DNA of 64,000 nt from assembly GCF_037042905.1 (NCBI RefSeq), contig NC_087250.1, positions 9,116,001 to 9,180,000 on the forward strand, written 5' to 3'. The position numbers were made by a program, and so were the translations under genes. The stretch comes from Lytechinus pictus. Taxonomy: Eukaryota. How positions within the stretch are numbered: position 1 is the first letter of the stretch; each line of letters starts with the position of its first letter. Of the stretch, positions 1-64,000 are shown piece by piece. The notes beneath the pieces were generated by a model. The model saw only the letters and a program-made list of their open reading frames with translations, made no database searches and was not told where the DNA came from.

Positions 1-678
1 GGCAAACAAAACCTGAATCGGAACGAATTTAATTCACATAAAAAATACATCAAAATCAATATACTGAAAACTCTACCATCAATGATTTATGACGGTGATT
101 GACACATTCTAACTTCAATTGATCCATTCTGGGCTTGAGTAAAATATTACCCGGTCATGACATAGGCCCTAAATGCATGGTGTAAATTTACATCCATTTC
201 AAATTGAGTTTCAATGTGTATTAGGCGTGGCGATTTTATGTGATGCAATGGGGGGAGGCACAAAACGTCACAGCCAAAAATTGTTTGGTGATGTCAAAGG
301 GAGGTTTTCGATAATAGGCGTGGGAGCAAAGCAAGGGAGCTGACAAAAAAAAATCAAGAAAAAGGTGATGAAAAAACTCTTCATATTACTATCAAAATAT
401 ATACATATACCATGTAGTAGGTCAATGGAAAAGAGACGAATCTGGTATATCTATGCATGTTTATAGAGAATTAGTCGGAAAAGGATGATTCCACTCCCCC
501 CCCCCCCCCCCCCGTTCCCGCGCCCCTGGAAAATTAATCTCAACATTTGTATTCGCCTTTTGTATATTGATGGTTCGCAGCTGGCGAATATTATCAGGAT
601 AATGATAATAATGATATACCGGCCTGGGTCTATACATTTTACGAGGCTCACATGCGTTGCCTATTGAATGGAACAAAG

Positions 679-765
679 GATGATGATGATGATAACAATA
701 ATAATAATAACAATAATGATGAGGATAATAATTAGAATAATAAGAGTAGTAGTAGTAGTAGTAGT

Positions 766-835
<70 letters not shown>

Positions 836-892
836 ATAGTAATAGTGTTGTTAATAATAATGATAATAATAATAATAATAATAATGATATTA
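679..892. repeat. Compound trinucleotide microsatellite (ATG/ATA/GTA/GCA)n
   Basis: Directly visible runs of GAT, ATA, GTA and GCA; the poly-I/T/V/A ORFs here are artefacts. Confidence 0.95.
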
Positions 893-932
893 ACAATAAA
901 TGAATAATGCAAAGAAAAATTCAAATTTATAA

Positions 933-1637
933 GCCCCTATTCTGAAGTCAGGTTTAACACATCCTGGTCTGGATGCAAATGAGGAGAATGATGACGTCAT
1001 CCACTCACTATTTATTTTGTATTTTATTATATGAAATATGAAATATTCTAATTTTCTCCTCATTGCCAAGTGAATTAAACAACGATTAATTCCTCCCTGA
1101 ACATGTGGAATTAGCATTGTTTAATACTATATGGTTTAGTCAAGTTGGTCCTTATTGTCAAATTTGTAAAAAATGAAATATTGTATAATTCAAACAATAA
1201 AAAAACAAAAGAAATAGTGAGTGAGGGACATCATCGACTATCTCATTTGCATTTCACTCAGTTGTGTATATCATTGTTTTTTGAAAAATAATCGGAACTT
1301 GTAAAATGTCATAACTTTCTTATTTTACATCCGATTTTGATGAAATTTTCATTGTTGTGCTAGTTAGATTTTTCTCTATTTATTCAAATCAACATTTTTC
1401 TGGGATGGACTTGACCTTTAAGTTGTATGTTTCTTATGTTGACTGTGCTTGATTCATTGGTGGTGAAGACGATCATTTATTTATACTTCCTACACATTAT
1501 TATGAATGATTTGAGAGCCCAATAGGCTGAAATATTATATCTATACTGTTAGTGATTTATGTAACAATTGGCTGTCCGTACTTAAATCACAACTTTAAAC
1601 CCAATTTTAAGTTAAACCCGACTTCAGAATACGGGCC
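933..1637. mobile_element. Harbinger-like MITE shell containing a truncated TTAA-type MITE (about 958-1417)
   Basis: Inverted ends GCCCCTATTCTGAAGTCAGGTTTAA / TTAAACCCGACTTCAGAATACGGGCC; internal segment matches the AGG(T/A)CAAGTCCACC family and ends GGACTTGACCT+TTAA. Confidence 0.55.
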
Positions 1638-1842
1638 ACAGAGTCTGAGTAGACAGACTACTGTTAGTGTTAGAGGTCACGTCGTTTCGGAGGAAAGGGT
1701 CGTAGAAGCCAAGTATGTCAAGGCGTCGACCAATCATACTACAGATCGATGCATTGGCCAGTGGGCTGGAATGTTTGGGAATCAGCATGGAGATCGCCAT
1801 GTTATACTAGTAAGCATGCAGGTTGACAAGTGAGATGAAAAT

Positions 1843-1851
1843 CGCGCGCGC

Positions 1852-1884
<33 letters not shown>

Positions 1885-1893
1885 GGGGGGGGT
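1843..1893. repeat. (CG)n(TG)n(G)n simple repeat
   Basis: Visible alternating purine-pyrimidine run followed by poly-G. Confidence 0.95.
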
Positions 1894-2626
1894 GGTTAAC
1901 TGACAGGCCAAATCAGATTGCGAACACATTGCCAAACAGAAAAACAGTTTTCGTGAGAGCAATTGTGGCGTAACAGAATGAAAACCAGGATCATGATCCA
2001 CAGAGAAAACACGATGGATGCCGAATCATTTTTTTAAATACCGGTAACTTTCGAAATATATTTTTCATAGCTATCCAGGAGGTAGTTAAGAAAGAGAACG
2101 CGAATTGATTCAGTGCGTAATCCATTCTGCACAGTGGCGTACAGATAGGGGCCTTGGGGTGGCGCTTGCCACTCCCCCCTCCCTAATTAAGAAAAGAATA
2201 TCACGACCAAGAGAAAAAATAGATAACGAGAATATGGTGGAATTTATATAATTTTCTGAATAATATGTCACACTCTTATCACAAATTTGAAAAATTGTCT
2301 TGACAATGTTAAAATTTTCGCTCGCAAATTTTAAATAAATTTTGCCCGATACGCCATACCGAACCCCAATTTTTTGGGCTCATTGCGCCACTGATATTCC
2401 ATAACGCCTTTTATAAACTAATCTCAGATGAGAACAATATAATAATAATAATAATAATAATAATGAATTAATGATAATAATAATAAATAAATAATAATAC
2501 ATAACAATATTAAAATTCTTAAAAACGCAAGTCATAACCTAAACAGTCTCCACTTGTGTGAACAGTGTCTATGCGAGTTACTATTTATTATCGAAAAGGG
2601 ATATAGTTGATTCCAGCTACTTTCGA

Positions 2627-4761
2627 TATTTTATTTATTTATTTATTTATTTATTTTGTTTTATTTATTTTATACTGCAGGGTAGGCCTGTTCAGTTCTT
2701 AAAACTGCTTTACAAAGGCGCCCTGCAGTTTAAAATACATGTCAAGATAACTATGAACAACAACAACAAACAACATCAAAAATACAAAATACAAAATATC
2801 TAACATCAGAAACAATTAACACCAAAATATAGAGTGGGAAGTGACAATTTAAACATACATAGCATTGTAAATCAAAGGAATATCATTTCGCTCTTTATCA
2901 ATTCGTATGAAAGGCTTTGCATAATTTTTTAAAAACAAACAAGGAGGTACAAACTTGTAAATTTGAAGGAAGTGCATTAAATAATTTGGGTCCGACATAT
3001 GCGAAAGATTTTCTTTTATGTTCAATTCTAGCTTTGGGAAGCTGAAGGGGGCATCGTAAAGAATACCGTGTCCTGTATTTCACGGGCCGTTTACATACTA
3101 AAGGTTTTAAATAATTTGGAACTAAATCATTGATTATTTTATATACAAGAACACAATACTGATATTTTATACGCTGATCTACTGATTGCCACTTCAGTGA
3201 CTGCAACAAAGAAATTTGTGATGTATTATAATCTTTTTTCAAAAGCATTCTGGCATATTTATTTTGAAGTTTTTGTATCTTATCTAAATGTATTTTTGCA
3301 CTGCTTCCCCAAGATGTAATACAGTAATCAATGTAAGGTAAAACCATAGAAAAGTACAGCTTCTTCATAATATCAAAGGACAGTAAATGCTTAATCCGCC
3401 TTACACAACCTATTGCCCGAGATATTTTACAAACGATATTAGTAATATGTTCGCACCAAGTCAAGCCCGGATCGAGCATGACACCTAAGTATTTAATCTT
3501 TTTTACATTTTCTAATTGTATGTTCCTGAATTTCACTGACAAATGAGCACCCCTCAACTTTTTCTGTTGACCAAATACCATGGCTTTTGTTTTTTTGCGG
3601 GTGTAAATGCATATTATTTAAGTCTAGCCATTTACTTATTGAATCAAAATCATCTTGCAAATACTTTTGTACCTCCTTAATTGATTCACCGTGATTAAAA
3701 ATGGCGGTATCATCAGCATAAAGATACATTTTAGAATGTACATGCAATTTCAAATTACACATGTCATTAATAAAAATACAAAATATCAATGGACCCAGTA
3801 TAGATCCTTGTGGGACACCTGATTTTATCTTCAAAAATTCACTGCGACAATTGTTAATCATTACAAATTGCCTTCTGTCTGTTAAATACGATTCCATCCA
3901 GTTGTATTAATTGCCAGTAATACCATAGTACTTAAGTTTTGCAAGTATAAAATTGTGAGGAATAACATCAAAAGCTTTGCGTAAGTCCAAGAAAATACCA
4001 CCAGTAACATGTTTTCGGTCCATTTTATCATACAAAAAGTCTGTAATCTCAGTTAGACAAGTGGCAGTAGAATAAGACGGTCTGAAGCCAGACTGACAAT
4101 TTGCAAGTAGATCATTTACATTTAAGTACTTATACAATTGATCATGTATTGCTCTCTCTAGTATTTTGGACAGGACTGGAAGCACAGAAATTGGTCTATA
4201 ATTGTCAATATCAAATGATCCTCCCTTATGTACAGGAGTAATTCTTGCTGTTTTAAAATCTTCTGGAATAACACTAGTTTGTAAAGTTGCATTAAATAAA
4301 TGGGTTAAAGGGCCAGCTATACTCTCTGCTGCCAGCTTAAGAAACTTAGGGTGTATGCCATCTACTCCGACCGCTTTCGAACAATCAATATGTAATAGTT
4401 CTTTCAAAACATACTCCTTTTTTATTGCATAAAATTTAAATTCACAATCTGGAATAAACAGAGTTTGTAAATTGTTTAATAAATCTTTCGAGAAATTACC
4501 CGAAGCGGCTTGCAACCTTGAGCCGACTTCATTAAAGGCTTTGTTTAGAACGTGAGCTATTTCATTGTTAGGTATTTGATCATTATCAATTGTTAATTTA
4601 ACATCATGACTCGTGGTTTTATTTTTCTTAGGTATAAGCTTCGATAAAATGTTCCAGTTCTTTTTTATGTCATTTTCGCAGTCCTTAAATTTGTCCTGAT
4701 AATACTTCTTTTTCAAATTTTTAATCAAGTTATTAGCTCTGTTACGGGAAAACTGAAATTA
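2627..4761 (-). mobile_element. 5'-truncated CR1-group (L2/Crack/Daphne-like) non-LTR retrotransposon
   Basis: RT motifs NYRPISVLPVLSKILE, DLRKAFD, GVPQGSILGP, YADDT, KYLGV; (TAAA)n tail at about 2627-2670; 3' stem-loop 2674-2729; interrupted at the 5' side by a TTAA MITE. Confidence 0.93.
2898..4750 (-). pseudogene. Disrupted LINE ORF2 (reverse transcriptase and C-terminal region)
   Basis: ORFs 3907-4728 and 3493-3897 share a frame separated by a premature TAA; frameshift in the T-run near 3590 joins ORF 2898-3581. Confidence 0.92.
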
Positions 4762-4765
4762 TTAA

Positions 4766-5777
4766 AGGGGAATCCAACATTTGTCATAAATGCTGTATGA
4801 GAGAGGAGACAAATATTATAGAATGGAGAAAGTTTGAAAGAAATCTGACAAGCAATAAGAAAGTTATGGCCGTTTTAAAACTGAAATCCGTACGACTGTG
4901 TATATTTCAATTTGGCAACTGGGTAAGTAAATCATAACAAGTGGTAATATAAGGACAACTCCCAAATGCACATGTACTAATTACCAGGGATTAGCAGTTT
5001 TCTCCTAACTACCTATTCCCCTAGGAGAGTATTTTAACAAGTCAGCAAATTTGAACAAGTTAGCATAATTGTTTTATTCCCTCATGAAAGAGTGAGTAAA
5101 AAATTGAGATTCCTAATGTACATTTTCAAATTGGCAGGTGGTTAGTAAAGTTAACTGTATTATTGGGTAAAATTTTAAACAGCCATAGGATAATTATGTG
5201 TCCAACCAATTTGGGGCTGTATTTTACCCAATGCAGGAAGAATATTGTTCAGTAAATATAAAAAAAATAAGCAGCAATTACTTTAGAATGGGCAAAATTT
5301 TCATCACACTGGATAAATAAAAAAGCCCAATATCGGTTGGACACATTATTACCCTCATGGAAAATTTTTACCACATATTTTTTAGAGTGTAAATTATGAC
5401 AAATGGTAGGGGGAGTTTCCATTTATAAGCCAATGATCAGCGGTTTCCCTGGTGTCAGTAATTATAATATAATAAAGGCAGCCTATATTGTGCTATGTCC
5501 TCCCATAAAAGAAATATATCAAATTGATGTGAAACTTAGAAAAAAGGGTCACTTTAGCCACTTTATGTATTGGAGTAAAATGCAAGAGTATAGTCCCTGC
5601 TTTAAATCACTATGATATCACCTATGCGGCCAGTTTGAAGTATCCGTGGGTATACAAATTTGGAATTTCTTATTGCTTGTCCGATATTGTGCAAACTTTC
5701 ACCTATGGGCCTTTATACTTGTCTGACTTTTCTTCTTGTTCTGAAAGCAAGTTTTTTTTTCGGGTTGGATTCCCCCT
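4766..5777. mobile_element. TTAA-flanked non-autonomous DNA transposon (Kolobok-like) with a nested insert
   Basis: TTAA|AGGGGAATCCAAC ... GTTGGATTCCCCCT|TTAA; TTAA TSD with AG..CT termini fits Kolobok rather than piggyBac. Confidence 0.8.
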
Positions 5778-6106
5778 TTAACCAAATCTTGGCTGTAGTC
5801 TGCGGACCGGATGATCATGGTATACTGAATTTCCGATGTTATCCATCCTGTTAATACAACATACATCCCTGGTCATCAAATCAATACTGAATATATTGCC
5901 AAACACCATTTCCGTAATCAGGCCTAGGCTTCTGTCCTTTTGCAACGTATATAGGGATCCCTCAGGTACATTGCATATAGGCTATGTACTGTTTGATAAT
6001 TTAATGATAATAATAATAATAACAAGTAAATAGTAATAATAATAATAACAACAATAGTATCAATAATAATAATTATAATAATAACAACAACAACAATTAA
6101 GAAACA

Positions 6107-6650
6107 ACAATAATGGGCAATAGTTACATTTACAAAGCGCTTCATACTTTGATTTATAAGCGATTTACCTTGTGATTGTTATTACCCTGGTGATAGGATC
6201 CACCGCTGTTCCACACATAAAGTGCTCCATCTCCACTCCCTGGGGAGTATCCTGGCCATGTAACCGTTTACCGGTGCACACATGCTAATCTAATCACATT
6301 GATTTCCACATCCTACCGGGCACCTGGGTGGAGAGCACTAGCGTACCTACGGGGGGGGGGGGGGCAGAGGGGGCAGACTGCCCCCCTGATGAATCACAAT
6401 CCATGCAAGGGACATATCCCTGCCCCCCTGACGAGTCTTGAATACTTTTTTTTTTTGCTTGTCAATTTTTTTTCTGGTACGAAATCCTTTATTTTTGGTT
6501 GAAGACCTTTTGTACGCCACTGGTGGAGAGTGACAAACACGGAGCAAGAGCCTTGCCAAAGGACATTAATTAGCGCAGGGTGGGGATTCGATCCCTCGAC
6601 CCTTGGTTCAAGAGTCAAGTGCCTGAAACAATATACCACGATCCGTCCAC
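6107..6650 (-). mobile_element. tRNA-derived SINE interrupted by a hAT-like MITE
   Basis: Minus-strand head GTGGACGGATCGTGGTATATTG...GGGATCGAATCCC (A/B-box-like); body resembles SINE at 37118-37392; (ATT/GTT)n tail. Confidence 0.7.
6336..6522. mobile_element. hAT-like MITE, 8-bp TSD GTGGAGAG
   Basis: CACTAGCGTAC...GTACGCCACTG termini; TSD at 6328-6335 and 6523-6530. Confidence 0.85.
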
Positions 6651-7006
6651 TAATAAAAACTTGAGAAAAGTTAAATTCCCTAGATTGTTTGACTTTAAAG
6701 GTTTACCATTGCGATAATTTGAGTTTAATAGAATTAGATCTACATTGCTAAAGGATTGATGAAAATTCAACAAAGGATAAGAGCGCTATGCCTATGAATT
6801 TTCATTCTCAAATTTGTGACGTAATACGCGAGCATCTTTCCCATGATTCTGGCTAAATCATGTAATATAAATTTCATAAATTGCATTTTTAAACGAATAT
6901 GATGGTTACAAATATTTTATTACAGAAGGGGGTATCAAAATAACGAATGGTGTGCGTGGCTGATGATCTATCTGGCTGCTCACGTAACTGAAATCACTTT
7001 GACGTA

Positions 7007-7287
7007 GGGCCTTTTCACACGTGAAACTTGAATCATCCTTGTAATGATGTTTGCAATTCGTCTTTTGCATCATCGGACCTTTCACACGCTCACTCGAAAA
7101 CTGTGATAAGAGTGAAACTTAACTGGAATTCACCTCCAGAGTAGAATTTGAATTCGTGATTGTGATTAGCGTTCGTGATTCTAATCATGTTTTGGTTTTG
7201 AGTCACACGTGCTGAAAAATCGTCATTAGCCTTATTTGTAACTGGAATCATCATTCAAATTACTTTTTTTTACCGTGTGAAGGGCGG
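7007..7287. mobile_element. Short TIR MITE (second copy at about 8958-9152)
   Basis: GGCCTTTTCACACG ... CGTGTGAAGGGCGG ends; homologous shorter copy about 2 kb downstream. Confidence 0.65.
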
Positions 7288-7762
7288 GTAGTTTCCTTCA
7301 TTAAAACTTCACCAATTTGTCCCTGCTTTTACATTTCTCTCAGAATACTTATATCAGGTAGGCCTACTATGATTGCCTCCTTTAGACAGGGTAACATCAT
7401 GTTTTCTTTGATTATGAAGCAGAAAAGAAGTATATTCTGTTTTACCCACTTTTTGACAGAGAGCTCCCATGCAGCTGTATTTTGTAATTTGACGAATATT
7501 TGTTTTTTTTTACAAACCAAACAAATATTCATCTTTTCACGATCAATTAATTATATTTTCAAGACACTTCGTATGCTCTTTCAGCGTCCCGGTGCGAAAC
7601 GACTGGAAAAGGCCATTGTGATGTCATATTCCAATATGATTCCCACCTTTGATGACCTCGTCACAGTGGGTAGGGTGAGGGAGAGGAGGGGGGGGGGTGG
7701 GTATATGGGTAGACATGAATCCGGGTTTAGATTGACCTTCACTCTTTCTGGGTCAAACAATA

Positions 7763-8616
7763 GGGTGTGTTTATGCTTCCATTGCGAGGACAGAATCAGC
7801 GTTTTCAAACGTCGATTCAAAACGCCGATCGTAAACGTGGTTCTGGGAGTGCTGTTTATGCTTCACTTTTCAGAGGCGAAATCACGAACTCCAGCTGGCT
7901 TCGCATCGTAATTTTCGTTGAGCAGGAAAGCGAGGTCAAATTGGGCGCGCCCTTTTTCGAAAGTTTTTTTTCCGAGAGTTGTTATAGGGAAGGTACGTTG
8001 ACTGTTATTTAAACATCGAACAATTTCCGATATTTAGTCATTGCATGGAGCTACTTGACATAGCCATATATTTTCCACCATGGTGAGGATAATAGTGAGA
8101 AAAAATAAAGAATATTAAAGTATACATAATAAAATAATAAAACTTCTATTTGTTTATAGGCATCGGGCGATGTCTCCTCATTATAACTCATGTTCCAGGT
8201 TTTTTTTTTTAATCCCTCAGCATTCATCGTGATGACAAATTGGAAGGGTAATACTAGTGATAGTACTTAAATCAATTATCACACATGCAAATGTAACAAG
8301 GGAGATGAGAGGTAATGACAGGTAACATGCGACCATGGAGCAATGCAACTGTATTTGCCCGCGGATTTTCATCTCACCGGAAGCATGCACCAAATGACGT
8401 CATTTAAACACGTTTACGATCGTGGTTCTGTTTATACTTCCCCAGAAAGCCTGATTCTGGTCGAACGACGTTTCCAAACGCACCTTTTTGTGAGTTTACG
8501 ATCGGCGTTTTCAAACAGCGTTTAAATGAATGTAAGCATGGACGCAACCGTGTTTTGGACTCATCACGTTTGGAAACGCTGATTCTGGCCTGAAATGTGG
8601 ACGCATAAACACGGCC
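7763..8616. mobile_element. PIF/Harbinger-like non-autonomous element with long imperfect inverted arms
   Basis: GGGTGTGTTTATGCTTCCA / TGGACGCATAAACACGGCC termini; arms share AGAATCAGCGTTT and AAAACGCCGATCGTAAAC motifs in inverted orientation. Confidence 0.65.
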
Positions 8617-8633
8617 TAACATACCACTACCAG

Positions 8634-8866
8634 CAGTGGCGGATGTGTCCCCCCCCCCCCTTTTGATAGCCATAATCAAAATTTCTAATGTACATGTATA
8701 TATGCCGTTCTTACAAAAGTGAGCCCCCCCCCCTTGAAAGTCACAGGCTCACACCGTGTATTCTTAATAAGAATATGTAGTTTATACACAAGTGAGAACC
8801 CCCCCCCCTTCTTTTTTGCTTGCCAAATTTTACTTATCCTTTTGGAAAATCCTGGATCCGCCCCTG
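8634..8866. mobile_element. hAT-like MITE, 8-bp TSD ACTACCAG
   Basis: CAGTGGCGGAT...ATCCGCCCCTG termini; TSD at 8626-8633 and 8867-8874. Confidence 0.88.
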
Positions 8867-11800
8867 ACTACCAGCAGGTCTCAAAACCTTGACGCATTTC
8901 ATGATATCACGGACTCTCCCGTGAAGCAGGTCCATGATTGATTAGATCAAACTCCTCCGGGCTTTTTCACACGTGGATCTTGAATCATAATTATAATGAT
9001 GATTGCTATTGTAATCGTAACTGTGATTAGCGTTCGTGATTTTAATCATGTTCTAGTTTGGTTTCACACTTGCTAAATATTCGTCATTAGCCTTATTTTT
9101 CACTAGAATCATCATTCAAATTACGATTTTTTTTTACCGTGTGAAAGGGCGGTCCCTTTAATACAATATGCCTGCTTTTATCTCAAAGACACGGAAGTCG
9201 AGTTCCTATTCTTATACAGTGCCGCAATGTCGGTGTCTTTAAATTTTAGTTCTTAGTGTTTAGTTTTGTTTTAGTTTATATGGTGGAACATATAGTATAG
9301 GCCTACATCACAGTTAAGAAGACAAGTCTAGCACTAAAATATGTCTATCTACTCGTGATTTTTGGACTATTGTTTTCAAACAGCAGATTGTATGAAGTAT
9401 AGGCCTTTCTGAGTATTTTTAACATCAGCGATCAAATAAGATTAAACAAAAATCAAATAACCATGAAAGTCCAAATTTGTTTGCATAGAGCAGAAATAAA
9501 AGGACTTAACTTTTTCATAAATCGTTATAACGACACAGTCTCCATATCAAAGATGCCAAGTATCATCACTCTTGATTAAGGTCAGTTGAACTTAAAATAG
9601 TTGGGCAAAAAATGACAAACTTTTAACCAACCCTGGGCAAATTACTGTCCACACAACTATTGGTTAGAAATCTGCCCAAATTAAGTAATAAAAACTAATA
9701 ATTGGGAAATAAATTTGCTCAATCGGATAACAATTGCCCAGAATATAAAATTGTTTTACCAACATACATTACCCAACACAGTGGACAGTATTTGCCCAAC
9801 ACTTTAAGTGCGTATCTTTACTAAACTATTACATATATCATCAGAATGATAAGGAAAAGTGACAAATTAAGTCAAGCTATTTATAGATTAAAAAAACCGG
9901 AACAAACAAAAGGTAATATAATCCTCCATTGAAGGTTGAGACATTAGATAAAGGTATTAGGCCTACATAAACACGATACATATCGGAAGTGGTACTCGAA
10001 ACAAGGAGGTAATGCCTGATAATGTAAAAAAGCCCGCGAAATATTGGAAAAGGTTCTCGAAGCGCGAAGCAAGGATAAAGTAATGCTTGATGATGAAAAT
10101 ATTGAAAAAAACACGATAAAATAATATTGGAAGTGGTACTCTAAGCAAGGATACAAGTTAAATGATTGGTAGTGAAAGAAAACTAATATTACCTCTATTT
10201 TGATTATTTGAGGGGCATTACACACAGAGGATCGAATAGAAAACAAATCTCTACATAAAAAGAGGGGTGAATTGAATAAAATTATGTTGATAAATTAAAT
10301 TACTGTCAATAATACATGAAATAAAAGATGACACAAAATTTAAAATCCAGAAAAAAATCATAAGTAGATTTCTAGGTGTGTATTAGGAGCGGGTGGGGTT
10401 AGTCTGCTGTGCAAACCCCTCATTCGAGTTAAAGGGTGATCCAGGCTAGAGATATATCATGAAATTTTCAGCATTTTGCTCTGAATTTTACTCTATTTAC
10501 GTGTAGATATAAATATTTTCAGCCCGGAGCATCCCTTTAAGGGAGACCCACTTGATGATCAAAGTTTCAATCAGGGTCTGTGTCTGCAGACTAGGTGGGG
10601 GTAGCCCCAAAAGGAAGTGCATTGCAACAGGTTGCAACACAAACCTGCTCTGGTTTGTCAATAAATTTTACCACCTACGCGGAAACTGAAAACGAAAGTA
10701 AAAGATGGTTCCGGGTCGGAGAGACTAAACAGTTTAGATTAAAAAAAAGTATTTTTCTATTCATCCGCTCCGCCAGATAAAGGTCAAGCTTTATTTCCTT
10801 ATACCAAAACGAATATTGCACCATTTCACACTAATCCCTGATCACCTCTATGTTTTTTTTAATGTAGCCTGTAGTTAATGCAAAGTCAAATACGTTTCTT
10901 GTCATATATATATTTAACAAATTATTCTATTTTGCAGGAAAGAAAATACAAAATGTTTTATTTTCGGGTGGAAAAAATGATAAAATCAGCTATTTCTTCC
11001 TGAATAAGCTTATCTATCAGGCTGCGCGGGCAAAGCGAGCAAGCAAAACACTGCCTCCTTGTGGAATAAAATGGAATATGGAATTATGTGACAGGATGAA
11101 TGTTAGAATCGTTCAGAAATAATCCGAATTTAACATTTCTATGTACCCTTTTATTACTGTTATTTGCTCATTTTTGGGGTAGGAAGGGGCATGAGGGGGG
11201 GGGGGGGTTGGTGGCCATGCACTCCACTCCCTCAAAAAACGTAACAAATAATAATAGTAACAAAAATGAGAAAAGAACAAAGGAAAATAAAGAGACGAGG
11301 TGAAATATAATATTATTTTCTGAAAATGATGTAGTAATGATAATCTATCGGAAAATTTGATTTGTCTTTGAAAAGGTCGAATTTTTTGCTCGCTCGATTC
11401 GCTTGCTCGTAGCTGTTAATAAATTTGGCCCCTTGTTCGTCATTTCTGCCCCCTCATTTTTTGGTTGTGGGGGGGGGGGGGGGGCTTATGACGCCACTGC
11501 AATGTAATGACCCCTGTTAGTGGAAGAGTCACACTAAAGAATCTGACTCGACACCGATTAATGTAGTTTTCAACAATATAGGATCGGTCGGTATGGATTT
11601 GGTTTCCCACAAGTGACTGAGACACAAGCCGGGTCCCGTAACACAAAGGTTAGCGATTAATTGTACGCTTGAATATTACGATTGATTGATAAGCTTTGTG
11701 TAACGGGCCTCAGGACGGAAACGTAGCAAGAGTTTAGAAAACGTTTTTATCTGATCCAATTTCGTAATTAAATCCAGACCAGAGTGATACACTTTCCAAA

Positions 11801-13220
11801 CGTTTCGGTGTCCGACGTCGTTCTTGTTTATCATGTTCGACCAATGCAAAGATCTGACATGAAAGTAATCGCTGGCCTAGGCCTAGAGTAGTGGAGGGGG
11901 GGGGGGGGTTGAGGGTATGTATAGGGGGGCAATGGACCCCCTAAATGTTTCAACCCCCCCAAAAAAAAATGAAAACAATGATAAATGATTAGGCCCTAAG
12001 GTTATATGTCAAAATCTATGGTAATTCCACATATTCAGGGAGGAAGAAATCTTTGCTTCACAGAAGAATGGGCATGATGGGGAAACGGTTAGAATATTTC
12101 ATATTTGAGTGACATCATCGGTCTCCTCATTTGCATACTGACCAGGATGTTCATATAACTGTTTTGCGAAATTAAGCGAAACTTTAAAATGTCATACCTT
12201 TCTTATACACTGTAAAACAAATGAAGTGCTAATTTAGCACTTACAGTACTTGTATAGTGACTGCACTACGGGTGCTGATTTTCTAGTTTTAAATTTAAAC
12301 TAGAAAATCAGCTTAATTTCACAAAACAGTAAATGCCCATCCTGGTCGGTATGCAAATGAGAAGACTGATGACGTCATCCACTCACTATTTCTTTTGTAT
12401 TTTATTTTATGAAATAAGAAATATTCAAGTTTTCTACTCATTATCAAGTGAAACCACAATTGATTCCCCCAGAATATGTGGAATCAGCATTGTTTAATAC
12501 TAATGAAATTTTGTATAATTCAAATGATAAAAGACAAAAGAGACATAAATAGTGAGTGAGGGACATCATCAACTGTCTCATTTGCATGTCACTGAATTGT
12601 GCAGAACACTGATAAGCGAAACTTTAAAATGTCGTAACTTCCTTATTTTACATCCGATTTGATGAAAATTTACAGCGTTATGCTTGTTTGATATTTCTAT
12701 ATCGATTCAATTCAACAATTTTCTCGGGTGGACTTGACCTTTAATAGATTCAAAATTAATTTGTTGGCTGAACTTTAAAAACCAGCTCGTTTTTTTTTTG
12801 TTCCATGGTTCAACACCCACAACGCTCATATATTCAGACACAGATCCCATTGTCAAACCTGTAACAAAATTGAAGTATTGTATACTTCAGACAATAAAAA
12901 TTAAAAGAAATAGTAATGAAGGGCATTTCCATATCACTAACATGTGCATACAGGCCCAACTGATTGTGAAAAAACAAGCAAAACTTCAAAGTGCCATAAC
13001 TTTCTTATTTTAAATCCGATTTTGATGAAAATTCCAGTGTTATGCTTGTTTGAATTTTCCCTATTGATTCAATAAATCATGTATGCACTGTTAGAAAATG
13101 TATCCTTAAAATAAAAGAAGTTCATGCAGCAGAGTATCGAGAACACCTGTAATCTTACCAGATTGCGTAATCTTACAGGAAATTGGTATTTGGTGTATGG
13201 AACCTTACAATTTTCCTTAA

Positions 13221-14003
13221 AGGAGAATGAAACTCTTGAAACCAGCTGAATCCATATCAAAGAGAAAAATCAAAGAAACATATTGTTGAAAGTTTGAGGA
13301 AGATTGAACGAATAATAAGAAAGTTATGAGCATTTGAAAATTGAGATCACTAATGCCATGTAGATCCTCCCATTGGCAATGCAACCAAGATCTGTGATGT
13401 CACACACGTACAACTGTCCCTCATTACTTTAGTACTTATTTCACTTATATTCTCACTTTTATAGAGTCTATCACAAGGTGAGGTGTTCTCTTTATGAGAG
13501 GACAAGTACAGAGGTTTCACAACATTATATCAATGATGAATCGTTTGTCATATGATTAGAATGAGCAAAAAGAGATGTTTTGGGGTACATTTTCAGTGTC
13601 CAAAAGGGGAGAGTTGTCCAGTTTTGGACACTGAAAATATACCCAAAACATCTCTTTTTGCTCATTCTAATCATATGACAAACGATTCATCAATGATATA
13701 ATGTTGTGAAACCTCTGTACTTGTCCTATCATAAAGAGACTCTTTATCATAAAGATAGACTCTATAAAAGTGAGAATATAAGTGAAATAAGTACTAAAGT
13801 AATGAGGGAGTTGTACGTGTGTGACATCACAGATCTTGGTCGCATTGCCAATGGGAGGATATACATGGCATTAGTGATCTCAATATTCAAATGCTCATAA
13901 CTTTCTTATTATTCATTCAATCTTCCTCAAACTTTCAACAATATGTTTATTTGATTTTTCTCTTTTATATGGATTCAGATGGTTTCAAGGGTTTCATTCT
14001 CCT
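13221..14003. mobile_element. Fully palindromic TTAA MITE made of two copies of one end of the adjacent family
   Basis: About 380-bp arms are reverse complements around a ~16-nt spacer near 13606-13621; TTAA on both sides. Confidence 0.9.
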
Positions 14004-14051
14004 TTAAAGAAGACACCCTTTTCCCCTTTTTAAACAGACCTGTTCTCTTAA

Positions 14052-14628
14052 AGGAGAATGAAACTCTTGGAGCAAGTTAGCTTTTGTGAAAGCAGAAAAA
14101 TCAAAGAATAAGATCAACAAAAGTTTGAGTAAAATAGGACTAGCAATAGAAGAGTTATGAGCATTTGAATGTCGAGATCACTACTGCTATGGAGATCCTC
14201 CTATTGGCAATGCGACCAATATCTATGATGTCACAGATGAACAACTCTCCCCTTTTGGACACTGAAAATATACCCCAAAACATCTCTTTTTGTTCATTCT
14301 AATCATATGACAAACGATTCATCAATGATATAATGTTGTGAAACCTCTGTACTTGTCCTCTCATAAAGAGAACACCGTAACCTTGTGATAGACTTAATAA
14401 AAGTGAGAATATAAGTGATATAAGTACTAAAGTAATGAGGGAGTTGTACGTGTGTGACATCACAGATCTCGGTCGCATTGCCAATGGAAGGATCTACATG
14501 GCATTAAATATTCAAATGCTCATAACTTTCTTATTATTCATTCAATCTTCCTCAAACTTTCAACAATATGTTTCTTTGATTTTTCTCTTTGATATGGATT
14601 CAGCTGGTTTCAAGGGTTTCATTCTCCT
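14052..14628. mobile_element. TTAA-flanked Kolobok-like MITE (AGGAGAATGAAAC family)
   Basis: TTAA|AGGAGAATGAAAC ... GTTTCATTCTCCT|TTAA; related fragments at about 24700-24955 and 43120-43590. Confidence 0.88.
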
Positions 14629-15641
14629 TTAAATTGCAGAAAAATTCCTGTTTTTCATAATGAGTTTACAGTATGATTCTGTTATTGCTTTTTGCAAAAT
14701 CTTCTCTTTTTTCTGTACAATCAGGGTTTTTTAACAGTATGGGATGGACCTGACATTAATTAAGCCCTCATGGGATTATACATTATACATTGATTCAACA
14801 GTCATCATCCATCAATAGGCCTACCTGCCAAGTTCCAACCCTAATCAGGGCGTCGTCTTACAAAGAACTGCAATTGATCTGATCAATCTCAACTATGGAA
14901 AGCCAACAACGTCCACATCTAAAATGCATGTTCCTTCAAAATGATTTCTAGGTGTGACGTAGGCCTATATGTACGTTCATTTTAATTGTTCTCTAGTCTT
15001 GACAATTTGGTGTATTTGCCTTCTTTTTTTTACAAAGGACATTTTGCCAATTTCATGGAGAAAACAATTATGACACGGTTGGATTTCCAGAGAGTTATGA
15101 TCGAATGGATCAATCGACAATCATAACTATATTTTGGTAAGACGGGGCCTGGTATCTGACGGACAAGAAGTACTAGTAGAAAGTAAATTACTGCTAAAAG
15201 AATTTCCAGAATATATGAACAATCATAACTTTTTCTTTAATGCTATCTGACTGTATAAAATTGGTGACAGATTCAATAGGGACACACGAATTAAAATGCA
15301 AATTTTCCTTTCCACAAAATAGGAATGGTCTAGTTGGAAGCCCGTATACCTGGGAAAAATAGCGGTGACACGCCATTTGCTCCTGCAACAATTGCTCCGG
15401 GATTAATATCGTCTAAGATCATGAAGATGTAGGGTTAGGGTTACACCCAGGGTTGAAGTTGGCCATTCCATAAGTGTGTGGAATTCCTTAAAGCGGAGCA
15501 ATCGTCGCCAGAGCAAATATCATATGGAACCCAAATAGCATCGCTCCAGCTCCAGCAAGCCCGGCCCAGTCAAAGTCTATTATCAATATCATCCAGTCAT
15601 ATTAAATATAAATTATGCCATCTATTTGCCAACATACATGT

Positions 15642-16130
15642 ATCATCATCATCATCATGATGATCATCATCATCATTATCATCATGTTACGAGGTGAGGT
15701 AATCCTGTTGACCTCGATCTATTCATCTGAAATTACAGTCCTCCATATCAATTCTATTTTCCACATATTGAGTAAAAACATGCAAGTATAAAAAGTTACA
15801 ATATATTACATAAATAAGACATAGAAGATCAAAATGTGGAGGGGATTGACAAAGGCCATATTGATCTATCAATCCCCAGTGAAAGAAAAAAAAGTGGAAT
15901 ACATAAATTACAAATGAAAAAAAAAGACAAAACTCCAGACAAAGCAAAAGAAAGTAAAAGGCGAATAAAGGGGAGGGAGAGGCAAATATAAAACTACCTT
16001 AAGGAGTAAGAAGGGAAAATTTATATTTTCGTTTGAAAGACAGGAGTGTGGGGGAATGTTTGAGTTCATTCGATTAAAAAATTCCAAAGTTTGGGTCCGA
16101 CATATTGAATAGTGTTTCGTGAAAATGTGT
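15642..16130 (-). mobile_element. 3'-end fragment of a CR1-group LINE
   Basis: Minus-strand translation gives TIQYVGPKLWNFL...LLSFKRKYK, matching the ORF2 C-terminus of the LINE at 2898 (SFAYVGPKLFNAL); (ATG)n tail at about 15642-15685. Confidence 0.7.
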
Positions 16131-16635
16131 ATTTGAAATTTGGAATAAAGATATCATATCCATACAATGTGTCATTATACAAGAACAAAAACTTTTACAC
16201 GTGGAGGGTAGAGACGGTTTTGAAAAAAAAAGTAGTTAGATGCCACAAAGTGGCATTGCCTTAAAAACCATTTGTGTGTTGTCACCTGAAGGTGAATTCC
16301 GTCCTCATCAAGGGGAGCGCCAACCTTCTCTCCTTTCATATACAACACAATTACCATTTAGATTCAAACAAACATATGGGCATGAAAGGTATCAGCGATT
16401 CAACCCACATCAGTCAATTATAACAAAATATAATTTAGGTGGTATTGGAGCAGCTATCTTACCTGATAAACTTGAGCTTTTCCGATGGGCGGAGTGAAAA
16501 AAGTCAGAGTACTCTGCAATGAGCTGTATGCTTCACCAGTGTGTGTCGGAAGAGTGCAGAGAACAGTCTGATTCCCTGATATCTAATGCAGGGTTTATTA
16601 TCGTGTTGGAATGTCGGGTTGGGATGGAAAGTGAT

Positions 16636-17716
16636 CAGTCAGTCCGCAAGCCCTGAAAAAGTAGCTTCTTTTATCCAAGTGATATTCATGACAAGAGGGT
16701 TTTTGCATAGTTAATGAGCTTGGTGCGAACCAAAACACCTCTTTTTATTCGGCCATTGCTGCTCTAAATATTGACCAAATTTCATGTTTTTGGTATCTTT
16801 GTAAAGAAGAAGAATTATTCTTTTAGGTCATGTGTTTGGATTCTTAAAAGAATGTTGTAATATAGGAAAAACTTTTGATCTAAAACATGAAACAAAATAT
16901 TTTTTTTCATGCAACAAAAGTTGTTGTTTTCACACTTAATTTCTGTTTAGGCACAAATGATTTTTAAATCATGATAAAGCTGAAGATCTAAGCTTTAATA
17001 TGATATAATTTTATAAGAAGATGTATTTTAGATGGGTCAGCAGCCAGCTTTTCATAGGCCAAGTACATTTTGCAGCTAAAAAACAAGAATACTGCGCTCT
17101 GATTGGTCATAGACCACACACCCACGCAAATTCCAATGTTCCCCACACTGGGCCTCTGCAAGGTCACACTCACCATGTGGTAATCTCTTCGAATTACCCG
17201 CGCCTGTTTGTTTTGAAAACAGTATTCAGCCAATCAGAACTCTGGATTTTATGTTACTCAGAAATTTCAGAAATCTCGTCTTGCATCTTGATGGATATAA
17301 CTGGCTGCTGACCCATCTAAAAGATGCCACATATCAAGAGTGACATTGTAAGAAAGTATAGAGTTTGAGCTTTCTGATGATATAAATAATGTTGGTGCCT
17401 AAAACACAAAATGTTGCACAATTTGCAAGTGAAAACAGGGGAAGAAAATTCTGTTTGATGCATCTTTTCAGGTAAAAAATTCACTTATTTATCAAAATAT
17501 TTCATTCAAAAGAAATGACCAATATAAAAGGGTAACATTTACTCTTGCCCATGGTACAAAAATAATCAATATTACTCAAGGAGAAAGTGGTTAAATTCTT
17601 TGAGAAAGAAAGTCTCACAATTCACGAGATTTTGCAGGGACATGAATTCAGCCACGAGAGGACTTGGATAAATCTTGCTCATTTGCTCATTAACACAGGG
17701 GCTTGCGGACTGACTG
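16636..17716. mobile_element. Non-autonomous DNA transposon, 4-bp TSD TGAT, with nested TIR element 17031-17317
   Basis: TIR CAGTCAGTCCGCAAGCCCTG / CAGGGGCTTGCGGACTGACTG; TGAT at 16632-16635 and 17717-17720; inner TIR GATGGGTCAGCAGCCAG flanked by TA. Confidence 0.82.
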
Positions 17717-19938
17717 TGATCAAGGCCAGACTTCCAGAAACAAATCACGAACCTAAGCTAGTCTCGGTATCGAGACTAGTCTCGGTATCGAGACCCTTTT
17801 CGGTAAGGGTGATCATACAAGCGGTCTACACATAACATTTGTTTTCTTGGCTAATCAAGTATTTATTAGACTAAAATTTTGGACACTCTACGTATTCGTC
17901 AGGAGTAGCTAGATTACAATTTACTCCTAAAACACATTATCTTTCGGAATTTAACTATTTTCCTGTCACTGAAGCCGATACGTGTAACTGTAAGATATAA
18001 ATAATATATATATATATATATATATATTGTCATAGACGTTTACTATCGATATATATATGTATATATTTGGATTATGACTTCTCCTTCGGCGAGATCGTTG
18101 ATTTTCTTAAAGTTTTAGGAGTATTTTTCACCCTAGATGAACAACATAAGAAAGAAGATCTAAATTACAAAGAAATCTTAAGCAAAATTAAAACACTCTT
18201 GAACTTTTGGAAGCTAAGGAATATAACGCTTATGGGGAAGATTCAACTATTAAAGGTGCATATCTAATCTAAAGTCCTCTATCGAGCGTCTCTTACTCCT
18301 GTTCCTAAGTTGGTTTACGAATCATTGGATGAATTAACTTTTGATTTCTTATGGAAAGGTAAGAAAGACAAAATTAATAGGAATACAATGTTTTTAGACT
18401 ATAAGCAAGGAGAATTAAATATGGTAAACTTCCCTGTGCAGGTAAAGGCACAGCGAATAATGTGGATTAAAATACTTTTAAATAAAGATGAAGATATTAG
18501 TAGACCGGCCAAAAGTCAAAAAGTGCTCTAGATAAGGATTCGACGGCAAAATTTGTTAATGCTTGGCATCTGAGCTAAAAGTCTTGCAAAAATACCCAGG
18601 AACAGCGTACGGCCGGATGCCAAGCGCAATTTTGCGTGAAAGTGTCATTTTTAGCGTAAAAACTGAAAGAATGTCGAAAATCACGCATTTTGATATTTTG
18701 ACGGATTATCATCATATTTTTGATTATCTTTGATATAAAAATATTTTTATTCAGAGTTTCAAATTATTTCAAGTCTCATAAATATGCATTTCAAATTTGA
18801 ATATTACACACACACATATGGCACAGGGAAACATAAAACCGCGATTTCCTCAAAATAAAAGTTTGCGAAAACTATCAATAGTTTGAAGTTTTATTACGCA
18901 GCTTAAATTCTTCGATTTAAGTGCGTTTCTCAATCGAATGTATAGTAAATGTCCTAATGTCACAAATATTAAAAGAATTTTCAAGTAAGATGGAAGATAT
19001 CTCACTTTATGTTATCCGAAAGGAGACAATGTGCATTTTCCCAGGTGCGCATTTTGAAAGAAAAATTTAAAATACCGTACATTATGTACATAATTACATG
19101 TATAAGTACATACTAAAGCGAGTTTTTAATTACATGTATAAGTGCATTCTAAAGCGAGTTTTTAATTGGATAGCACAATTTGTCAATTCTTTGCATCCCA
19201 GCTAAAAGTCTTGAGTAAATCCTGAGGAATAACGTACGGGCGGATGCCAAGTGCACTTTTGCGTGAAAGTATCATTTTTTTTGCGTAAAATTTGAAAGAC
19301 TGTTGAAAATCACGCATTTTGATATTTTGATGGATTATCATCATATTTCTGGTTATCTTTGATATGTAATTATTTTTATTCAGAGTTTTTAATTATAAGT
19401 CTAGTAAATATGCATTTCAATTTGGAATATTACACACACATATATGGCAATATGAAATAAAAATCGTGATTTACTAAAAATAATAGTTTGTGAAAACTAT
19501 CAATAATAACGTTTGTGTTCCGCATCTCAATTTCGTCAATTTTAGCGCTAACCGAATCAATACATAATAATTGTTGTCATGGCACATATAGTGAAAACAA
19601 ATGTTGAAATATGATGCAAGATATATCATTTCATGTTATATATGCGAAAGATAACAATGTACATTTATCGGATGCGCATTTCTGATAAAATACAAACAGC
19701 GCACAATATTACATCTATACTGCACATACTAATATTAATCAGTGCGATACTCGTCATGATATTATATAGGATTGTGTTTACTTTTGTAGAGTTCGATCTT
19801 CTTGCTATTTCCGCGAATTAATTGGTGCTGAACGTAAATCTACCTGTGGCGTTATTCATAAAAAGGTCTGATATTTAATTTGCCGTTACCATGGTAACAT
19901 TAATTTTGTAGGAATATCTATATCCAAAATCATTGAAA

Positions 19939-20165
19939 CAGTAGCGTACCTATAATTTTCCACAGGGGGGGGGGGGCAAAACCGTCGGCCAACAAATTTG
20001 ACAAGCAAAAAAAAAGGTCTTCAAGCTCGTCAGGGGGGGGGGGCAAAAAAGGTTTTCAAGCTCATCGGGGGGGGGGGCATGGATACGTCTTTTGCATGGG
20101 TTGGGACTCGTCAGCAGGGGGGCAGTCTGCCCCCTCTGCCCCCCCCCCCCGTAGGTACGCTAGTG
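19939..20165. mobile_element. hAT-like MITE (same family as 6336-6522)
   Basis: CAGTAGCGTACC...GTACGCTAGTG; TSD CATTGAAA/CATAGAAA (7 of 8 match). Confidence 0.8.
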
Positions 20166-20282
20166 CATAGAAAATATACATGTACGAATAAAACGATCGA
20201 ATTAGCAGTCAATCTACATTTTACTTCAATTATTGAATTATCAAAGTCTACAAAAATATTGCCGTTGCCACGGCAATACCTA

Positions 20283-20760
20283 TTTTTTGTCTCGCCTGCA
20301 TGCATAGCAGAGCAGGACTAAAGGAGCCACTTTTCCGGCGGAGGCGACGGTAGTTTTGATATAACAGCGTCATATCAACCTTGAAATCTTAACCAAGGTT
20401 ACCTTTTCGAAATTTCGTTATAACTTTGAACGTATAATAGAAAAAAATTAATGACACTTATAACAGTATTCAGGTATTACTGATCGTCTTGCACAAGTTT
20501 TAGATCACATGATTAAGGTCAAAGGTCATTTAGAGTCACTGAATTTTGGCCATATGGGGGTATTTTTTCTTAATGTCATCATAACTTTTGAATTTTATTG
20601 ATCCAGTTCACGATTAAACTTGAATATAAGGGTATTAAAGTATCATCGATCATTTTGCACAAATTTCAGTTCAAATGGTCAAGGTTATACGTCATTTAGG
20701 TTCGATGAGCTTATTATTTTATTATCACATGAATGGCGCTTTTGTGAATAATTATTAGTT
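20283..20760 (+). mobile_element. Possible Helentron/HINE-like element fragment
   Basis: Begins in a T-run with TGTCTCGCCTGC...GCAGGAC subterminal hairpin, then degenerate ~160-bp repeats containing AAGGTCAAAGGTCA; resemblance only. Confidence 0.4.
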
Positions 20761-20917
20761 TCAGTTGTTTCCAATGTTCTGCTGCTACAATTATTATGTG
20801 AAAATATGAATAATAAATGTTATTTGGTCTTTTGCATTGCAAGTTATAATTTTCATTCAATTCATTTTGCTTCATTACAGTTTTCGCGTTTGCTATTATC
20901 ATAGGTCCATGCTGTTA

Positions 20918-21165
20918 TACAGTGCGTCCCAGAAAAAACGAAACCGAGATTTAGCGATGATTTATCATAACTTAATCACAAATACAATAGACAAATGACC
21001 TACCAATGTAAAGCTTAGAATCTCCTCTTTCATCTGATATGACTTATATTATTCCCCATTCACGCATGAGTGAGCAAAAACAATTTGAAGAGGGGATACC
21101 AAAAAGTCATTTGGCGGGCTGTATCTGGGTTTCAAAAAGAAAACCACATTTCTAAAAAGTTCAAT
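20918..21165 (+). mobile_element. Tc1/mariner-like MITE end (second copy at about 42220-42450)
   Basis: TA|CAGTGCGTCCCAGAAAAAACGAAAC start; clear homology between the two copies; both truncated. Confidence 0.6.
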
Positions 21166-24100
21166 ATCTTAGCAAATGAGGTAAAACAAAAATCGTCAAA
21201 TCATGAACAATGATCAGTATTTAATTATAGCATTTGATGCGAGCGCGAAGCGTGAACTGAAAATGTCGAATTAAACGAAGGATTTTAAACATATTTTTAA
21301 TGTCGAAAAAGATGAATATCTTACTTAACAAAAACGTTAGAGCAAAAGCGCGAGCTAAAATTGGGAGAGAGAGAGAGAGCTAAAGATTTGACATACAGTA
21401 TTCAAATTTATTTAATAATGGACTGGATGCGACTGGATTCTGAGAAGTTGACACTTCAAGCAAGGTTTTTTTTAAACAGATAGCAAGTTGTTTATCTCAT
21501 ATATTAATGCCAGCGCGAAGCTCGAGTCGAAAATGTATTTGCCATCTTTTTGTAATCCCGTGTAGGGTGCCTATCTCGCGAATCGCGAGCAGAATACTTT
21601 GGGTATATTACAGCGGCGTACCCAGGATTTTCCAAAGGGGGCAGGGCAATTTTTTTGGAGGATATTTCGTCCGCGAAAAAAAATTACAAGCAAAAAAAAA
21701 AAGGTTTTCAACAACAAATAAAGGAATTTGTACCAGAAAAAAAAAATCGTCAGGGGGGGGGGGGCAGGGGTACGTCCCCTGCATGAGTTGTGACTCGTCG
21801 GGGGGGGGGGGGCAGTCTGCTTTACGCTATATTATCTTGAAAACGGGATACTTTCAGCTCCATCCTTTCAGACACTACACATGACCTTAGGCAGCGGGGG
21901 GGGGGGGGGGCAGAGGCAGTTGCGGCCAGAAATTTTGTAACTCGTTTTAAGTATGTACTTATTCATGTAATTATGTTAATAATTTACAGTATCTTCAATT
22001 TTACATTCAAAATGTCCCCCCCCCCTCCCCGCTAAATTTTGCATGCCCCCTTTCGGAAAATATTTCTTCCATCTTACTTGAAAATTCTTTTAATATTTGT
22101 GACATTAGAAACGATCGATATTCAATAGATGAACCAATTTAAATCGAAGAATTTAAGTTGTAAAAAAACTTAGAACTATTGATAGTGTTCACAAACTTCT
22201 ATTTTTAGTAAATCACGATTTTTTAATGTCATATTGTCATATATGTGTGTGTAATATTCCAAATTGAAATGCATATTTAGTAGACTTATAATTTGAAACT
22301 CTGAATAAAAATAATTCCAAATCAAAGATAATCAAAAGTATGATGTTAATCCGTCAAAATTTCAAAATGCGTGATTTTCGACAGTCTTTCAGATTTCACG
22401 CTAAAAATGATACTTTCACGCAAAAGTGCACTTGGCATCCGCCCGTACGTTATTCCTCAGTATTTCCGCAAGAATTTGAGCTGGGATGCAAAGAATTGAC
22501 AAATTGTGCTATTCAATTGAAAACTCGCTTTAGTGTGTACATATACATGTAATTGAAAACTCGCTTTAGTATGTACTTATACATGTAATTATGTACATAA
22601 TGTACGGTATTTTCAATTTTTTCTTTCAAAATGCGCACCTGGGAAAATGCACATTGTCTCCTTTCGGATAACATAAAGTGAGATATCTTCCATCTTACTT
22701 GAAAATTCTTTTAATATTTGTGGCATTAGGACATTTACTATACATTCGATTGAGAAACGCATTTAAATCGAAGAATTTAAGTTGCGTAAAAAACTTTAAA
22801 CTATTGATAGTTTTCACAAACTTTTATTTTGAGGAAATCGCGGTTTTATGTTTCCCTGTGCCATATGTGTGTGTGTAATATTCAAATTTGAAATGCATAT
22901 TTATGAGACTTATAATTTGAAACTCTAAATAAAAATAATTGCATATCAAAGATAATCAAAAATAATAAAATAATCCGTCAAAATATCAAAATGCGTGATT
23001 TTCGACATTCTTTCAGATTTTACGCTAAAAATGACACTTTCACGCAAAATTGCGCTTGGCATCCGGCCGTACGCTATTCCTGGGTATTTTTGCAAGACTA
23101 TTAGCTGGGATGCCAAGCATTAGCAAGCATTAACAAATCTTGCCGTCCAAAGTATAAAAAATCGTTTTGGCCGGTCTACTATATGAAATGGAAACAGTAC
23201 TTTAATTTCTCTAAATGGGAAAACTTAATTATTAGACCATTTATTGGAGCCCAGAGCCAGCTCTCCACCGGATAGGGGATGGAGGTGTTTTAGGGAGGGT
23301 CGGGGGGAGGGGGTAGGGTCCAGGGCTGAGTTTGTTGTTGAGATTGATTTTATTTGAGTGAAGAGGCCGAGGCAATGGGTTAAAAAAAAATATGCTGATG
23401 GCTTCAATTCGCTAGGTTCTATTAATGATTTATTTTTGTGTATTTGACACTGAAAAATAATTCAATATGTTGAATTTATTTGTAGAAGTTTATTCTTAAT
23501 GCATATTATTACTATCAATGTTATTTATAATTATGTTTTAGAAGATGTCTGACATGATTGTGTTTTATTGTAACATTCAAGAAAAAAAATGATGTTAAAT
23601 TTATAAGTTGTCAAGGTATTTATCAATTTGTAAAGACATCAAACTTCTATTTGTTATCTATATTTTATTTTGTATATGAATTGAAGTTGTCAATAAAAAA
23701 CTACTTAATACAAAAAAAAATATCGAAAATCAACGTATGTCTATGACTCTATGCTAATACAACAGATTTCGTTATTAAATTACTTAGTGGAGCAATTAAC
23801 GAACACGCACACACGCTCACCCTCGCACCATCATTATCCCACACACTCATCACTAAAATCTCACATGTATCTTGAGCACGTATGATCTGTTGGATATCGG
23901 AAGAACTAGTTCAGATGCGGGGTTCGATTCCCACTTGTTTATAGTTCAAAGTTTTTATTGATTTATTTCCCCGGGTTTATTTCCTACACAAGCATTTATA
24001 CATGGTACATGTATTAAAATATATAACAGATTGTCAATATAGAAAACAAAAACATGAAGTGATCGATTGCATAATTTCGTGTCATTACATTCCAGAAAAA

Positions 24101-24224
24101 AAAGTTCCACAAAACTGACACTTAGAAAGAAAACTGCCTAAATCAACAGGAATTAGGAGAGGTTAAGATGAACTTAGTTTTATACAAAGAGAAAATGTGA
24201 TGAGATAGCAAAGTGAAATAGATA

Positions 24225-24360
24225 GACTATAAATACATAGATAGATAGATAGAAGAAAGAAAGAAAGCTAGATAAAAAGCTAGCTAGCTAGATGGATGGA
24301 TGGATAGATAGATATATATATATATATAGATATATAGATAGGGAGAGAGATGCAGAGAGA
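24225..24360. repeat. Compound (TAGA/AAAG/TAGC/TGGA/TA)n microsatellite
   Basis: Directly visible. Confidence 0.9.
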
Positions 24361-25188
24361 ATTGGGAGGGATACAAATAATTGCATAAAAATGAGTTTTT
24401 AAGAGGATCAACACCATTCTAAAGATATAAAACAGATATACAACAAAATAACGGGTGGTTCATTGTATCACATTCGTGATATTTCTTTAGCCAAAACAGC
24501 CAAATATTTTTTTAAATTTCAACACGAATGTTCGGTTGACAGAGCGAGTAGTATCGATGGGGGGGGGGGGCGTTCTCAAACTTTGGACCAGTCAGAGCAA
24601 AGGGATTACTCGTGGCATATGAAGAATGGTTTCTTGCATTATTTAATTGTCTCGTGATAGGAGGACCATGGTGACTGTTCTTTCTAAATTTTTGAAGTGA
24701 TGCACCATAAGAATGAGCAAAAAGGAAGATTTTTGAAGTATTTTATAGTCCATCAAAGGGAAAGTTGTTCACATGTGACATCACACATATCTGTTGCCAA
24801 TTGGAGGATCTCCGCAGCATTAGTGATTGCAATATTCAAATGCTCATAACTTTTTGATTGTTTGTCCAACTTTTCTCAAACTTTCTTTGATCTTATTCTT
24901 TGATTTTGCTTTTTCCACACAAGCCCACTTGTTTCAAGGGTTTCATTCCCCTGTAATATTGAGAATATCATTTAAATAGAAAACTATGATTTACACTGGT
25001 GCTCATTTATTCAATTCTTTGGATGAGTCTATAAAGCACTCAATACTTTCAAACGCAAACTCAAACTAACCAAATTAATCGTTACAATACTGAGATGAGT
25101 ACGAGTATGACCATCAACGAGTAAGGACGTGCCGCGTACCCTCTCCCGAGCTGTTTTAATCTACATAGGTATATGTCGGGCATTCAGC

Positions 25189-26236
25189 ATGAGCAAACAC
25201 GCATCAACGAGACAATCCGGAGCTAAGCGGCCTAGGGCGTCGGCTACCCCGTCTACCCCGTCCAGCCCTGATGCCAACTTGGGCGTGTCATCGGAAATGA
25301 AATCATATCTAGATGACTATTTTGGGAAAATTAATGAACGGTTGTCATCGTTGGAACGCCAAATTACTGTACAGAATACAAGACTTGAACATAGAATGGA
25401 GGAATTGGTTGCATCGCTAAATTTTCAAGCAAAAGAAATTGATGATTTGAAAACGAAACTGAGGAAAGTACAAGAGGAAAGTGATATGAAGGGGAAAAAA
25501 ACTTGAAGCTGAAATTGATAGACTTTCCGCCTACATATCGCGAGAGAACCTCGTCTTTTTGGGAATCCCAGAAAGTGGAGAGGGTGATGAGAATACGAAG
25601 GAAACTTTGAATAGATTTCTCGTCGAGAAATTGAAGTTGAGACAAGATTTTGTTTAACAAATTGAATATCAACGAGTTCATCGGGTGCAAGCTATACACA
25701 GACCACGCCCCATCAAAGCACGGTTCCTTAGATTTGCAGACAAGTTGACAATTGACAAGAATGCTAAATTGTTGAAGGGGAGTAAGATGTACATTGCACA
25801 AGATCTGCCCAAACGAATTCGAGAAGAAAGGAAAGCGCAGGCACCGGCCTTGAAAGCGGCACGGAACGCTGGGAAGCTTGCTTATTTCTCACGGGCGGAG
25901 CCGACTAAACTCTTCGTCGCTGGAAAATGGATCCCACGGGAGGACCAAGAGGAGCTCATCGGAATATGGGGGAAACAGAGTGGAGCAGGAATGAATAACG
26001 CCTCCCTGCAGATACATCGGGATCAGGCAGGAGTTAGGATGGAGCGGAATGGAGGAATACAACGAGGAAAAGCAGGTGACAGTGCATCGTTTACAGCGAG
26101 GAAGATATGGGCAAGGAGAGACGAGGGTCCGACCGAAAACGGCATCGAAGCAATGGAAAGCATCGGCGCTGAAGCAACGCAACATGAGGGATATCTCGCA
26201 GGAGCAGTAGGAGGAGAAAACGTCAAAGAATCGTAA
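25189..26236 (+). pseudogene. L1-type ORF1p (RNA-binding, Transposase_22-like), disrupted
   Basis: Heptad-rich region then RENLVFLGIPE...IEYQRVHR...PRPIKARFLRF...MYIAQDLPKRIREERK motifs; frameshift in A-run ~25495-25501 and premature TAA at 25655. Confidence 0.88.
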
Positions 26237-28110
26237 TTCTGTAAATATTTTCAGTAATAAAGGAAAATTAAAGCCGATAGGATTACTGGATGTGGAAGCT
26301 GTACGGAGGAGATAGGCCCTAAGGAATACAAGCAGTTACAGAAGCTAAGAAGGAGAAAGTGAAAGTTTGAGGAATAAACAGACCTGATGCCAACCATGCT
26401 ATCGAAAAGTAAGATTTGCCTCATCTCTTGTTTCTTGTTTAATAAACCATTCTCAGTTGCTGATAAATATATAACGAATTACACGTTTCCGTTTTCTCTA
26501 TACTAGACGAGGAAGCATTCGTCGCTTTAAATGTTATTTTGATGACTATACGTTAAAAAGTCGATGAATTACTCATCTTATAACAATATACCGTCAATTC
26601 TCCTAAAGAAGAAGAGAAAAGAATTGTAAAGAAGAATTTGAGCTGAGTATTTGGAAGATATAGGAAAGCGATCATTAATTCGAAGCCAAAATATTAGTTC
26701 ACTAACATCGGATGCAAGTATCATCATTTACTGAAGGAAATACGTCAACAACAACCAAAAAAAAAAAATACGAAAAGGAAAGAAGAAGAACACTAAAAAG
26801 ATAAGACGCTGTGTTGAGCGATGTTTGTGATAGTAATTCTTTTAATTTGGATACATTGCATCATATTTATTTGGTATTGAATATAAGGCTTCACAGTATA
26901 TAATGTATATGTTTTATTCAATGGCAAAGTAACCATAGTTGTGAAAGGTTTGAATAGACTCCCCCCAAAAAAGGAGTTATATGGACGGTTGAAGGGTCGA
27001 AGAATATTGTTCCCCATCTAAAATTAAAAGTAAAGCAGAGAGAAGTCCTTTCTTTGTTGATGTGTTTCATTCTTCTCATCACTTTGAAATATTAAAGACA
27101 TTAAACTGTGGCTTAAAGCCCATGAAATTACTCGAATCTATGATAACAATTGCTCCAATTTTATCTGGATTCAAGGCAATGCCATCTAATTCAAAGCTAT
27201 AAGAATTAGTCAAACAAAATAATGATTTTTAATTTGTTTAAAAATTTTGGCGAGGTAGTTATTGATTGAATAAGATAAGCCACTTGTCCATGAGGAAGAA
27301 CACGATATACTCTCAAGGAATTATGCACACAAAAAAGTAATGATAAAAAAAAAATAAAGGGTTTGAAGAAAGGAAGCACTTTTTTTTATTTTTATTATTA
27401 ATCAGAGAAAAAAAAATATAAATGAAATACAACAAGAAACAGACTGGAGTGTAATTTTGACACAATCTTTGGTTCTTGTAAATAAATAAAAATGAGGGGA
27501 AAATTGAATGTCATGTCAGTTATAATTGATCATACCACATCGGATGGAATTTTGCTGTTTGTACGTTATTCGGAAAAATAATAATAATGACGAATGTATT
27601 TAGAGGACAAGGATGGACAGAGAAGAAGAATTTGAAGTTTAATAACCTATTTGTATGTTGATACCATGTAGTTTGAAATCAATGACCTCATCACAGTCAT
27701 GTTTCAAATGAAGCGTATATATGGACACACCCAGTTCAAAAGAATGAATTCTATAGGTCATAGGAAAAAGAGATGATACAACTCAAGAGGAATCTTGTTC
27801 TTCTTCTTCTTTTTAATTGCAGTGTATAGGTTTGATTATTCTATGTAATCAACGTAATTGGTAGAAAATATTTTGATAGGGTAAGGAGAGGAATGGAAGG
27901 AGGAATCGCTGGAGTATATAATTGTTAATGTCAATTGCTACAGTATGACTCCTTTCTTTCTTCTCTCTCCCCCTCTTTCCCTTTTCTGCAAGATATGTTG
28001 TGCGATTGACATGCATATTTTAAAGAAAGATCCAATTGTTAGAGTGGCAATTGGTGTAATGTGTAAATTCCATTCTGTTGATTTGAAAAATTCAACTTGC
28101 GCTTACTTAA

Positions 28111-29319
28111 AGGTCAAGTCCACCCCAGCAAAATATTGATTTGAATAAATAGAGAAAAATTAAACTAACATAATGCTGAAAATTTCATCAAATTCGGGTG
28201 TAAAATAAGAAAGTTATGACATTTTAAAGTTTTGCTTATTTTTCACAAAACAGTGATATGCACAACTCAGTGACATGCAAATGAGTCAGCCGATGATGTC
28301 CATCACTCACTATTTCTTTTGTTTTTTATTGTTTGAATTATACAATATTCCATTTTTTACAGATTTAACCATAGGGACCGACTTTACTGAATCATATAGT
28401 ATTAAACAATGCTAATTCCACATGTTCAGGGAGGAATTAATCACTGTTTCACTTGACAATGAGGAGATAATTAGAATATTTCATATTTCGTTTAATAAAA
28501 TACAAAAGAAATAGTGAGTGGATGACGTCATCACTCTCCTCATTTGCATACCAACCAGGATGTGCATATAACTGTTTTGTGAAATTAAAGGACAAGTCCA
28601 CCCCAACAAAAACTTGATTTGAATAAAAAGAGAAAAATTCAACAAGCATAACACTGAAAATTTCATCAAAATCGGATGTAAAATAAAAAAGTTATGGCAT
28701 TTTAAAGTTTCGCTTATTTTCAACAAAATAGTTATATGAACGAGCCAGTTACATCCAAATGAGAGAGTTGATGACATCACTCACTCACTATTTCTTTTGT
28801 ATTGTATTATATGAAATATGAAATATTTTTATTTTCTCGTCATTGTCATGTGAATGAAGTTTCATTCCTCCCTGAACTCGTGGGATTCCATTATTTTAAC
28901 ATTTTGTGCTTCAGGCAAGGAGGTCCTAATCGTCAAATTCGTAAAAATTGAAATATTGTATAATTCAAACAATAAAAAACAAAAGAAATAGTGAGTGAGT
29001 GACATCATCGACTCTCTCATTTGGATGTAACTGGCTCGTTCATATAACTATTTTGTTGAAAATAAGCGAAACTTTGAAATGTCATAACTTTCTTATTTTA
29101 CATTCGATTTTGATGAAATTTTCAGCATTGTGCTTGTCTGATTTTTCTCTATTGATTCAAATCAACATTGTTCTGAGGTGGACTTGACCTTTAAGCGAAA
29201 CTTTAAAATGTCATAACTTTCTTATTTTACATCCGATTTTGATGAAATTTTCAGTGCTGTGCTTGTTGGATTTTTCTCTTTTTATTCAAATCAATTATTT
29301 GTTGGGGTGGACTTGTCCT
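28111..29319. mobile_element. Kolobok-like MITE containing a related MITE (28589-29190) at an internal TTAA
   Basis: Outer TTAA|AGGTCAAGTCCACC...GGTGGACTTGTCCT|TTAA; inner TTAA|AGGACAAGTCCACC...GGTGGACTTGACCT|TTAA. Confidence 0.9.
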
Positions 29320-30611
29320 TTAAAGAGACATTCTTCAGAACTTTAGAATCTAATTTTGAACTGGACGTCTGGAATAAATGTTGATAAGACGCTAATACTT
29401 TAAAGGCGTCGTACAGTAAACAATAATCCTCTGGTATGTTCTTTTACACGATTGTTTATTCTTGTTAATGTCATTTAAAAACGACTGCAATTTCCTTTAT
29501 TCCTTGTAAATGTTTAAGATGAAAGATTCCAAATGATTCAGCATGTTCAATATAATCCGACAGTGTATTATAAGAAATAATGATATATGGTCGAGTGGCC
29601 ACATTAACTCGATTGTAATGGCAATCAGTGAATCCACTGGTATTTTAATAGACATTAGAATGAAAAGGAATGAAAAGCAAATATTTCAGAGACAAAACAC
29701 AATAATTCTTGTAAAGAGGGTGTGTTATAATACGCCTCACGTGTATTCAATAGATTGTTAAAACATAATGCAAATGATAAGTCTATATAATGCAAATGAG
29801 GTGGGGGAGAATCTCGTCAAGCATGCGTTTAATTTAATTCGAAATAAGTATACGAAGATTCCTTTTCTCTTCCTACACCTTTTAGGTGAATGCAATGTCT
29901 GCTTAAAGATTCAGTGGTATATTTGATTAGATAATAGGTAACCATGATTACATAACCTTACTGATCATGGTTTGAAAATCTTAATTGAATCGTTGGTGGG
30001 ATCTCATATACTCTTTTAAAATCAAACTGAATTAGAATGAATGTATCTTAGATGCAAATTTCGAAAAGGTTTAAGGTTCCAATAGTGGTCCTTTTGTATT
30101 ATCCTTTTCGGTCTTAAAGGAGAAGGTTTTCAAAAGAATGTAGATATAGAAGTTGCAAATCAATTGGGTAAACATTGAACTTTTAATCCATATCTTAGTA
30201 TATGTGGGTCGCCGGTATTTAGGGCATGAATATAGTCGAGAGGCAATTTCCTCAGGATAATGTTGTAGTCCACAGGTTTTTTTTTTCTCTTTATTTTCCT
30301 TTGCTCATTATTGACTTACCTTCAAAATAAATCTCAAGTTAGGGAGAGGGGTTGGCGAGACATGATGAAGATGTCTAAGACATGTAAGAGGGTTTTCGTT
30401 TTAAACATTTCCTTTATAGGAAGATCTCCCTTGATGGTCTTGCTTGTTGATGTTTGTTTTATGTGCACTTTGTTTTTCGTTTCCTATTTTCTTTCAGGGT
30501 CAGTTGGCAGTGGCATTTTGATCATGATCAGATTTACATGTAGGCCGGGCGGACAGGGTGCGGCGCTCTTCCACTTCTCATCCCACGATTTATTATCTTG
30601 TCCATACCCCT

Positions 30612-33600
30612 GTGTTTAATTCTTTAATCTGCAATTTCATATCTTTAAATGTTAAGGGAACTCGAGAACGTCATAAGAGGCAAAATATATTTAAATGGTG
30701 TAAGGATAAAAAAGGGCATATTATTTTTCTCCAGGAAACTTTTAGCACTCAAGATATTGTTAGTAATTGGAGTTCATGTGGGATGGCTTTTGTATTTTTA
30801 GTCACGGTACAAACCACGGTAAAGGCGTTATGATTTTAGTAGATAAAGGGTTTGATATCTCAATAAAACATACAATCATCGATACAGGAGGTAGATACAT
30901 TTTTATTATTGGATCTTTGCAAAATCAGGAAGTAATATTGGGAAATGTTTATTTCCCTGTTAGTAGTAAAGTGCACGAGCAACTTGAGTTTTTGGATTCT
31001 ATTATTAAGATTTTAGGAAGAAAGGAGTTCCAAAATAAACCTTTTATTATAGGAGGAGACTTCAATATGGTTAGGGATATTTATTTAGATTATGATGGAA
31101 AAAACGTAAACAAGAAGCAATCTAAACTTAGTTCAATGTTCGAAAATTTTCTTACGGATTATAAGGCCTTAGATATATGGCGTGTTAAAAATGATTCCAA
31201 GAAACAATATACCTATCATCAAGGAAATCCGTATATGCAAAGTCGATTGGATTACTGGGTGGTTTCAGATATTTTAGAAGAGAAAGTGTTGAATTGTAAA
31301 ATAATACCTTCATTATCACCTGATCACTCAGCAATAGAACTCAATATTAATTTTAATCATATGGTCAAACCAACGATTAAGACTGGTTATTGGAAATTTA
31401 ATAACAGTTTATGTAAGGTCGAAGAATATGTTAAAAGTATGAAGGAGGAAATTATTCGTTTGAAACAGATGTTATCAATAGAGATTATGGACAGCAGAAT
31501 TTTATGGGATTATGTTAAAATGGAAATCCGAAGTTTTACTAGGAAGTACACAAAGAAAAAGGCAAAAGAAAGAAGAGAAAAGATTACAAAGTTGGAAAAG
31601 GAAATTGTAAAATTAGAAGAAGAACTGCAACAAAGACCAAGTAATAAAAATAAGGATTCAATTGACATTTTAACCAGGAAAAGAAATGAATTAAAAGCAA
31701 TTTATACTCATGTTAATGAAGGTATAGAAATCAGATCTCGAGCGCCGTGGTTTGAAAGTGGGGAAAGGGAAACCGCATATTTTAAACAATTGACAGATTC
31801 TAATGGGAAAAAATGTGTAATTAAAAAACTTAAGGTGAATGAAAATATAATTAGTGATGAAATTAATATTTTAAATGAAATCCGAAAGTTTTATTCATCA
31901 TTATACGCTAAATCTGAGGCAGGATTATGCGACGATAATACGTTTTTTCCCAATAGCTTACCCAAACTAACAAAAAATCAGAGTAATCACTGTGAAGGAA
32001 AAATAAACCAAGGTGATTGTATTGAAATCTTAAAAGAAATGCAACTTAATAAATCTCCGGGGAATGATGGACTGAGCGTCGAGTTTTACATTACATTTTG
32101 GCATGTTGTAGGTGATTTAGTTATTAACGGCCTTAATGATAGTTTGATTCATAAAGAATTATCGCCCTCTCAGAGGCAAGCAGTAATTACACTAATACAC
32201 AAGGGGGATAAAGACCCTACAGTCATTAGCAATTACAGACCCATTTCACTTCTCAATGTAGATTATAAAATACTTTCTAAAAGAATAAAAGCGATTCTGA
32301 GTAACATTATTTCAGTTGACCAGGTAGGGTATTTAAATGACAGAAATATTGGTGAAGCAGTAAGATTAATTAATGACATGATATTTCATACCTCACATTT
32401 TAATAAATCGGGTTATTTATTAGCAATCGATTTTGAAAAGGCTTTCGATTCAATTTCACACGCTTTTCTTCAAAAGGCACTTTGTTCATTCGGTTTTGGA
32501 ACGATGTTTAGGGATTGGGTCAAAGTAATTTACACTAACACACTATGCTGCGTTTTCAATGGAGGGAGATCAACTGGCTATTTCGATGTTGAGCGGGGGC
32601 TAAGGCAGGGGGACCCCCTGTCCCCATATCTTTTTATATTGTGTATAGAGTGTTTAACTCACTCTATTCGAAACGATAATTCAGTAAGGGGTATTTGCTT
32701 TGGCGATACGGAAATTAAGCAGGTTCTTTATGCTGATGACATGACAATATTTGTGCAAGATTTAGACTCTATAGATAGATTATACATTATCCTTGAGAAG
32801 TTCAAGAAAATATCTGGACTGAAAATTAATAAAAATAAAACTTTCATTTTGCCTCTAGGGCCTCCTGTTCCACCGGGGAACAGCTTTCCATTCGGTAAAA
32901 GAGTTGATATTGTGAAAATACTGGGTATTTACTTTTCACTCAACCCTGATGTCGCTGAAGAAATGAATTTCAAAGAAATTTTGAGCAAAACCAAAAAGTT
33001 ATTAAATTGGTGGAAACAACGAGATCTCACTTTGATAGGAAAAATTCATTTGCTTAAAACGTATGCGTTTTCCAAATTGACTTATGTGAGCTCCCTATCT
33101 TCAGTTCCAGACTGGGTTTTCAAAGAAATTGATGATACATGTTTTGACTTTTTATGGCGGGGGAAAGACAAAATAAAAAGAAATACTTTATATCTGGATT
33201 ACCGACAAGGTGGGCTAAAAATGCTCAATTTCAAACTATTTATAATGGTACAAAGAGTGATGTGGATTAAAAGATTAGTTACTGGTGACCAGAGAGCAAA
33301 GTGGAAAAGATATTTTAAATTTCTCCTGAGAACATTTGGTGGTCTTTTAATATTTTACTGCAATTTTTCCCCTGATATGGTCGATATTAAATTACCAAAA
33401 TATTACCGAGAAATGTTATGTATTTGGTCTGATATGAATATTTTTATTAAAAAAGATACAAATTGTAAAAGAAATGAAATTTTCTTTAATAATAAGTGTA
33501 TTTTGAAGAAAGGAAAAACGTTTTTTCATGAAAATCTGTTCCTCAAAAATATTTTTAAATTTCATCACATTACAGATGTTAAGGGGGCACTTAAGCCGGA

Positions 33601-34363
33601 TAATTATTTCAGATGTATGGGATTGGACGAGGAGGAAGTATCAGTTATTCAAGAAATATTTGCACATACCCCCAGAGAATGGAAAGACAGATTAAGAAGG
33701 AATACTTCAGTGGACGGCTTGAATATTGAATTTGTCTTTTATGAGAAAAAAATTCAATTCGACTCGGTTACTTCCAAAAATCTATATAGAGGGTGTATAA
33801 AACAAATTGCTGAACAACCAGTTAGTTTTCATAACTTAGCATTATTATATAATCTGTCAAATAAAGAAATTGAGAAAACATTTTATCGTCCTAGATTTAG
33901 TACGTTGGATAACAAATTGAGAGAATTTCAATTTAAAATGCTATACAATATCATCTTTCTGAATCATCACTTATACAGGTTTCATTTTATAGCAAGTGAT
34001 AAATGTTCCTTCTGTAGAAAATACGAAGAAACATATAAGCATTTATTTTTTGAATGTGAAAAAGTAGGAGATTTGTGGGTACGGAGTAGTAATTTGTTTG
34101 GCCTTCCAATTCTAAAAAAACTAAGCTGGATGGAAATCCATATTGGTCTCAAGGAAACAACCGAAAACATACAATTACTTAATCATATCATTTTGCTAAT
34201 CAAATATTTAATATATCAAGGGAGAGGGAAGGGTAAACCACCAACTCCTGAAGAGATAAAGGAAAAGTTACTTATTAGCAAAGAAGAAGAAAAGAAAATT
34301 GCATTAGAGCGTAATACGTTAACGCGACACTATAAGAAATGGGAATATTTAAAGGTTTTATAA
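30612..34363 (+). CDS. L1/Tx1 ORF2p: AP-endonuclease + reverse transcriptase + CCHC zinc knuckle (one N-terminal frameshift)
   Basis: SLNVKG, FLQET, GGDFN, SRLDYW, PDHS (APE); NYRPISLLNVDYK, DFEKAFD, GLRQGDPLSP, YADD (RT); CSFC-x7-HLFFEC; frameshift near 30770 joins ORF 30558-30833 to the 1198-aa ORF; start codon uncertain. Confidence 0.93.
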
Positions 34364-34481
34364 ACATTAACCAAAATAAAAAGGATGGGAAAGGGAGGGG
34401 TGCCCCTCGTCTGCCCGTGCATGGAATCGATCGATCACTGTCGCTGTAAACTGACCTCTGTCCTGTCTGTTATTGGTTCGT

Positions 34482-34482
<1 letters not shown>

Positions 34483-34522
<40 letters not shown>

Positions 34523-34600
34523 CCTTTTAATTGTTCCTGTCCTTTGCTTTTTTTTTTTTTTTTTTTCTCTCTCTCTCCGTTATGTGTATGGTGTTTTTTT
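34483..34600 (+). repeat. Poly-T tracts in the L1/Tx1 3' UTR
   Basis: Long T runs between ORF2 stop and polyadenylation signal. Confidence 0.85.
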
Positions 34601-35104
34601 TTTCTGTCTATTTCTCCCGTTTCTTGTTGTTGGTGTGTTAGTTTGTTCAGCTTTGGGGTCTGATAGGGGGGGCTCATGGGACGGGAGAATGCTCATATAC
34701 ATTCATTCTTTAAATTTGCGTAGTTGTTACGTCTTTGTTTTATTATTTGCTTTATACCTGCATACATAAGTTGTTGAAATGTTATTTTTGCATGAGTTCG
34801 GATTATGTCTCTTTTCTGATACAATTTGCCTGCTGTGTTTATTACACTGTTATTTAATTTGTGTATTGCACTGCTGCAATTATCATTTTGTTCTATATTT
34901 TCTTGATTATGTATGTATGAAATTTATTTGAATTAATAATAAAGATCACTACAAAACAAAAAGATATAAAAACTTAAATGCAGAATTTCTTTTTTCTCTT
35001 CCCCTCAGTGGTGTAATGAGCAAAAAAAAAAAATGGAATAGCTGTCCTCTTTCTGTGCGATAAGTATCTTGTCGAGATGAGAATTATGTGACTCCCCCAT
35101 TTTT

Positions 35105-35292
35105 ATTTTTTTAAGTGCACACCTAGTTACCAATAATGCATATAGCATTTCCATTTATTTGAAAGCAGGATAAAAGAGCATTGTAGATTAGATGCCTTGC
35201 TCACGGGCATAGGTGCCGCGGCCGGGGATCGAACCCCGGTCTTTCCATGAACAGCCAGGCGCCTTAGACCACTCGGCCAAGGCACCTCCCCA
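35105..35292 (-). mobile_element. tRNA-derived SINE (head and partial body)
   Basis: Minus strand GGAGGTGCCTTGGCCGAGTGGTCTAAGG (A box) ... GGTTCGATCCCC (B box) followed by non-tRNA body GAGCAAGGCA. Confidence 0.75.
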
Positions 35293-35334
35293 TGCCGACC
35301 AGTAGCCTGTAGTAGCGCCACCTCCAGTCTTTAA

Positions 35335-35931
35335 AGGACAAGTCCACCCCAACAAAAAGTTGATTCGAATAAAGAGAGAAAAATCCAACAAGCATAACAC
35401 TGACATTTTCATCCAAATCGGTTGTAAAATAAGAAAGTTATGACATTTCAAAGTTTCGCTTCATTTCACAAAACAGTTATATATTCACATCCTTGTCGGT
35501 ATGAAGATGAGGAGACTGATGACATCACTCACTTTTTCTTTAGCATTTTATTATGTGAAATATTTCAATTTTCTCCCTGTTGTCGCGTGAAACAACGATA
35601 AATTCCTCCCTGAAAATGTGCAATTAGCATTGTTTAATACTATATGGTTCAATCAAGTTGGCCTTTATTGTCAAATCTGAAAAAAAAAATGTATTGTATA
35701 ATTCAAACAATACAAAACAAAAGAAACAGTGAGTGAGGGACGCCATCGACTGTCTTATTTGCATGTCATTGAGTTGTGCATATCACTGTTTTGTGAAAAA
35801 TGAGCGAAAATTTAAAATGTCATAACTCTTTTGTTTTACATCCGATTTTGATGACATTTTCAGCATAATGCTTGTTTGATTTTTCTCTATTTTTTATTCA
35901 AACCAACATTTTTCTCGGGTGGACTTGACCT
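35335..35931. mobile_element. Kolobok-like TTAA MITE (AGGACAAGTCCACC family)
   Basis: TTAA TSD at 35331-35334 and 35932-35935 with matching TIRs. Confidence 0.9.
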
Positions 35932-35985
35932 TTAACTACTCACATCAGGCCCGCATAATGCGACGTTCTGAGCAGTGCATCTTAA

Positions 35986-36588
35986 AGGGGTGCTCCAGGC
36001 TGAAAAATGTTTATATCTAAATAAATAGGGTAAAATTCAAAAAGCAAAATGATGAATATATTTTCATCAAAATTGGATAAACAAATAGCGAAGTTCTTGA
36101 ATTTTAAAGTTTAGCGATAAAATGTTAAAACAGTTGTATGCACGTCGTCATGAATATTCATTGGATGGGCTGATGATGTCACATCCCCACTTTCCTTTTA
36201 CTTATGTGCCATGAAATCATTTTTGTTTTCATTTGTCCATACACGTGTGAATGATTTGTCTCCCTTGTAATTAAACAGGTTGCAGCAATGAATATGTTAT
36301 CCACTTAGTCAGTTGTTATTACAATATTTTAGATTCTTGAAGGAAAAAAATGAATAAACCTAATTTTATATAATAAAATAAAAAAGAACAAGTGAGATAT
36401 GACATCATTAGTCCATTGAATATTCATGAAGACATGCCTAGAACTGTATCACCGGAATAATGCAAATCTTTAAAATGCCATAAGTTAACTTTGTTATTCC
36501 GAGTTTGATCAAATTTTCAGTGTTTTGTTTTCTGAACTTTCCTATACATGTATAATGAGTTCAAATATCTTCAGACTGGAGCATCCCT
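35986..36588. mobile_element. Kolobok-like TTAA MITE (AGGGGTGCTCCAG family); short relative at about 10433-10536
   Basis: TTAA|AGGGGTGCTCCAGGCTGAA ... TTCAGACTGGAGCATCCCT|TTAG. Confidence 0.78.
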
Positions 36589-36748
36589 TTAGGATGTAGG
36601 TCAAATTTTGAATGATAACACACTAATTCACATTAATTATGTTACAGGCAGCCAAAAAGTACTTTTTTTTCCTCTGTATGAATAAACATATAGGCTAATT
36701 TTTCTCTCTACGCATAGTGCCAGTGGTCATCTGTAGTTATGAATATAT

Positions 36749-37823
36749 GAAGAGTTTGGTTGCAAACGGGATAAGGTCCACTTCGGACGAATCCGAGAAA
36801 AATCATGTTTTTTATTCTCACTAATTGCAATATTCTTATGAGAAACTAAATTGTCATGATGTACCCTATCTCGTGTACATAAAATTGGGTATAAAAGAAA
36901 TCTACCAGTCTTCAATTTTTATCTACATAAAGTGGACCTAACCCCTTTTGCAAGTTAACTGAAATTAATCCAATCTCTTTTGATTAAAAAGTGATTTTTC
37001 TTTGCCACTTTCATTCACGATTTCATTTGAATTTCAAATTGTCTTTGATATCATCAGAGTGACTAAAAATTTAGAGGTTTAGAGACAGAAAATAACATTT
37101 ATGAAAAATGGACCTAATAATAATAATATAGGGTATTTATATTGCGCACATATCCACCTTGTTAGGTGCTCAAGGCGCTCCTATATTACCCGGCTAAGCT
37201 AGGCGTTCATAGCGCACACAGCTTTTTAAGGAATTACTTCCTACCGGTACCCATTTACCTCACCTGGGTTGAGTGCAGCACACTGTGGATCAGTTTCTTG
37301 CTGAAGGAAATTACGCCATGGCTGGGATTCGAACCCACGACCCTCTGTTTCAAAGTCCGAAGACTAATCCACTGGGCCACAACGCTCCACGCACCTAACC
37401 CCTTTTGACAAATGAGTTCTTCAGAAGGGTTTGGTTGGAAAAGGGGTTAGGTCCATTCCAAGAAAATATTTTTTTCAATTCTCCCATATTGCAATATTCT
37501 TATGAGAAACTGAATTTTCATGATACCCTACGATAAGAACATAGAATTGGGTATAAGAGAAATATACCTCTATTCATATTTTTAAAGATATTCTTTTCCA
37601 AAAAATTAGGCGTGGACCTAACCCCTTTTGCAACTAAACTGAAATGGACCTTACCCCTTTTGAAAAAAAGTGATTTTTCTTTGCCATTTTAGTTCACTTT
37701 TTAATAGGAATTTCAACTTTTCTTTGGTATCATCTTATAGAGCTTCTAAAAATATATACATTGAGACATAAAAATCAAATTTGAAGAAAAATGGACCTAA
37801 CCCCTTTTGCAAGTGAGCTCTTC
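36749..37823. mobile_element. Sola-like MITE (GAAGAG termini) with internal GGACCTAACCCCTTTT repeats, carrying a SINE
   Basis: Inverted homolog of 45070-45885; flanks ATAT/AATT fit an AWWT target. Confidence 0.75.
37118..37392 (-). mobile_element. Full-length tRNA-derived SINE with TSD ACCTAA
   Basis: A box TGGCCCAGTGG, B box GGTTCGAATCC, TTG in anticodon-like loop, (ATT)n tail; TSD 37112-37117 and 37393-37398; empty site present in the 45070-45885 copy. Confidence 0.9.
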
Positions 37824-38629
37824 AATTGTTTTAACAGGATAGGTTTTTTTAACATTTTTTTACAATTTGACAGAACAAGTCTTTAAAAAAAGTGTAAAAG
37901 TTTTATTACAATAAATGTCTCAGGTTACATACACCAAATACCTATTTTCTTTAATTTTACGCAAATGTATGTAAGATTACAGGTGTTCTCGAGACTCTGC
38001 TGCAGGATTTTTTATTATTTTTTTTTTTTAAGTAGAAATTTTCTAACAGTGTACGTCAGTGAGTATTACATTCAGAGTGTGGTATAAATCTAAGTGTAAG
38101 AGTCTAGGAAGAAGTTGTTCATCAGCCTCATAGGCCTATATTCATGAAAATACAGAGTTCAAGTCAGAATCGGAGAAAATTATTTTGGTCAACAAATCCA
38201 TTGTTTTGTTTGAATGGCAAGGTTTAATAAGGTGCAGTGATCTCTGACTGAAGCTGATGTACGTGCGTTGAATTTGACCGCTCTCATCCTTGGAATTCCT
38301 TCTGCTTTTTATCACCTATTCAAAGAGGGGCACTCCAGGCTCAAAGTGGTATGCTTCGAACAGATAGAATAACATCAGACAAACATAAAACTGAAAATTT
38401 CGTGATAATCGGACTATAATATGAATAGTAAGAGTAAATCCAGACAAAGAAACCACTGGAAATGTAATGACAATCGGACGATCGAGGGTTAACAAAACTA
38501 TGACAGTGAGATGTTTTGCCTTATTTCGCTGAAACATGTCTATGCAGGCATGTCCCCATAAATATGCAATGAACAAGCTGATGATATCCTGTCCGCATTT
38601 ACTTGATTTATTCATTTTAGTACGTTTCT

Positions 38630-39092
38630 ACACTGTTAAAAATACGGTGATTTTACAAAGAAAAATCGTAAATTTACAGGATGTTTACCTTTTAATAACA
38701 GACGACACAGTGATTTAACAAACCAAAAGTATCCGTGCAGTGGTATGTAAGGTAAAATTACAAGTTAAATGTAAAGTAAAGTAGAATATATTAATATTTG
38801 TAAAAATACCAACGAACTATGATAATCGTGTTTTTACGTTGATTGCAGTGCATCTAAATAGTGTTCGTATTAAATAAATTAACGGCGATTTTCATGTCAT
38901 GCTGTTTTGGTTGTTTTTTTATATTTATCTATTCAGTATTTTTGCATCTTTACAGCCCATCGTAATTTAACAGTTCATACTGTTTGGGAGTCCCAGTTGT
39001 CAGTAATAATTACTGTTTTTTATCAGGTAAAAAACAGTAATCATAACTGGCAGCTGAGACTCACCATAAATATTGTTTACAGTCAGACAGTG
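38630..39092. mobile_element. CAC-terminal MITE flanked by TA (CACTGTTAAAAA family); relative at about 13086-14738
   Basis: TA|CACTGTTAAAAA ... ACAGTG|TA ends; inverted internal CTCCCAGTTGTCAGT / ACTGGCAGCTGAGAC motif. Confidence 0.55.
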
Positions 39093-39748
39093 TAGCTGAA
39101 ATTATATTTATTAAAATTTTGGCGACCGAGGATGAGAACAATTGGATCGACAACCGATGATATCTAAATAATGATCATCACTGCAACTGATGATATCTTG
39201 TCTCCATTTATTAATTTCTTTTTCATTCATGTTTCTTACTGAAATTACATTTATTTAACATTTTGACGACCGAGGATGAGAAAAATTGGATCAATGGGCG
39301 ATTTTAGTTACCAGGGAGAAGTGTAAAACACATATGTATGAAAAAAGGAAATAAAAATGATTTCGTGTAATTATATAAGTAAAGGCAAAGTGAGGACATG
39401 AAATCATCAATCTATATATGTTGCATAATCATGACGGGGTGCATAACTGATTTTCATAAAACATTGAAATTCAATATCATCGGTATTTGGTATTAGTTTG
39501 TGATGAAATTTGCATTTTGGTCGGTGAATTTTACTTTATTCATATGATGATAATATTGCATTTATAGAGCGCTTAATTAATATCAAGATCTTTAAGCGCT
39601 TTACATTAATTAGAAGAGATATTTTACATTATTATGCTAGCATTATATACTTTATATCACATTATTACAAGGTATACTTTTGAATGAATTAAAACTAAAA
39701 CAATGAGAATAGATAAGTCTTGATAGATTTCTTGAAATTTTCCATGGA

Positions 39749-41264
39749 CAGTGGCGTAACTACGGGGGGGGGGCATGGGGGCACGTGCCCCCCCCCCCCC
39801 CCTCCCCCCCCCCAATCGGCTGCCAAAAAAAAAAAAAAAAAAAAAAAAAACGGGGAAAAGGAGAAGAGAGAGAGAGAGAGGGAGAGAAACGTAATGGGAA
39901 AGAAGAAATTATTGTTCATTATAATGGTATATAATAATAATGTTATGTTATATTACATTTCAAAAATTGCATAACTTTATGAAACGCAATTTGCTCAGGA
40001 TCCTGGTGCTCGCATTGTCTGTTTAACGAGATATATAATCCTATTGTACTAAAACCTCCCGTTTTCAAGTCAATATACACCAAATAGATTTCCTCGCACT
40101 TCGAATTATTGTTTTATGTAGTGACATATGCTTCTTTTTCATGACTACTTAAAGTGATTGTCCCATATTAAGGTCTTAATATAAAACATGTCTTGCCCGT
40201 GCTTATGTTCGCATTAGTGGATTGGTGAGATATGTATGCTCTTCATGAATTCCTAAAATCAGTCCTTAAAATGTCCCTTTTTTTATCTGAATATCAAAAA
40301 TTTTCAGCTTGCGATTTGCACTTGCATCATTTGGTTGGTGAAATACGCATGGTCTTTGTTAATTCCTACAAACAAGCCTTAAAATGTCCTCTTCAGGTCT
40401 GAATTTCCTATATTTTTCAGCTCGCGCTTCGCGCTCGCATAAATTGATTAGTAAAATGCGTATGATAACTATGATTACAATGACTGCAAAAAGTGCTTCA
40501 TGTGTTAAGATCTAATTCTAAAAAATCAGTATGCGCTTGGCACTCGCATTATATGACTATGGTGAGATTTGTGTACTCTTAATGGATTCCTTAAAATAAG
40601 GAGTCCTTAAAATATCCCTGTTTGTGGTCAATATATACAAAAATTTCAGCTCGCGCTTCGCGCTCGCATCATTTGGTTAATAAAATACGCATGGTGTTCG
40701 TGAATTCCTACAAACAAGCCTTAAAATGTCCACTTCAGATCTGAATTTCCTATATTTTTCGCGCTCGCAATATTTTATTAGTGTGATGCGTGTGATAATC
40801 ATGATTACAATGACTAAAAGTGTTTCATCTGTTTAGATGTATATAATTGTAACAAAATCAGCAAGCGCTTGGCACTCGCATTAGATGACTATGGTGAGAT
40901 ATGTATGCTCTTAATGGATTCCTAAAATGTAGTCCTCAAAACGTCCCTGTTTGGGGTCAATGTATACAAAAATTTCAGCTCGCGCTTCGCGCTCGCATTG
41001 TTTGTTTAGCGAGATAGATATGTATCATGATTACAAAAATTTGCTTATAATATCCCTTTTTGGGTCTGAATATGAAAAAAATTCAGCTCGCGCTGCGCGC
41101 GCGCATTATGCGATCAGTGAAATACATATCCGTTTAATGGCACTGTCCTTAAAATGTCTGTATTAGGTCAGTTTATCTGGCAACTGGCTTCGCGCGCTCA
41201 CTAAGTGACTAAAATAATTTATGGTGCCCCCCCCCCCAATGCCGTGACCCACTGTACGCCACTG
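39749..41264. mobile_element. hAT-like non-autonomous element with internal GCGCTTCGCGC repeat array, TSD TCCATGGA
   Basis: CAGTGGCGTA...TACGCCACTG TIR; TSD 39741-39748 and 41265-41272; ~330-bp internal duplication. Confidence 0.9.
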
Positions 41265-43954
41265 TCCATGGATGTTGCTACACGTAGTTTGGAAGGTAAA
41301 GATTTCCAGAAATGTGATGCGAGATTGGTGAAGGCACGTTATCTTTTTAAATCAATCAAGATGCAGGACAAAATGCATCATTCCACCCTGCCAACACCAC
41401 CACATTCTTTTACTCTATCCTTGTTCTTTTTATACGCATGTTATTATTTCGGTGGCGAGTTACTAAATATTGTTATTATAGTTTGATGTTTTTAACATGA
41501 TGTGGGAATATTTTTAAGCATATGGCTACAACAAACTCATTTCGCCTCTTGGCTACAATGACAATCAAACCTTTTCAATTCGATCAATTTCATGGTTTCC
41601 GAAATTGAAACGTGACTTCAACAACGATGTGATATTGACAATGAGGAAATGTATACCGAAATCATCTGTCAAGCCTAGATATGGCGTATCGCGTAATGTT
41701 CATTAAAAAAAGCTGCGAGCGAGCAAAAAAAAAGATTTTTTTTTTTATTTTTTTTTTTACAAAAATGAAATTTTGTGATAGATTGTTTCATGATATTGAG
41801 AAAATAATACCATGCTACACCCCTCTCTCCTTTTCCTTTTATTTTTCTTGGTCGTGATTTTTCTTTTGGGGGGCCTTAAACCCCCATCTGTACGTCACTG
41901 TTTGACCTTAGCACTATCCTTTAGTGATAGTAATTATTAGTAATAATTGCACGAAGAATAATACAGATTGATTACTGAGAGCACATCACTTGTGCAATAC
42001 ACGTACATATGTTCATGAAAAACTTACGAATGTCGGTTTGCACTTGTAAAACATTGTATTTCTTATCTATATCCCATTTTGTTGTAGAAATCAATGATAA
42101 CAAAACAATTCATCTGTCGTATTCGGTCATCTTATACTAACATAGGCCTACTTGTATTTTAATTTCTTTCCTTGCTGCATGAGTGTGTTATTTAGATATG
42201 TTTGTTTTGTTGATAAATTTACAATGCGTCCCACAAGAAACGAAACTGAGATTTATCATTATTGATAACTAATCATAAATACAATAGACACATTACCTAC
42301 CATTGTAAAGCTAAGAATATCTTCTTTCATCTGAAATTACTTAGACTATTTCTCATTCACGCATGAGTGGGCAAAAACAATTTGAAGAGTGGATACAAAA
42401 AAGTCAATTGGTGGGCTGTATCTGGTTTTCTAAAAGAAAACCACATTAAAAATACAAAGCGCTGCTATCCGAAATATCGGACATATAATGAGAAAATTAT
42501 GAGCATTTGAATATTTGATGATTATGATAATGATATTGATCTCTATGTAAATGATAACTGTTAAATGGTAATGATTATAATAATATAGCATAATAATACA
42601 TGTAGTGACGATATTTGTATATACAGTGATAATAATTATATTATCTATAATAATACAATTTACAGTGCTCTATGCCTTATTTTACGTATGTCAGATGTCC
42701 TACATTAGCCTTAAAATTATATTTTAAAAACATAATTCCATATTTGTTTCTCAATGTGAACCTTCCACTTTGCGATTTAATTTTATATCCCAATCTCAAC
42801 CTTCTTCACAACTTATAAATTTGTTTATTGAATTTAGTGCATGTATTTCAGTTATCATTACCATATTATAGCTCTTATTTATAAATATCTTTGGTATATA
42901 TTTTGTAACGTGTTCTCATCTATAATTTCCTTGTAAGTGCAATATACCAACATCAATTAATTAATTGTTACTTTATATTATTTGGCTATTTCATTTCACT
43001 TTTATGTAACTATAAAATTTATGTTTACATTGTAATCTTTGATTGTATCAGTCTCCCGACTGTTTTTAACAAGGAAGTATTCTGTACAATAAACCGAAAT
43101 GAATGAATGAATGAAAAAAAGATTGAGATCATTAATGCTTTGGAGATTCTCTCATCGGCAATGCGACAAATATTTGTGATGTCACATGTGAACAACTTTC
43201 CCTTTGACTGACTATAACATACCCTGAAAATGTATATTTTTGCACTTTCTTAGGGTGATACAAACTCTCTATCCATAATGTATTATTTGAAAATCTGTAT
43301 TGCATGCCCTCCTATAGAAAGAATACGTGATCTACTGATAGATGTGAATAAAAGAGGCATTTTAAGTGAAATATAGAGAAAATTAATGTGACAGTTGTTC
43401 ACAGGTGACATCACTCATCTTTGTCGCATTGCCAACGGGAGGATTTATATTAAAACAATGATCTAAACTTCAAATGCTCATAACTTTCTTAGTATTCATT
43501 CAATTTTTCTCAAACTTTCGTTTCTCTGTTACTTTGATTTTTGTGATTTTGCACAATCTATCTTGTTTCAAGGGTTTCGTTTTCCTTTAAAAGACTTCTG
43601 ATAAAATGTTAAGCGCTATATAGGCCCAAAGCAAGCATAACTATTGTAAAATATATGTATCAGATTTTGTTGTCAGTTTGCTCGTATTGTATTTGTTTTG
43701 ATGGTTAAAAATAAAAATTGAATTGATTAACTACTTTAAGGTGGTTTTAATTTAACGAAATTATTCATTGGTTGTTACGAACGAGCACAATTTGATTAGT
43801 TCTGAATTTAAGAGTTCTACAGTGAATGGTTTGTTGCACGCAGTGTGGTTTAGATGACATGTTTGGCTTCTGCACGGTCATATTTCATGCTTGATAAGAT
43901 ATGAATAGATTAATTGTTACAGAGCGTATAAAGTCCATCAAACTTATATTCAGG

Positions 43955-46856
43955 CAGGGCCCTGGGAACGATTTTTTGGCTGGGAGTGCTGAAGTAGACC
44001 TAAATTTGGGGGCGGATCCAGCTTTTGCCAATTAAGGGGGGGGGGGGGCGAAAACAAATTTACCCATATTTTCCCCGATCGGCCGCTAAAAGATGATTTC
44101 TGTTTGATTCTTCGTAACAGTCACTTCTTTGCTTTATTCTTTTAAAACAAAGTAATCTCATAAGCCATGTTTAAATAGTGCGAGCGCGAGCTATTTATTT
44201 TTTTATTTTTGAGGGGGGGGGGGAATTTCATCATATGTATCTTGTCCTGAAAATTGAACATTCTGTGCAATGTTTGTGATCCTGAACAAAATGCGTATAT
44301 AACTGTTTGAAAGAGGCTTGTTGAGGACTGTTTGTAGTTAGCAATAAAGCGAGCGCGAAGCGCGAGCTGAACATTTTCGACATTCCAACCTAAAAAATGC
44401 AAATTCTAAGCATATGTTATAATCATGGGCAGGATGGGCATATAACTAAACCACTGCGAGCACTATAAAGCGTGAGCGGACAAAAAACATGAGATTTAGT
44501 CCTAAAACGGGTCACTCTATTCATGTTTTGTAAATCATGAAAAGATTTGGTAATTGGGTATCCTAAATCAATAATGTGAGCGCAAAGCGCAAGCAGAAAA
44601 TTTCAGTCTGAAACTGGATAATTTAAGCATGTTTCAAATAAAGAACAAGCTGTGTATCTCAATAAACATGCGTGCGTGTGTTTAAGATTTATACCTAGTA
44701 TCTGGGCATTCTAAATACATTTTTTTAAATTATAAAAGTCAATAATTTGATCGCGAAGAGCGTGCTGAAAATATTTGATATTCTTATCTGGAAAAGGGTC
44801 AATTTAAGCACTAATTCAAGCGCTATGTGGAAATATTGTGAAGTGGATGTTATGGATCGCTCTTAATAAATGATGTGAGCGCGAAGCGCAAGGAGATATT
44901 TTTATTATTTTTATTTTGATCAATGACCTGAACATTCTAATGACATTTTGTCATCATATAAAAATGATGACTTTCTTCTATTCCTCTTCCTAAGCGCGAG
45001 ATATTCCATTCTGAAAAAAAAAGGACAATTTAATTATTAGGAAGTCATGAAAATATTATTTTTGTATTTGAAGAGCTCACTTGCAAAAGGGGTTAGGTCC
45101 ATTTTTCATCAAATTTGATTTTTTGGTCTCAATGTATAGATTTTTAGTAGCTCTATAAGATACCAAAGACAAGTTGAAATTCCTATTTAAAAGTGATCAA
45201 AAATGGCAAAGAAAAATCACTTTTTTTTCAAAAGGGGTTAGGTCCATTTCAGTTTAGTTGCAAAAGGGATTAGGTCCACACCGAATTTTTTTGGAAAAGA
45301 ATATTTAAAAAAATATGAATAAAGGTAGATTTCTTTTATACCCAAGTTTATTTTCTCATGGTAGGGAATCTTGAAAATTAAGTTTCGCATAAGAATATGC
45401 AATATAGGAGAATAAAAAAAATGATTTTCTTGGAGTGGACCTAACCCCTTTTGCAAACAAACTCTTCTGAAGAGCTCATTTTTCAAAAGGGGTTAGGTCC
45501 ATTGTTCATAAATTTTATTGTTTTCTGTCTCAAAACCTCTAAATGTTTAGTCGCTTTGATGAAAACAAACAAAATTTGAAATTTACATGAAAACGTGAAT
45601 AAAAGTGGCAAAGAAAATCACTTTTTAATCAAAATAGATTAGATCAATTTCAGTTAACTTTCAAAAGGGGTAAGGTCCACAATGATAATTTAAAAAAGAA
45701 TTTATAGAAAGAAATTGAAAACAGGTAGATTTCTTTTATACCCAATTTTATGTTCACATGATAGGGTAGTACATCATGACAATTTAGTTTCTCATAAGAA
45801 TATTGCAGTAAGTGAGAATAAAAAAACATGTTTTTTCTCAGAATGGTCCAAAGTGGACCTAAGCCCTTTTGCAACTAAACTCTTCATTTACTAATCTAAT
45901 AAGCCTAATGGCAGCTCGGAATTTGTTAATATTAATTCCTGAAAACTGGACATTTTAAGCACTTTTGTAAATATGAATAGGATGCATGGGTTAATATATT
46001 TTTAACAACTTAATCAGAGCGCAAATCGCGATGTCATGAAAAGGGGATTTTGAGTGGATTGTTATAGAATTGCTTATTATTATAGAGGAAATTATTGAGG
46101 TATACATTACTCAACAATCAAATGCGAGCGCGCAGCGCTGGCTGATAGGTCACTGGAGGTTTTGACAATCAAAGCTGAAAAGGGATATTTTGAGAACTTT
46201 ATGGAATACCAGAAGAGAATAGGTACATGACAAATCAAATAACGCGAGCGCGCAGTGCGAGCTGAAAATGTTGATACTGAGACAATAAAACTGACATTTT
46301 ACAGAGCACTTTTTGAAAATCAATTTATAAATCAAACAAAATAATAAAAGTTCGATATCGGAGCTGAAATATGTTTTGTATATTGACTTCAAAACTTGAT
46401 ATCCATATCAGCATATTGAGGAAAAATCTCATGTAGGCGTATCTCATCAAACATGCAATGCGAACGCGAAGCGCTCGCGAAGTGACATGAAAGGTTTTTA
46501 TTTTATTTTTCAAGTCGTCCCCTCACCTTATTTTATTCCCTCTTCTTCATCCTCTTATTTTCTCCTCTCTTTTCCCTTCTTTCTCTTTTTAAAATGCCTC
46601 CCCCTTATTTTGCTCCGCCAATAGGGAGTCCCGGGCCCCCTGGATCCGCCTATGTAAGTTGACAAGCAAAAAAAAATTCACTACAAAATGATTGTCGTTT
46701 TGGTGCCAAGAAATTTGATAAGTCTAAAAAGGAGTTTCAACACAAGATGTTGGTCATTTTCAATACATTTCTCCTATGCGACACACCAACCAGAATTCCA
46801 GGGGGTGCTGCCTATAGAAAATAATCCACGCAGCACCCCCGCTTCCCAGGTCCTAG
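43955..46856. mobile_element. hAT-like MITE (TSD TATTCAGG) containing a nested GGCGGATCCA-type element (about 44008-46654)
   Basis: CAGGGCCCTGGGAA / TTCCCAGGTCCTAG imperfect TIR; TSD 43947-43954 and 46857-46864; inner GGGGCGGATCCA...TGGATCCGCCTATG. Confidence 0.8.
45070..45885. mobile_element. Sola-like MITE, 4-bp TSD ATTT
   Basis: ATTT|GAAGAGCTCACTTGCAAAAGGGGTTAGGTCCA ... TGGACCTAAGCCCTTTTGCAACTAAACTCTTC|ATTT. Confidence 0.82.
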
Positions 46857-47257
46857 TATTCAGGTGAAGACAAAAGTAAAACGCATTATAGATAAATAAA
46901 AGTTTGAGAGGAACAATGTAGAGCAAATACCCATGGATGGATTTGGTGGCAGTACTTTAGCCAACCTTGCCCTTCCATGGCCTCGTTACATGTCACGTAT
47001 AGGCCTCCACAGAAAAAAAATGCTGTTCATTTTTTTGTTAATGCAACGTTGTTTATGCTTAATTCATTGAGAATCGAAAATCAAAAATGGAACTGTGTTG
47101 TTAAAGATTTGAAACATTTGTTTTTTACTTTTAAACAATACTGTAATATATAGTAAATAGTGTTTATGGAAATTTTTAAACAGTGATTTTACTATGTATA
47201 CAAACTTTATCTTTTAAGGAGAAAATTATAGTCCTATCCTATATATCTATAGAGAAG
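46648..47257 (+). repeat. ~600-bp direct repeat, copy 1
   Basis: Aligns by eye to 48123-48734 from GCCTATGTAAGTTGACAAGC to TATCTATAGAGAAG. Confidence 0.92.
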
Positions 47258-48128
47258 GCTTTGCTTTATATTTCAGATAAAGATTATTCTTCCTATTTAT
47301 ACATCTGAGAAAGCTAGTTGTGATCCATGGAGATCTGGGGCTTCTTTTCCTACTACGCTGATTAGATTGTCTTACCGGGAGACATTCATTAAATAAATTA
47401 GTCAATTTATCCATAAAATCGTCAAAACAATTATTTATTTCAATCATATAATAAATATCACCCCAGTCTAGTTCATCAAGTCTATCTTTGAATATGTTAA
47501 TATTTCCCTCAGAAAAAAATCGTGTGTATATTTTAGAAGGTTGTTGAGTCTGTTGTAGAATTGGGAAATTTGCGAATACTGGGACGTGATCCGTGATATC
47601 AGAGATGACCACTCCAGCGTGTGGAAAAGGATGCATATTGGTAAATATATTGTCTATTAGAGTGGAGGAGTGTTCCGAAATACAAGTTGGTTTAGATATA
47701 AGTGGAATAAATGATGACGTAAGGAATGTTCCATAGAACTCCTGAACAAAGGAATCAGTATCATATTTCAGTAGATTAGCATTAAAATCACCCATTAAAA
47801 AGCAATCCTTACTCCGTAAAATCGGGTTAGAAAGAATGTTTTTGAGATTTAACAAAAAATCATTATGACTGGAATTAGGAGGTCGATATATTACTCCAAT
47901 TACAATATTTTTTCTACCGACGAATTCGATTTCTATAAAAATTGTTTCTATGGAATCATTGACATGGTTTAAAACATTTTTTTCTTCAATATAATTAAAG
48001 TCAGATTTAATGTATAACGCAACGCCACCTCCCTGTCTGTTGGGTCTATTGTTCACTATTAAGTCATAACCTTGTAGGGAATATAATGAGTGTGGTGTAT
48101 CTGAAAGCCAAGTTTCGGTTAAGCCTAT
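47252..48128 (-). pseudogene. Internal fragment of a CR1-group LINE ORF2 (AP-endonuclease domain and linker)
   Basis: IGLTETWL, GGGVALYI, GVIYRPP, MGDFN, TLIDNIF, ITDHVP motifs; lacks both LINE ends. Confidence 0.92.
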
Positions 48129-48734
48129 GTAAGTTGACAAGCCAAAAAAAGTTTCACTACAAAATGAATGTCGTTTTGGTGCCAAGAAATTTGATAAGCC
48201 AACAAAGGAGTTTCAACACAAGATGTTGGTCATTTTCAATACATTTCTCTTATGTGACACACCAACCAGAATTCCAGGGGGTGCTGCCTATGGAAAATAA
48301 TACACGAAGCACCCCCGCTTCCCAGGTCTATGTATTCAGGTGAAGACAAAAGTAAAACGCATTATAGATAAATAAAAGTTTGAGAGGAACAATGTAGAGC
48401 AAATACCCATGGATGGATTTGGTGGCAGTACTTTAGCCAACCTTGCCCTCCCATGGCCTCGTTACATGTCACGTATAGGCCTCCACAGAAAAAAAATGCT
48501 GTTAAATTTTTTGTTAATGCAACGTTGTTTAGTATATGAACATTACTGTTGTTGATTAACACTTTAACAATTATGCTTAATTCATTGAGAATCGAAAATA
48601 AAAAAATGGAACTGTGTTGTTAAAGACTTGAAACATTTGTTTTTGGAAATTTTTAAACAGTGATTTTACTCTGCATACAAATTTTATCTTTTAAGGAAAC
48701 AATTATAGTCCTATCCAATATATCTATAGAGAAG
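48123..48734 (+). repeat. ~600-bp direct repeat, copy 2
   Basis: See copy 1; each copy carries its own ~40-nt deletion. Confidence 0.92.
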
Positions 48735-50239
48735 TCTATGACATGTTTCAGTGGTTAGGTGTAGTTTGATTGGATTATGATGTATGATTGTATGATAGAA
48801 TAGGATTAGATATACCGGGAATAATAATAATAATAATGATGATGATAATGATAATAATATATTTTATAGAGCGCCATCCATCTAGAAATTTAGAAATAAT
48901 CTACTAGTATTCCGTTGCTTATAATATTATCATCATTATTATTATAATTACTACCCCGGTTTTACAAGGTCGAGTTGCCTACCAGCGCTCCGTGCATTTA
49001 AGAAATTAGAGTTTTCGCATTTACTGCGGAGCCGCTCTCTACAACGCACCAATTATATACAAAATGTAAGCCAAACCACAATTGAGAGCTGAGAGGCTTT
49101 TGTCCAGGGGCGAAAATCTCTCCCAAAAGGTAGGGGGGGGGGGGACAAGGGGCTGGAAAATTTCACAAGCAAAAAAGAAAAGAAAAAAAAAGGTTATCAC
49201 CACCAAATGAATGTCATTTCGACGAAAATAAATTTGACAAGCAAAAAAAAAGGGTTATCATCCAAAAGGTAAAGTCATATCGCCCTAAAATACATGTTTT
49301 GTTTCGATTTTTAAAGATGTATTTCTTACCATTATAAAAGACCAGAAATAGTAGGGGGACATTTTATATTGTGTCCCCCCTACTATTTTGAGTCCCCCCT
49401 GGTATTTCCGTCCATGCCAGAGTCAAGAGACTACGCTGCTGTCCCAGTCTCTTTCTCTCTCTCTCTCTCTCTCTCTCCAATTCGTGTTCAAATCTCACAC
49501 CAACTCTTGATCGGAACTGTTGCTAAATTCACACTAACGAAAACGGCGAATTGTCTACTTGGGTGTTGCAAGAATTTTGCGATCAATTGCAAGTCTATTT
49601 TTTGGTTCCTAAATCAATTATATGTCTTGTAGTTAATTGCAAATTGGTGATTGGTTGCTAGTCGGCTCCTTGAAACAAGAAGTTTAATCTGACTTGCTAT
49701 AACTAACGTTGATCTATCAGTTATAAAATTGCAACAGAAAATTTGCAATTGATCGCAAATATTTTCTTATGTCACGCAATAGCTTTTGTTGATCTGGAGT
49801 AGATGACGCCGGTCTAACTGAAGCATTTATAGCTTCGCGACGCCCGACGGACCAAAGAAGGAGAAATGTATTGAAAATGCGCGTACAAATGACAATGTAC
49901 AGCTTGGAGGTCCTTTTTGAAAATGGGTGAACCGGAACAACAGTGTCGTCCTAGGATTCGGAGCTCACGAAAAATCGCAAATCCGCCCGTTTTTGTCAGG
50001 GTCCAAGAGGACGAAACTGCTGTTTTGATTCACAAATTTTTGGCAAATTCTTCTTGGTTGTTAATTGCCATGAAGATGATGAAGGGCATTTGATATGATA
50101 CATGTTATATGTTCTTGAATCTGTCTTGCATCGTGGAGAGGAAATTCCCTATTACCTGAGACATGTGAGAGGTCGCCATGGCGCAACGTCCTTGTTCAAG
50201 CAGACTTGAACCATCTTCATCAACCTTGTTTGTCAACTA

Positions 50240-50686
50240 GGGTGTAAGGAAGCTTTAAAAGTCATATCGACTTGGCGATATGTCGAAATATTTGATCTTG
50301 CAATGAACGCATGTCGACTAAATAACGGTATTATGTCTACATGGTCTGATACGTTATCTTGCCAATTTAAACTTGGTAGTTTAAACTTGGTAGTACTTTT
50401 CTGAGCTAACATCCAATCAAGAGATGGACCTGTCCATGGAGGATTATATATTGTTACCGGGGTGCTGTGACAATGCTCAGCACCCCCAGTAACAATAGAA
50501 TAATCCTCCATGGCAACGTCCATGAATCAAGAAAGATTAACAAACAGTCCTTTTCAGGACTAACATACATGGTGTTTACCGTAAAAACCTCCAATATTCT
50601 CTCCACCATGGAAACCTTCAAAGATCATCCTAAACTTGGTAGTTTTGTTATTACATCGGCATGGCGAGATATATACAGTTACCTTG

Positions 50687-50759
<73 letters not shown>

Positions 50760-51112
50760 CGTTATGTTTACATAACGAGATGGGCCCACCACTTAGTGGG
50801 TCATGTTGACGTATATGATGACGTATATCGCCATGTCAACATTCAGCTAATTCTAAGTCGACTTGACAACACAATTTATCTCGTCACGTCGACATTTTTT
50901 CCACGTCGACTAGTTAAGATTAAATATTTTTTAACATATTTAAGCTATTAAAATGACTTGGCAGGACAATGTATCTCGCTATGTAGACATAGCTCCTTTA
51001 TTCATGTAACATTAACATTACCCAATTAGAGAACGACATTATGTCAACGTGGTAACGTAAAATATTTTGCCAGCTCGTGAAGACGGTGGCACTTTAAAGC
51101 TTCCCTAAACCC
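50240..51112. mobile_element. TIR non-autonomous element with internal (TA)n (50692-50758)
   Basis: GGGTGTAAGGAAGCTTTAAAAGT / ACTTTAAAGCTTCCCTAAACCC; flanks AACTA/AACTC. Confidence 0.72.
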
Positions 51113-51808
51113 AACTCACCTAATACAATATTAGCAATCATTTCACCTCAGTCGGAAACACCACTTTCTTAACTAAATATTTTAAATTTCCTTAAACACG
51201 ATAAATTATTACGCATTTATGTTTGATTTTTTTATTTTATTTAGTTCTACCCACAAAGATAATCATTCATAGACAACAGAAGAAACAATGTAACTATGAA
51301 ATCATGTTCTACATTATATACCAGAAAATTATATCAGTTTTTAGAAGTAACTTTATAAGAAAGTACCTGTATGTATACGATTTGTTGACTTTAGTCACGA
51401 TGGACTATCAGATATGAATCACTTTTCTGGTTGAATATTTACATTCGGCTGCAAAACATTATTCATTTTTCCTGCATTTTCTATCGTTTTCAAAATTTAT
51501 TAAAACCAGATGAAGTTTCTGCAACACGAGTTTGATTTCTGATTTCTATTTAATAAAATAAGTATAGTTGATCTGGAAATTGTTTGCTGTCAGAGTGATC
51601 CTTTGTTCGGGTAGGAAAAAAGTGCATTACGTTCATTTAAATCAAATTTAGATTTAACAGCAAAATCAGATGAACCTCAATTAAGACAATATTGATTTTT
51701 AAAATATTATGGTTGATATGGGAATCGTAAGCTTTCAGAAAGATGTCTTGGCTTGGGTAGAAGATCGGTGAAGATTCTCGTGTTCTTCTCCATGGCAGTC
51801 AAGTACTT

Positions 51809-51889
51809 TCAGCAGTTGTTCAACGTACCGGCGACAGCTCTCTTCAGCCTCCGGATGAACGGAGTTAGCTTCATGCCGTTTTCGGCTGC
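51809..51889 (-). CDS. Putative exon 2 of small secreted peptide precursor (AAENGMKLTPFIRRLKRAVAGTLNNC*); alternative frame open to 51735
   Basis: Acceptor TTTGTTTTATTCCATAACAG|GCA; GC-richer island in AT-rich DNA; phase 0 matches the exon 1 donor; AATAAA on minus strand at 51496-51501. Confidence 0.5.
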   Translation of the reverse strand, partial: AAENGMKLTPFIRRLKRAVAGTLNNC

Positions 51890-53299
51890 CTGTTATGGAA
51901 TAAAACAAATCATACACGGCCATAATAATGCGTATTCTCAGAATAGGCCTATTCGCAGTGAAAGAAGGTAATTATGTTTATATTCAGTCCTTAGAGGCGA
52001 AGTTTAGCCTGAAAATAAGTTCGGTATAATGAAAGAAGAACAGAAATAAAAACAGAGAAAAATTGGTGAACTATTGATACAAATCCATCAAAGAAAATAA
52101 AGTTATGAAGTTTAGTTGGTTTTTGGTCTGTGACGTCATATACGAACATTCCAACATTAGAGTTTAACGAATCACAATGAATAAAATTGTGTTTTTATAT
52201 GAGGGAGTATGGAACAACATGTCTGATGATAGCACTTTTCTCCTTTGGGAAAAGTTGATTCGGGGGATTTTATATCAATGACACAACATAATTAAGGAAG
52301 AGCCACTAGTCTGCAACGCCACAAAACAAAACTTTAAACCTTTAAAATTCATTTTGTAGAACAAACTGTTGTCTTCATTGTGTTTGTCCGTAACATATAC
52401 ATTCTTGTATGATGAAACGAATTCCAATCGGTCCTTCAATTTGTTAAAATCCATACAAAAGTATTTTCTTGCAAAGCTGGATGAAGAATGTTATGCTTCT
52501 TTTTAAGTTTTGTATTCATGAGCGTTTCCCCCCCAAACAAAAAACAGATCCCTATTATCTTTACGCCGGCTAGTATTTCATACAGTGTTTTACTCAAAGA
52601 AAATACGCATTCTCGCAGCTTTCAAAATGATTGCTTTTACTATCTAACAGATTGCAATTTTTCAAGTGACCATTTCTTATTACAATTGTATCAATAGCGC
52701 CTAGAAAACAATAAATTTTAAATAGTCAAATACCGGTAATACCTAATATTCAAAATTGATGATTGCATGACTCTATAATATTTATATTTTTTTTGCACCA
52801 AAAATAATTAAAATTATCAATTACATTTTAATCCGAAACATCGTTTTGTCTCTCTTTTTATTTCGAATAACTGACATATTCAAAATTTGATTGAATTCCA
52901 TACATCGTTCATGAAAATAGAAAAAGATAGATGAGGCCAAATAAAAAATGGGGAGGGGTGAAAACCCCGAAACCCACATAATGGGAGAATGTTATTTCGG
53001 CCCTATCCAATTTATCCGGACCGTGCACGGTGCACCCCTCCCCCAAACACAAATACTTTGAGAGCTGCCCCCCCCCCCTAAAAAATAATAAAAGAAATAG
53101 ATAAATAAATATATTTTCAGTATAATAAATATGTCAGGAATACGTAGCCTAAATGAAGAACCTTTATTTATTTTTGTTTTTGCTTGTCAGAGTTTTCCGA
53201 ACAAGATGCCCTCCTCCTTTGTGTGTGTGTGAGGGGGAGGGGGGACTGGACCAAACCCTGGTCCAATTATGTGGGAAAATGAGTGACGGGGCCGATTCG

Positions 53300-53480
53300 A
53301 CGGTGACATGACATTTGCTCCTGCGAAATTGCTCCGGGTTTAAATTATGTCATATAAAATGTAGGGTGAGGGTTGCCAGAGGAGTTTTATGTTAGCTTTA
53401 TGCCAGGTTTAGGGTAGGGTATATATTGGGGTAGATCCAGTCGCCGAAGCAATTATTGTCACGGAGGCAATATGTAATAC
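53300..53480. mobile_element. Small MITE with telomere-like AGGGT(T/G)AGGG core (second copy at about 15363-15531)
   Basis: Shared CGGTGACA..CATTTGCTCCTGC..AATTGCTCCGGG start and inverted GCAAT..GTC..GAGCAA end. Confidence 0.65.
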
Positions 53481-53489
53481 CTGGCTTAC

Positions 53490-53615
53490 CTCACTGTCTG
53501 CAGTCAGTGTCAGGCGACCATGGCACCCTGCGTGTCCTCCCTGGCCATTGACCACGTTGGCAGGGCCAAAGACGAGTAATGACATGACAAGGCACAGAAG
53601 AATGGTTCGATGCAT
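53490..53615 (-). CDS. Putative first coding exon of a small secreted protein/peptide precursor (MHRTILLCLVMSLLVFGPANVVNG-QGGHAGCHGRLTLTADSE)
   Basis: ACGATG start context, typical signal-peptide pattern with V-N-G cleavage site, strong donor GAG|GTAAGC. Confidence 0.65.
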
Positions 53616-53708
53616 CGTTGGATCTGGTTTCTGTAGGCACCCGGGATATCGCAAACTCAAGAGCACAAAGAGTACGTACACTGTGGCCAGTGCGACGATT
53701 GGAGTCGT

Positions 53709-53834
53709 TCTGAATTCACCGATTGTCACGTATCGCATATTTATCGACTTTTTGATCAGCTTCTCGCTCTCAACAGTTGAAGAGATTTCCACAAAAGGCG
53801 TGCCGAATTAATACACCCGTTCGGAGTTGACTCA
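53709..53834 (-). promoter_or_regulatory. Candidate core promoter: TATA-like GATAAATA, Inr-like TCAGA, upstream AP-1 site
   Basis: TAAATA starting 53743 lies 32 nt before the A of TCAGA (53711); TGACTCA at 53828-53834; kB-like TGGAAATCTC at 53782-53791. Confidence 0.4.
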
Positions 53835-54724
53835 TGGAGAATTTTGTTCGAATGACCTTTCATTTATTACATTTTAATAGGCAGATTTGAAAGCAAGATA
53901 TTATGAAAAGGCATTTATTACATTTATACTTTAAATGCATTAATGTGTTATTTTAACAATGTGAAATTCCAGTCGCTAGCGGATGCATTGTTGTTTTTTA
54001 TCCAATAAAAAACACAATTCAAAAGAAAACGTGAATAATCAAGACATCAAGGTCGGCGCTTATCTCATTAAATATAAAACCATGGACCTATTGGAGATGG
54101 CAATTCAATGCTACCATTTCTTTTGATTGAACGATATCCGCCGCCTAGTGAATCCCCACTTTTCGCTGTGCAACGCGGACGGACTTTACGACGGTATATT
54201 GATTTCAAACATGTCAGAGACTTTGGGGCCCGTTGCAAAACACTGTCCTGCAATGCAACTTGTGTGACATGAAATATTTCTACGTTTCGCATCCGCAACG
54301 GAAACATTCAATCTGCGTTTCGTGTGCGAAATTAAATCATGGTTCAGCCAACAATCGGCCAGCGATGCCAGACAATGTTAGAGCATTGTTTCCGGATCAC
54401 ATTGGGCCAACTTTGTAAACATGAGTTTGATAAACGACATATAGCCTTCCACTCTCAGGGGCGGATCCAGCCTTCGCCAATAGGGGGGGGGGGCGATTTG
54501 TTTTCACCCATATTTTCCCCGATCGGCCGCTCAAAGATGATTTTTGTTTGTTTCTTTGAAGGGGGTAGTCCTATACAGTCATTTTTTAAAGCTTTATTCT
54601 TATAAAAAAACATTAATAGTAATAATCTTTTAAGCCCTATTTAAAGAGTGCAATCGCTAACCGCGAGCTATATTTTGGAAATTTCATGTATTTTGTCCTG
54701 AAAATTGAACAATCTGGGCAATGT

Positions 54725-56235
54725 TTATTTATTTATTTATTTATTTATTAAAATATCTTTATACAGGATAACAGGCTCAGATTAACTGTTTTCAGCCTGG
54801 TCCTGTTAACATAAAATAACAATATATACATAATAGATAAAAGAGTAACTTGGGTAATGTACAGTAATGAGTGAATTCAATAACATTTAAAATCAGAATT
54901 ATCATTAATACAAAATTGTTTAGAGATAAAATACACTACCAGTCACAATTCCCAGACTCAGCGCTACCTGCCTCAGCCAGAGAACAATAGAATCAGCATG
55001 ATCAGTGGACCAAATCCATTGCTCTCCGGCCGAAACAGGCAATAGTGATTCAAAGAATGGTGACTAGTACTGTATTAATTTTTTTTTTAATTGACGAAAT
55101 GTGAAAACTATCCTGTAGACAAAACAATAGCTGTGAAATATAAATCAAGATATATGATATCATTGACATAGTAAATACAAAATTCAACAAAATTTATGAA
55201 GGAAATTAAGGATATAATTATCATTGAGCATATCATACTAGACTTAAGTATAAAATTTTACAAAATAAATATCGCCAAGTTAAGTAATGGAAGCTTATTT
55301 ACTAAGAGTACGAATTATATTACATAAAAATTATTCGTTCCAACATATTTGATATCCCAAATCATTAACACAATTCAAAACGAGAAAAAATAAAGTAAAA
55401 TGGAACAAAAGGCATATAATATTAATTATTGAAATAAAACTTCTTATAAATCAATTTATATGTTTCGATAGTTTGTGCATTTTGAATATTATGGGGTATG
55501 TCGTTCCATCGTTTGGCACCGGAAAATCTGAAAGCTTGTTTGACAATTGAAAGGTGAACAACGGGTGCAACTACGTTAAGGCTATCATTATTTCTTGTAT
55601 GGTAATTATGTCGGTCACATACCATTTCAATGTCATTACGAAGTTGGGGAGGGGCTAATCCATGTATACATTTAAACATTTGTGTGGCAAGAAGGTATTC
55701 TTTTCGTTCATCCATATCAGTCCAGGATAGGTTTTTTACAAGTGTTTTAAGAGAAATATTTTGATCAAAGTTTCCAGTTATGTAACGTGCAGCTCTTTTT
55801 TGTAATCTATAAATTTTGCTTTTGTTTTTATCAGTAGTATTTCCCCAAATAGGTAGTCCATAATCGATACAAGGTTGTATTGTAAATTTAAAAAGGGTGT
55901 TTAATAATGAAGGACTTAAAAATTTTCTTAATTTTCCAAGGGAACGGATCTTGAATCCAATGGATTTGCATAAGTTATTGACGTGAATGTCCCATTTAAG
56001 ATTTTCATGTATTAAAACACCTAAATAACGAATTGACTTAACTTGCTCAATTTCAGTCCCATCAATATATATTTTCATTACATCATGGGAGCGTGTTTTT
56101 AAAAACATACATTTTGTTTTGTCGACATTTATCTTTAAATGGTTAAGTTTATACCAGTCATTAAGAGAATCCATATTTGATTGCAATTTTGAAGTTATTG
56201 TCTCAACATCTTTACCAGTCTCAAATATAATAACA
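54725..56235 (-). mobile_element. 5'-truncated CR1-group LINE (RT thumb and C-terminal part of ORF2, 55422-56235)
   Basis: LKINVDKTKCM, RYLGV, PCIDYG..WG, RLQKRAARYI, GAKRWN motifs; (TAAA)n tail at 54725-54750; 3' stem-loop 54763-54806. Confidence 0.92.
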
Positions 56236-56716
56236 TCCTGAACAAGATAAACAAGTAACTAGACAATTACTGCGAGCGGGAAGCGCGAGCAGAAATTTTT
56301 ATCATTCTTTCTGGCCTGATCTTAACATTACGTGTTAAGAATTGTTTGCAGTTATTTCAACAATCAAACAATGGACATTCTAAGCATTTTTTGTAATCAT
56401 GAACGGGTAGGCTAGTAGGTATATAACTTAACAATTGATGCGAGCGCGTAGCGCGAGGGGAAATATGAGATTTCAGACCTATGAACGAAACACTCTATGT
56501 GAATCATGAAAAGGATGGGTAATTGGGTATCTTCTTACAATAATAAAATGAATTTAAAAACAATGATATTCGCATCTGAAACTTTATAATTTAAGCACGT
56601 TTTAATTTAAAAAAAGCTGCGCATCTCAAGAAACGTGCGTGCGCTTGTTAGATTTAGATTTCGTTCAACAAAATAAACAAAACATAATCGAACAATACAT
56701 ATATTTTAGATATAGA

Positions 56717-58676
56717 CAGTGGCGTAGCTACGGGGGGGGGGGGGGCCTGGGGCACATGCCCCCCTTGAGATTTGGTGTGCCTCCCAGGTGCCCCCCTTAA
56801 AAAAAATTGGTGGAGCAAAAAAAAAGAGAAAGAAGAAAAAAAGGAAAAAGAAAGGGAAAGACAGAAGAAAAAAGAAGAAAATAAAAGGAGAAAGACAAGT
56901 GAATAAAATAATGTTGCGGGAAGAGTTGTGGGAAGACTTACAAAAAAAAACAATCTTTCATGTTATTTTTAAAAAAAATCCGCTCGCGCTTCGCGCTCGA
57001 ATTGCCTGTTCGATGAGATTCATATCTTGCTCCATAGGCTGATATGGAGCTTAAAGTATTAAGTTTTGAAGTCAATATACAAAACATATTTCATCTCGGA
57101 CATCAAGCTTTCATTATTTTTTTCCATTTACAAATTTAATGCACTCTGTAAAATGTCTGTCAATATGGTCTTCATATCAACATTTTAAGCTCACGCTGCG
57201 TGGTCGCATTATTTGATTTGCTAAGTTCCTATTGTCTTCGTGTATTCCATAAAGTTATCAAAATATCAATTTTCAGATGTGACTGTCAAAACGTAGGTAT
57301 ATAAGTCAGCGCTGCGCGCTCGCATTTGACTGGTGAGTACTCTATCAACTCTATATAAGCAAACAAAAAACCCAGGCCTTTTCAATACATTTTATTTAAA
57401 AATATTCAGCTCGCGATTTGCGCTCGCACTTATTGTTAAAAATGTATTAACCACTGCAATGCGTATTCATAATTACAAAATGCTTAAAATTTCTAGTTTT
57501 CAAACCTTAAAAACAACAATATCCAAGCTGTCATGATGCATATTAGATGAATAAATAGGAAAATAACATTTTCATGAATTCCTGATAACTTAATTGGGTC
57601 TTTTCAGAATGGAATATCGACAAGCTTAGGAATAGTAGGAAGATAGTCACCATTTTCATATGATGACAAAATGTCCTTAGAATGAGAATGTCCGGGTCCT
57701 TTGTTAAAATAATAACAAAAAATATCAGATCGCGCTTCGCGCTCGCATCATTCATTAAGTGTGATCCACATGCACTTTACAATTTTCCTACACAATACTT
57801 GAAATAGTTTTTAAATTGGCCCTTTTCAGATCGTACAATCAAATGTTTTCAGCTCGCGCTTGCATTATTGATCGTCATGATAAAAAAAATGTATTCAGAA
57901 TGCCCAGATTCTAGGTCTAAATCTAAAACATGCGCACGCATGTTTATTGAGATAGTCTGAATGTTCTTTATTTAAATATGCTTATCCAGTTTCAGATCAG
58001 AACATCAATAATTATCTGCTCGCGCTTCATACTCGCATTATTAATGATACCCAATTCAACCATATCCTATTCATAATTTACAAATATGAATAGAGTGTCC
58101 CGCTTTTAGGTCTAAAATCTCAATTTTGCTCCGCTCGCGCTTCGCGCTCGCATCAACTGTTTAGTTATACATACCTATCCCATTTATGATTACAAAAAGT
58201 GCTTAGAATACCCATTTTTTTAGATCCAAATGTCAAAAAGTTTTAGCTCGCGCTCCGATTATTGAAATATGTACCGTATTCGTGGGTAGCTGTAAACAGT
58301 CCTTAACAGGTCCGTTTCCGATCATGCTAGAATATTTATTAAAAATGCATGCTCGCGCTTCAGGATCACAAACAGTGCCAAGAATGTTCAATTTTCAGGA
58401 CAAAATACATGAAAGTTAAAAAAAAATCGCTTGCGTTTGCACTTTTTATATGAGATTATTTCATATTTATGTTGTTTTATAAGAATAAAGCTTAGAAGTG
58501 ACTGATCGGGGAAAATATAGGTGAAGATAATTTCGGGCCCCATCCCCCATTGGTGAAATTCGGATCTGCCCTTGTGACATATATACACAAAGAAAAAAAA
58601 ATTGCCCCCCCCCCTGAAAAAGCAAGGACCCCCAGTGCCCCCCCCCCCCAGGAAAAAAATCATAGCTACGCCACTG
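56717..58676. mobile_element. hAT-like element, TSD GATATAGA, carrying an inverted relative of its host element
   Basis: CAGTGGCGTAGCTA / TAGCTACGCCACTG TIR; TSD 56709-56716 and 58677-58684; interior is the reverse complement of the GCGCGAAGCGC-array family. Confidence 0.88.
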
Positions 58677-59899
58677 GATATAGACCTAAAATCGGACATT
58701 CTGAATACATTTTTTTAATCATGAAAATCGATATTGCGAGTGCGAAGCGCGAGCTGAAAAAATATTGGATAATCCTATCTGAAAAGGGGTAGATTTGAGC
58801 CGTATTTTAAGCTCTGTGTAGGAAAATTGTGAAGCGGATGTGGATTGCACTTAATAAATGATGTCGGCCTGAAGCGCGAGCTGATATTTTTATTATTATT
58901 ATTTTGACCCAGGACCGGGACATTCTAAGGGCATTGTTTCATATGAAAATTATTTTCCTATTCCTATTCTTAAGCGCGAGATGAGACTTGTCAATATTCC
59001 ATTCTGAAAAAATGGGACAATCAATTTATTAGAAATGATTCGTAAAAATATCAATCTAATAAGCCTGATGAGTGCGCGAAATTCGTTGATATTAAGGCCT
59101 AAAGACTTAACATTTTAAACGCTTTTATAAGTATCAATATTATAAGTATCAATATGATGTTTGGGTTAATATATCTTAACAATTAATGCAAGCACAATTC
59201 GCGAGCCGAAATTCTTGATAAACTGTCATGAAAAAAGAATCTTAAGTAGTTTGTTACAAAATTGATAAAGAGGTATACATAACTTACCGCTTTGGGTGCG
59301 GGCCCGCGAATCCAGATACCTCTCCCTGCGGCGGAGCCGTTTTTGGTACATTGCTGGTATTTGGTTCTGTGGCGGTGTTTTCCGAATCAAGTGCTAATTG
59401 CGCCAAACTGATGTATTTTCAGGATTCTTAGTAAATGGAAAGATCAAACTTTTTCTTTCTAGAAATAAAGGTTTCGCGTCTCAAATCAACAGAATAGTTA
59501 AGAAATTTACGAGGAAAAAGTCATGTTATTTTGTCAAATCTTCGCTTTTTCCCGAGTCAATAGGCACTGTGTACAAAAATGCGTAAGGGCAATCAGCACG
59601 CGCGGACAGGTCGGGTTCGATCAATACCGCTTTGTTGTCAGCTCTAGTGCTTTTTTCCTTGCCTATTGTCACGCTACTCATGAATGGTCTCTTTCCTCCT
59701 TGTATAGAGATCATTTGCAAAGTGTATAATTGTGACAATAATCAGTTTTCGTTGAAATCACAGCTTACCTTTATTTTCCAGAATGAATAAACAAGGGTAA
59801 ATATTCCCTTGCAAGTACGATGATGATGATTTAACACTGCGCAACGAAAGTCCGAAACTATTTTGTGATTTTTGGCTTCTGGGCTTCAAAGACGGTGGC

Positions 59900-60790
59900 C
59901 TCAATTAGTAGGGGAGAGAGATAGGGTTCCCATGCACCCAATTGATATATTTTTTACCCTACATTTTTGTAATCCTTAAGATGTCTAGTGAATGAATTTT
60001 GATGTTTCCAAAACAAAATATTGTCCCATTGGGTTCAAATCCAAGATGGCGTCCAAAAATTGCCGCCATATTCATGGGATTTTCATTTTCGTACATAGAT
60101 TCCGACACAAACATTAATTTGCCACAAAATTGGTGTCATATGAAAGATAAATAAATTTCCTCCAAGTTGATACTATTCATAGGTGATGAAAAGGTAATTC
60201 AATTGAGATTTTAATAAGAAAAGTGCAATTTTTAAAAAAAATTCAAAAAAATAGAAAATTTGCGAAATACATGATTTACCATAAATCTGATGAAAATGAG
60301 GTAATCGCCTTGAAAATTTCTAGAAAACCTTTTTTATATACAACAATTAAGTGGACAAAATTCCTAATTGATATCTTTTTTTCTTTACAAACTTATAATG
60401 TCTTAAACTTGAAAATTCAATTTTCAGAAATTTAGCTTTTTTACTGCATATCGCAGACTTGGATGTACTAATGTATATTGTCACATTTTCAACACAGAAA
60501 ATAGAAAAAGGCCTTAAATAATGCAAACTTGTCTATTATTTTGTTGGTAGAACTTACTACAATCCCTTTATTCTTCAATTTAAAGTCGGTTGATATAGTT
60601 TTTGAAAGAAGTAAGACTTTTGGCAAAAATTTGCATGTTTTTGGTAGAAAAATTGCACATGCACTGTTATTGATCAGATTTATTATGAATTGCAGTAATA
60701 AATGCACAATCTCAACATTCGATATGAAAGAGGATGTATCAACGAGAATATTGAGGGGCTTCATGCCACCATAAGTATCTTCATTTGCTT
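59900..60790. mobile_element. Degenerate DNA-transposon-like sequence; related segment at about 62765-63250
   Basis: Shared CACAAAATT(G/A)GTGTCATATGAAAGAT...TTCATAGGTGATGAAAAGGTAATTC block and CCAAGATGGC / GCCATCTTGG motifs. Confidence 0.5.
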
Positions 60791-60946
60791 ACGTAAAAGG
60801 AAAATATGCTGAAAGTATTAACCGATTTTGCACTAAAGTGAGGCCAAAAAGCAACCTCATTGTGGCAGTCACACCCATGAAAACGATTGCAAAGTGATTA
60901 ATGGTTTGTCATTCAAATAAAACAATAGCTTTGATCAGCCTCTCGC

Positions 60947-62460
60947 CAGCGGCGTAACAGGGGTCGGTGGCCAGGGGGGGAGGGGGGGCAAGAGCCAACA
61001 TTTTCCCGGTCATATCATGGTATGAACAGGCGTAATGAGGCGACTATTTTGAGAGGGCCAGATATTGCGTATCGGGCAGAATTTATCTTTAAAAGATAAG
61101 TTGCGAGCGAGCGAAAATTTTGAAATTTTAACACAAAATCCAAATTTGTGATAGATTTTGACATGATATCCAGAAAATAATATATTTCACTCTTCTCTCT
61201 TTCCATTCCTTTATTGTGGTCTGTACGCCACTGTGAACATGATTCTTTGCGGCAGTAGCGTGAAGAGTAAGAAAAAAAACGAGGGGCGCAGTATGGCACA
61301 AGTCCCGAGCGAGCGAGAAAAAAAAACACTCATATAAGCCCCCGGAACTCTTTGATATCAAAGCCATTTAAACCTCGCAGATTGCCGCTATTTTAATCAA
61401 ATCGCGGGTATATACAGAATATAGCTTTTACACAACAAATTTATTCAACCCAGTTGCGTAATGAACCAAATATATTTGAGGGGGCAAAACATAGCAATGT
61501 GGGGAAATTTACATCCTCCATCCACTGAATGTTGGTTCTACTCTTTCTATTTGTCATTATATTGATTTGTTTATGTATTGCTTTTTATTGTTCATATAAT
61601 ATTGTATATTGTACCTTTTTAATGGATGTGAGTAAAGTGAATTGAATTGGATTGAATTTGTTAAAAGTCGCCAGCGTGCAAAGCAAGCTGGAAACTAAAA
61701 TGCCTATTGAAATTAAATTCTAATTATGTGATAGATTTTTCCTTTACATTCAGCAAATAACACATGTCATTGTTTCCATTCATTTCATTATACGTTGTCT
61801 TCTATAATTTCTTTTATTTCCTCCTGGGTGTGGAACCACCCCCCCCCCCCCGCGCCTGTACGCCAATGCAGATTGAACGTGATTGGACGGGGGCGTTATA
61901 TAGAGCCATTTGATGGTTATAGATTAAGAGCCCCTACTGCGTGGGATCCGGGGTAAAGCCCCGGTAGCTTATTTGCATAAAATTTAGCAAGCTTATCGCA
62001 CAATGTTGTATGCAGTCCATCTTTCTTCCCGCTCTTTATTTTCAATCCTCGGCAGCCCGGTCGTGATATTATTTTTTTCTTGTCCCTTTTCTGTTTTCTA
62101 ATTTAGCTTTTGACTGATTCCATTCTACCTTCGTTCCCCGCTATTGTTTGCAATTTTGTCATCTTTTAATTTATTTCCATCATGCTATTGCATTGCATAA
62201 GCCTGTTTCGGAATGATTTCTTTGTCAAATATTCTTCTTTCGTACAATTTCCCGCTTTTCTCCTTTTCCATAAATAAAAATCGTTTTCTTCTCACTTTTC
62301 CCTTTCCCTTTCCTTTTCCTCCTTTCCTTTTCCCCTTTCCTCCCCCTTTCCCTTTCTTTCTCCCTCCCTTTTTTCCTTTTCCCGTTTTTTTATTTTCCCG
62401 GATAAATCTGCCAGGGGGGCAGCTTGCCCCCCCCCCTGCCCCCCGCCTGTTACGCCACTG
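60947..62460. mobile_element. Composite hAT-like element, TSD CCTCTCGC
   Basis: CAGCGGCGTAACAGG / CCTGTTACGCCACTG TIR; TSD 60939-60946 and 62461-62468; two extra internal right ends at about 61233 and 61868. Confidence 0.85.
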
Positions 62461-64000
62461 CCTCTCGCATCGATTTTGTTGGTATGACTAACACACCGTA
62501 ATGTACAGTATGTAATGTGCATGGTAATAAAAATGTATCTGATTCAGAAGGATGTAAAGACTAAAAAGGTGTTTCTGTTACATCATAAACAAATGTATTA
62601 AATGAAGTCTCTTGGCAACAGTTATAAGATACACTAGCACTGCAGGTAATAGAGATGAAGTTCTGACACATTAATACACAACTCAAAGGAACATGTCGAA
62701 GCTACCCCCACTTTATCTGTACTTAAAATTTATGGCCTGTATTCCGAAATCAGGTTTATATTCGAACACAAAATTAGTGTCATATGAAAGATGAATAAAT
62801 TTTCTACAAGTTGAAATTATTCATAGGTGATGAAAAGGTAATTCGGCTGAGATTTTAATAAGAAAAGTGAATTTTTGAAATTGTTTCCCCAAAAAATGAA
62901 AATTTGCAAAATACTTGATTTACCATAAATCAAAGGGAAAAAAGAATTACCTTGAAACTATCTAGAAAACTTTCTTAATATACAATTATTAAGAAATTTA
63001 ACCTTTTTTACTGCATTTTACAGACTTAAATGTACAATATTGTCATTATCTTTACCACCCTTTTTCACCCTATTGATAAGTTTTTCTAATCTACACCTTT
63101 TTAATCCTGGAGTTGTATACTGAAGGAATTTATTTTGATGTTCTGAAAACTTAACTATTGTCCCTTGGCCGCCACCTTGACGGCCATCTTGGATTCTGAC
63201 GAAAAACTCTTAACAGAACTTTTAATTCGACATCATCGGAAAGTAAATTACAAATGTTTTGAGGGTATTCTGAGTATGAGAAATTAATTGAGTGGGTTAT
63301 CTTTGATCTTTACGATTTAAATTAAACAATTCTGATACATTAAAGTGCCAAAAATGACAAAAACCTCTTTCTGTTGACCAATGTAAAAAAAGGGAAGGTC
63401 CTTTTGGTACATTGAGATGTGTTGGTTGTGTTATTAATCTATTTACTATTTTCACTTTTAGGTGCAAGATTGTAGACTTAGACATGTGTTGGTGAACTAA
63501 CAATAGCATATTAACCATGCCAAAATGCAAAAGTAGAAAATGTGACCAATCAGTACCACGGAAAAGGCCTCCTGTAAATTGCATTTTACAACTTGCAACA
63601 ACCCACTTATATCATGTCAAAATGTAAGCTTTATGGTTCATAGGGAGGACTTAGCCAAACTTTGACAGACAGGCAGTCAATCTTAGATCTCATTGGCAGG
63701 CTCATGTGCTAGATTTGGCCGATCTTTTGGAGCTAAAACTTTGTGCCAATGTGATCTTGAAAGATATATTCCTGATCAAGAAGTTGTAAACTTTGGACTG
63801 GAAGAGCATTTTTGCTTGCCGCAAAATTCAGGATAATTTTTTTCTTATTGAGAAAAAATTTCCGGAATTTTCTTGGTTGCAAGTCCGGGCAACCATGATG
63901 GCAGTTTTAGTTGCCAATGTCACCCGGGCAACCACTAACTTCGAGCCCTGCTTTGGAGTGGGGATGGTGGATGGAATTTCCCTCACGTGTGATCTGTTCC

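Follow-up and report, generated by a model that had tools for sequence, protein, structure and literature searches.

An L1-type LINE of Lytechinus pictus with a very long non-coding inter-ORF region, probably mobilized unspliced

L1 ORFs usually lie far closer together than those described here, with 0–1,032 bp between them in vertebrates according to a published survey (PMC5381506). In that source fish L1 are described as having AT-rich inter-ORF regions that contain T-rich repeats, with an IRES predicted beside ORF2, and the inter-ORF regions of megabat, opossum and afrotherian L1 measure several hundred bp, up to 719 bp (Yang et al. 2014, via PMC5381506). The survey also states that a long inter-ORF region persists in active mammalian L1 though dispensable or inhibitory in cell culture (PMC5381506). 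The Lytechinus pictus element resembles the closest known bicistronic system in having an ORF1 that appears to be of the coiled coil plus RRM type and an ORF2 with APE, RT and Cys motif, and likewise in its short 5′ UTR, its AT-rich inter-ORF region with T-rich stretches by ORF2, its AATAAA signal and its A tail. It differs in the length of the inter-ORF region, which is 257–1,032 bp in that system and about 4.5 kb here in two sister families, and in the lack of an ATG at the ORF2 start of one family. The spacer is exceptionally long: the vertebrate survey goes no higher than 1,032 bp, roughly a quarter of the length seen here (PMC5381506). A long inter-ORF region in an active lineage is shared with megabat, opossum and afrotherian L1, although those are mammalian L1 and do not exceed 719 bp. 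Our literature search, with Repbase entries and subscription journals outside its scope, turned up no published L1 with several kb between its ORFs.

Human L1 RNA contains usable splice sites, and spliced RNAs have been retrotransposed, leaving intron-less copies known as SpIREs (Larson et al. 2018; PMC5860796). That paper portrays splicing as detrimental to human L1, not as regulatory (PMC5860796). Unlike human L1, the present element has no intron-less copy among those found, and its deletions are not bounded by GT..AG. Penelope-like elements encode a GIY-YIG endonuclease and a telomerase-like RT, whereas the element here has an APE, an L1-type RT and neither of those features. Among retroelements, retention of spliceosomal introns is generally attributed to Penelope-like elements alone (PMC4209133), which makes them the precedent for the introns proposed in the present spacer and discussed below.

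The window, meaning the whole 64,000-nt stretch of DNA that was analysed, holds one full-length copy of the element (Table 1), and relatives were sought in the 812 Mb host genome. These copies, here called family A, are 93–99 % identical. The 5′ end falls on identical letters (25103–25106) in seven copies with unrelated upstream flanks; likewise, the 3′ end is identical in seven copies (the window and six other loci) with unrelated downstream flanks. The flanks all differ on both sides, so a single target repeat of the Tx1 type is not apparent, and in a search for target-site duplications the best words common to both flanks were only 5–6 nt long, in three copies. Over stretches that start in ORF1 or in the spacer and extend through ORF2, loci L035, L036, L022 and L032 match the window at 97–98 %, and the order ORF1–spacer–ORF2 is collinear in at least seven copies besides the window copy. 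Four copies are 5′-truncated within the spacer, with starts equivalent to window positions 26304, ~27163, 30001 and 30217; such truncated copies, together with the polyadenylation signal and the A-rich 3′ end, are traits of the L1 superfamily. The subfamily copy L024 is 81–87 % identical in the spacer and 91–92 % in the ORFs, the spacer diverging faster between subfamilies.

Table 1. Features of the element in the window (coordinates are window positions; splice-site scores in bits, from the approximate matrix described in the text)
Feature	Position	Strand	Remark
Full-length L1-type LINE copy (family A)	25103–34962	+	Common 5′ and 3′ ends
Short 5′ UTR	25103–25188	+	From common 5′ end to first ATG in ORF1 frame
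ORF1 (putative coiled coil and RRM-like, L1 ORF1p type)	25189–26236	+	Broken in window copy
Inter-ORF spacer, non-coding, AT-rich	26237–30611	+	Collinear in other copies
Proposed intron 1, not supported	26409–26506	+	Donor 2.1, acceptor 3.9
Proposed intron 2, not supported	27255–27405	+	Donor 1.5, acceptor −0.5
Point where window copy lacks 1329 bp	27641–27643	+	Segment present in L019
Proposed intron 3, not supported	27881–27992	+	Donor 6.3, acceptor 6.1; best-scoring pair of moderate sites
Nested MITE with inverted ends, private to window copy	28111–29319 (1209 bp)	.	TTAA duplication 28107–28110 / 29320–29323
Proposed intron 4, not supported	29434–29518	+	Donor 3.7, acceptor −5.4
Proposed intron 5, not supported	29801–29885	+	Donor 6.6, acceptor 7.9
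Proposed intron 6, weak donor	30384–30497	+	Donor 3.0, acceptor 10.3 (conserved-leader site)
Leader before ORF2	30470–30611	+	Only spacer part conserved with sister family
ORF2 (APE endonuclease, reverse transcriptase, C-terminal zinc motif)	30612–34363	+	
3′ UTR, T-rich, long T runs, short A-rich end	34364–34962	+	AATAAA 34938–34943

A one-base insertion in a run of A's near 25495 shifts the ORF1 frame of the window copy, which also has a stop at 25655; in L035 and L036 the frame is open over 374 codons. Membership of the coiled coil plus RRM type can be proposed only tentatively, from a match between the ORF1 of the sister family (family B) and human L1 ORF1p (2ykp; E 0.002) that spans the coiled coil and the RRM. 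ORF1 of families A and B is 43 % identical, and a Pfam search with ORF1 gave no match. The ORF2 frame of the window copy is open from 30528 with one frameshift near 30774, and in L022 and L032 it is open for 1282 codons. Pfam matches comprise RVT_1 (1.5e-36), Exo_endo_phos (2.1e-6; 28.1 bits against a cut-off of 24.5), as in APE-type endonucleases, and zf-RVT (1.1e-6; 29.6 bits against a cut-off of 27.5), a Cys-rich zinc motif. The L1 endonuclease structures 1vyb and 8sp5 are matched at E about 2e-15. Human L1 ORF2p (8sxt) is matched at E 5.7e-90 over residues 36–911, as against 2.7e-20 for R2, in a comparison that covered solved structures only and does not separate L1 proper from Tx1. Residue 36 of the ORF2 frame aligns to residue 9 of human L1 ORF2p. 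No ATG is present at the ORF2 start in eight family A copies, whereas the sister-family ORF2 has one; in the window copy the start position is occupied by GTG (30612). Recent activity of family A is suggested by the open ORF2 in two copies and the open ORF1 in two copies.

The first-pass annotation of this DNA placed a probably non-coding spacer of about 3.1 kb between ORF1 and ORF2, with a nested MITE of ~1.2 kb, and took ORF1, spacer and ORF2 to belong to one element. The ORF positions and the collinear copies agree with this, and the MITE is indeed specific to the window copy: other copies join 28110 directly to 29320, as at the empty site in L035, and relatives of the MITE are present at other places, L028 among them. 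The length of 3.1 kb is correct for the window copy without its private MITE but not for the family, whose spacer is about 4.46 kb (4457 nt). At least 10 other places hold an extra 1329 bp at 27642, a segment found solely inside family copies, including old ones at 80–92 % identity; its loss is a private deletion of the window copy. An excised intron was considered for this gap and rejected, as its ends show TAA microhomology and not GT..AG. The strand, previously called A-rich, is so in the first half of the spacer only, and the final ~500 nt before ORF2 are T-rich.

No coding sequence or known RNA family was found in the spacer. None of 85 stop-free segments (at least 40 aa) from the A and B spacers matched a Pfam family above the cut-off, Rfam searches of both spacers gave nothing better than E 0.94, and tblastn at E 1e-5 returned no ORF1-like remnant. 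A hidden third ORF or a decayed ORF1 was rejected on the empty Pfam and tblastn results. TRF detected no tandem array in the A spacer; BLAST revealed one ~365-bp duplication inside it, and internal duplications and simple repeats are present in the spacer. Genome searches with spacer pieces returned family copies only, apart from ~45-nt low-complexity matches and two sequences ~70 % identical to spacer pieces, namely C3 (an old deleted relative, L043) and C9 (an isolated 405-nt piece). Nested known repeats were rejected as the origin of the spacer because its pieces are confined to family copies. That the spacer was mobilized as part of one element is indicated by collinear copies, by the shared 5′ end and by copies whose 5′ truncation point lies within it. 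The data therefore support a non-coding spacer that formed part of the source element and was retrotransposed unspliced with ORF1 and ORF2.

Sister family B is 75 % identical to family A at the nucleotide level in ORF2 and 56 % in ORF1. Its ORF1 and its ORF2, which begins with ATG, are separated by a 4531-nt spacer, and this order is collinear in L027, L040, L041 and L042 at 98–99 %; the spacer is complete or nearly so at no fewer than seven genome places, and further copies are truncated inside the spacer. The two spacers are near equal in length (4457 vs 4531 nt) and unrelated in sequence outside the leader, DNA similarity being limited to the final ~165 nt before ORF2. The long spacer is thus a trait of the lineage, seen in both sister families. 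Two more distant loci, L037 and L038, are each a single degenerate copy. In L038 only about 470 bp separate ORF1 from ORF2, and either the long spacer is not universal in the group or this copy underwent a deletion. In the sequence examined at L045 the expected ORF2 start is absent.

The conserved leader contains a T-rich tract, an AG at 30496–30497, the motif TCAGTT, the palindrome TGATCATGATCA (30519–30530) and a short upstream ORF from the ATG at 30524. Its acceptor-like site is the best in the spacer, with 10.3 bits in the window and 12.8 in L035, and families A and B both retain the AG. Structure prediction gave no stable RNA fold in the leader (z +0.57 and +0.26 vs mononucleotide shuffles), so that folding lends no support to an IRES-like role here.

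The first-pass annotation went on to read the spacer as holding several short sense spliceosomal introns, retained in the mobilized RNA and spliced in other transcripts, which might tune ORF2 expression or mimic host RNA. The GT and polypyrimidine-AG motifs do exist at the proposed places. Scored with an approximate matrix, which may not match the introns of the host itself, the six proposed donors reached 1.5–6.6 bits and the seven proposed acceptors −5.4 to 10.3 bits; four of the six donors are at or below 3.7 bits and two acceptors fall below zero. The strand-biased enrichment expected of real sites, and demanded by the first-pass annotation itself, is not apparent in family A, where donor-like sites are at shuffle level (12 vs 9.8 ± 3.2 in dinucleotide shuffles) and acceptor-like sites are about equal on the two strands (8 sense, 9 antisense, vs 2.5 ± 1.6). 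Sense donor/acceptor pairs 60–250 nt apart do exceed both the shuffles and the antisense strand, with 6 in family A (1.0 ± 1.2 in shuffles; antisense 1) and 10 in family B (1.3 ± 1.5; antisense 0). None of 200 shuffles reaches the observed number in either family, and 1 of 30 background tiles reaches 6. Multiplying the two site densities, however, already predicts about 4 pairs in family A, close to the six observed. Sense donor-like sites are enriched in family B (20 vs 8.4 ± 3.0; antisense 0), only partly owing to internal repeats. The sister-family spacer has none of the proposed segments.

A search for other genomic copies without exactly these segments found none. Proposed intron 1 is present in every copy reaching it, with AC in place of its AG at 26506 in L024; intron 3 is retained in every copy that extends there, and intron 6 in all 11 copies reaching that point. 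At intron 5, L035 has lost the donor (29801) to a 57-bp deletion whose ends are not GT..AG, and the donor position is unreadable in L024. The dinucleotides are otherwise kept in nearly all copies, which means little at 80–98 % identity. Among the five deletions of at least 30 bp (1329, 57, 38 and 408 bp and about 4.4 kb), none has GT..AG ends, and SpIRE-like copies lacking a GT..AG-bounded segment were not seen. The 408-bp gap (C18 copies) and the ~4.4-kb gap (C16 copy) were also considered as products of splicing and rejected on their junction sequences. RNA reads bear little on the matter: about 6 % of each of three raw RNA runs carrying the same species label (X19–X21) gave 25, 11 and 12 reads on L035, most matching it only in part, and at this depth, too shallow to show or exclude splicing, no joint reached the reporting threshold. 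The lone RNA joint (2 reads, L035 3889 to 8276, TAT between) corresponds to the genomic junction of the internally deleted C16 copy. The X1 contigs are collinear with the unspliced form, although X1 may be DNA. Thus, of the earlier interpretation, the part that stands is a spacer belonging to the source element and mobilized unspliced, while short sense introns with sites this weak are very improbable.

The leader could instead mark a real boundary, either a 3′ splice site at 30497 closing one large intron or an internal promoter for an ORF2 transcript, and this too is unlikely. It is favoured by the position of the strongest acceptor-like site, which opens the only conserved block and keeps its AG in both families, by the family A ORF2 without ATG, and by the splicing known for human L1 RNA (PMC5860796). 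The donor of a large intron could lie in the 5′ UTR or close to the ORF1 stop, giving a short-spacer or ORF2-only mRNA, and GTAAG-type motifs do lie near the 5′ end of the element (25119) and past the ORF1 stop; the 5′ GTAAGG, however, reads AATAAG in the sister family. For an internal promoter the candidate parts are TCAGTT, which we take to be an initiator-like motif, the palindrome, and RGGTCA, presumably a half-site, the palindrome and initiator-like motif being conserved. Yet no copy starts or is joined at 30498; all 11 copies reaching that position extend upstream or are truncated elsewhere (30001, 30045, 30217), and two stops in the ORF2 frame just past it make an in-frame fusion impossible. 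L1 proteins show cis-preference, the RNA that makes ORF2p being the RNA that is copied, and this predicts that spliced RNA would be copied, yet the copies are unspliced. The spacer might alternatively be a functionless, tolerated accident, made of decayed element parts or of host or other DNA taken up, by read-through or template switching, between an ORF2 module and a 5′ module of promoter and ORF1. Such an origin seems improbable, although it would fit the absence of sequence constraint outside the leader, the internal duplications and simple repeats, and the greater divergence of ORF1 than of ORF2 between families, as turnover of a 5′ module predicts. Against it, no source locus was found, the pieces are confined to family copies apart from the matches named above, tblastn at E 1e-5 showed no ORF1-like remnant, and near-equal lengths despite complete sequence turnover are odd for junk.

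The reading that we consider probable as a whole is that of a very long non-coding inter-ORF region in an autonomous, recently active L1-type LINE, mobilized unspliced. ORF1, spacer and ORF2 would be transcribed and reverse-transcribed as one unspliced bicistronic RNA, and spacer length would have been held about constant in two sister families while the sequence drifted past recognition. The short GT..AG segments would be chance products of AT-rich sequence with many pyrimidine and purine runs. Translation of ORF2 may take place on the unspliced RNA, through internal entry or re-initiation perhaps helped by the leader, and in family A possibly from a non-AUG codon, the candidate being the GTG at its start position. 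Persistence of the spacer hints at function, as 4.5 kb of neutral spacer should be costly to a LINE. A bolder proposal, and a doubtful one, is that the spacer is a maintained module whose leader, 115–130 nt before ORF2, provides a 3′ splice site or an internal transcription start. If so, a second RNA (ORF2-only or short-spacer) would supply ORF2p while the unspliced full-length RNA served as the copied template, so that a LINE would share out the work between a genomic and a subgenomic RNA much as retroviruses do.

Whether L1 ORF2 is translated from bicistronic RNA by re-initiation or by internal entry is debated. With so many AUGs and stops in the 4.5 kb, scanning or re-initiation across that distance is implausible, so the element lends itself to testing whether LINE RNA supports internal initiation. 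This L1 lineage looks recently active, with open ORFs in two families, and has 4.5 kb between its ORFs, a conserved leader of only ~165 nt and one family without an ORF2 AUG. The element also shows that a LINE can take several kb of unconstrained sequence along as a passenger while it retrotransposes again and again.

Queries with ORF1, two pieces of the spacer, the middle of ORF2 and the 3′ end all find one common set of loci in the 812 Mb genome, where the window occupies G000:C6:9116001-9180000, at 93–99 % identity. Copies L019/L035 (contig C2), L020/L036 (C10), L022 (C1) and L032 (a second C2 locus) are collinear with the window copy from ORF1 or the spacer into ORF2. A common 5′ end at window 25103–25106 is found in seven copies with unrelated DNA upstream, and a common 3′ end, AATAAA followed by a short A-rich tail (window ~34962), in the window and six other loci with unrelated DNA downstream. 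Further copies are 5′-truncated within the spacer, at the equivalents of window positions 26304, ~27163, 30001 and 30217, and several more within ORF2, the usual pattern for a LINE. A search for target-site duplications gave words of at most 5–6 nt common to both flanks. ORF1, spacer and ORF2 form one element; the first-pass annotation had treated them as a unit, and the collinear copies, common ends and truncations within the spacer confirm that they travel together.

The domains of ORF2, the match of the open ORF2 of L022 to human L1 ORF2p (E 5.7e-90, as against 2.7e-20 to R2) and that of the sister-family ORF1 to human L1 ORF1p (2ykp; E 0.002 across coiled coil and RRM) indicate an L1-type LINE, an assignment in which L1 proper and Tx1 are not told apart. 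ORF1 of family A, the family of the window copy, has no match in Pfam and is 43 % identical to that of the sister family. No two flanks agree, either among the seven copies whose upstream DNA was compared or among the seven examined downstream, which argues against target-specific insertion of the Tx1 kind. The window copy is dead: its ORF1 carries a frameshift and a stop, its ORF2 a single frameshift. Judged by its open frames, over 1282 codons for ORF2 (L022, L032) and 374 codons for ORF1 (L035, L036), family A looks recently active. The sense strand of the 3′ UTR (34364–34962) is very rich in T, reaching 51 % T in L035 9501–10000, and its T runs of ~20–40 differ in length among copies.

Features of the window copy, the sister family (L027), the proposed introns, spacer deletions and splice-like site counts (window positions unless a locus is named)
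Feature	Position	Value	Remark
ORF1, broken	25111–26236		stop-to-stop frame
Nested MITE	28111–29319		TTAA duplication; empty site seen in L035
ORF2 frame, long	30528–34363		stop-to-stop frame; a frameshift near 30774 interrupts it
ORF2 domain Exo_endo_phos		Pfam E 2.1e-6	
ORF2 domain RVT_1		Pfam E 1.5e-36	
ORF2 domain zf-RVT		Pfam E 1.1e-6	
Sister-family ORF1	L027 1293–2261		
Sister-family spacer	L027 2262–6792	4531 nt	
Sister-family ORF2	L027 6793		ATG start
Proposed intron	26409–26506	donor 2.1, acceptor 3.9 bits	
Proposed intron	27255–27405	donor 1.5, acceptor -0.5 bits	
Lone acceptor	27822	5.8 bits	
Proposed intron	27881–27992	donor 6.3, acceptor 6.1 bits	
Proposed intron	29434–29518	donor 3.7, acceptor -5.4 bits	
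Proposed intron	29801–29885	donor 6.6, acceptor 7.9 bits	
Proposed intron	30384–30497	donor 3.0, acceptor 10.3 bits	
Deletion		1329 bp	window copy
Deletion		57 bp	L035
Deletion		38 bp	L036
Deletion		408 bp	three C18 copies
Deletion		~4.4 kb	one C16 copy
Donors/acceptors/pairs, family-A spacer		sense 12/8/6; antisense 7/9/1	shuffles 9.8 ± 3.2/2.5 ± 1.6/1.0 ± 1.2
Donors/acceptors/pairs, family-B (sister) spacer		sense 20/12/10; antisense 0/12/0	shuffles 8.4 ± 3.0/3.7 ± 1.7/1.3 ± 1.5
Donors/acceptors/pairs, window spacer without MITE		sense 10/6/6; antisense 5/6/1	

The spacer had been described as about 3.1 kb long once a nested 1.2-kb MITE is removed. The MITE stands (termini AGGTCAAGTCCACCCC and GGGGTGGACTTGTCCT), and the length holds for the window copy only. 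That copy lacks, at 27642, a segment of 1329 bp that is present at no fewer than ten other loci, is kept even in old copies at 80–92 % identity and is found nowhere outside the family; the family-A spacer is therefore ~4457 nt (L035 1147–5603). The MITE is internally composite, with several inverted sub-copies, and has relatives at window ~35188–35460 and in locus L028. The family-A spacer is AT-rich, with A abundant over the first half and T over the last ~500 nt; it has an excess of G over C along its whole length, as in the remaining sense strand, and one internal duplication of ~365 bp. None of 85 stop-free segments of at least 40 aa from the spacers of both families reaches the Pfam cut-off, in agreement with the earlier description of the spacer as non-coding, and the best Rfam match to it has an E value of only 0.94.

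A spacer of similar length is present in the sister family, whose ORF2 is 75 % identical to that of family A at the DNA level. Loci L040, L041 and L042 are collinear with L027 over ORF1, spacer and ORF2 at 98–99 %, and this spacer occurs whole or nearly so in at least seven genomic places, with further copies truncated within it. Similarity between the spacers of the two families is detectable only in the last ~165 nt before ORF2. Among family-A subfamilies the spacer diverges faster than the ORFs (81–87 % versus 91–92 % identity). An old relative with internal deletions, ~68–80 % identical to family A (L043, G000:C3:40474000-40483999), keeps two spacer pieces (L035 3425–3664 and 4091–4488) collinear with fragments of ORF2 and 3′ UTR, so that part of the spacer far predates the young copies. 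In L038, a distant degenerate relative, ORF1 and ORF2 are only ~470 bp apart; as a single old copy, it says little about the ancestral state.

Six sense-strand introns and a lone acceptor had been proposed within the spacer. The GT and AG letters are present at these positions, and their scores, from an approximate metazoan splice matrix, are rough bit values. At low thresholds (donor ≥2 bits, acceptor ≥3.5 bits) and against 200 dinucleotide shuffles (mean ± sd), the strand-biased enrichment expected of such introns fails to appear in family A: donor-like sites show no enrichment (12 versus 9.8 ± 3.2), and acceptor-like sites are enriched equally on both strands, as pyrimidine and purine runs. 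Thirty length-matched background tiles have on average 6.1 donors, 3.3 acceptors and 1.3 pairs, and the window-spacer values are reached by 2, 5 and 1 of them, respectively. Pair counts are about what the product of site densities predicts by our arithmetic (~4 in A and ~10 in B, with 6 and 10 observed). Donor-like sites of the sister family are enriched on the sense strand; internal repeats account for only part of this excess.

Nor did any of the compared copies lack exactly the proposed segments. Of the five deletions of at least 30 bp in or touching the spacer, none has GT..AG ends and none coincides with a proposed intron. The three C18 copies, which hold the 5′ part of the element on the same strand within 47 kb (G000:C18:8886751-8933376) and have the identical 408-bp deletion, are probably a local segmental duplication of a single insertion. 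The proposed dinucleotides are preserved in nearly all copies, except that 26506 is AC in L024, the GT at 27881 is AG in L043, and donor 29801 is lost in L035 through the 57-bp deletion and unreadable in L024; at 80–98 % identity such retention says little either way. About 6 % of each of three raw RNA runs from the same species gave 25, 11 and 12 reads on L035, a depth too low to show or exclude splicing, and no joint among them reached the reporting threshold. The lone joint noted, in two reads of run X21 (L035 3889 to 8276, with TAT between), matches the deletion breakpoint that the C16 copy carries in the genome (L046, G000:C16:22370780-22371000), and was therefore rejected as splicing; the same reads indicate that this defective copy is transcribed, perhaps within a host transcript. 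The proposed introns are unsupported. Splicing of L1 and the copies that result from it have been documented in humans, where they are described as dead ends (PMC5860796). Penelope-like elements, the group credited with introns (PMC4209133), carry enzymes other than those of the family-A LINE.

The conserved ~165 nt leader opens with a T-rich tract and the AG at 30496–30497 (TTTCAG|G in A, TTAAG|G in B), and continues as GGTCAGTT..GCAGTG.CA..TTTGATCATGATC. No acceptor-like site of the spacer scores higher than this AG, at 10.3 bits in the window copy and 12.8 bits in L035. Eleven copies extend as far as the AG, and each of them either runs on into the spacer or has its truncation at another point. 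Two stops in the ORF2 frame follow shortly after the AG. Fold prediction for the leader found nothing stable (z +0.57 and +0.26). Block 30498–30530 contains TGATCATGATCA, a palindrome of 12 bp (sister family, 10 bp), together with RGGTCA and TCAGTT, the latter of which we take to be initiator-like; all three might bind proteins as parts of a putative internal promoter. An ATG at the start of ORF2 is absent in all eight family-A copies examined and present in the sister family (L027 6700–6800). By alignment to human ORF2p, the start is expected at about frame residue 28, adjoining GTG 30612, and the earliest in-frame ATG lies ~100 codons downstream, beyond the endonuclease N-terminal motifs. 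An upstream ORF of 31 codons runs from ATG 30524, within the conserved palindrome, to TAA 30617–30619 and overlaps the expected start. The missing ATG, the GTG and the overlapping ORF suggest non-AUG initiation or termination-coupled re-initiation.

Full-length unspliced RNA probably serves as messenger and template alike. L1 proteins favour their own encoding RNA (cis-preference), and since the spacer is kept in all copies, the RNA making ORF2p would be the unspliced one. ORF2 would be reached through internal entry, or through re-initiation promoted by the conserved leader, and in family A would be started from a non-AUG codon; human L1 ORF2 was reportedly found by Alisch et al. in 2006 to be able to start without AUG. 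For L1s with long inter-genic regions, IRES-like elements adjoining ORF2 have been proposed in a vertebrate survey and scanning across such regions is doubted (PMC5381506). The same survey gives inter-genic regions of 0–1,032 bp for vertebrate L1s and of 719 bp at most for mammals (PMC5381506), whereas the two spacers described here measure 4457 and 4531 nt. No case of a multi-kb L1 inter-genic region was found in the freely accessible full-text literature. The long spacer is real, is remarkable for its length and is a trait of this lineage.
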